From an uncultured Clostridium sp. (GTDB taxonomy: Bacteria; Bacillota; Clostridia; TANB77; CAG-508), in NCBI GenBank assembly GCA_947650745.1, contig CANSWM010000002.1, positions 503 through 64,502 on the forward strand: a stretch of 64,000 nt of DNA, written 5' to 3'. The notes under the pieces were generated by a model that was not told the DNA's origin, searched no databases, and worked only from the letters and a program-made list of their open reading frames with translations. Shown here in pieces: positions 1-64,000 of the stretch. The translations under genes were made by a program, and so were the position numbers. The number at the start of each line of letters is the position of its first letter. The stretch's first letter is position 1.

Positions 1-434
1 GGGTCTTCTGCCATTTTGTTGTTTAGTACATCTAATAATGTTTTTTCATTATCATCATCTTCTTCATAAGAAGATGTATTTAGTGATAGATATGAATTAA
101 GTGGCATGTGTTTTTGTCTATTTGATGTTTTTATTGCTGTTATTAGTTGTCTTTCTATACACATATTTGCAAATGTTTTAAATGTATTTTGTTTATCTTG
201 TTTAAAGCTTTGTATTGCCTTATATAGTCCTATCATACCCTCTTGAAATATATCATCTTTTTCTGCACCAACAATAAAATACTTGCTTGATTTCATGTAA
301 ACAAGCTCTTTATATTTACTAATTAAATAATCTAATGCTGCTTTATCGTTATTTTGAATATATGAAATGATTTCTTCGTCTGTCATTTCATTAAAATTAT
401 CATTAAGCCTAAAAAGCTTTGTAGCTTCTTCCAT
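1..434 (-). CDS. sigH: RNA polymerase sporulation sigma factor SigH (N-terminal part; C-terminus runs off window start)
   Basis: Minus-strand translation ...DYLISKYKELVYMKSSKYFIVGAEKDDIFQEGMIGLYKAIQSFK...CIERQLITAIKTSNRQKHMPLNSY matches B. subtilis SigH region 2 almost residue for residue; ATG at 434 preceded by GGAGGAGA RBS. Confidence 0.8.
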   Translation of the reverse strand, partial: MEEATKLFRLNDNFNEMTDEEIISYIQNNDKAALDYLISKYKELVYMKSSKYFIVGAEKDDIFQEGMIGLYKAIQSFKQDKQNTFKTFANMCIERQLITAIKTSNRQKHMPLNSYLSLNTSSYEEDDDNEKTLLDVLNNKMAED

Positions 435-548
435 TTGTCTCCTCCTGCAATTTCTTAAGATATATTATATCCATAAATATCCTTTAGTGTCAAGTGTTTT
501 GTCTAATTTAAAGCATCTTTTTACTACTTCTAGTCGTATCAAGACTTA

Positions 549-596
549 AAAAGCCCCCCTCTGGCATTAACAAAATTGCCAAAGGGGGGCTTTCCT
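549..596. terminator. GC-rich hairpin (aagcccccctctggc...gccaaaggggggctt), bidirectional rho-independent terminator candidate
   Basis: 8-bp G/C stem plus flanking pairs, located between ORF 605-1138 and sigH. Confidence 0.6.
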
Positions 597-604
597 GCGA
601 TTAA

Positions 605-1138
605 TTAGACCAGTTCTTTCTTTTCTCTTGCAGCTATCTGGTTCACAGTCTTGGTAATATTCTTAATCACATTCCTCTGCATTGGGTTGTTTTTCATCAT
701 CTTTTTGATTTTGAGCCTTGCTAATATTGCTGTAGCTATCATGCATAACCCAAACAAATATACAGATGAAATTAAGATTACCATTGTAATAATCATAACT
801 GCATATCTTATGATTATTAATAAAGTGCTTGAAGAACTGTTGTAGCACCATCTGTATACTGCGTTACTCGCTGCCATCTCTTCCCTTTCCTTCGCCATTG
901 CGGTTACCTGGTCGTGTCTTTGGTCTGTCCATCCATATGCGTAAGCTGTTTGTTCTGCCGCTGCCTGTACCTTTCCTTGATAGATGCACAGTATTGAGAA
1001 CCAAAGCACATATCCCATGCAAAGTATAACTACAATCGATATGGTCATAAGAATTGCTACACCTTTTTTGCCTGTTGGAATTAACCGTTTTCTTGTTTTC
1101 ACTGTCCCTTTTCTTCTTGCCATGTCCTTTCCCTCCAA
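605..1138 (-). CDS. hypothetical membrane protein (K/R-rich N-terminus, 3-4 predicted TM segments); contains an unusually GC-rich internal segment 860-1000
   Basis: Intact 177-aa ORF, hydrophobic stretches; no recognisable motif. Confidence 0.35.
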   Translation of the reverse strand: MEGKDMARRKGTVKTRKRLIPTGKKGVAILMTISIVVILCMGYVLWFSILCIYQGKVQAAAEQTAYAYGWTDQRHDQVTAMAKEREEMAASNAVYRWCYNSSSSTLLIIIRYAVMIITMVILISSVYLFGLCMIATAILARLKIKKMMKNNPMQRNVIKNITKTVNQIAAREKKELV

Positions 1139-1200
1139 ATTTTCCAGCCTCTCGGGCTTATTATATTTATATTATAACATAGATTTGTCAATTTTGCAAA

Positions 1201-2475
1201 TTAACGGTCTCCCTGACGAAAAGGCATTTCTATTCTTTTTTGTCTTGTGTTTCTAGATTTTATGCCTCTTTTTGTGTTATTCATATTATCATATTTTGAC
1301 ATGTCTTTTATTCCGTTTCTAAATTCTTCTTGCTTTGCTGCTCTTGCACTAATATTTCTTACTTCACCTAATACATATTCTTTTTCTAAATGCTTATAAT
1401 TATTATTTAGAATTCTTTGAACTTCTGGCATTACATACTGCACATCTATTTTATATTTTTCATCTGTATTCATAGTTTCTGCAATTAATTCATATAATCT
1501 TTTTATTTCTAAAAATTCATTTTCGTGTACTCTGCCTGATTTTACTACTCTTTCAGTTTCTTCTCTAAAATATTTTATAAAGATTTCCTCTATTAGTTCT
1601 CCTACAGCTTGTACCGCTTCTGCTCTTGCATATTTTACTTCTTCTTCTAAAAAGTCTATTCTTTCTTCTATTGTATCTTCTGTTCCTTTATATTTTAGTT
1701 CTTCTTGGTATTCCCTTGAACTAAATATTACCATGTATTCTTCTTTATTTTGTAAATTAGCAAAGTCTTCTTGTATCTTTTGAATTTCTTCAGAATTTCT
1801 ATCTTTATCTTGATATCTAATCATAATATTTGCAATCCCTGTCATAGTTCTTGCTTTTTGTTCTAAAAAATATATTTCGTCTGTCTCCTCTGTAAAATTT
1901 CTCCATTCCCTCTCTGTCATATTTAACTGTCTCCTTGGGTTTGTTCTTGGATTTCCTGTTCCAAGTTTCATTATTTTTTCTGAACCTATTGCAAGTTCCA
2001 AAATCTTAAATAGATTTGTTAAATTTTTATAGAAATTAATTGGTGTACCTGCTTTTTCAAGTATCCAATTAACATATCCTTCTCCCAAGCCCCTTCCTAC
2101 TATTTTACCATTCGGAAGCTCAGCTAATATTCCTGTTCCAGCACATATATTATATCTTAAACATTCTACGAATGTTCTAAGTAATACTGCATGTGTACCT
2201 TCATGTAGTGTTATAAGTCGCATGTCTTCATTTTCTTCAATATCATATGGATTTAATTCTTCTTGCTTACTATATAACCTGATTATTTTTTGAGAATAAT
2301 TGTATTCCCCATCTAATGAATTACTTTTAGTTGTATATACTCCTTCTAAATCTTCCATCTTTCTTTTAGCAAAACCTCTTCCAAATGTTTTTGAAAATAA
2401 CTCACAACCATCTAATATCTTTGATACATTTTCTTTTATATATTCTTTTACTTCTAAATTATCTACGTTTTCCAT
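1201..2475 (-). CDS. hypothetical protein with HExxH (HEGTH) zinc-metallopeptidase-like motif and C-terminal coiled-coil
   Basis: 424-aa intact ORF; motif LITLHEGTHAVL; E/K-rich repeats. Confidence 0.45.
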   Translation of the reverse strand: MENVDNLEVKEYIKENVSKILDGCELFSKTFGRGFAKRKMEDLEGVYTTKSNSLDGEYNYSQKIIRLYSKQEELNPYDIEENEDMRLITLHEGTHAVLLRTFVECLRYNICAGTGILAELPNGKIVGRGLGEGYVNWILEKAGTPINFYKNLTNLFKILELAIGSEKIMKLGTGNPRTNPRRQLNMTEREWRNFTEETDEIYFLEQKARTMTGIANIMIRYQDKDRNSEEIQKIQEDFANLQNKEEYMVIFSSREYQEELKYKGTEDTIEERIDFLEEEVKYARAEAVQAVGELIEEIFIKYFREETERVVKSGRVHENEFLEIKRLYELIAETMNTDEKYKIDVQYVMPEVQRILNNNYKHLEKEYVLGEVRNISARAAKQEEFRNGIKDMSKYDNMNNTKRGIKSRNTRQKRIEMPFRQGDR

Positions 2476-2525
2476 TTTGCTTTAATATATCTCTCCTTGT
2501 TTAATTTAAATGACACCTTTTTATT

Positions 2526-3872
2526 TTATATTAAAGTTTTAATCGTTTCTACGATTCCTTTAATATATCCTTCTTTTTCATTTAGTAGTTTTTCTAAGTC
2601 TTTATCATTGTTTATATATCCGTAGTTCAATTAAATATGCCTCTACTCCAATGTTTGAATTATAGTACATATTTTTTCCCATCTTTGTATTTCTTCCATC
2701 TACATATGCTCCTGTTGCAATACCTCCAGTTTCTCTTAGCATATAAAGGTATGGTGTTTCTTTAGTTATTTTATATGGTGTATATCCTAATTCTTCAGCC
2801 TCTTTTCTTGATTCTTCTATTTCATTTTCTTTAAATGTTCTAGCATATACTCCTTCTTCTTTCTTATATACTGCTTCTAAGGTTGAATATTTTGTATTTG
2901 CATACTTTGCAATATTGCTTGCAAATGTTTTTGCTGTGTTTAAATTTGTTTTTGCTGGTACATATATTTCTACTCCATATTGTGAGTTTACTTCTTCTAT
3001 ACTATTTAGATGAATTGAAAATACATATTTAGCTTTTGATTTTCCGTACAATATTTACTCTTCCATTTTCGTCATATACATTTTGTACTCCAAACTTTTC
3101 TTTATCTTCTGTTCCATCTCTTGTAATTTTAACTTTTAGTCCTAAATCTTCTAGTTCTCTTTTTAATATTTTACTATACTCTAATGTTAAGTTTGCTTCT
3201 TCATAGCCTTTGTATTTTGCTCCTACATCTGAGCCTCCATGCCCTGGGTCTATTACAACATCATATACATCCTTTGGAAGATGTGCAATTTTAGATTCTA
3301 TAAGCATATAGTTTATGTTTTTTTCTTCTGTTTTATAGTTATTAAATTTTATTTCTATTTTATTATTTGAATTGTTTTTTGTTATTGTATAATATGTTAT
3401 TTCACCATATTCTGTGGTATTTTTAATTGTGTAATACTTATATTCTTTCTTGCCATAGGCTACTTCAATTAACATATAATATTTGTTTGCTGAAATTTTT
3501 TCTAAGTCTATTCCGCTCGTTTATTAAATCTGATGTATAGAATTCTAAACTTCCATCAGTTTTTTTATACTCTAAATCTATTTTTTCTTCTGTTTCATCT
3601 AATTTTTTCAAAATTAGTTTAACACTTTTTATATTTGGAATCTCTTCTTTTATTTCTCCTTCTACATTTAAATGTGTTCCATATACCATGTATTTTGTTA
3701 GCTCTGCATATGAATTTTCTACTTTTGCAAAGATTTTTGCCATTTCTGTTTTATTCGCTTCTTCGTAAAAATACATTTCATATATAGCTGCAGCACCTAA
3801 TAGTATTATTAATACTATTACAAATAAGATTATCAGTATCCCTCCATGGTTTTGTTCTAAGCCTTTTTTCAT
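2526..3872 (-). pseudogene. membrane-anchored N-acetylmuramoyl-L-alanine amidase (Amidase_3 family), interrupted by three +1 frameshifts (near 2613, 3043, 3513)
   Basis: ORFs 3465-3872, 3029-3475, 2605-3051 plus a 2526-2612 tail join into one protein. N-terminal TM helix, VVIDPGHGGSDVGA motif, Amidase_3 C-domain. Each junction is an in-frame CGG before a Gly codon. Confidence 0.7.
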
Positions 3873-6128
3873 TCTTCCTCCATAACTTCATATTCATATA
3901 CACAAATTATTTTTGTTTTTATTTCTATTTCGTTTATTTCTTGGTTTATTCTAAATAACTTTTGTTTTTTAGGTTCTAACTTAAGTTTGCTCATATCTAC
4001 TAATATTTTATCTGAGACATTCATTCCGAAGTGGTAATGTTTTATTATTGTTTTCATAATATGCAATATTAGTTAGAGGTATTGCTTTTGTATTTTCATT
4101 TAATTTTATATTATATAAATTTATTTTAGTAGCCTCTTTCAATGTAGAATCTAGTGCATTTTGCGGATTAATGTATAGAATATTATATGTTCCAGTATTT
4201 ATTACATTTTCACTTGCATAGAATAGATTTATTTTAGTTCCTATTTTGCTTTTATCAATAGCATTTTCTAGACTCTGTATTGCATCTTTTAAGATTTCAA
4301 TATATTGATTATTTTTTGTAGTTTTATTTATATCTAAAATTCTAAACTTACTTTTTTTAATTTCTCTATGTTTATTGTTTCCTAATGTATTTATTTTTGT
4401 TTTGTCTTCTGTCATTCCTCCAAATATATCAAAGTCTTCTGATGAAAACAATATTTCTTCTTGCAATGCTTCTTTTTTTATTTCTTCAATATGCTTTTTA
4501 AAGTCACTTTTTGCCTCTGTTCTTAAATCATTTATATCTTCTAAAATATCTGTACTCGATAAATATAGGCTATCACATTCTTCTTTTAAAAATTTCTCTC
4601 TATTTTCTTTATCAAATTTTTTTCCTAATTCTTCTATATCTTGTTCATAATCAAATGTTTTTTCTATATTTCTTTGCACTTTTTCTTCTATTTTTTCTGG
4701 TTCATTTAGTCCGAAGCATATTGTCTTTATTTACAAACTTCCAAAATTCAAAGATGCTTTTTTTGTGTTCTTCTATTTCTTCTATATAGCTTTTTGCATT
4801 TTCTATCTTTTTTGCTAGTCTTTCTAATGTACCCTCTAATGCTTTTATATCTAATGTTGTATTTCTTATCTGGCTTTGCGTTCTTTCTAATACTTTTGTT
4901 ACATCAACTAAATCTTCTATTGTATAGTATTCTTTGTCATCATATATTAGATTTTCTTTATCTTCTTCGTTTTCATACCTTTTCTTTGGAAGTATAATTT
5001 CTTCTTTTTCTTTCATCTTTTTGTTTCCTCTAAAGAAGTATCTTATTCTACCAAAAAAACTTTTTTTGCATGCTAAATATGTAGTTACTTGTTTTTGTCT
5101 TATCTGATATTCATCTTGTTTTTCTTGTTCTTCTCTTCTTAAAATTTCTAATTTATCACAAAGTACAAATAGTTCTTCTTTTTCTTTTTCACATTGTAAT
5201 TTGTTTTTTAGAAATTCTTCTCTTATAAATTTAGGTAAGTTTTCATAGTCTATTACTTTTACTCCTGAATCTGATGTATATATATATTCTAGTCCTCCGA
5301 TTTTCTGCAATTCGAACTTCAAAGTTATATCTATTTGGAAATTCCATGTTTAATATAAATAATGCTTTTATTAGTTTATAAAATCTTACTGCTTCTTCCT
5401 CATTATTTAATACTATTTTATATATACTGTTTACCTTTTCATATACGTTAGTATCTCCGAACTATTTGAAAACTCATATTTTCTTGTTTGTCATATACTT
5501 CATATACAAGAGGCCAGTTTTTTGTAAATTGCCATAGATATTTTTCTATGTCTTCTACTTGTGATTTTGTGAAATATCTTTTTGAATAGTCTAAATGACT
5601 TATTGGAACAAATATCATTTTGTCTATACCAGTTTTTTCATATTGTATTTGTTCTTTTATCAGATAAAAAAGGCAAGAGCAGTCTAAATCTTCTATTGGA
5701 GCTATCATATAATAGTTTTTTGAATATTCCGAATAATATATTTGCCATAAATAATTTTCTTCATATTTAACTTTAAATGGTATATTCTCATTTAATTTCT
5801 TTTGCTCTTCTTCTATTTCTTTAATCTCATCTATTTTCATATCTTGTATCATTTTTAGAAATATTGTGTGTTTTAGTATGCCTTCTTCTCCTTCTGGTAA
5901 AAGATATGTGTATAGAGGGGATGCCATTTTGCTTTTTTCTTGCAAGCTATTTAGTCTATTTGCTTTTGTTAGTAATATTTTTATTTTGCTTATTGGTACA
6001 TATTTATATACTTTATACTTTTTTTCTTCATAGCTTCTTGCTGATGTAATTTCTGTATCTGTTGTTCCTATTAGTATCTTTGGTATATTGTTTAAATCTA
6101 AATTTAAATATTTTAATTTTTCTTCCAT
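3869..6128 (-). pseudogene. large (~750 aa) hypothetical E/K-rich coiled-coil protein, split by four +1 frameshifts (near 4022, 4712, 5300, 5455)
   Basis: ORFs 5448-6128, the 5330-5450 linker, 4702-5322, 4008-4679 and 3869-4066 read as one stop-free frame after deleting one C at each CGG site. Confidence 0.5.
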
Positions 6129-6295
6129 ATCTTTTGTTTTTTCTCCCTTTACGCAAAATGTAATATTATCTTTATATTTTACTATATTTGAGGTTAGAAA
6201 TCAATAGAAAAAGGGTTAAGAATTTATTATTTTTGTAACAATTCAGTGCTCATACTGTAATATCTAAATTAAAATTGCAAAGAAATTGTTACTAT

Positions 6296-6340
6296 AAAAA
6301 CATCCCATAAATTAGCTTTATTTTGCTAATTTATGGGTAT
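6296..6340 (-). terminator. rho-independent terminator (13-bp stem cccataaattagc/gctaatttatggg + T-tract on minus strand)
   Basis: Perfect inverted repeat immediately downstream of ORF 6360-7547. Confidence 0.6.
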
Positions 6341-6359
6341 TTCTTTATAGATAGCTTAT

Positions 6360-7547
6360 TTATTTGCTATATGATAATCTGCTCCGGTTATTTCCTCCTT
6401 CAGTAATACTACATGATGTTAAAGGAATTGAGACTATTGGTCTTAAGGCATTACTAGGGACTGCATCATAATATGCAGAGTTTACAGTTTCGTCTCCCCA
6501 TAGAAAACCTTTTGAATTGCTTCTATTCATCGCATATAATCCAAACTCACTCGTTGGTTTTCCAACTCTAGTAAATCTCGATGAGAGCCAATATTCTTTG
6601 CAATTAGACGGACATACAGCCAATTCATAATATATTCCATTTTTCCATTGTTCTTCTTTTTTTTCTTCTGTAAAACCTACATTCCAATGTGAATGAATAA
6701 CATTTATAGTTCCACTTCCTCCACCATATCCTAGTATCCAATCTTGTTGATAACTTCTATTTGAGAAAGGTAGTCTATCTTCTTTATCCATTTCTCCCCA
6801 TAATTTTGGGTAACGTCCATTTCCATCTTTATTTTGAAAAACTGTTACTCCATTAATTCTTTCATTTTCCGTTCCCTTATTAAGTGTTGAATTCACATAG
6901 TTAACTTTTGTTTCTTCTTCTATATCCTCTATTTTCATATTTCTTACGACTATACCAGTATATTCATTATTTGTATAATTTGTACTACATATGTCGTCTA
7001 ATAATTTTACTCCATTATTATATCCATTAAATGAAGCTAATATTACTTTTGATGTGGTCGGTTTATTAGATATTAGAATTATTTTTCCATCTTTTATTTT
7101 CCAAATTCTCCATTTTAAATCTTCTGTATCATATGTTTCTGGATTTGTTCTTCCTGCTAACTGGCTTATTGTATATGTCTTAGTTTCATCATTGTTATCG
7201 CTTATTGGACTTTGATAAGGTTCTCCTTTAGGTTCATAATCTATGTATTTTCCTAAGTAGCTATTTGGTCTCATATTGTCAAGATTTAACGTTCCATCTG
7301 GATTTTTTATACTTCCTCCACCATTTCCATATAAATAATCTCCTATCACACTTGAAGCTTTATCTATATCATTTTTTTCTTTGTTCTGAGCTGCTTCATA
7401 TTGCTCTGCTCCTTCTATTGTTTGATTTACTATGTCATGTTCAACTACCGATTTTATTGCAACTGCTGCTAATATTATTAATATTATTATTGTTATTAGT
7501 AGTGCTACTAGTGTTATTCCTTCTTCTTTTCTTAGTATTTCTTTCAT
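6360..7547 (-). CDS. secreted/surface protein with prepilin-like N-terminal domain (EEGITLVALLITIIILIILAAVAI) and large extracellular domain
   Basis: 395-aa intact ORF; class-III signal-like hydrophobic N-terminus resembling type IV pilin/pseudopilin leader (no Glu at +5). Confidence 0.45.
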   Translation of the reverse strand: MKEILRKEEGITLVALLITIIILIILAAVAIKSVVEHDIVNQTIEGAEQYEAAQNKEKNDIDKASSVIGDYLYGNGGGSIKNPDGTLNLDNMRPNSYLGKYIDYEPKGEPYQSPISDNNDETKTYTISQLAGRTNPETYDTEDLKWRIWKIKDGKIILISNKPTTSKVILASFNGYNNGVKLLDDICSTNYTNNEYTGIVVRNMKIEDIEEETKVNYVNSTLNKGTENERINGVTVFQNKDGNGRYPKLWGEMDKEDRLPFSNRSYQQDWILGYGGGSGTINVIHSHWNVGFTEEKKEEQWKNGIYYELAVCPSNCKEYWLSSRFTRVGKPTSEFGLYAMNRSNSKGFLWGDETVNSAYYDAVPSNALRPIVSIPLTSCSITEGGNNRSRLSYSK

Positions 7548-7844
7548 TTTTTCTTTTGTCTCCTCTCAATTTATTTTTTCTTATTATATTGTTTCTTTGT
7601 TTTTTGTTTCAATAAATTCACTATTTTTAGCTTATAACTTATTGACATAACAATTTTAAAGGAGACTAAAAATGTTTCTCTTTAGCTTTTTTTAATTTTT
7701 ATGATAAATTGTATATAGTAGGTGAAATGAATGTGATTACAGGTAAAATTATGATTAAATTAGACTCATATCTAAAAGCTCTCAAATATTAGTTATTTCT
7801 AATATCTGAGAGCCTTTTGCTTATTTTATTATCTTTGGTTTTAC

Positions 7845-10486
7845 TTAAGACAAAATTTCTCTTTTACTATCTTTTTCTTTATATGCGTATACAGGTTTTC
7901 CAAAAATTAGCTCATTTAATTTCTTTTGCATTTCCATTATAACTATTGGAACAAGTGATATTCCTGCAATGGTTAACCATTGTATGTTATTTAATGGAAC
8001 TAAGTTAAATATTTCTCTTACATTTGGAATAACTACTATTCCGCACTTGCATTATGATTCCTGCCACAAATGCTAAACATAGATATTTGTTTTTTAAGAT
8101 TCCACATTTAAATATTGATTCTTCACTTCTTATGTTAAAACTATGTACCATCTCTATTAATCCGTAGGGTAACAAATGCCATTGTTCTTGCAACTTCTAG
8201 CCCATAATATTTGTTTGCAAAGCTAAATACTAGTAGTGTTAGAACTCCAAGCATTGTGCCTTCTACTATTATTTTGCTCCATAATCCATCTGCAAATATA
8301 CCTTTTCTTGCATCTTTTGGTTTTCTATTCATTATGTCTTTATCTTCTGGCTCTAGTCCTAAAGCTATTGCTGGGAATGAGTCTGTAACTAAGTTTATCC
8401 ACAAAAGCTGTATTGCAAGTAGTGGTGAGTTCATTCCTAAAAGTAAGCCTATAAATATTGTTACAATTTCGCCAATGTTTGTTGCAATTAAGAAATGTAT
8501 TGCTTTCCTTATGTTCTCATATATTCCCCTTCCTTGTTTTACCGCTTCTACTATTGTTACAAAATTATCATCTGTTAAAATCATGTCTGATGCATTTTTT
8601 GCAACGTCAGTTCCGATTTAGCCCCATTGATACTCCGTATATCTGCATTTTTTAATGCTGGTGCGTCATTTACACCATCTCCTGTCATTGCAACTATTCT
8701 TCCTGTGCTTCTAAATGCTTTTACTATTCTAACTTTGTGTTCTGGCGAAACTCTTGCAAATACACTATATTTCATAATATCTTTTTCTAAAACATTTTGT
8801 GGTATTTTATCTAACTCTTTTCCAGTTATTGCAAGTGTGTTTTTTGTTAATATTCCGAAGGTCTTTTGCTATTGCCTTTGCTGTTTGTATATGGTCTCCT
8901 GTTATCATTACCGTTTTTATTCCTGCATTTTTGCAAGTTCTTATTGCATTTTTTACTCCTTCTCTTGGAGGGTCTATCATTCCGAATTAGTCCGAACAAA
9001 AATTAAGTTTTGCTCTATAGTTTTATCTTCCATATTAGATGGCAATACTTCTACATCTTTATATGCAACTGCAATTACTCTTAAAGCCTTATCAGCCATA
9101 TTTGAATTTTCGTTTAATATTTTATCTTTACTGCTAATGCTTAAACTATTTACTTCTCCGATTATCATAGATTTTTTCACATCTATTTAGCAAAATATCT
9201 ACTGCACCTTTTGTTATAACTCTATATTTATTTCCGTATTTTATGAACTGTTGTCATTAGTTTTCTTTCAGAATCAAATGGTATTTCTGATACTCTATTT
9301 GGTAAATCATTTTTATTTATCCCTACACTTAATGCTCTACTTACTATTGCATTTTCTGTTGGGTCTCCTGATATTTCTCCTGTATTTGATATAACGCTAT
9401 CTGTACACATTGTTCCTAATTCCAAAACGAACTCTGAATTTCCAAATGTTTCTACAACTTGCATTTTATTTTGTGTTAATGTTCCAGTTTTATCTGAGCA
9501 TATTATGCTGCTACTTCCTAAAGTTTCAACTGCTGCAAGTTTTCTAATTATTGCATTTTTCTTTGCCATTTTGGTTACACCTATTGAAAGCATTATTGTA
9601 ACTATCGCAGGTAGCCCCTCTGGTATTGCTGCAACTGCAAGTCCTATTGATGTCATGAACATTTCACGTACTGATATATGTTTTATTATTCCTATTAAAA
9701 ATATAAATGCACATATAAATAAGCATACTGTTCCTAAGCTTTTTCCTACTTCTTCTAGCTTTCTTTGAATTGGCGTTTGTGGTGCTTCATCTTCTGTTAT
9801 TGCTTTTGCAATTGCTCCTACTTTTGTCTCCATTCCTACTTTTGTGACTATTGCTTTTGCATGTCCATTTGTAATCATTGTTGTTGCAAATGCCATATTT
9901 ATCATATCTGCTTGACTTGCATCTTCTTTTAATATTGCATTTTCATCTTTTAAAACTGGAACTGTTTCGCCGAGTTAGAGATGATTCATCTATTTTTAAA
10001 TTATAGCTTTCTATTAGTCTACAGTCTGCTGGCACATAGTTTCCGGCTTCTAATATTATTATATCTCCTGGTACAACATCTTCCCCACTTATGTTTATTT
10101 GTTCTCCGGTCTCTTATAACTTTTGCAGTTGGTGCTGACATTTTCTTTAATGCCTCTAATGATTTTTCTGCTTTGTTTTCTTGAACTAGTCCCATTATGC
10201 TATTTAACACAACTATTGCAATTATTATAATTGCTTCTATATAATCGCCTGTCCCATCTATTTTTGCCATAACTGCTGAAACTACTGCTGCAGCTATTAA
10301 AATGATTATCATAAAATCGTTAAATTGCCCTATAAATCTTAAAAATAGGTTTTTGGATTTTTTCTTAGTTAATATGTTTTTTCCATATACCTCAAGCCTT
10401 GCCTCTGCTTCTCCTTGTTTTAGTCCCTTCTCAAAATTACTTTTTAAGTTTTTTCTTAAGTCTTCTTTAGATATCGTATGTTCCAT
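7845..10486 (-). pseudogene. P-type Ca2+-transporting ATPase, fragmented into at least 6 ORFs by ~10 +1 frameshifts
   Basis: Fragments carry P-type ATPase hallmarks ([30 protein letters not shown] helices). Junctions at plus-strand TCCG sites 8041, 8165, 8607, 8632, 8858, 8982, 8994, 9233, 9975, 10100. Start MEHTIS at 10486 with RBS. Confidence 0.8.
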
Positions 10487-10582
10487 TTTCGTATCTCTCC
10501 TTTTCCTTTTGTTTTTATAATATATATTAGACAAGTTTCTATTTTATGATTATTCGGGTTTGATTTTATCAAGAAAATAAAA

Positions 10583-11714
10583 ATGTGTATTAAGTCTATG
10601 TTAATAATTCTAAATTTTTATTTCTTTTCATATAATTTTGTTATGATTAAGAAAAAGGTTAGAACTAATTTCATATTTATACATTTACGAAAAAACGCCC
10701 TTACTATTATTTTTGTTTTATTTGCAATTGGTCTTATTTGTTTTTCCAGAGATAATTTAGCAGCTTCTAAAGAGGGGCTTATTCTTTGGGCAACCTCTGT
10801 TGTACCTGCTCTTTTGCCATTTTTTATTGCATGTGAACTTCTTAGTTCTACTGATATTATTGATATTCTTGGTAAGAAATTAAGTAAAATAATGAGACCT
10901 CTTTTTAATGTTCCAGGAGAAGGAGCTTTTCCTCTTGTTATGGGTATTATTAGCGGATACCCTGTTGGTGCAAAAATTGTAACTAATTTTAGAAAAAATG
11001 GTATATGTACGAAAGAAGAATCTGAAAGACTTATTACTTTTACTAATAATTCTGGCCCTCTTTTTATTATTGGAACCGTTCGGTATTTCTCTTTTTGGAA
11101 ATACAACTATTGGGCTTGTCTTATTCTTGACTCATCTTTTAGCTTCTTTAACTGTTGGAATTTTATTTAGGTTTTGGAAATTTAAGAAAAAAAGTAGTTC
11201 TGAAAAATATAGTAATTATAAGTCAAATTTAAGCAAAAAATTACCCCCAACGTTTGGCAATTTAGGGGCTATTCTTCAAAGTAGCATTATGAGTAGTATA
11301 AATACTATTTTCATGATTGGCGGATTTGTTATGCTTTTTAGTGTTATTATTTCTATATTAAATAATGCTAAAATATTTGATTTATTAGGATTATTTGTCA
11401 GTCCTTTCTTAGATAAAATAAATCTTCCTTCTTCTTTTGCAAGTGGATTTTTTGCTGGAATAATTGAACTTACAAATGGTGTAGCTGTTATTTCTTCTAT
11501 TCCATTTAAAGCAATTTCTGTAAATATGATTATTTGTGCATTTTTATTAGGTTTTGGGGGAATTTCGATTTTACTTCAAGTTTTAAGTATTACATCATCT
11601 TCTGATATTTCTATAAAACCATATATTATTGGAAAACTTATGCAAGGAGCATTTGCGGCTTTATATACATACCTTCTTATTGCAAATTTTTCTTTTTTGA
11701 ACTTTGATATTTAG
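10583..11714 (+). pseudogene. ylbJ: YlbJ-like sporulation integral membrane protein (two nucleoside-recognition/Gate-like halves), one +1 frameshift near 11078
   Basis: ORFs 10583-11170 and 10998-11714 overlap. Deleting the C of in-frame gtt-CGG-tat gives ...FIIGTVGISLFGNTTIGL...; polytopic membrane protein. Confidence 0.5.
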
Positions 11715-11715
11715 A

Positions 11716-12060
11716 CTATCTATAATATCTTGTGCAATATCTATTATTACAGCCGCATCCACACCCTGTGTTATTTTCATTTCCATTATTATTGTTGTTA
11801 TTATTGCAATTTGTATTATCATCATCATTTATTAGATTCAAAATTACTCTTGTTATTGTTGCAGCTACAAGGGCAAGAATTGTATAAAGAATTACAAATA
11901 TTAAAAACATTGCATCAAATGCTGCAAATGCTACAATTAAATATATTGCAAAAGCAAGTAAAGCTACTGCTATTGGATTTTTTAATACTGTTTCTAATAT
12001 ACTTGCTATAATTATTGTTGCAACTGGAAGAGCAAATAGTAATAATGCAAGATTACCCAT
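11716..12060 (-). CDS. small membrane protein with poly-Asn / Cys-Gly-rich C-terminus
   Basis: 114-aa ORF, three hydrophobic segments, C-terminal NNNNNNNGNENNTGCGCGCNN. Confidence 0.35.
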   Translation of the reverse strand: MGNLALLLFALPVATIIIASILETVLKNPIAVALLAFAIYLIVAFAAFDAMFLIFVILYTILALVAATITRVILNLINDDDNTNCNNNNNNNGNENNTGCGCGCNNRYCTRYYR

Positions 12061-12124
12061 AATATGTATCTCTCCTTTTTTTAATGACTTTATACATATT
12101 ATGAGAAATATGGTCTTTTTGTTA

Positions 12125-12862
12125 CTAGTATTTTACTTCTACTAAATACAGTCCATGTGCTGGAAGTGTTTTTCCTGCTCTTTGTCTATCCATGGAATTT
12201 ATTATTTCTGGTATGTCATCTTCTTTTATTTTCCCGAATTCCTACTTCTACAAGAGTTCCTGAAATTATTCTAACCATATTATATAAAAAACCATTTCCT
12301 GTAAGCTCTATTATTATTCTATCCCCTCTTTTTTCTACTTCTGCTTTATATATTGTTCTTACGCTGCTTTTACTGCTTGTTCCACTTGCTTTGAATCCTT
12401 TAAAATCATGTGTTCCTTCAAAATGCTTTGCAGCTTTTTTCATTTTATCAATATCTAAAGCTTGTGGAATGTGATATTCTAGAGCTCTTAAGAGGCTGCT
12501 TCCCTCTTCTGAATTGTTTATTATATATCTATATGTTTTTTCTTTACAATTATATCTTGCATGAAAATTTTCTTCTACTTCTTCTACTTTTTTTATTAGT
12601 ATAGAATTTTTTAAATTTGCATTTAATGCTTTTTTTAGAGTTTCTGCTTCTAGTTTACTTTCTGTTTTAAAATTTGCAACTTGTCCGAAGACTGTGTACG
12701 CCTGCATCTGTTCTTCCGAGATGCATTTAGTTCTACATCTTCTTTTGTGATTTGTTTAATTGCTTTTTCTATTTCTCCTTGAATGTTTAGTTTATTTGGC
12801 TGTTTTTGCCAACCACCAAACTGAGTTCCATCATATTCAATTGTTAATTTTATGTTTCTCAT
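12125..12862 (-). pseudogene. truA: tRNA pseudouridine(38-40) synthase TruA, interrupted by three +1 frameshifts (near 12233, 12705, 12727)
   Basis: N-terminus MRNIKLTIEYDGTQFGGWQKQ. Deleting the extra C's restores ...NASGRTDAGVHSLGQVANF... and the C-terminus ...PAHGLYLVEVKY. Every site is an in-frame CGG preceding a conserved Gly. Confidence 0.8.
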
Positions 12863-12925
12863 ACTTACTCTCCGTTTACTTCTACCATTTTATATTTTAT
12901 TTTTTAATTTTTATTTCAAATATTG

Positions 12926-12951
12926 GTACAGCCTTGTTACAGCCTTGCGAA
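12926..12951 (+). repeat. prophage-end direct repeat / candidate integrase arm-type sites (gtacagccttg + gttacagccttgcgaa), left copy
   Basis: 16-bp gttacagccttgcgaa identical to 53485-53500; ~40-bp imperfect direct repeat overall. Confidence 0.5.
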
Positions 12952-13530
12952 TTTATTTTATTGTTCCAATTAAATTCATCTTGTATCCCACACCTATATA
13001 TCTTATACGAATATCTTTTGAATATATGTAACAATATTCTATCTAATATATTTAATCCCATATTGAACCTCCTTATGAATTTAGATTGGAGATATCTCTT
13101 TATAATATTATACCATATTATGTAGTTTAAAATAACTATACTGCGTGTTAGGTATTGATATAGATATTCCTTATCATAAGTAGATTTCAAGGTTCGACAT
13201 TTTTCTACTTTTTTCTACTTTAAATCATTTATTAAATCTTCCATATAATTAGATGCATCTTTTCCTGTTTTTATTTCTGCTTTTGTTTTCTCTATGTAAT
13301 TTATGGCCTCTTGATACTTTTCATCTTCTATAAGTTTATTTATATTATCTAACGAATCAATAATATTTTTGCTCATACAATAACACCTCTTTTGTTTTTA
13401 TTGTTGGTGTTGTTATATCATTTTGTACCTATTTTGTAAATTAGGTATCATATATTAAACTGAAATGTATGGTAGTTAAAATAAATCATACTTTGTTTTA
13501 CAATATCTATAACGAAGGTGAGGTGAGAAA

Positions 13531-13761
13531 ATGATATATGTACGAGTAAATGAAATTTTAAAAGAAAAAAAGAAAACGAAGTATTGGTTTATTAAAAATA
13601 TGGAAGGAGGCTACCAATCATTATCTCATTTAATGGATAACATTACTACTGGAATAAAATTTGAAACACTAGAAAAAATGTGCATAATTTTAGATTGTGA
13701 ACCTGGAGATATTATTGTTAGAAAAAAATCCATTAGAAAGAAGGTTAATAAAAATGAGTAA
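13531..13761 (+). CDS. small XRE/YozG-like helix-turn-helix transcriptional regulator
   Basis: 76-aa ORF with RBS ggtgaggtgag; ...LSHLMDNITTGIKFETLEKMCIILDCEPGDII resembles the short HTH_26-type regulators. Confidence 0.5.
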   Translation: MIYVRVNEILKEKKKTKYWFIKNMEGGYQSLSHLMDNITTGIKFETLEKMCIILDCEPGDIIVRKKSIRKKVNKNE

Positions 13762-14137
13762 ACTTCTAAAGCAATATGAGGAACTAAAGAAAAAAGATCC
13801 TAAAAAAATATATATTTTTAAAGTTGGTATTTTTTATAATATATTAAACGAAGATGCAAGACTAGTTTCAAAAGAAATCGGCCTAAAACTAACTGACTTA
13901 AGTCCTGAAATAATTAAATGTGGTTTTCCTGTCGCTACACTTGAAAAATACACAAATCTATTAACAGAACATAAGATAAAATTTGAAGTTGTATCTAATC
14001 AAACATCTTCTAATCAACATACTTCTTATGAGCAAATTATTAATAAAATACGAAACATTAATTTAGATAATACAACTTGCAAAGAAGCATTTGATATATT
14101 ATATACTATACAACAAAATTTGAAAAATATACAATAA
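13756..14137 (+). CDS. stand-alone MutS domain I (mismatch-binding N-terminal domain)-like protein
   Basis: MSKLLKQYEELKKKDPKKIYIFKVGIFYNILNEDARLVSKEIGLKLTDL...KIKFEVVSNQ aligns with the MutS N-terminus (TPMMQQY..K...PD.ILFFR.GDFYE.F.EDA...S..L.ITLT...KVAI.EQ). Confidence 0.5.
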
Positions 14138-14160
14138 GGGAGATAAAATCTCCCTTTTAT
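14138..14160. terminator. hairpin gggagat-aaa-atctccc + T-run, between convergent genes
   Basis: 7-bp perfect stem followed by ttttat. Confidence 0.6.
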
Positions 14161-14161
14161 A

Positions 14162-15136
14162 TTATTGAACATCTGATTTATATACCCAAGACATAATTTC
14201 TTGTAATAGTACACCATCAGGATGTGTGTTTCCACTTCCTACTTGCATTATCGTATAAGTCTTTCCTTTTATATATGAAGGAATTGTTTGTCCTGTGCAA
14301 TATTTAGAAGCAGATGTTTTTAATGTGACTTTTTGGCCTTTTGAGAAACTTATTGATGCTGCAGGTGTAACAGTATTTGTTGATCCTACTTTTTGTGTAT
14401 AATCTAAACAGATCCATCCAGCACCTGATTTTAATTTACCCCAATTTCCTTGCGTTTCAACTATTGTATATGTTCCTTTATCTCTAATGCAACCTACTAT
14501 TGAATTATTTGTTCCTGCACCACTTCTAATATTTAAAGCATCTGTTGTTACTTTTACTAAATATGAATTACTTGTATTTTGTGTTGTTTGTGTTGTTTGT
14601 GTTGGTGCTGCAGGTGTTGTATTTCCATCTAGTTTTGCATTAACTTCTTTTACTAATTGTGGGAATCTATCTTGTAAGTATTTTCCTGGACAACTTGTGC
14701 TTGCGAACATATTATGTCTTGTTAAACTTCCGTTTTTTGTACCATCATATGTAAGTCTAAAATTATATCTTTTACATATATCTACACATAAATTCACAAG
14801 TGAGTTCCAAGCTGCAGCAGATACTGGCCACTCTCCACCTGTAGAACTATTAGAAACTTCAATTGTAATTGCTTGACAGTCATTTTCACTATTACTTGAT
14901 GTCCAAGCCCTGTTTTCTTCTCCAACATAACAGCCTATTCTTCCATCGTTGCCAATACCATAATTTGAACTTGCTTGTCTGCCTGCTGCTTGGAATATTC
15001 TACCACATTGTTCTGCAGATAAAACACCTGCCATATGGTGTATTGTTATTTTGCAAACTTTATGTCCTTTTCTTCCTTGTGTATAATTACCTAAATTTGC
15101 CTCTACTACTACATTTGTTAATCCTGATTTAATCAT
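14162..15136 (-). CDS. phage endolysin: N-acetylmuramoyl-L-alanine amidase (Amidase_2/PGRP) + TTQ-repeat linker + two SH3b-like cell-wall-binding domains
   Basis: KITIHHMAG...zinc ligands; linker TTPAAPTQTTQTTQNT; C-terminal SH3-like repeats; AGGAGG RBS; last gene of lysis cassette. Confidence 0.85.
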   Translation of the reverse strand: MIKSGLTNVVVEANLGNYTQGRKGHKVCKITIHHMAGVLSAEQCGRIFQAAGRQASSNYGIGNDGRIGCYVGEENRAWTSSNSENDCQAITIEVSNSSTGGEWPVSAAAWNSLVNLCVDICKRYNFRLTYDGTKNGSLTRHNMFASTSCPGKYLQDRFPQLVKEVNAKLDGNTTPAAPTQTTQTTQNTSNSYLVKVTTDALNIRSGAGTNNSIVGCIRDKGTYTIVETQGNWGKLKSGAGWICLDYTQKVGSTNTVTPAASISFSKGQKVTLKTSASKYCTGQTIPSYIKGKTYTIMQVGSGNTHPDGVLLQEIMSWVYKSDVQ

Positions 15137-15302
15137 TTTCGTTTTCCTCCTTTCCGTTTGTTAGTTCTTGTTTCATTTCTTCAGTTAATTCGATTTCTTC
15201 TTCCATAAAAAATCGCTCCTTTCTTTATAAAATTAAAAACAGGAAGATTTTTAATTTTTCTTCCTGTTTTATATAAATATCAGAATTTTTTTCTGATATT
15301 GA

Positions 15303-15346
15303 AAAAAAAACGGCTTGCGAGGTTGCGTTTTAAGCCGTTTTTTATT
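15303..15346 (-). terminator. rho-independent terminator (aaacggctt...aagccgttt + T9 on minus strand) after holin
   Basis: 9-bp stem, long T-tract on minus strand. Confidence 0.6.
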
Positions 15347-15554
15347 CTTGGGTGGTATCATTTATTGTCTTACTTTCGTTCTTTTTAGTGAAATAATATG
15401 TAAATGCTGATGATGTTATGGAACTAAAAAGAGTAAATACTATTTGAAATATATCCCAATTTCCTTGTATGGCCATTATTATTATAAGTGCTACTAATGT
15501 CAAAGTAACTGTGACCGTAACAAAACTTTTTAAATCATTCCACGCTTGTTTCAT
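15342..15554 (-). CDS. phage holin (70 aa, two TM helices)
   Basis: Small membrane protein immediately upstream of endolysin. Confidence 0.6.
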   Translation of the reverse strand: MKQAWNDLKSFVTVTVTLTLVALIIIMAIQGNWDIFQIVFTLFSSITSSAFTYYFTKKNESKTINDTTQE

Positions 15555-15566
15555 AAAGACTCCTTT

Positions 15567-15812
15567 CTAGTGTACTCCCATTCCACTTTTTAATAAAGCA
15601 ATTCCTATTCCAATTACTCCAGTAATAACTGCTGCTGCAACTGTTCTAGTAATCCACTTTAATCTTTCGTTTATTTCGTTAATTTCTTTTTCATTTTCTT
15701 TAGATAAATTGTATGCTTCATCAGACTTATCTTTTACTGACTTATAATCATCAAGTTTTGTTTCAATTTTAGTTAATCTTGTTAATACTTCAGTTTCAAA
15801 ACCTTGTTCCAT
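15567..15812 (-). CDS. XhlA-like haemolysin/holin-associated protein
   Basis: 81 aa, N-terminal coiled-coil plus C-terminal TM helix (AAAVITGVIGIGIALL), position before holin as in PBSX-type cassettes. Confidence 0.6.
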   Translation of the reverse strand: MEQGFETEVLTRLTKIETKLDDYKSVKDKSDEAYNLSKENEKEINEINERLKWITRTVAAAVITGVIGIGIALLKSGMGVH

Positions 15813-15868
15813 AGTTAAAGACTCCTTTCTTTGTATTTTAGTCCAAAAAAATAACGCCTATTAAGCGT

Positions 15869-16003
15869 TTATTTGTAATCCTCTCCAGTTATTTCTTTGT
15901 ACTCTTCTTTTGTTATCCATTTTCCAACAGCATTATAGGTTCTTGCTTTGTTCCATATTCCATTATCATAATAATTTTTTACTTTTTCAAAATTTTTACT
16001 CAT
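15869..16003 (-). CDS. XkdX-family small phage protein (44 aa)
   Basis: MSKNFEKVKNYYDNGIWNKARTYNAVGKWITKEEYKEITGEDYK; RBS GGAGG embedded in the stop region of the upstream ORF; below ORF-track length cutoff. Confidence 0.5.
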   Translation of the reverse strand: MSKNFEKVKNYYDNGIWNKARTYNAVGKWITKEEYKEITGEDYK

Positions 16004-16005
16004 AA

Positions 16006-16338
16006 TTAAGCCTCCTCTAAATCAATATCTGCCATCATTGCTAAATACTCTATATCACCTTGCATTTTTCTTTCTTTTAATTCTGCTTTAGATAATTCTC
16101 TTAATACAAAATAGTAACCATCTTCATAATGAACTATTTGTACTAATTCCATATGTTCATATTCTTGTTTTATTTCTTGACCATCTTCTGATCCTTCTAT
16201 TATAACTTTGGATAATTTTCCTTTGAAATCATCTTCAGTAAGTTTTGCCTCTGATACATAGTTGTTTCCATTTAGTCTAAGGTTTTTAATTTGTGTTCCA
16301 TCAGATAGCGTAATTTTCCATACCCTTGATTTTTCCAT
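16006..16338 (-). CDS. hypothetical phage protein (XkdW-like position), start overlaps the 3' end of the RT gene by 67 nt
   Basis: 110-aa ORF with strong AAGGAGG RBS 8 nt upstream of ATG at 16338. Confidence 0.45.
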   Translation of the reverse strand: MEKSRVWKITLSDGTQIKNLRLNGNNYVSEAKLTEDDFKGKLSKVIIEGSEDGQEIKQEYEHMELVQIVHYEDGYYFVLRELSKAELKERKMQGDIEYLAMMADIDLEEA

Positions 16339-17402
16339 CTTGGTACCTCCTTAAATAAATCATAATATAATTGAGACATATTTTCTATTTGCTTCATTGA
16401 CATATTTTTATAATTCGCTGTCATCCAACTTTTAAATATATTCTCAATTTCTTCATATTTTAGTCTATTATTATTTAGTAATCTTTTATAAGCCTTTAGT
16501 TTTCTTCGTTCTCTAGTAATTGCTTTGGGATGTATTTTTCTAACTACTCGGCCTGTTTCTGTCAATTTATATTGCAATTGTAAAACTCTAAATGGTTGAG
16601 ACAATTTGCATAGATGTGTTTTTTTAGGATTAATTATTAATCCTAGATTATCTGCAATTTCTTTTATTTCTTTTAATAATTGTTTTAAAAAATCTTTGTC
16701 TTTATGAATTATATACATATCATCTGTATATCTTCCATAATATTTAATACCTTTTACAACTTTAATATAATTGTCAATTTTGGTTGGATAAGAAATACCA
16801 ATATTTTGTGATGGTTGGCTTCCTATATCCACTCCTCTTCCATTTTTATTGTCTATATTAAATATATCAAATAGATTTTTTAAAATCCATAATGTAATTC
16901 GTGCTTCTCCTGGATCTACATCTTTTAAAAATGATTGCATAGTTTCTAAACATAAATTATGAGGAATACTTGCATAATATCCACTAAAATCTATTAATAG
17001 TACATAGCCATCATTATTTTTATACTTTCTATAATATTGATGTAAATGTACTTCTAATCTTTTTCTGTGAAATGCTACTCCTTTATTTTTTTGACTTGCT
17101 CCATTATCATATATTAAATAAGGAGAAATAGCTGGACTTAAAATTTCATCGCAAAGTAAATGATTTATTGTTTTATCAATCATTCCATTTGTTGTTATAT
17201 TTCTTATTTTGCCTCTTTCTTTTATTACAAACTTTTTTCCTTTTGTTGGTTTGTATTTCCATTCTTTTAAATCTTTTACAAGTATTGCTGTTTCTAATAA
17301 TTGATTCATTTCAAAGAGTTGTGTTTGATATTTAAAAGGTGCACTTTTTATTGCTTTTGTTCCTGCTTCATATATTTTATTAGCATCATAAAAAATATTC
17401 AT
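16272..17402 (-). CDS. diversity-generating retroelement reverse transcriptase
   Basis: RT fingers/palm with YTDD and DGR-specific IGSQPSQ (IGxxxSQ) motif; 376 aa; sits directly 3' of the TR. Confidence 0.9.
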   Translation of the reverse strand: MNIFYDANKIYEAGTKAIKSAPFKYQTQLFEMNQLLETAILVKDLKEWKYKPTKGKKFVIKERGKIRNITTNGMIDKTINHLLCDEILSPAISPYLIYDNGASQKNKGVAFHRKRLEVHLHQYYRKYKNNDGYVLLIDFSGYYASIPHNLCLETMQSFLKDVDPGEARITLWILKNLFDIFNIDNKNGRGVDIGSQPSQNIGISYPTKIDNYIKVVKGIKYYGRYTDDMYIIHKDKDFLKQLLKEIKEIADNLGLIINPKKTHLCKLSQPFRVLQLQYKLTETGRVVRKIHPKAITRERRKLKAYKRLLNNNRLKYEEIENIFKSWMTANYKNMSMKQIENMSQLYYDLFKEVPRWKNQGYGKLRYLMEHKLKTLD

Positions 17403-17549
17403 AAAAAATCACTTTAATAGTATTACTGGACTTATCCAAATACATAATGATTAGTATTTATCAATTTTTACTAATTGAAGGGATAATCTTTCCTTTCCTT
17501 TCCCATTACCATACTGTGGAAACTTAGTCCATAAAATTTTGTATGGGTG

Positions 17550-17645
17550 TGAAATCAGGACGCACACCGTTAGCGTTCGAAGCGTTGTTATTGTTCGCAT
17601 TACCGTTGTTGTTCACATTAGCGAAGTTCGAAGAAGAAACCACAT
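17550..17645 (-). other. DGR template repeat (TR)
   Basis: Non-coding GC-rich segment ~96% identical to 18319-18414. All 17 mismatches are at TR T on the plus strand, i.e. A on the minus coding strand. Encodes 12 AAY (Asn) codons in the target frame. Confidence 0.9.
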
Positions 17646-17663
17646 ATAAAGATTACCCACTAA

Positions 17664-18176
17664 TTATTTTTTTATATTTTTTAAAAACCTATTGTCGGTT
17701 TGTCGGAGTGATTTTATCATATTAAATTCTTTTTGAATTTCTAATACTAAATTTATATATTTATTAAGATCTGCATATAAGCATTCTCCTGCATATTGTA
17801 ATTCATCTTGTAAAGCATTACAACACGCCATTGCTCTATCCATTTCCAATCTTCGTTCTTCAAATTCTGACATATATGTTGGAAATATTGTATTTGCAAT
17901 TCTTAAATGCCTACTTATTCCTGTTGCAAGTTCTATAACATTATCTGTTAATCTATTGATTTGACTTCGATAAAATTTATACATATTGTCTTTGACTCTT
18001 TTTTGTTCTTCTTCAGGTAATTCTTTTATTCTATTATTTATTTTATCTTCTATTTTAGAAAATGTTATATAAAAATTGTTTTCTGCTAAATTTGTTACTG
18101 CTTGTCTTATCATATACGCATTATGAATTGTTTGTAATTTTGATTCACTTCTTTCACTCTTTTTTATATCCGACAT
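17664..18176 (-). CDS. accessory variability determinant (Avd)-like protein (candidate)
   Basis: 170-aa helical basic protein located between the target gene and TR, the canonical avd position. Longer than typical Avd (~110-130 aa); no direct motif evidence. Confidence 0.45.
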   Translation of the reverse strand: MSDIKKSERSESKLQTIHNAYMIRQAVTNLAENNFYITFSKIEDKINNRIKELPEEEQKRVKDNMYKFYRSQINRLTDNVIELATGISRHLRIANTIFPTYMSEFEERRLEMDRAMACCNALQDELQYAGECLYADLNKYINLVLEIQKEFNMIKSLRQTDNRFLKNIKK

Positions 18177-18276
18177 AACCTAATAATACTATTTCTCCTT
18201 TACTTAATTATTCGCAAAAGATTGTATCACTTTTTTTTCATCAATTTAACTCTACTAAACAATCACTATATTATAA

Positions 18277-18297
18277 GACAGGGCATAAAGCCCTGTC
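18277..18297. promoter_or_regulatory. GC-rich hairpin (gacagggc-ataaa-gccctgtc) ~20 nt downstream of VR/target stop; candidate DGR homing-enhancing stem-loop
   Basis: 8-bp perfect stem, 5-nt loop, directly 3' of the target gene. A comparable element is required for efficient homing in the Bordetella phage DGR. Confidence 0.5.
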
Positions 18298-18307
18298 AGA
18301 TGTCTGA

Positions 18308-19561
18308 TTAGTAGATTAGGAAAGCAGGACGCACACCGGCAGCGATCGAAGCGTTGGTAGCGGCCGCAGCACCGCCGTTGGCCACACCAGCGAAGCTCGA
18401 AGAAGAAACCACATCCCTTAGCCAATACCAGTATCTTGCGTTGTTGTCATCTCTCGCTATTATTTTACTTGGATTTAATCTGAATAATGATAATTGTGAC
18501 TTATCAATTCCAGTTTCATATCCACTTGAACCCCATACATCGTGGCCATAAACCATACTTTCATTCATAAGTTCTATTGTAGAATCATACCACGTCCATC
18601 CTGTTGATTTACCATCTGCAACTGCATTTGTTAATAATTCTTTGTGACTTAAAATATGATTTGAAGTAAAGTCATTTTGAATTACAGTTTTAAATGGTGC
18701 TAAATAATTTGTGTACATTTTACTGCCAAAATAACCTCCAGTTGTAATATTGGTATCATTCATTTTTGCTGTTCCCATTATTCTTTCAGGAATCATTAAA
18801 ATATGTTGTTTTGTACATTCAGTATCTCCACAATATAACCTATAATTAATATCTGCAACTAAATATTTCTTTTTGCTTACCTTTCCTATAACATAGTCTC
18901 CTATAAATATATCATCAAAAGTTCCTGCAGCAATTTGCTTTGACAGAGTACCATCATAAAATAAATCTGTTATATCTTTTCCCCTATAAATTGAATTGTG
19001 TGCTCCTGCATTTGGTGCAACAACTATTGATTTTAAATTAGCAAATTTTGCATCATAATCATCTGTAAGTTCTTGTGCTTTTTCAATCAAATCTTCTTCA
19101 GTAACATATACTGTACTTGGATCAACAGTTATTGTTACATTGTTCGCATTATCAACTGTTATAATCATATCGTAATAATGCTCTTTTTTTTCTGATATTG
19201 AATTATTTATATATTCTGCTTCTTCTCCATAGTTTATATATGCAAATAATACTTCGTCGTTTGTATCAGGATCAATAGCATATAAACCTAATTCTCTTAA
19301 CCAGAATCCTTCTTCAGCATCAGTATTTTTAAATAACCCTCTAACAGTAACTTGTGTGTCTGTTTCCCTTGCTATTTTTGTAATAGCAAATTCCAATTTA
19401 GGAGAATTTAAATCTGTTAGAGCTTTTATTTCTTCTACACTTCCACTTTCTAGCGAACCATCTCCAATTTGAAACCTTGAAAAACTTAAGGTTTTTGATT
19501 GTAAAGTTTTTGCTGCTAAAATTGCTCCTTGTGTAGTTATGTATGTTATTCCATACGCCAT
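18308..19561 (-). CDS. DGR target protein: phage tail fibre / receptor-binding protein with C-terminal C-type-lectin/FGE-like fold bearing the VR
   Basis: 417 aa. Tail-fibre-like N-terminus and C-terminus ...WTWYDS...YGHDVWGSSGYE...ARYWYWLRDVVSSSSFAGVANGGAAAATNASIAAGVRPAFLIY. The last ~32 codons are the VR. Confidence 0.85.
   Translation of the reverse strand: MAYGITYITTQGAILAAKTLQSKTLSFSRFQIGDGSLESGSVEEIKALTDLNSPKLEFAITKIARETDTQVTVRGLFKNTDAEEGFWLRELGLYAIDPDTNDEVLFAYINYGEEAEYINNSISEKKEHYYDMIITVDNANNVTITVDPSTVYVTEEDLIEKAQELTDDYDAKFANLKSIVVAPNAGAHNSIYRGKDITDLFYDGTLSKQIAAGTFDDIFIGDYVIGKVSKKKYLVADINYRLYCGDTECTKQHILMIPERIMGTAKMNDTNITTGGYFGSKMYTNYLAPFKTVIQNDFTSNHILSHKELLTNAVADGKSTGWTWYDSTIELMNESMVYGHDVWGSSGYETGIDKSQLSLFRLNPSKIIARDDNNARYWYWLRDVVSSSSFAGVANGGAAAATNASIAAGVRPAFLIY
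18319..18414 (-). repeat. DGR variable repeat (VR) at 3' end of target gene
   Basis: See TR; adenine-specific substitution pattern. Confidence 0.9.
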
Positions 19562-19564
19562 TTT

Positions 19565-20113
19565 TTATTCCTCCTCTACTAAATGAATATATTTCCTATG
19601 AACAGGAATAATCCCTATGTTGTAATTCATAGGGACTTCATTTTTATCTATTATAACATCCATATTCATAGGTAATTTTATATAAGAATCACGAATTAAC
19701 ATTGCACCAAATTTATATGGTAGATCTAATATAATTGAAATTTCTTCAATATAATTATTGATATCATATAATATTTTTTCTAGTACATTGGCCTGTTCGT
19801 AATTCATTGTATTGTTGTAAATTATTGTTTCAGTAGTTAATGCATAGCAAAATTCTTTTAATGTATCTATATTGCTTCTTATTCTATCTATATGTTTTCT
19901 TGTTGGATAATCTTTCATATTCCAATTAGTTTTTATTACTAATGTTTCAGAGAAGCCATATTTTACTAAAATATTTTGCAAGTATTCACACCAGGATTCA
20001 ATTCTATTTAAGTCTATATAATTATAACTTCCTTTTAAATGTGTGCTACTTCCTGGATTATTTAATGCTGTTTCTACATCACTTGCTGATCTATCATATA
20101 TTAAATCATCCAT
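19565..20113 (-). CDS. hypothetical phage tail protein
   Basis: 182-aa ORF in tail module, no motif recognised. Confidence 0.35.
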   Translation of the reverse strand: MDDLIYDRSASDVETALNNPGSSTHLKGSYNYIDLNRIESWCEYLQNILVKYGFSETLVIKTNWNMKDYPTRKHIDRIRSNIDTLKEFCYALTTETIIYNNTMNYEQANVLEKILYDINNYIEEISIILDLPYKFGAMLIRDSYIKLPMNMDVIIDKNEVPMNYNIGIIPVHRKYIHLVEEE

Positions 20114-21896
20114 TGCTTACCTCCTCTCGAATATAAACATTTCTTACTAACATAGATGCATATTCTTCTTTTAGTTTTGCTTGCCTTAATACTGTCAATA
20201 ATCTTACTCTTGCATTTATTTCTGCGCTTGCTAAAAATCCACCAGTTAAGTCTATATCTAATTTATTAATATGGCCAACTAATTGTCTACTAAAATCATT
20301 ACTTTCTATTGCAACATCTTCTGTTAAACTTTCGCCTTTTAAAATAAAATCAAATTCAGTTTTGTATGTCTTTTGATAATAATCTAATACTTTTTTAGCG
20401 ATTGTTAGTGCATTATTTTTATTAATAAAATATGCTGATTCTATATTTAAAGTATTTAGTTTGCTTGCTGTTCCTATATCTTCAACTTTTGCTGATATTT
20501 CCTGTGTACTATCTATATATTTATGGCCAATAACAATAACTTCTTTTTCACTTGTGCAATTTATGATTGCATAATTACAATTAGATTCTTTTATTGTTCC
20601 TTCTGCACACGACAAGTTATATACTGGATTATCAAATAAAATCCTATTATCGCCTTTATTTAGTATTCCCTTAAATACTTCTTCTGCTTCAGATCCTTGC
20701 ATATAATTATGTGCTGTTACTGCCACTTCTGTAACAATTTCATTTTGTTCCACTTTTTTTGTACCTTGAAATATATTAGTTTGTTCAATAGTATTATTAT
20801 CTTCTTTATCTATAATTGTATATATTTTTATTTTGTCACTTCTGCTGCAGTCAGCAACTGCACCAACAGCAAAAACAAGTTGTTGTAATGCTTGTCTATG
20901 TGTGCAAATAGGAATATATCCTGTCATCATTATTCCTTTTAAATCTTCTTGAATTTCATAGTTTTCTTCAGCTACATTTGCTGATTCCATTAAAAGATTT
21001 ATTATATTTTCAAAAGGTACATTAACATACATACCACCATAAAATGTTGTTTTATCTATTATTCCTATTAGATCTATTGCATCAAATTCCATAATTTTAT
21101 TATCTGCATTTTTCCAGGTATCAAGATAAAATGTACCCATATCGATTTCTTTTCCTTCTTTTAATAAGAGTTCTTTGACTTTAAATGCTTGTCTTTGCTG
21201 TAATAAACTATAAAACCCTGTTGGATTTATAATATTAAATTCATCATCTTCAGAGTAAACTTTAAATCCTAAAGTATTTATACTAACCTCCGAACTTAAT
21301 AAATCCATTTCTTCCAAAATGTTTGCACTTATTAAATTATCACCTTCAAAGATTTTATTTGCTCCATATAATATCTGATATAATTTCAAATATCTATATG
21401 GATTATTTGTGCTGTAAAAAATAATTATTATTTTTTGATAATTTTCAACAATATTATTACAAACATATTGGTAATTATCAGGATAAAAATCGCTATCATT
21501 TATTAACTGATTATCTTTATCGTAATATGTTATATTTAAATGATTACAGTAGTCTCCTGCCTTACTAAATAAAAAAGTTAAACCTAAACTACTATGTGGT
21601 TCAGTAAAACTAATTACTAATACAGGAGGCTTTTCAAATATTCCTGATTCATTACTTATACTACTAGACCATAAACACATATTGTCTAATTCTTCAGGCA
21701 TTAATTCAAATGTTCCATCTAGTGCAAATTGATTTTTTTCTAATGTACCATATTTTACTTCTTCAATATCATTTCGTTTTAGATCTTCTAGATCAACAAA
21801 ATTTTGTTTATCTGCAATACTTAACTGACTGTCTGATTTTGCTGTAACATCAATAAATCCAAATTCTATCTGTGTTTTTGTTTTCATAGTTATCAA
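20106..21896 (-). CDS. phage tail/baseplate structural protein (Tal/receptor-binding-module-like, 596 aa)
   Basis: Large ORF following the tape-measure and a 128-aa ORF; position typical of distal tail/tail-associated proteins. Confidence 0.45.
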   Translation of the reverse strand: MITMKTKTQIEFGFIDVTAKSDSQLSIADKQNFVDLEDLKRNDIEEVKYGTLEKNQFALDGTFELMPEELDNMCLWSSSISNESGIFEKPPVLVISFTEPHSSLGLTFLFSKAGDYCNHLNITYYDKDNQLINDSDFYPDNYQYVCNNIVENYQKIIIIFYSTNNPYRYLKLYQILYGANKIFEGDNLISANILEEMDLLSSEVSINTLGFKVYSEDDEFNIINPTGFYSLLQQRQAFKVKELLLKEGKEIDMGTFYLDTWKNADNKIMEFDAIDLIGIIDKTTFYGGMYVNVPFENIINLLMESANVAEENYEIQEDLKGIMMTGYIPICTHRQALQQLVFAVGAVADCSRSDKIKIYTIIDKEDNNTIEQTNIFQGTKKVEQNEIVTEVAVTAHNYMQGSEAEEVFKGILNKGDNRILFDNPVYNLSCAEGTIKESNCNYAIINCTSEKEVIVIGHKYIDSTQEISAKVEDIGTASKLNTLNIESAYFINKNNALTIAKKVLDYYQKTYKTEFDFILKGESLTEDVAIESNDFSRQLVGHINKLDIDLTGGFLASAEINARVRLLTVLRQAKLKEEYASMLVRNVYIREEVSNG

Positions 21897-22279
21897 CTCC
21901 TTGCTGGCCTTTTAGCCGTGAAGTTTACAGTCATATCTTTTCTATATGCTTTGCCATCTTTAAAATCGTAAATCACTCTTGAAACATTATTAAAATAGGC
22001 CTTAAATTCAAGATTAGCAATTTTGACAGTATGAAATTCCTCTGGTTCTGTTAGTTTATTCCATAATCTTTCATATTCATCATAATTACTATCAACTTGA
22101 GGTTCGAACTTAATGTCAGTAAAATTAAAGTACACACCTATTAGTTCTCTTTTTAGATCTCCGTCATCTGTTCTATTTGCATATTTATCTAAAAAGTCTG
22201 CTGCTTCTTTTATATTTGCATATACACCAATATTATATTGTTTTCCATCAAGTAATATAAAATCGTATTTTTCTGCCAT
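21893..22279 (-). CDS. hypothetical phage tail protein (Dit-position, 128 aa)
   Basis: Directly downstream of TMP. Confidence 0.35.
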   Translation of the reverse strand: MAEKYDFILLDGKQYNIGVYANIKEAADFLDKYANRTDDGDLKRELIGVYFNFTDIKFEPQVDSNYDEYERLWNKLTEPEEFHTVKIANLEFKAYFNNVSRVIYDFKDGKAYRKDMTVNFTAKRPARS

Positions 22280-25200
22280 TATGTTGCACCTCCTATAATT
22301 AATTTGTTACCTTTTCTCTTGCTTTCTCTATCTAATTCAGGTTTTAATACTCTTACTAATTGTGACATTGTACCATTAAAGTTAAGTATAATATTTTGTG
22401 CTTGAGTATTATTGCTTTGATTATTATTATTTTGATCTTGGAACATTTTTAAAGCTGTCAAAACCATATCTAACATTTTATCTTCAGGTGCAACAACTTC
22501 GCCTTGATGTTTATTATCACCAATAACTGCTAATTGAGGTGTATTTGCTTTTACATAACCACCTTGTGCAAGTCTTGGTAAATTCAATTGATTTAATTTT
22601 CCTATATTAACTCCTGGTATTGCATTAATTACATCAATAGCACCATTTATCATATTTACAAATTTGTTTACTATACCTTCTATCATTCCAAGAACGCCAT
22701 TTATTCCACTTTTTACTGCTCCACTTATTGCATCCCCTATTTTTGTACCTAATGCACTAAATGTATTTTTGATGTTGTTCCATATGCCACTAAAGAAACT
22801 TCCAATATTTCTAAATATACCTGTAATTCTGTCATAAGCAGTTTGAAAATTATTTATTATTCCGTTTTTAATACTACTTACTGCATTACTAATACTATTT
22901 TTAATTCCATTCCATATATTAGAAACTGTATTTTTTATTCCATTGAATATATTTGAAATAACAGTTTTTATTGCATTAAATACGGTTGTAATAATACCTT
23001 TTATAACATTTATTACTGTTTCTATTATCCCTTTAATTGCGTTCCATACAGCAGAAACAACACCCTTAATCGCATTCCAAATTCCTGTAAAAAATGTCTT
23101 TATACCTTCCCAGGCTTTGTTCCAATCTCCTGTGAAAATACCAACAATGAAATCTATTAAACCTTTAAAAGTTTGTATAATTCCATCAATTGTATCTGTA
23201 ATAGCACCAAATACATTGCAAATTGTGTTCCATAAACTTTCGAATATTGGAACTAATACAGGAAGAATATTTTGTATGATCCAATCAATAACTGGTTTTA
23301 AAATATTATTCCAAAGAGCCGTTACTGCATCTGCTATACTTCCAATTAAACCTGCGACATTATCTACAAAAGGTTTTAAATGTGTATTCCATAATTCATT
23401 GAATTTTGTTGCTAATCTCTCCAACATAGGTGCAACATAAGTGTTATACGCATCTAGGAATTTTCCAAATGTATCACTTATTCCTGTTTTTAAGGCTTCC
23501 ATTAGAGGATGAATATGTTGATCATAAACTTTATTCCATTTATCTCCAACATAAGTCATTGCAGATGCTAATGTACTTGTAAAGCTTTCTATTGGCTTCA
23601 TTGTATTTTCAATAGTAGTTTTTATTTTATCTGCATTATCTATAATTGGTTGGAATAATATTCCCTTTAAATCAAGCACAAACTTTCCACATAATTCTTG
23701 GATACTCATAAGTGGATTAGCAAATATTGCAATTATATTAGCACCGATTTGTTTTGCTGTATCACTTTTAAATACATCTGATATTTCTCCTAATGCTTGA
23801 AATAAATTACCTGTTAAAGTTAAATCTTTACTTGAAATATCAAACATTTTACATATATGGCCTTTTATTCTTTCGACATTTTGTGACAAGTATTTATCTA
23901 TACTTCCAACTAATCCTTCAGCAAGATTTATTCCTATTCTTGCTACAGAACCTGTGACCTGTCCAAGTGTAAATAACAAAGTTTTTACCCAATTTTCTGC
24001 TGCACTTAATACTTTTGGATCTGTCCAAATATTGATTATTGTATCTTTTATTCCTTTTAAATGTCCTATTATTCCATCAAAATTCGTGTCCCCAAAACTA
24101 ATGTCAAACCCACTTTTAAATATGCCTGCTAATTCTTTTAATCTCCCAATTAAACCATCAAATGCTGATGTATCTTCAGTAATTGTACTTGATACATCTA
24201 ATGAATCAGTTAGTCCTGCTCCTCCACCAGTGCTTCCACTTCCTGATCCACTTGAATTACTTGTATCTTTCTGTAATACATTTAAATTATCAAATGATGC
24301 CAAGTTGTTTGATGCCTTTTTTGCATCTTTTCCTGCTTTTTTTGCACTATCTCCAATACCTGAAATCGCATCAGATGCATCTCCTGCTTGCGTTGCTAAA
24401 TCACCTATTCCACTTGATACAGTTTCAACACTATCTGCTTTTAATCCAAACATTGCTAGTAAACCTGAAAGTGCTGTAAATAATTTAGTAACTACATTTA
24501 CTGCACTAGTTATTATTGGAATAAATAATTTTGCAATTGGCTGAATTGCATTTCCTACTGCAGTTTTCAAATTTGTAAATGCTGTGTTTAATTGTGCTAA
24601 TTTTCCTGAATATGTACTAGCATAAATCGCAGCATCATTACTTTGGAATTTTGTTTCTTCTAATATTCCATTTACTTCTGCTTGTATTTTTTCTGCTTGA
24701 GTAAGATTATTTGTTGTCTTGCCTATTGATTTTGCATAATCTTCCCACATTTTTGCCACATTCTTCGTAACACCTGCATTATCAACAACAACTGAATTTT
24801 CATTTTTTAAACCTTCTGTTGCTGTCTGTACTGCATCTCCAAGACTATATGTGCTTTGCCTTGCAAATGTAGCACTATTTTTTAAGGCATTCATTGTCTT
24901 TTGTATTTGATCTGAATTATAACCTCTTAATGTCAAGTTCTTGTATGCAGCAACTGCGTTATTCAAAGGAACTAAACCATCTGATATATAATCATTAATA
25001 AATTGTTTTGCTTTATCAAAACTCTTTCCTTGGCCAGTTAAGATTGAATTTAACCCTATCCAAGCATTAGAAGTTTCAGTTGCTACATTTAGACACTCTT
25101 TTCCCCATTTAACAACTGCTGCAACAGAAAAAGCTGCCAGTGCAGCCTTACCTATTTTTAATAATGATGATGAGATTTTAGAAGAAGCCGTATTTGCTTG

Positions 25201-25284
25201 TGCATCAATATTTTTTAATTGTGAACTAAATTTATTACTATCTAATATTAAACTAAGGTCAATTTCCCCTACATTTGTACTCAT
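22279..25284 (-). CDS. phage tail tape measure protein (1001 aa)
   Basis: Length; N-terminal coiled-coil; long run of IWNxIKNxVSxxWNxI... helical repeats; central G/S-rich linker; position after the chaperone pair. Confidence 0.85.
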   Translation of the reverse strand: MSTNVGEIDLSLILDSNKFSSQLKNIDAQANTASSKISSSLLKIGKAALAAFSVAAVVKWGKECLNVATETSNAWIGLNSILTGQGKSFDKAKQFINDYISDGLVPLNNAVAAYKNLTLRGYNSDQIQKTMNALKNSATFARQSTYSLGDAVQTATEGLKNENSVVVDNAGVTKNVAKMWEDYAKSIGKTTNNLTQAEKIQAEVNGILEETKFQSNDAAIYASTYSGKLAQLNTAFTNLKTAVGNAIQPIAKLFIPIITSAVNVVTKLFTALSGLLAMFGLKADSVETVSSGIGDLATQAGDASDAISGIGDSAKKAGKDAKKASNNLASFDNLNVLQKDTSNSSGSGSGSTGGGAGLTDSLDVSSTITEDTSAFDGLIGRLKELAGIFKSGFDISFGDTNFDGIIGHLKGIKDTIINIWTDPKVLSAAENWVKTLLFTLGQVTGSVARIGINLAEGLVGSIDKYLSQNVERIKGHICKMFDISSKDLTLTGNLFQALGEISDVFKSDTAKQIGANIIAIFANPLMSIQELCGKFVLDLKGILFQPIIDNADKIKTTIENTMKPIESFTSTLASAMTYVGDKWNKVYDQHIHPLMEALKTGISDTFGKFLDAYNTYVAPMLERLATKFNELWNTHLKPFVDNVAGLIGSIADAVTALWNNILKPVIDWIIQNILPVLVPIFESLWNTICNVFGAITDTIDGIIQTFKGLIDFIVGIFTGDWNKAWEGIKTFFTGIWNAIKGVVSAVWNAIKGIIETVINVIKGIITTVFNAIKTVISNIFNGIKNTVSNIWNGIKNSISNAVSSIKNGIINNFQTAYDRITGIFRNIGSFFSGIWNNIKNTFSALGTKIGDAISGAVKSGINGVLGMIEGIVNKFVNMINGAIDVINAIPGVNIGKLNQLNLPRLAQGGYVKANTPQLAVIGDNKHQGEVVAPEDKMLDMVLTALKMFQDQNNNNQSNNTQAQNIILNFNGTMSQLVRVLKPELDRESKRKGNKLIIGGAT

Positions 25285-25676
25285 TATCTCACCTCACTTT
25301 TGGCCATAGATTTAAACATATTTTTTATGCTTTCCATAGCTTGTTCATAATTTTCTTCGCTTATTTGAGATGCTGATTTATTTAGCCATTCATTTCTTAT
25401 TTTAATTTCTTCAGGAGTGAATTTTTTTAATACTTCAGGATCTTTTTCTTTTCTAATTCTTATAATATTTCCAAGTGGTGTGTCTCCTTTAAGTCCTGCA
25501 ATATCACTTATTAATTCTCCCCAGTCTAAACTATCTATTTCTTTCCTAATGCTGTACCCATATTGTGTTTTTAAACTTGATGCCACTAAATCCCAATCAT
25601 CAAATAAGTCATATCCTGGATTGTATGTCGAAGTATTATTGAAATCGTTTCTCCATTTCCTCATAACTTTCCTCAT
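25284..25676 (-). CDS. tail assembly chaperone, T-like ORF (overlaps upstream G-like ORF)
   Basis: 130 aa, overlaps 25636-25956 by 41 nt in the +1 frame; between major tail protein and TMP. Confidence 0.45.
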   Translation of the reverse strand: MRKVMRKWRNDFNNTSTYNPGYDLFDDWDLVASSLKTQYGYSIRKEIDSLDWGELISDIAGLKGDTPLGNIIRIRKEKDPEVLKKFTPEEIKIRNEWLNKSASQISEENYEQAMESIKNMFKSMAKSEVR

Positions 25677-25956
25677 TTACAACTGCTGATAAAGCAATTA
25701 CGATTGCTTTTAATCCAGGTATAGTAAGCTTCATTTCTTTTATTTCTTTTAGGGCTTCTTTTCCCATTAACATTTCAATCATTTGGTACATAACATCAAT
25801 AGAAAAATCCTGATCCTTAATTTTCTCTTGTACTAATAAATAATTATCTGCACTTGTATCCACTTCATAAACCTTACCTTCTGCAAGTTTTATAGTTGCT
25901 TTTTCTTTTCCTAATTTTGAACTAATATCAATTTGTGACATTTTATTTACCTCCAT
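25636..25956 (-). CDS. tail assembly chaperone, G-like ORF
   Basis: 106 aa acidic protein between major tail and TMP. Confidence 0.45.
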   Translation of the reverse strand: MEVNKMSQIDISSKLGKEKATIKLAEGKVYEVDTSADNYLLVQEKIKDQDFSIDVMYQMIEMLMGKEALKEIKEMKLTIPGLKAIVIALSAVVNEESYEEMEKRFQ

Positions 25957-26010
25957 TTTAATTTTTTATATAAAAAAAGAGCCTCAGTAGATAACTACCG
26001 AGGCTTGTTT

Positions 26011-26460
26011 TTAGGCTGCTGGTGTTATAGTTGGTGCTCCGTCTGACATAACCTCAAACTCTAAAGGTGCAACATTTGTACTATCGCCAGTACCAGCATT
26101 TGATACAGAAATAATACAATTGAAACTAACTGTTGTTCCATCTGCAAATTCCCATTCAAATTTGGTTTCTACTGCTTGACCTGTTGCAAATAATTTTGAT
26201 GCAACATAGTCATTTCCATCATCTCCAACATTTCTTTTTCCTGAAATGCTAATTGAGAAACCTTTACCAGTTTGCATTCTTCTGATCCATCCTTCTGTTG
26301 TCATTGGTGTCCATTCCTCTACATTGTTATCCATTGACAAAGAAAATGTTTCGCAGTCTGCAATTGTTTTCATATCTTCAGCTGTAGATTCTCTTCCTTT
26401 TGTACCAATTTTAAATATATTATTAAATACTGGATATACTCCACTTGTTACAGTTGCCAT
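26011..26460 (-). CDS. phage major tail protein
   Basis: 149 aa, ...TKFEWEFADGTTVSFNCIISVSNAGTGDST... beta-rich, position upstream of the chaperone pair. Confidence 0.6.
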   Translation of the reverse strand: MATVTSGVYPVFNNIFKIGTKGRESTAEDMKTIADCETFSLSMDNNVEEWTPMTTEGWIRRMQTGKGFSISISGKRNVGDDGNDYVASKLFATGQAVETKFEWEFADGTTVSFNCIISVSNAGTGDSTNVAPLEFEVMSDGAPTITPAA

Positions 26461-26463
26461 AAG

Positions 26464-26889
26464 CTAATCCTCCTTTTCTTTATTCTCATAATAAAAGATT
26501 GCTTGTATAACCCTTTCATAAATGTTTTTGTCGTCTGTACCGACATCAACTGGTTCAGGTATAAGCAATCTTATATAATTTACTTTTATATCATTTATAA
26601 TAAAATCTTTAGATGTTAATAGTTTATTATAAATTTCTTGTGATTTTTGTTCTGTTTCTTTAGCATTTTTATTCCAATGAATCAAAATACTAACTGACTT
26701 TTCAAAAGTTTTGGTATTATCAATTCCACCTATTGCAATATTTGCTTCATTGCTAGTTTTTAATTGATATACACCAATAGACTTATCTTTCTTATTATCC
26801 AATTTTCCTATATAACAATTCTCTGAAGCAGTATAATTTAAAGATTTAATCCAATCCCTTATATCTGCTAATCCTAACAGTTTATTCAT
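26464..26889 (-). CDS. tail completion / head-tail joining protein (hypothetical)
   Basis: 141-aa ORF in head-tail joining cluster. Confidence 0.35.
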   Translation of the reverse strand: MNKLLGLADIRDWIKSLNYTASENCYIGKLDNKKDKSIGVYQLKTSNEANIAIGGIDNTKTFEKSVSILIHWNKNAKETEQKSQEIYNKLLTSKDFIINDIKVNYIRLLIPEPVDVGTDDKNIYERVIQAIFYYENKEKED

Positions 26890-27269
26890 TATAAACCTGC
26901 CTCCTTTTTATAAAATTGTGCAAATGCTTTTTTACAAAAGTCTTTTTCTTTTCCAGTTGTCCAGGGTTCATACCAATTTCCTCTAGCATTTGGATTTTCC
27001 TCTTTCGAGAAATTATATTCAGGATGAAAATACATTCTCCTAGAGTATGGTGTAGAAGTAATTAAACTTACTTTTCCTTGCTTACTATTTGAATAATCTT
27101 CATATGTATTATCATTCTGCATATTTCCAGTTCTAAACGGCATTACTTGAGCATTTACCACTTCAGTATGTAAAGCACTAACTGTCTTTTCAAGTGAAGT
27201 TATAGATGCACGATCTAATTGCTTTATTTTAGGAGCATTTAACTTTATTCTTGAAGTTACAGTTTTCAT
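26889..27269 (-). CDS. head-tail adaptor/ tail-terminator-like protein (hypothetical)
   Basis: 126-aa ORF, position. Confidence 0.35.
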   Translation of the reverse strand: MKTVTSRIKLNAPKIKQLDRASITSLEKTVSALHTEVVNAQVMPFRTGNMQNDNTYEDYSNSKQGKVSLITSTPYSRRMYFHPEYNFSKEENPNARGNWYEPWTTGKEKDFCKKAFAQFYKKEAGL

Positions 27270-27607
27270 TACATTATCTCCACTTCAGTAAAATTAACTG
27301 TTCCATCAGGATTTCTTGCTTTAGTTCCTTGATATATTGATCTTGTTTCTCCAAATACAGTAACTTGGCCACCAGAAATAACGGACAGTCCAGGAGCAAT
27401 ATCTCCAACAAAATATGCTTTTGCTGTTAATTGAATTATAACTTTTTCTGCAGTTAATACTCTTTTTGCTTTATCCTGGTAATTACACTTTAAATTAGCA
27501 TCTAGTGCAATTATTGGTTCGCCATCTTCTGTTGTTCCTTCGCCATATAAAACAATATGAATATCTGTTTTACAATCTTTTTCTCTTACTAATTTTGGAT
27601 AAATCAT
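27269..27607 (-). CDS. head closure protein (hypothetical)
   Basis: 112-aa ORF, position. Confidence 0.35.
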   Translation of the reverse strand: MIYPKLVREKDCKTDIHIVLYGEGTTEDGEPIIALDANLKCNYQDKAKRVLTAEKVIIQLTAKAYFVGDIAPGLSVISGGQVTVFGETRSIYQGTKARNPDGTVNFTEVEIM

Positions 27608-27608
27608 A

Positions 27609-28001
27609 TTAATACCTCATACATCTACAAGTCAACCCTGTCTGTTCTAATAAACAATAATAATCTTTAGGTATAGCAACACCATTTTGAATTTCAATAT
27701 TCCAACTTTGTCCAAATCCCATTGATACACCGTTTATAGAATAACTGGTTAATGTAGTTTTTATTAAATCTTCATTTTCATATTCAAAATCAGCAAGTTT
27801 GCATATAACTTCCTGTATAATGTCTTGTTGGAATTTAGTTAAATTTTTAAAACCTCTTCCAACAATTCGATTATAAGTTAAAGTATCAATATGCATACTT
27901 GCTTCTTTTAGTTTTTCTTCGATTTTATCTTCAGGAATTTTGCTTCCTTTATAGGTACTTAGATAATAGTTTTTATCTGCATAAGATGTCATATAAAACA
28001 C
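27609..28001 (-). CDS. gp6-like head-tail connector protein
   Basis: 130 aa, MFYMTSYADKNYYLSTYKGSKIPEDKIEEKLKEASMHIDTLTYNRI... typical of the phage gp6-like DNA-packaging/connector family. Confidence 0.5.
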   Translation of the reverse strand: MFYMTSYADKNYYLSTYKGSKIPEDKIEEKLKEASMHIDTLTYNRIVGRGFKNLTKFQQDIIQEVICKLADFEYENEDLIKTTLTSYSINGVSMGFGQSWNIEIQNGVAIPKDYYCLLEQTGLTCRCMRY

Positions 28002-28006
28002 CTCGC

Positions 28007-28375
28007 TTATTCTTTGTTTGCTTTTTCAAGTTGTTTTGTTAATTTTTCCACTTGTTTTGTTAACTCTGCATTAGAAGCAGTTAACTCTGTATTAGCCTTT
28101 GTTAATTCTTCACTAGTTTTAGTTAACTCTGCGTTCGCATTTGTTAAATCTTCCACTTGTTTTGTTAACTCTGCATTATTTGAAGTATTAGTTTCAGCTT
28201 TTACTTTTTCTAATTCTTCTTTTACTTTTGCATATTCACTATAAGCAATTTGCTTTTTATATGAATATTCTTTAAGTTTACCATCTTCGTAAATATCATA
28301 TCCATCTTCAAGATATCTTTTTTTATCTACTTCATCAATGTTATAAACTTTATTATCTTTTTTTGCTATAAGCAT
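28007..28375 (-). CDS. coiled-coil protein with tandem N(A/T)ELTK repeats (head fibre/decoration candidate)
   Basis: 122 aa; five tandem copies of tgttaactctgc-containing 24-27 nt DNA repeats encode (S/T/A)NAELTK heptads. Confidence 0.4.
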   Translation of the reverse strand: MLIAKKDNKVYNIDEVDKKRYLEDGYDIYEDGKLKEYSYKKQIAYSEYAKVKEELEKVKAETNTSNNAELTKQVEDLTNANAELTKTSEELTKANTELTASNAELTKQVEKLTKQLEKANKE

Positions 28376-28423
28376 TTAAATCACCTCTTTTTTAAAATTT
28401 TTGTACTATATTGCTGAATCTGA

Positions 28424-29323
28424 TTATTCTTCAGCTTCAGCATTTATAATACAAGCAATTTTTAATAATTCATCTAAAGCAAATGAACCATTAAAGTTTC
28501 TGTTTTGATATAAATATTTATCAGCAGTTCTGCTATCATGTCCTGGTGTAAATACATTAATATAAGAATATTTATTTCTTGAAACTTGTGCTTCAGGATC
28601 TATAAGCATGTAGTTGATTTGTTTAGCACCTTCTGCTACTACACAACCATCAGTAAAGTTATAAGATGTTTTAAATCTTGCTGAAGGTACTGTTACAATT
28701 TTCTTAATATCATCAATTGTGTGTACTCTTCTGTCAATATTTTCATTATTTTGAGTAACATTTAATGTTCTTTGGATTCCATCTGCTTCTTTTAATAATT
28801 TCTTATAAACAGGTGTACAATATAGTATAACTCTGTCTAGTGGAACTCCTGCCTCTTCTAAAGTGCATAACTTTTCATCAAAGTCTGTTAAGATGTTTTT
28901 AGTTGTTATTGCTACATTACTTATAGTAGCACCAACTCTTTTTGCTTCTGCATATATTTTTGAATATGTATAGCAATCTTTTTCTGGTATAGCTTGTGTT
29001 GTTTCGAATCTTTTTTGAATATTAGCAATAGATACAACAAGATTTGTTTCATCTACATCTAATGGATCAATTGCAAATTCTATATCTCTATCATGATCTA
29101 GTGTTTTGATTTCATAATCATTTGAATAAGAACCTGTATTAAATGCCATTGAATATCTGTTATGATCTTTGTATCCTCCTACTTTTAATTTTGGTAATTT
29201 TAATTGTTTACCATTAATAATTTGAATATCTTGATTTGAATTATACAAATCAACTGATGTTAATTCCTTTGCATATAAATCAATTATATGTTGACTAAAA
29301 ATATCTGCGTATTTTAATTCCAT
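28424..29323 (-). CDS. phage major capsid protein
   Basis: 299 aa; position after scaffold; typical size/composition of Firmicutes siphophage MCP. Confidence 0.7.
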   Translation of the reverse strand: MELKYADIFSQHIIDLYAKELTSVDLYNSNQDIQIINGKQLKLPKLKVGGYKDHNRYSMAFNTGSYSNDYEIKTLDHDRDIEFAIDPLDVDETNLVVSIANIQKRFETTQAIPEKDCYTYSKIYAEAKRVGATISNVAITTKNILTDFDEKLCTLEEAGVPLDRVILYCTPVYKKLLKEADGIQRTLNVTQNNENIDRRVHTIDDIKKIVTVPSARFKTSYNFTDGCVVAEGAKQINYMLIDPEAQVSRNKYSYINVFTPGHDSRTADKYLYQNRNFNGSFALDELLKIACIINAEAEE

Positions 29324-29341
29324 AAAAAATCATCCTTTCTT

Positions 29342-29956
29342 TTAGACTCCAAAGATATTTTTAAGAACATCATTTGTATTTGGTTGTGAACCATTATTTT
29401 CTGCTCCAATCTTTGTAAAGCCTTTATTTTGTGTATTTTGAGATTTTAATTGAGGTAAATCTTCTAAAACCTTTGTTAATGCAGTAGTAACTGCATCTTT
29501 TGATACTGCTCCTTTTTCATCAACAGCTGTACTTAAATCAGCCATTTTAATTAAATAAGGAATAGTTTTTGCATCAACCCCTATTTCTAAAGCACATTGA
29601 TTTGCAACATTTTCAATTTGCATTTTTAATACTTGTGCTTTTAGAGTTGCATTTTCATTTTGTAGGTTTAAGCTATTTTGATTAGCTTCTTTTTCTTTTT
29701 GAGCCTTATTATTTTTAAAATCAACAATTGCTGTTTTCATTTCTTCTTCACTTAAACCTTGTTGTTGGAAATAGCTTTTTAAAATGCTATCCTCTGTTTT
29801 TGCATTTCTCCCATCTACAATTGCTTGTATTTTGTCATAATCTATACCTGAATTATTTGTATTTGTGTTTGCATTGTTATTTGGTTGACTTGCATTATTG
29901 TTTTGCCCAGTAGCGTTTTGGGCATTGTTATTTTGGTTGTTTTCTTCACCATCCAT
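29342..29956 (-). CDS. phage scaffolding protein
   Basis: 204 aa; N/Q-rich N-terminus; helical E/K-rich body; immediately upstream of MCP. Confidence 0.6.
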   Translation of the reverse strand: MDGEENNQNNNAQNATGQNNNASQPNNNANTNTNNSGIDYDKIQAIVDGRNAKTEDSILKSYFQQQGLSEEEMKTAIVDFKNNKAQKEKEANQNSLNLQNENATLKAQVLKMQIENVANQCALEIGVDAKTIPYLIKMADLSTAVDEKGAVSKDAVTTALTKVLEDLPQLKSQNTQNKGFTKIGAENNGSQPNTNDVLKNIFGV

Positions 29957-30055
29957 AACTTCACTACCTCCTATTTTTAACTTTTTTTAGTCTTGAATTG
30001 ACTATAATCACAAGCTTTTAAGGACTTCAGTGTTTGGTCGCAATAAAAAAAAACA

Positions 30056-30253
30056 CTATTTTGTGTCTTGATTAACTAATATTTCTATATCTTCTATTTT
30101 GCAATTTACATTTGTAGTAATTGCTTCACTGTCTATGTTTGTGAAATGTACTCCTTCAGCTGAACAACTAAAGTATTCTATTTTATCATAGACTTGGCCT
30201 TTGCATATTATTTTTAGATTCTTAATCGGTTTTGGCTTGTACATCCTTTTCAC
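30056..30253 (-). CDS. hypothetical small phage protein
   Basis: 65-aa ORF between head morphogenesis and scaffold genes. Confidence 0.25.
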   Translation of the reverse strand: MKRMYKPKPIKNLKIICKGQVYDKIEYFSCSAEGVHFTNIDSEAITTNVNCKIEDIEILVNQDTK

Positions 30254-30413
30254 TCTCCTTTCTTATTTCAACTACATCATAAGGAGACTTCAAAAGTCTA
30301 TCTCCTGTTGCTTTATCCACTTTTATTTTGTCATTTTTCTTGTATTTTTTATCTGTTATTCTATCTGTAAAATCCTTTTTAGCTTTTAATTCCATTTTTC
30401 TCCCTCCTTTCAA
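30222..30413 (-). CDS. hypothetical small phage protein
   Basis: 63-aa basic ORF. Confidence 0.25.
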   Translation of the reverse strand: MKGGRKMELKAKKDFTDRITDKKYKKNDKIKVDKATGDRLLKSPYDVVEIRKESEKDVQAKTD

Positions 30414-40254: not shown

Positions 40255-40499
40255 TAAAATACCTCCACACTAAAATCTTCTATTGCTGGTGTATCGCATA
40301 CTAATAGTCCCATAAATGTACTAATACTACCTTCTTTTGTTTCTAAATATCTAAAATTTGTATTAGTTATATTTTTTAATGCATAACATACATAAATTCC
40401 TACTTTTAGAAATTTTGGCCTTGTATGATATTTTTGTTCAAATCTCCATATTTGTTCATTTATATTTTTCATTAATTCTTCAATATTTACTTCTTCCAT
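40254..40499 (-). CDS. hypothetical phage protein
   Basis: 81-aa ORF. Confidence 0.25.
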   Translation of the reverse strand: MEEVNIEELMKNINEQIWRFEQKYHTRPKFLKVGIYVCYALKNITNTNFRYLETKEGSISTFMGLLVCDTPAIEDFSVEVF

Positions 40500-40507
40500 C
40501 TAATCAC

Positions 40508-40735
40508 CTACCTAATATTGCATTTTTTTTGATATTCTGCTTCTTCATCACTTAAGTATTTATGTCTTACCATATATCTTTGCATATCCTTTTCTTCATA
40601 TTCTTTTATGCAATTAAAGACTCTAACATAAACTTCGTGTTTTATTATTTTAGGATTATAGTGAATCCAACTTTTAACTACTACACCTATTAAATTATCT
40701 TCAACTACAACTATGTCTCCAAAAGTAAAATTCAT
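40508..40735 (-). CDS. hypothetical phage protein
   Basis: 75-aa ORF. Confidence 0.25.
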   Translation of the reverse strand: MNFTFGDIVVVEDNLIGVVVKSWIHYNPKIIKHEVYVRVFNCIKEYEEKDMQRYMVRHKYLSDEEAEYQKKCNIR

Positions 40736-40933
40736 TTAATCCACCCACCTTATTGTATAATGTGCTCTGAATAAACTTGGTTCATATACTGAATATCCTT
40801 TTTTTCTTAATCGTTCTTGATTTATTGGATATATTAGAGAAACTTGTATTCCTTCATATCCTTTTTGTTTTGATTTCCTTATTTTATTTAATAAAATAAT
40901 GTATTGTAAAAAAATCTTTAACATATTAATCAC

Positions 40934-42436
40934 CTACCTATAAAATAATCTATTTAAAATTTGTGTTGCTTGCATTTTATTTAAGTTTTCTGTGTCAAAG
41001 TCCTTCATAAATCTTTTAATCATACTAACCTGTTTTTCGCTTGCTGCTACTTTTCCCCATTGCTTCATCATTTTTACATTCCATATATACTCTTCGTTTG
41101 CGTGATTCTCTTTTAAATATAGATATACTTCATCAAATGCTTTTTGCATACTCACTTTTTGGCCATTCCATATTGTTTTTCCTAATTCATCTTGTGCTGG
41201 AATTACTATTTTTCTTTTTGGAATAAATACCACCATATTACCATTAGGCATTTTGAAATAATTTACATCGTGAGTTTTATAGCTTTGTTCTTTAGCCCAT
41301 ATATTTACTATTTCAATATTTCTGATCCAAGATGATGGACAATCTGCTTTTTCTGCAATTAGATCAGGTAATTCAAAAAGGTCTCCTTGTATTTCATCTT
41401 GTTTGTTTGCTGGTACTGCATTTAGATCTACTCCTATTAAAGTTGGTGCTGTGCATAAATTTGCTCTTCCTGTTGTTCCAACTAAATCTATCAATGTAAG
41501 TTTGTCTTTTCCTGGATAAAGTCTTAAGCCTCTTCCTACCATTTGTGTGTATAAACTACTATTACTTGTTGGCCTTGCTATCATTACAGTTTCAACAAGT
41601 GGCATATCTGTTCCTTCTGTGAAAATCATACAATTTACAAGTACAGGTATTTCTCTATTTGTAAATTTTCTAATAAGTTCTTCTCTGTTTTTTGTTTCTG
41701 CAGTTACTGCAACTGCACCTGGTATTTTTTCAGCTATTGCTTTTGCGTGTTCTACACTACAAGCAAATATTAAAGTTTGTCCTTTTGCATATTTCTTATA
41801 AGTTTCAGCTATTGCATTATTTAATACCTCTTGATTCATTACTTCATCAAGTTCTCCTGGTGCAAAATCTCCCATCCTTCTTGCAACTTTGCTTATGTCA
41901 TATCCAATATTTACTCGCATACAATAAATATCTGTTAAGTATTTATTTTTTATTGCCCACTTAATATCTCTTTCAAATATGATGTCTTGGTATATGTCAT
42001 CAAGCCTTACATTATCTCCCCTGTTTGGTGTTGCAGTAAATCCTAAATGTAACCTTGGTTTAAAATATTCATATACTTTCCTGTAAGTAGATGCTGCAGC
42101 GTGATGTGCTTCATCTGTTATTATTGTGTCAAATTCTGTAGGCTTGAAATTTTCTAATCTATGTACTATACTTTGTACTGATGCTATTACGACTGGTTCT
42201 CCGTGTGATTTGTGATTCGCCATTTCAATTCCCACAGGACAGTCATAGTATTTAACTGGTTGTGTAACTAGTTCTTCTCTGTGTGCTAGGACTAATACAC
42301 GACCTTTTCTTTTTATATTTGTAAATGTTGCTGTTTTTCCACATCCAGTTGCCATTTGTATTAAATATGATCCTGGTTGTAAATTATCTATTAGATCTAA
42401 ACACTCTTTTTGATAATCTCTTAATTCTAGTTTCAA
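40934..42436 (-). CDS. superfamily-2 DEAD/DEAH-box DNA helicase
   Basis: Walker A MATGCGKT, DEAH box (TDEAHHAAA), helicase C-terminal motifs. Confidence 0.8.
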   Translation of the reverse strand: MKLELRDYQKECLDLIDNLQPGSYLIQMATGCGKTATFTNIKRKGRVLVLAHREELVTQPVKYYDCPVGIEMANHKSHGEPVVIASVQSIVHRLENFKPTEFDTIITDEAHHAAASTYRKVYEYFKPRLHLGFTATPNRGDNVRLDDIYQDIIFERDIKWAIKNKYLTDIYCMRVNIGYDISKVARRMGDFAPGELDEVMNQEVLNNAIAETYKKYAKGQTLIFACSVEHAKAIAEKIPGAVAVTAETKNREELIRKFTNREIPVLVNCMIFTEGTDMPLVETVMIARPTSNSSLYTQMVGRGLRLYPGKDKLTLIDLVGTTGRANLCTAPTLIGVDLNAVPANKQDEIQGDLFELPDLIAEKADCPSSWIRNIEIVNIWAKEQSYKTHDVNYFKMPNGNMVVFIPKRKIVIPAQDELGKTIWNGQKVSMQKAFDEVYLYLKENHANEEYIWNVKMMKQWGKVAASEKQVSMIKRFMKDFDTENLNKMQATQILNRLFYR

Positions 42437-42615
42437 TTGGTATCACCACCAATACAATTAGGACATTTATCGGTCCATTCTCCTTTAACATTTATGCTTT
42501 TCCAGCCATTTGCTTTTTTGTAATCTACTGCTTCTTGAAATTCCTCAAAGTCATCTACACAGTTACTACAATAATCACATTGCAATTCATATCTATTTCC
42601 TTGTTTTTCTATCAT
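42433..42615 (-). CDS. small zinc-ribbon protein
   Basis: 60 aa with CxxC...CxxC. Confidence 0.3.
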   Translation of the reverse strand: MIEKQGNRYELQCDYCSNCVDDFEEFQEAVDYKKANGWKSINVKGEWTDKCPNCIGGDTN

Positions 42616-43025
42616 ATAAGTACATCACTCCTTTGCATTTTATATTTTTCTATTCTTTCTCGTGAAAGTCTAATTGTTTTTTCGCATTCTTCTTTTTCAA
42701 ACATAGCCATATGTGTTTTTTCTCTTGGAAGTCCTAATTGTTCAGCAAGCCACCCATATGCTTTATATCTTGTTGTTATTCTTAAAGGTTGTTTCCATAT
42801 CTGATCAAACCAGTAATGTGCTGCTTTCCTATATCTTCTCAATTCTTCATTGGCCAAAGTTCCAAGTGGTGTGTCTGTTCCTGGATGCACTCCAACAAAT
42901 GCTCTACAATTTCTGCATAAATAACATTTTCCTTCTCCATATTCTCGGCCATATATTTCTGCATTTGATGTATAAACAACTGGGCATCCACAATATCTAC
43001 ATATTGTTGGTTTTAATAATGGCAT
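42612..43025 (-). CDS. hypothetical Cys-rich (zinc-finger) phage protein
   Basis: 137 aa, CRYCGC...CYLCRNC. Confidence 0.3.
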   Translation of the reverse strand: MPLLKPTICRYCGCPVVYTSNAEIYGREYGEGKCYLCRNCRAFVGVHPGTDTPLGTLANEELRRYRKAAHYWFDQIWKQPLRITTRYKAYGWLAEQLGLPREKTHMAMFEKEECEKTIRLSRERIEKYKMQRSDVLI

Positions 43026-43413
43026 CGTATTCTTGTCCTCCTATTTTTAGCTTTATTTCTGTTTTAGTATTATAAAATGCTTCAAACATATATAATCCTA
43101 ACTTTGTTCTTGTTTTATGTATTTTCATATATTCTTTGTGCATTTTATTAGCTTCATTTCTCTGATATCCCATTGACATTAAAAGTTTAATAAATCTTTT
43201 CTTTTTTATAGTTTTTAATTTTACAGTAAAATCGCAATTACAACTATGTCCTCCAGTAAGTATTGGCACTTCATCTACTATTCCTCCTGGAGCAAGTTTT
43301 GGAAGTTCCGTTTTTGCTAACTCTTTCCATTCTCTGTCAGATCCATTTACTGAATAAAATATTCCTTCTAATTTACAATCTTCTCCCATAAACTCACTCC
43401 TTTGGCATCTCAT
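42997..43413 (-). CDS. hypothetical phage protein
   Basis: 138-aa ORF. Confidence 0.25.
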   Translation of the reverse strand: MRCQRSEFMGEDCKLEGIFYSVNGSDREWKELAKTELPKLAPGGIVDEVPILTGGHSCNCDFTVKLKTIKKKRFIKLLMSMGYQRNEANKMHKEYMKIHKTRTKLGLYMFEAFYNTKTEIKLKIGGQEYDAIIKTNNM

Positions 43414-43618
43414 ATACTTTTGGAAGTATTGTTACTGATTTGTTGTTGTCTAAATTGTATTGTCTATATTTGCTTACTATTTCCTGTAATACTTCTTCTG
43501 CTCTTTTTTCTGTTTTGTAATATCCCAATTCTCTATAAATATCATCTATTCCTATTAAGAAAGCTGCAGAAAGTAAAAATCCATCTTCTTCGCAATCTAA
43601 AATATTTATAGCCATCAT
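43394..43618 (-). CDS. hypothetical phage protein
   Basis: 74-aa ORF. Confidence 0.25.
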   Translation of the reverse strand: MMAINILDCEEDGFLLSAAFLIGIDDIYRELGYYKTEKRAEEVLQEIVSKYRQYNLDNNKSVTILPKVYEMPKE

Positions 43619-43662
43619 ATTATCAAAATTTGTAATTTCTTTTTTATCTTGACTAACTATAA

Positions 43663-44055
43663 TTACACAAATTCCCCCTTAAATACAGTAGCAAGTATCT
43701 CTACTGCAAGATTTAATGTTTCGCATAACCTTTCTTCAGTAATTGGTTTTGCTTCTTCTGCTTCTCCATTTAGTATTTTTCTTAATTTTGTTCTTTGCAT
43801 TTCAGTATTTTTTAAATGATCTATATGTTCTTGAAACATTGATGTTTGAAATTCATATTCCTTCCATCTTTTTTCATAGTCTGCTAATATTAGTTGCTTT
43901 GTTTTACTAGCATTTTCTTTTGAAATCTGCTTATTATGAAACATTATTGTTAGTTGTTTTAATGCTAGAAAACAATGTATTTCTAATAAATTATAATCTG
44001 CAGGAGGTGTTTCAAGTTTTATAGAATCGTTTATAATTTCTTCTTTACTTTTCAT
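43663..44055 (-). CDS. hypothetical phage protein
   Basis: 130-aa ORF. Confidence 0.25.
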   Translation of the reverse strand: MKSKEEIINDSIKLETPPADYNLLEIHCFLALKQLTIMFHNKQISKENASKTKQLILADYEKRWKEYEFQTSMFQEHIDHLKNTEMQRTKLRKILNGEAEEAKPITEERLCETLNLAVEILATVFKGEFV

Positions 44056-44057
44056 TA

Positions 44058-44321
44058 TGGTCTAACCTCCGTCTTACATTTTTTGCATATCTCAAATATG
44101 CTATTTTTCAAATGGTCTGACCTGTCTTACCTTTTTCCGTGAATATATTTATATTTTTATGAAAATTTTATTTTTTTAGATTTAAAATAAAAATTCCCAT
44201 ATGTATATTATTATTTTGTTAGACGTCAGACTTTTATATTTTTATTTTATATAACTCGCTTGGCTCTATATATTTTTTAGGGTCTTACCTTGGTCTGACC
44301 TTTTTGTTTTAGGTAAGACCC
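44058..44321. promoter_or_regulatory. candidate phage replication origin: iterons (ggtctRacc / gtcttacc x3-4, one inverted) flanking a ~120-bp AT-rich stretch
   Basis: tggtctaacctccgtcttac (44058), tggtctgacctgtcttacc (44112), gggtcttaccttggtctgacc (44280), inverted ggtaagaccc (44312); adjacent to the primase-helicase gene. Confidence 0.45.
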
Positions 44322-46225
44322 TAAAATGGTAAATCTTCCATATCTTGTTGTTGATATTTCTCTTCATAAGCAAGATCTGATTTCTCTGGTTCTAATCTAA
44401 ATTTTATATATGCACCTTTTATTCCGTATGCTTTTGTAAAATGTGTAAATTTTCCTTGTGAATTTCGTTCTATTTGGTTTCTATCTGCAAAATTTCTTAT
44501 TACTGCTGAAAAATCAAAACCTGCTTTATTTAATGCTTCAGCATATAAACTTTTATTTACTAAACAAATATCTTCACTTTCAACATATTTACCCCAAATT
44601 TCTCCGTTTTCATTTTCTCTAAATCTGTTTATATTTTGTGAAATCCAGTTCATTGTCCATTCATATGCTCTTGTAGAAACATCAACTTCTTTTGCACTTG
44701 TAAGCCATCCACTTACATCTTCTATTGTTAATTTTTCATCTTTAAAAATTAAATCTGTAGATATTTCATCAGCAAGTAATACTGTGGCCATTGCCATTGC
44801 TTGCTTATCTGTAGTGTCTGTTTTTTGTAGTATATTTTGAAATATCTCTCTATATCTTTGTTGTAATTCTTCTTGTTTAGGAATATTATTTATAAATTCT
44901 TTACCAGCAAATCCGTAATTTTTTCTAACAAAGTTACTTACAAAATTACCATCTGCAATTACTTTTTCTGTTGCTTCTACTTCAATTACTCTGTTTTTTA
45001 CTCCTCCACCTGAAGTTGCTTTTGTTATTGGTTCTTCTCCTGTAAATAGGAAACAGCAATTCCATTCTTTTAAAAGTTCTATTCCACCATAGGCCTTACC
45101 TCTACCTCTATCGACACCTTCTGTCAAATACATTACCAGGTTATCAAAGCTGTCCCATCTACTTTTAATTGTTTGTAATTCATCTCCTGCAAATGGAATA
45201 TCGTGTACGAATGCTGCATACCTTGCTAGTGCTACTTGTGTTGCGTTTAATGTTCTTACTAATTTTCCTACTTCAGGATTACCCCAAACACTCATTGCAA
45301 GCATTAATCCTACTGTTTTACCTGTTCCTGTTCCACCCCATATATGTACTACAAATGGCAGTACTCCTAACATTTGATTAAGTGTACTAGCAAATGAAGA
45401 TGCTAAAAGTAAATGTGCAATTTTGCTTTCTTTTCTTACTTTTCTACATACTTCTTTCCATTTTTCATATTCTCCAACTTCTCTTATGCTTGCATATACA
45501 TCTTTAAATGCTATGTCACCATCATATTTTAAGTCGCCTACATAAGGTGCAAATTCATTTTCTATCCATCCTAACCTGTCTGTACTACGATTTACTGGAA
45601 TTTCTTTTGCATTTAAAGAAACTACATCTGCAATATACGAAACTAGATCCTTTGCGTTCTCTGAATTTACTTCTATTCCCCTATCTGATAATTGGATAAT
45701 ATTAGATTTATTTGCTACCATACTTCTTTCAATTGTTATGTACTGCCATTTATTATCTTTGAAAAATGCTAGTTTTATTTTTTCTGTTTCAGAGTCAACA
45801 TTGATTAATCTTTCTACTGGTAATATAGGATGTGAGCAAGCTACTATTGTTTGTGGAATCATACCTGCACCCATAATACTTTTAGTTACTCCTGTATCTT
45901 CACATTCCCACTTTCCACACTTTAGTTTTTCAATTGGTGGCTGTGTGAATTGAATTGTATTGCTACCTCTTTGTTTAAATCTTTGTGCAAATTCTGTTTG
46001 GTATGCTTTTAAAAGTTTGTCAAAATTTCTTATATTTCCAAGTTCCCTGGCCTTATCCTGTAATCGTATAATTAGTGTTGTTCTCGCTATTTGGTTATCT
46101 ATTGAAAAAATATGTTCAAATATTTCCTTATCTAAAATTTGCTCTTTTGTTAATTCACTAATCTCCCCAAAAGGTGTAAACCCTTCATCAATTAATTGCT
46201 CTGAAAGTTCTAACTCTTGATTCAA
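44321..46225 (-). CDS. DUF927-type primase-associated replicative helicase (D5/P4-like, Walker A GGTGTGKT), C-terminal DLPF tail
   Basis: 634 aa; P-loop NTPase; directly downstream of the CHC2 zinc-finger primase ORF. Confidence 0.7.
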   Translation of the reverse strand: MNQELELSEQLIDEGFTPFGEISELTKEQILDKEIFEHIFSIDNQIARTTLIIRLQDKARELGNIRNFDKLLKAYQTEFAQRFKQRGSNTIQFTQPPIEKLKCGKWECEDTGVTKSIMGAGMIPQTIVACSHPILPVERLINVDSETEKIKLAFFKDNKWQYITIERSMVANKSNIIQLSDRGIEVNSENAKDLVSYIADVVSLNAKEIPVNRSTDRLGWIENEFAPYVGDLKYDGDIAFKDVYASIREVGEYEKWKEVCRKVRKESKIAHLLLASSFASTLNQMLGVLPFVVHIWGGTGTGKTVGLMLAMSVWGNPEVGKLVRTLNATQVALARYAAFVHDIPFAGDELQTIKSRWDSFDNLVMYLTEGVDRGRGKAYGGIELLKEWNCCFLFTGEEPITKATSGGGVKNRVIEVEATEKVIADGNFVSNFVRKNYGFAGKEFINNIPKQEELQQRYREIFQNILQKTDTTDKQAMAMATVLLADEISTDLIFKDEKLTIEDVSGWLTSAKEVDVSTRAYEWTMNWISQNINRFRENENGEIWGKYVESEDICLVNKSLYAEALNKAGFDFSAVIRNFADRNQIERNSQGKFTHFTKAYGIKGAYIKFRLEPEKSDLAYEEKYQQQDMEDLPF

Positions 46226-46796
46226 TTCTTCTCACCACCTTTTTTTCGTGTTTCCAAAACCATATTTTATCTTCGTTCGTTCCGTTTATAAAAATACTGT
46301 CTATTAAATAATCAATATAATCTTTATTGTGCATTGCTTCTACAAATAGATCATCAGGTTCTTCTTCCATATTTTTTGGTGCTTTTTCTTCTTCCCATTT
46401 CCAAAGCAAGTGTAAATAATCACACAATAATTGAAATGTTTTGTTTTCCCATTTCTTAAATATTTCTTCTGTTTTTTGCTTATTTTTATATTTATTTATT
46501 TCAAAATAATTACTTTTTTGATTTGGATCTAATCCTAATCCTAAAGTGTAGTTTATACTTTTTGCTGCTTCTAAAGCATTTATATTTAATAATTCTGATA
46601 CAAGAGAAATTGAATCGCCACCTTTTCCACATCCAAAACATTTCCATATTTGTTTTTGTGGTGATATTGAAAGACTAGCTGTTTTTTCTTTATGGAATGG
46701 GCATACACATTTATATGCCCTATTCAGTTTTAATCCATAAAGTTCTGCTACTTTTACTATATTTACTCTTTCTTTAACTTCTCTGATCAAACTCAT
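46188..46796 (-). CDS. CHC2-type zinc-finger DNA primase domain protein
   Basis: CVCPFHKEKTASLSISPQKQIWKCFGCGKGGD matches the DnaG-type CHC2 zinc-binding motif. Confidence 0.7.
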   Translation of the reverse strand: MSLIREVKERVNIVKVAELYGLKLNRAYKCVCPFHKEKTASLSISPQKQIWKCFGCGKGGDSISLVSELLNINALEAAKSINYTLGLGLDPNQKSNYFEINKYKNKQKTEEIFKKWENKTFQLLCDYLHLLWKWEEEKAPKNMEEEPDDLFVEAMHNKDYIDYLIDSIFINGTNEDKIWFWKHEKKVVRRIESRVRTFRAIN

Positions 46797-46806
46797 AATT
46801 TACCTC

Positions 46807-47361
46807 CTAGAAAGGAAGATCATCATTGTCTGATGATGTAGTTTCAAAATTATCAAATGCCTCTCCCTTTTGTGGTAATAATTTTTTGTTTGGTATTTTT
46901 GCTTCTTCTGTTTTGTCATATACACAGGCTCTGAAAGGTTTTGTTGCAGTTCTTGTTGTTCCAAATGTATCGACAAATTCTTCTTCTCTAAATATAATAC
47001 CGATTTTTTTATCTTTTAAATTTTCAGGATGTTCCCAGTCAAATTTATATTTTGCATTTGATGCTTCAGCACAAGTTATTAGTGTTTTTAGGTATCTATT
47101 TGTTTTATTTTCAAAGTCTAATACAAATACTACTAATACTCCTCCCCATTTTTTATCTTCTCTTGTGTCTGCTTGGTATTTTTTCTTGTAAAAATCTGCT
47201 TTTTCTCCTTCTGCAATATCAAAGTTAATTTTTAAATATGTCTTATCGTTACTAGCCTTTAATTCCTCTACTTTTAATATTTTACATTTATATGCTCCTG
47301 GTTCTAATGTTTCAAAATCTGTTATTGGTTGTACATTTTCATAATCACTTGGTTTTTCCAT
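46807..47361 (-). CDS. ssDNA-binding-like phage protein with SSB-type acidic C-terminal tail (...DNDDLPF)
   Basis: 184 aa; C-terminal D-D-L-P-F resembles the SSB DDDIPF partner-binding tip. Confidence 0.4.
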   Translation of the reverse strand: MEKPSDYENVQPITDFETLEPGAYKCKILKVEELKASNDKTYLKINFDIAEGEKADFYKKKYQADTREDKKWGGVLVVFVLDFENKTNRYLKTLITCAEASNAKYKFDWEHPENLKDKKIGIIFREEEFVDTFGTTRTATKPFRACVYDKTEEAKIPNKKLLPQKGEAFDNFETTSSDNDDLPF

Positions 47362-47363
47362 AA

Positions 47364-47636
47364 TTAATTTTCCTCACTTTCTAATTTGATGCACTTATTT
47401 TCAAATTTTTTATAAGCATCAAAATATATTTCTTTTTTATCTCCATTCAATGTAACCTCATAATACATACCGTCAAATAATGTTGTACTTAATAGTGCTT
47501 TGCTATTTTGCAATGTTTTACAAGTCCATACTGTAAACACTTTAAATGCAGGTATTCTGTCACTTTTATCTAAATGTTCCATTGCATAATCTCTTACTAA
47601 CTCTTTTGCTTTTTCTAAAAATTCTTCATTACTCAT
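47364..47636 (-). CDS. hypothetical phage protein
   Basis: 90-aa ORF. Confidence 0.25.
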   Translation of the reverse strand: MSNEEFLEKAKELVRDYAMEHLDKSDRIPAFKVFTVWTCKTLQNSKALLSTTLFDGMYYEVTLNGDKKEIYFDAYKKFENKCIKLESEEN

Positions 47637-47638
47637 AA

Positions 47639-47881
47639 TTATTTATCCTCCCCTGTAACTTTTTTAATAAAATTCATAAATTCTTTTGCTTTTTCTCCTT
47701 CAAGTTTCCCTACTTCAATTGTTATATCTGCATCATCTTTATTTTTGCAATGTTTTCCTTCGTTTTCAATTTCTTCAGTTTTATTTTCTACTGCACACAT
47801 TTTTGTTTCTTGTAATTCATCATATTTGTTTGCTTTAATTATCAATTCTTTGTATTCTTCACTAGTTATCATTACGACCAT
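47639..47881 (-). CDS. hypothetical phage protein
   Basis: 80-aa ORF. Confidence 0.25.
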   Translation of the reverse strand: MVVMITSEEYKELIIKANKYDELQETKMCAVENKTEEIENEGKHCKNKDDADITIEVGKLEGEKAKEFMNFIKKVTGEDK

Positions 47882-48022
47882 TATTTCTCACCTCTTTTCT
47901 TTTTTTGATACCAATTCCAAAATCCTTTGAAATCTGATCTATGTCTTTTGGCCACACCTTTGTTGTGCTCTTTCCATTGCTTTTTTAATTGATTTCTTTC
48001 AATTTTTCTTTGAAAACTCATA

Positions 48023-48373
48023 TTATTCATCCTCCCCAAATAAGGTTGTTTGTTCATTTATTTTTTCAACATAAGTAATATTGTTTTCTTCATCTACTTT
48101 TACTTGATAATCAAATCCTACTAGTCCCTTATTTGTATTTTTAGTTTCTTTTATTTTTTCACTTATAGAATAGTCAATTCTTGGCTCTACCCATTCTTTT
48201 ACTGTTTTTTCATCTACTTCTTCATATTGTTTTGTACTGTCTAAGTTTAATTTTAATGTTATTTCTGCTTCTTTATTTTGTGTTGCTACTATTCCTACTA
48301 ATCGATTTAATATAATTTCAAACTGTTCTCGCATTGGTTTTAATAATTCACTATTTAAATCAAGCTTTTGCAT
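48023..48373 (-). CDS. hypothetical phage protein
   Basis: 116-aa ORF. Confidence 0.25.
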   Translation of the reverse strand: MQKLDLNSELLKPMREQFEIILNRLVGIVATQNKEAEITLKLNLDSTKQYEEVDEKTVKEWVEPRIDYSISEKIKETKNTNKGLVGFDYQVKVDEENNITYVEKINEQTTLFGEDE

Positions 48374-49007
48374 TTTCTTTTTCTCCTTTCGCCTTAGGTT
48401 TATTTAATTCGTAATATTCTCTAATTGTCTGATCTACTACTTTTAAGTCATTATCAATTTTTGCTTCAAACATTCCCATTGGACTTTTGCAAGTTGTATA
48501 TCCATCGCTTTGTGTTTCAAAATAATGTTCCTGGCCATCAGTTTTACAAAGTAATACTATTGAAAACAAACCTTCCAATGTTAGTTGGTTATCTAGCATT
48601 TTACCTGATGTCTTGGCCTTTATTTTTCCTGTGTCTGTTGTTTCTGTATGATGTAAGAAATATACAATTGTATCTGCAGGTGTATTTTTTATTACATAGT
48701 CTACAAGGCTTCTAAAGTTTAATGCAACATCTGTAAATTTGTTGTAACCTACTTCTTTTGCTCTATCAAACATTTCAAAGGCCATTAGGTATTGTGAATC
48801 ATCTATTACATAGGTTTTAAAAGTTCCTTTTTGCATATTGCTTTTTATTTGTGTATATGTAACATTGTCTGCTTTGTTTAATTGCTTTTTAAAAGGTAAT
48901 GGTTTTCCTGCTATGTTATAAATTGCAACATCATTTTTATCAAAATTTCTTAAGCTGCAGCTTTTTCCCGCTCCTGATTCGCCTAATATTAATACTGGTA
49001 TTCCCAC
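48360..49007 (-). CDS. Sak4-like RecA-fold AAA ATPase (phage recombination/annealing)
   Basis: 215 aa; Walker A LILGESGAGKS at N-terminus; size and position typical of phage Sak4. Confidence 0.55.
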   Translation of the reverse strand: MGIPVLILGESGAGKSCSLRNFDKNDVAIYNIAGKPLPFKKQLNKADNVTYTQIKSNMQKGTFKTYVIDDSQYLMAFEMFDRAKEVGYNKFTDVALNFRSLVDYVIKNTPADTIVYFLHHTETTDTGKIKAKTSGKMLDNQLTLEGLFSIVLLCKTDGQEHYFETQSDGYTTCKSPMGMFEAKIDNDLKVVDQTIREYYELNKPKAKGEKENAKA

Positions 49008-49258
49008 TATTTCTCATCCTCCTTTAATGCTTTAAGTCTTGTTTCATACTCCTGAGGAAATATCTCCTTAACTAAATCTAATGTTCTTCCGTATTTCATA
49101 TCATAACCATCTATTCTCAAATTGTCCTTTTTATCGTTTAGTTCTGTATAATTTAAAATTAAACTACATAATTGACTTAATTGATTCTCCATTTTTTTGC
49201 TTTTTTCATACATTTCCATATATTTATCTAATGATAAAGTAACTTTGTTTTCTTCCAT
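49007..49258 (-). CDS. hypothetical phage protein
   Basis: 83-aa ORF. Confidence 0.25.
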   Translation of the reverse strand: MEENKVTLSLDKYMEMYEKSKKMENQLSQLCSLILNYTELNDKKDNLRIDGYDMKYGRTLDLVKEIFPQEYETRLKALKEDEK

Positions 49259-49746
49259 TATTTAATCCTCAAACTTTCTCCTCTTGGCTCTAAATGAGCA
49301 AAAGGTAATTCTTTTCCTGCCTCTAAATCGGCTCTTATTTTTTCTGTGTCATTTTCAATAATTGTTTTTGTATATTCTTCAGGTACATCTCCATCAATAG
49401 TAAGCGTTTGTTTTCCACCATTTTTTGCTATATTAAAGCTAAATAAATCTGTTGCAAATTTTGTTTTTCCTGTAGATTTCATTGTGTTAAATAAGTTTTG
49501 TTTTAAAGTATTTACTCTATTTTCAAATACTTTTGCACTTTCTGTTAGCCTTTTTGCTTCTTCTTTTCTAGCATTTTTCTTTGCTTCAAGTTCTTTTATG
49601 ATTTTTGCATATCCATCTGCCTTATCTTCAATTTCTCCTTCGATTCCTTCTAATGTATCAAGTATCATTTGTTCATCTACTTCTTCGTCATATAACATAT
49701 TAAGTACAGTTTCATAATTATTTGTTAATTGGTATAAATTACTCAT
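49258..49746 (-). CDS. siphovirus Gp157-family protein
   Basis: 162 aa; N-terminal MSNLYQLTNNYETVLNMLYDEE pattern and coiled-coil typical of Gp157. Confidence 0.45.
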   Translation of the reverse strand: MSNLYQLTNNYETVLNMLYDEEVDEQMILDTLEGIEGEIEDKADGYAKIIKELEAKKNARKEEAKRLTESAKVFENRVNTLKQNLFNTMKSTGKTKFATDLFSFNIAKNGGKQTLTIDGDVPEEYTKTIIENDTEKIRADLEAGKELPFAHLEPRGESLRIK

Positions 49747-50075
49747 TTTTCTTGTCCTTTCTAACTTTCTATGTTAAAATGTAAATAGAAAGTATTTATA
49801 TAAATATTTTTGTGAATCATCTATTTTTCAGTTTGGTCGCTGGTAGATGGTTCTTTTTTTTAAGTTATCTTCACAGATGAATAAGATTTGTTGTAAAATT
49901 TCTCTTAGTTCAGCTTCATTATGAAATTCGTCTATATCTGAAATAAGATCTTTAATTTTTTGATATCCCATATTAATTCCCTCCTTCCAAAAGTTTTAAA
50001 TTATTTTTCATATGTCTTAATGTAGTTAGCATATTGTTGTATCTATATATGATAAATAAACTTTTCACATAAACT

Positions 50076-50345
50076 CTAATATTCATTTCTGTTGTTTCCT
50101 TTCTTTTTAGTTTTGCTTTCTTCGTAAATTGTTTCTATAATCATTATGATTACTAGACCTAATAATAAAATAAAATATTCTCCTCCTACTGCTTCATATT
50201 CTCTTGTTGCAGTTGCATATTTTATTGCAATTGGCGTTAATATAATTGTTGCTATGATAACTAATAATTCTAAAATTCTTATAATAAATTTTTTCTTGTT
50301 AATTTTCACTATTCTTCCCCCTTTATTCTTTTCTTTTTGTACCAT
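50076..50345 (-). CDS. small phage membrane protein
   Basis: 89 aa, two TM segments. Confidence 0.25.
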   Translation of the reverse strand: MVQKEKNKGGRIVKINKKKFIIRILELLVIIATIILTPIAIKYATATREYEAVGGEYFILLLGLVIIMIIETIYEESKTKKKGNNRNEY

Positions 50346-50500
50346 TCTCTTATTGCACTTCCTAATGCTACTTTTTCTTTTCCAAAATTTTCACTTGGAA
50401 AATCTTGCGAATTATAAATACTTAGTGCTGTTGGTACGCTACAATTTCTTAATTCAGCAAATTGTGTTGGAGTATAAAATATATTATCTTGTAATTCCAT
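50309..50500 (-). CDS. hypothetical early protein (possible DNA-binding)
   Basis: 63-aa ORF preceded by a 19-codon leader ORF and operator-like site. Confidence 0.3.
   Translation of the reverse strand: MELQDNIFYTPTQFAELRNCSVPTALSIYNSQDFPSENFGKEKVALGSAIREWYKKKRIKGEE

Positions 50501-64000: not shown

Follow-up and report, generated by a model that had tools for sequence, protein, structure and literature searches.

A stretch of DNA of 64,000 nt from an uncultured Clostridium sp. (the window) very probably carries a complete diversity-generating retroelement (DGR) that has the architecture of the BPP-1 element and diversifies the tip of a prophage tail fibre. Support for this comes from template and variable repeats (TR and VR) that differ adenine-specifically, a reverse transcriptase (RT) with the DGR signature, a VR at the end of the tail-fibre gene, an IMH-like end, a hairpin, and evidence from related populations. 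The host is a gut Clostridia bacterium with an integrated prophage of roughly 40 kb, in which the element is flanked by the tail-fibre gene on one side and the lysis module on the other; the target is the final gene of the tail module ahead of the lysis genes (Table 1).

Table 1. Features of the DGR locus (positions in the window; all on the minus strand)
Feature	Position	Strand	Remarks
DGR reverse transcriptase, 376 aa	16272..17402	-	IGSQPSQ and YTDD; Pfam RVT_1 2.3e-14
Spacer between TR and RT, 148 nt	17403..17550	-	conserved structured RNA
TR, 95 nt, non-coding	17551..17645	-	26 adenines; 12 AAY codons in the target frame
Accessory gene (avd slot), 170 aa, pI 8.7	17664..18176	-	predicted Avd-like four-helix bundle
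Promoter-like site CTGACA, 18 nt, TATAAT	18270..18299	-	11/12 consensus matches, best in the region
GC-rich inverted repeat, 8-bp stem, 5-nt loop	18277..18297	-	GACAGGGC-TTTAT-GCCCTGTC, 22 nt past the VR
IMH-like segment	18298..18337	-	GC-rich block, fixed C and about 26 nt; putative role
Target gene, 417-aa tail-fibre protein	18308..19561	-	tail-collar fibre N-terminus; DUF6273 C-terminus ending in the VR
VR, 95 nt, last 31 codons of the target	18320..18414	-	18 mismatches to the TR

Repeats, target gene and reverse transcriptase

A repeat search of the window returned TR and VR as a direct repeat of 95 nt, 81% identical and with a spacing of 769 nt, which aligns without gaps and with both copies on the minus (coding) strand. 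A previous reading of the sequence without database searches (the sequence-only reading) had located this repeat correctly, describing it as 96 nt long with 17 mismatches. On the minus strand, that 96-nt frame holds 19 mismatches; each of them is at a TR adenine, and the 69 non-A positions are all identical. Since its last column (17550/18319) falls beyond the homology, the true repeat is 95 nt long and contains 18 mismatches. All 18 fall within the 26 TR adenines, a placement expected by chance with P = 1.4e-13, in agreement with the earlier claim that the two copies differ at TR adenines exclusively. One of these differences, GATTTC in the TR against GCTTTC in the VR, is identical in all 53 related TR/VR pairs checked. 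It is therefore a marker that tells TR from VR and no product of mutagenesis, which leaves 17 mutagenic differences, the number proposed before. The fixed difference putatively marks the IMH/IMH* boundary.

The mutagenised positions of the VR span 18339-18396. While the VR forms the 3' end of the target ORF, the non-coding TR begins 18 nt past the stop codon of the accessory gene and adjoins the RT on the same strand. Read in the target frame, its adenines are confined to codon positions 1 and 2; the 12 AAC/AAT codons and the translations of both repeats given in the sequence-only reading agree exactly with ours. The GC content is 44% in the TR and 62% in the VR, against 28.8% in the window. 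Scanning both strands of the whole window with adenine mismatches tolerated gave no second VR, in line with the single VR reported earlier.

The target protein matches Pfam Phage_tail_fib at residues 6-155 (1.7e-11) and a PHROG tail fibre family (1.5e-41). At residues 353-416 it matches DUF6273 (PF19789) marginally (2.7e-5; 24.5 bits, the cutoff being 23.5). The match extends over positions 104-170 of the 172 in the profile, with the VR at the C-terminal end. There are at least 7994 homologues, most of them with precomputed PF12571 and PF19789 assignments, and the C-terminal motifs from which a C-type lectin fold had been suggested are all present. DUF6273 has been described in the literature as a target domain of DGRs, with a model that resembles a C-type lectin (PMC10743442, PMC11792537, bioRxiv 10.1101/2024.10.15.618418). 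By analogy with these models, and given the marginal domain match, a C-type lectin fold is a candidate for the target C-terminus. An AlphaFold model of residues 170-417 reached a pLDDT of 37.9, too low for fold assignment, and for the variable domain a PDB profile search and an hhalign comparison with Mtd were negative.

The RT contains both motifs that had been ascribed to it, YTDD and the DGR-specific IGSQPSQ, which align to YMDD and IGSLTSQ of the Bordetella phage enzyme bRT; R74 and I181 of bRT are conserved as well, and 57 of 59 loci retain the motif. DGR RTs carry the signature [I/V/L]GxxxSQ, whereas group II intron and retroviral RTs have QGxxxSP instead (PMC7826257). The closest solved structure is bRT (8ub7_A, E 5e-5), and the PDB matches at E <= 0.001 include neither a group II intron RT nor a retron RT; PHROG 1423 matches at 6.4e-52. 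NCBIfam models of group II intron, retron and DRT enzymes scored 20-56 bits, far under their cutoffs of 200-550. The generic RVT_1 was the sole RT model above threshold, with weak sub-threshold matches to group II, Drt3a and retron models. The PDB, PHROG and NCBIfam results indirectly suggest a placement of the RT with the DGR RTs.

Cis elements, spacer RNA and accessory gene

The IMH-like segment begins with a GC-rich block, GGTGTGCGTCCTG (18325-18337), which is common to TR and VR, followed by a C at 18324 where the TR has an A. Beyond this fixed position the flanks of TR and VR diverge, and each is conserved within the family. The remaining part of the segment, about 26 nt including the stop codon, is kept among relatives, unlike the TR flank, and the conservation of the VR flank extends beyond the stop codon. 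In its sequence features the locus thus combines a GC-rich 3' end of the VR with a non-identical IMH* in the TR, the pattern by which an IMH is recognised.

The GC hairpin that had been noted about 20 nt 3' of the VR is present as an 8-bp stem 22 nt after the repeat. Its location is the same throughout the related loci, and its stem occurs in compensatory variants (GACAGGGC/GCCCTGTC, GTCAGGGC/GCCCTGAC, CTCAGGGC/GCCCTGAG, GTCATGGC/GCCATGAC and GCTAGGG/CCCTAGC). It lacks a T-tract and was not called by a terminator scan, and no equivalent GC-rich inverted repeat follows the TR. In about a third of DGRs the IMH is followed by such a repeat (PMC5758913). The hairpin is overlapped by a promoter-like site, whose TATAAT is kept in most relatives, not in all. 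By its consensus match, this site is a candidate promoter for a transcript of accessory gene, TR and RT.

The spacer between TR and RT folds into helices at 17517-17531, 17480-17504, 17461-17478 and 17407-17452; a further helix, in which 17564-17568 of the TR pairs with 17453-17457 of the spacer, is tentative. RNAalifold on 34 distinct spacer sequences returned 35 pairs, and compensatory changes occur in 12 of these. In this alignment 99.2% of the cells are paired, compared with 32-65% when the partners are slid, and none of 500 shuffles reached the observed level of covariation. Rfam families had no match in the spacer, which is presumed to be the counterpart of the spacer (Sp) of the BPP-1 DGR RNA. 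The alignment offers a covariation-supported structure, and its comparison with the BPP-1 DGR RNA could separate general from idiosyncratic features of priming.

The order target-avd-TR-RT given in the sequence-only reading stands as far as the layout is concerned. The gene in the avd slot is not an avd by Pfam bAvd sequence; its predicted fold is Avd-like. The Pfam bAvd-like model (PF22296) matched neither the accessory protein nor the 53 relatives aligned with it, while the positive controls, BPP-1 Avd and the accessory protein of locus L028, were matched at 7e-36 and 1e-10. A profile-sequence comparison (hhalign) with BPP-1 Avd gave a probability of 0.1-0.2%. In three structure libraries, however, the top matches of the predicted model were Avd-like proteins, and its core can be superposed on 107 residues of 2rld (1.3 A) and on 106 residues of Avd 4dwl (2.1 A). 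In its cassette position, its small basic character and a predicted four-helix-bundle core, the protein resembles the PF22296 family and the related four-helix-bundle proteins 2rld and 2gsc. It differs from the PF22296 family in its own conserved motifs (AN-I-P, E-ERR and RQSDNRF), and the model has an N-terminal helical extension of about 45-55 residues beyond the Avd-like core.

The accessory family comprises 511 clusters at 50% identity and is separate from bAvd by sequence. Distant members lie directly upstream of an RVT_1 gene (L135, L139, L141), and L135, L138, L139 and L173 contain adenine-biased TR/VR pairs. The family appears to travel with a lineage of Firmicutes-phage DGRs that has its own covarying spacer RNA, and since it escapes current Avd models, automated annotation probably under-calls accessory genes in this lineage. 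The failure of the Avd models, the extra N-terminal helical module and the motifs allow the tentative, rather doubtful suggestion that the 170-aa protein represents a distinct, unannotated class of DGR accessory factor. If it were functionally unlike Avd, for instance because the extension binds the spacer RNA or alters the oligomer, many DGRs described as lacking avd would have such a factor.

Of two neighbouring genes, one lies outside the element: a 110-aa ORF (16006-16338), at the low end of the interval originally assigned to the DGR, is a phage gene linked to tail fibres. The other, a MutS_I ORF at 13697-14137, has counterparts in about 40 related loci. A small MSL (MutS-like) accessory gene reportedly accompanies the DGR cassette in Architecture D of Wu et al. 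The MutS_I ORF occurs at the same prophage end also in phages without an RT (e.g. L105), and the L020 subgroup lacks it within 6 kb; it was therefore not counted in the element.

Proposed mechanism, probable recent activity and alternatives

In the mechanism that we consider most likely, accessory gene, TR, structured spacer and RT would be co-transcribed, perhaps starting at the promoter-like site next to the VR hairpin. The RT, in a complex with the Avd-like accessory protein and the spacer RNA, would copy the TR to cDNA and misincorporate only opposite adenines. The cDNA would then replace the VR, entering at the GC-rich IMH-like end and aided by the downstream hairpin, whereas the TR would be spared by its differing 3' flank and the absence of a hairpin. 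Transcription, cDNA synthesis and VR replacement are taken from the biochemistry of BPP-1, while the sequences themselves show the outcome. In the 12 AAY codons, up to 25 adenines are recoded with no stops arising, so that 12 residues vary at the C-terminal tip of the fibre.

The layout is kept in 53 related loci from gut Clostridia MAGs and viral contigs, where 744 of 751 TR/VR mismatches lie at adenines; the scan penalised non-adenine mismatches and thereby slightly favoured the adenine-only picture, although the alignments nonetheless cover the full 94-97 nt. The relatives have 35 distinct TRs and 53 distinct VRs, the TRs being conserved while the VRs vary, and one identical TR pairs with up to 8 different VRs. 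Two contigs from independent metagenomes are nearly identical to the window. The first (L061, 7131 nt) has 17 differences, of which 16 lie in the VR, these 16 all at TR-adenine positions; the second (L062, 5449 nt) has 15, all in the VR. Their RTs are 100% identical to that of the window, and outside the VR there are 0-1 differences across 5.4-7.1 kb. As near-identical contigs carry different VRs, diversification took place after these copies diverged. These differences between assemblies indicate that the element has been active recently and is apparently still active.

That we are dealing with a genuine DGR which is now a fossil, its VR diversified in the past and the element dead in this prophage, would fit the existence of decayed relatives. 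In L027 the RT is frameshifted and the lysis genes are lost. In L156 and L157 the accessory gene, TR and RT are gone, and what persists is the target, its VR fossil or truncated. In the window, however, the parts are intact, including a full-length RT with catalytic motifs, the accessory ORF, the TR, the IMH-like end and the hairpin, and the VRs of the two contigs with identical RT and near-identical flanks differ from that of the window only at adenine positions. We consider a dead element very unlikely. Far more improbable still is an ordinary duplication or gene-conversion tract together with the RT of an unrelated retroelement, whether of the group II intron, retron or Abi/DRT defence type. 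Such an origin could appeal to RVT_1 as the only model above threshold and to the weak group II, Drt3a and retron matches, but it is effectively refuted by the adenine-only pattern (P about 1e-13, recurring in 53 loci) together with the RT motif, which is IGSQPSQ and not QGxxxSP, and the low profile scores. The PDB search, with bRT as its best match and no group II intron or retron RT within the threshold, and the lack of any intron RNA, msr/msd or other Rfam match also speak against it.

An active, complete DGR would likely benefit the phage by altered receptor binding, either through a change of host range or through escape from receptor variation, as judged by analogy. The variable tip might instead have a different ligand, for example mucus or some other surface, with no switching of host range. 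Among the DUF6273 targets described so far are Hoc-like or Ig-domain 'tentaclin' proteins, for which binding to host or intestinal surfaces has been proposed, and the model of the variable domain is of low confidence. The tail-collar fibre domain at the N-terminus of the target and its strong tail-fibre PHROG matches argue against this, as does its place at the end of the tail module, ahead of the lysis genes. Such a position and architecture are typical of a receptor-binding fibre and comparable to Mtd in BPP-1. Binding of another ligand is thus unlikely in our view, if somewhat less so than a dead element.

Comparison with known DGRs

The element is uncharacterised but far from unusual, since gut metagenomes contain dozens of its close relatives, and homologues of the target number in the thousands there. 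It belongs to a class that is very common in gut phages, and confirms rather than discovers DGR biology. Gut Firmicutes phages are known to be rich in tail-fibre DGRs, most of them active (PMC8144416). We found no DNA similarity to deposited phage records. The value of the element lies in its being compact and apparently active, with many natural variants, some pairs of which differ only in the VR. If the lysogen can be cultured, it would be a good model for DGR-driven tropism in anaerobic gut Clostridia.

The prototype, BPP-1 (mtd-avd-TR-brt), has the same order of target, accessory gene, TR, spacer and RT on one strand. In both elements the 3' end of a tail-fibre gene holds the VR, the TR directly follows the accessory gene and is without a hairpin, and the cassette is near one end of the phage genome, here with the lysis genes next. 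The spacer is 148 nt long here and 144 nt in BPP-1. A GC-rich block closes the VR in both elements, and the GC-rich hairpin follows it after 27 nt here and after 25 nt in BPP-1. The RTs align over 317 aa and share the [I/V/L]GxxxSQ motif, although their identity is only 21%. Further differences concern the accessory proteins (170 aa and pI 8.7 here, 128 aa and pI 9.6 for BPP-1 Avd, with no sequence similarity), the repeat (95 against 134 nt) and the target, which combines a Phage_tail_fib N-terminus with a DUF6273 C-terminus, whereas that of BPP-1 has Mtd domains. Moreover, the TR/VR homology ends 5 nt past the GC block, while that of BPP-1 runs on through an IMH* that matches in part, and the host is an AT-rich Firmicute, unlike that of BPP-1.

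We also compared the element with DUF6273 DGRs of gut phages, namely the Faecalibacterium prophages Lelie, Roos and Pioen, nd4 and nd12 with their tentaclins, and Toutatisvirus. Their accessory genes are annotated as Avd, whereas the one described here escapes the Avd model, and several of them have two targets or Ig-domain fusions instead of a single target with a tail-collar fibre N-terminus. Like our element, they are associated with Firmicutes, carry the VR at the C-terminal end of DUF6273 and diversify a tail or receptor-binding protein (PMC11792537, PMC10743442, bioRxiv 10.1101/2024.10.15.618418).

Repeats, reverse transcriptase and target protein

The locus is a genuine and complete diversity-generating retroelement (DGR) with the architecture of BPP-1, the Bordetella phage prototype, and it is apparently active. 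Save for small corrections, the sequence-only reading had interpreted it correctly. Its open reading frames, from the inspected region (15900-19700, minus strand), are listed in the table together with the neighbouring genes.

Features of the DGR and its surroundings in the window
Feature	Position	Strand	Remarks
Target tail-fibre gene	18308-19561	minus	ORF
Promoter-like site	18270-18299	minus	consensus match, near-consensus sigma-70-like (CTGACA, 18 nt, TATAAT)
Hairpin	18277-18297
Accessory gene	17664-18176	minus	ORF, 170 aa, in the avd slot
RT gene	16272-17402	minus	ORF, 376 aa; non-coding stretch between accessory ORF and RT
Repeat pair (TR / VR)	17551-17645 / 18320-18414	 	95 nt
110-aa ORF	16006-16338	minus	strong RBS, XkdW position; overlaps RT 3' end by 67 nt
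Lysis genes	14162-16003	 	XkdX, XhlA, small putative holin, amidase
MutS domain I (MutS_I) ORF	13697-14137	plus	small; beside HTH gene at prophage end, just past endolysin
Pseudouridine synthase gene	12216-12707	 	host gene
1001-aa ORF	22279-25284	 	probably tape measure, from size and position only; no supporting Pfam match
ParB-N6 DNA methylase gene	35277-36467
tRNA-like gene	36564-36641	minus	ARAGORN
Integrase	52198-53463	 	prophage landmark

The repeat search found a single long direct repeat, ungapped and 81% identical, formed by the template repeat (TR) and the variable repeat (VR). The location proposed earlier stands, but the proposed length of 96 nt has to be shortened by one, since the last column already lies beyond the homology. 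On the coding strand all 19 mismatches of the 96-nt frame fall on TR adenines, as do all 18 of the 95-nt repeat (P = 1.4e-13 for 18 random positions all hitting the 26 TR adenines), so that realignment bears out the claimed restriction to adenines. Leaving out one fixed A/C difference gives the 17 mutagenic mismatches counted before. TR adenines are confined to codon positions 1 and 2. The translations of both repeats, the 12 AAC/AAT (AAY) codons of the TR, the position of the hairpin and the motifs YTDD and IGSQPSQ of the reverse transcriptase (RT) were all reproduced exactly on re-checking. Only one VR had been reported for the window, and a scan of both strands of the 64 kb, tolerating adenine mismatches, found no second one.

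In Pfam the RT matches RVT_1 only, and among the PHROGs it matches 1423 (E = 6.4e-52). An origin among group II intron or retron RTs was the alternative to be weighed. With the NCBIfam models (group II intron, retron, Drt3a, Drt4 and Drt5) the RT stays at 20-56 bits, the cutoffs being 200-550, and neither group II intron nor retron RTs occur among the matches at E <= 0.001 in a search of all PDB sequences. The best of these matches is the BPP-1 enzyme bRT (8ub7_A), and the only other one is a Cas6-RT-Cas1 fusion. Over 317 residues bRT aligns with the window RT at 21% identity, its IGSLTSQ and YMDD standing opposite IGSQPSQ and YTDD. The motif [I/V/L]GxxxSQ is the DGR signature of RTs, and R74 and I181 are the two bRT residues shown to promote adenine mutagenesis (PMC7826257). 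Counterparts of both residues are conserved in the window RT, and the signature is retained in 57 of 59 related loci. The DGR-type RT of the first reading is thus upheld, and these comparisons would place it, indirectly, in the DGR clade.

The target protein carries a tail-collar fibre N-terminal domain (residues 6-155) and, at residues 353-416, a match to the C-terminal portion of DUF6273 that barely exceeds the Pfam threshold. It has at least 7994 homologues, most of them with both domains in precomputed annotation. An AlphaFold model of residues 170-417 (248 aa), built on a shallow alignment of 24 homologues with a mean identity of 73%, gave no usable fold (pLDDT 37.9); the target profile matched nothing in the PDB, and hhalign against the BPP-1 target Mtd was negative. 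The C-type lectin fold suggested for the C-terminus is therefore one to which only family membership points.

Prophage setting, relatives and activity

A prophage about 40 kb long houses the DGR. The prophage also holds a tRNA-like gene with a 4-base anticodon (acaa) and no amino-acid identity called, which lies near the DNA methylase gene.

RT-based scans recovered 28 loci in GTDB genomes and 31 IMG/VR viral contigs (about 35-40 kb) with RT identities of 67-95%, plus one distant locus. The genome loci are mostly from MAGs labelled Clostridium or Clostridia, from the gut of mouse, human, deer and rabbit. Of these loci, 53 have the identical layout with a TR/VR pair 94-97 nt long, and 744 of their 751 mismatches lie on adenines. 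These loci hold 53 distinct VRs and 35 distinct TRs, one TR sequence being paired with 8 different VRs. The best evidence of activity comes from two relatives, L061 and L062, whose RT is identical to that of the window. In L061, a contig of 7131 nt assembled from an independent ENA metagenome, 17 positions depart from the window sequence, 16 of them in the VR and all of these at TR adenines; all 15 differences of L062 (5449 nt) are in the VR. Hence the VR seems to have been rewritten since the common ancestor, with the other sequence essentially unchanged. This accords with published work in which the share of recently active DGRs is estimated at 50-75%, viral DGRs being foremost (PMC8144416). 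No DNA match emerged when the locus was compared by megablast with 50,697 deposited phage records.

Several relatives show other arrangements. One Clostridium MAG, CANOVB01, harbours three loci of this family (L001, L026 and L027). The last is a remnant with an RT split by a frameshift, its lysis genes lost and a MutS-like ORF abutting the RT beside a host ABC-F gene. The distant DGR L028 (595-6814) has an RT of 38% identity, a canonical bAvd of 114 aa and a target of 1347 aa with two tandem C-terminal domains, each with one VR (3791-3859 and 4511-4579; 11 and 12 adenine-only mismatches to a single 69-nt TR). A weak MutS-like tblastn match within its cassette was dismissed as not significant, the accessory gene there being the canonical bAvd. 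L156 (4263-5315) and L157 (872-2004) have kept the target gene and lost the accessory-TR-RT cassette; the VR of L156 is shortened by a stop codon, and L157 retains a fossil VR that still has its GC-rich end but no hairpin.

Two neighbouring genes were considered as further DGR components. The 110-aa ORF has no Pfam match, but its conservation at 62-100% in all related loci marks it as a real gene. Gene calling on L061 and L062 passed over it despite identical sequence, probably because of its overlap with the RT. In the DGR-less L156 and L157 it directly follows the target gene, and in the loci L173-176 it stands between target and accessory gene; it therefore goes with the tail-fibre module and not with the RT. 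Of the DGR interval first delimited (16006-19561), the target, accessory gene, TR and RT remain, and this ORF does not. The fibre gene and the 110-aa ORF flank the accessory-TR-RT unit, which behaves like an insertion between the two. The MutS_I ORF, conserved in about 40 related loci, resembles the 'MSL' class of DGR accessory genes (Wu et al. 2018). It occupies the same prophage end in RT-less phages (L105) and is absent from the L020 subgroup of DGRs, so a link to the DGR is unproven and we rejected it as an MSL gene.

Putative homing signals and spacer RNA

Towards the 3' end of the repeat, all 53 related TR/VR pairs have the same A/C difference (TR GATTTC, VR GCTTTC). Random mutagenesis would not give C every time, which places this position outside the transferred segment. 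It would mark where the shared GC-rich block (GGTGTGCGTCCTG) gives way to the flanks by which VR and TR are told apart, a role played in BPP-1 by IMH and IMH* (PMC5758913). Among related loci the VR flank is conserved beyond the stop codon (CTAATC..TAATC...ATC), and the TR flank GATTTCAC is invariant across an alignment of 34 distinct spacers.

Every relative has the hairpin 3' of the VR at a constant distance; from the GC block it lies 27 nt away in the window element and 25 nt in BPP-1. The stem varies with compensation among relatives, one subgroup having an entirely different stem (GCTAGGG/CCCTAGC). A plain terminator does not explain it, as a T-tract is absent and a terminator scan made no call. 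A promoter role is suggested by the region's best sigma-70-like match (11/12), whose -35 box and spacer overlap the hairpin with TATAAT just beyond. However, the L005 and L020 subgroups lack TATAAT and yet keep the hairpin, so its conserved role is not that of a promoter. Most plausibly the hairpin serves target recognition, by analogy with BPP-1 (PMC8632793). Because of the overlap, dual use is possible, and in the window subgroup one DNA segment may be both homing signal and promoter for the accessory-TR-RT transcript.

The 148-nt spacer between TR and RT encodes a structured RNA. Its 35 predicted pairs are 99.2% paired across 34 distinct sequences, with double compensatory changes in 12 of them. 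The covariation score was not reached in any of 500 shuffles, and pairing was only 32-65% in slid-partner controls. A short helix joining the GC-rich end of the TR to the spacer, with one covarying pair, is tentative. Rfam has no family for hairpin or spacer, the sole matches being two at chance level.

The accessory protein

The accessory gene occupies the exact avd position in the cassette, so the target-avd-TR-RT order described before holds for position, but its product is not recognisable as Avd by sequence. The protein has no sequence match in Pfam, NCBIfam, PHROGs or the PDB, and family profiles of 27 and 54 sequences found no PDB chain. Against BPP-1 Avd, hhalign gave a probability of 0.1-0.2%, and none of 54 diverse members matched Pfam bAvd. 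As a positive control, PF22296 finds both BPP-1 Avd (7e-36) and the accessory protein of L028 (1e-10).

Clustered at 50% identity, the family comprises 511 clusters. In L135, L139 and L141, members sharing only 24-30% identity with the window protein are encoded directly upstream of an RVT_1 gene, and adenine-biased TR/VR pairs are present in L135, L138, L139 and L173; the family is therefore DGR-linked. On the short contig L137 (129-1103) a gap of 286 nt without an RT separates a distant member from the homologue of the 110-aa ORF that comes next; this may be a further cassette that has been rearranged or has decayed.

The AlphaFold model (pLDDT 82.5) is all-helical with a core at roughly residues 55-170. 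With this model Foldseek placed 2rld and 2gsc, members of the family where Avd is classed, at the top in the PDB, and 'Avd-like protein' entries at the top in BFVD. The pI is 8.7, compared with 9.6 for BPP-1 Avd. Four-helix bundles are common, and homology to Avd is for this reason not established. The protein is best read as an Avd-type bundle, either analogous or very divergent, that carries an additional helical segment at its N-terminus.

Overall, DGRs of this kind are well known and very abundant, and the element is one more of them; its only mildly novel aspect is this accessory-protein family, cryptic at the sequence level.
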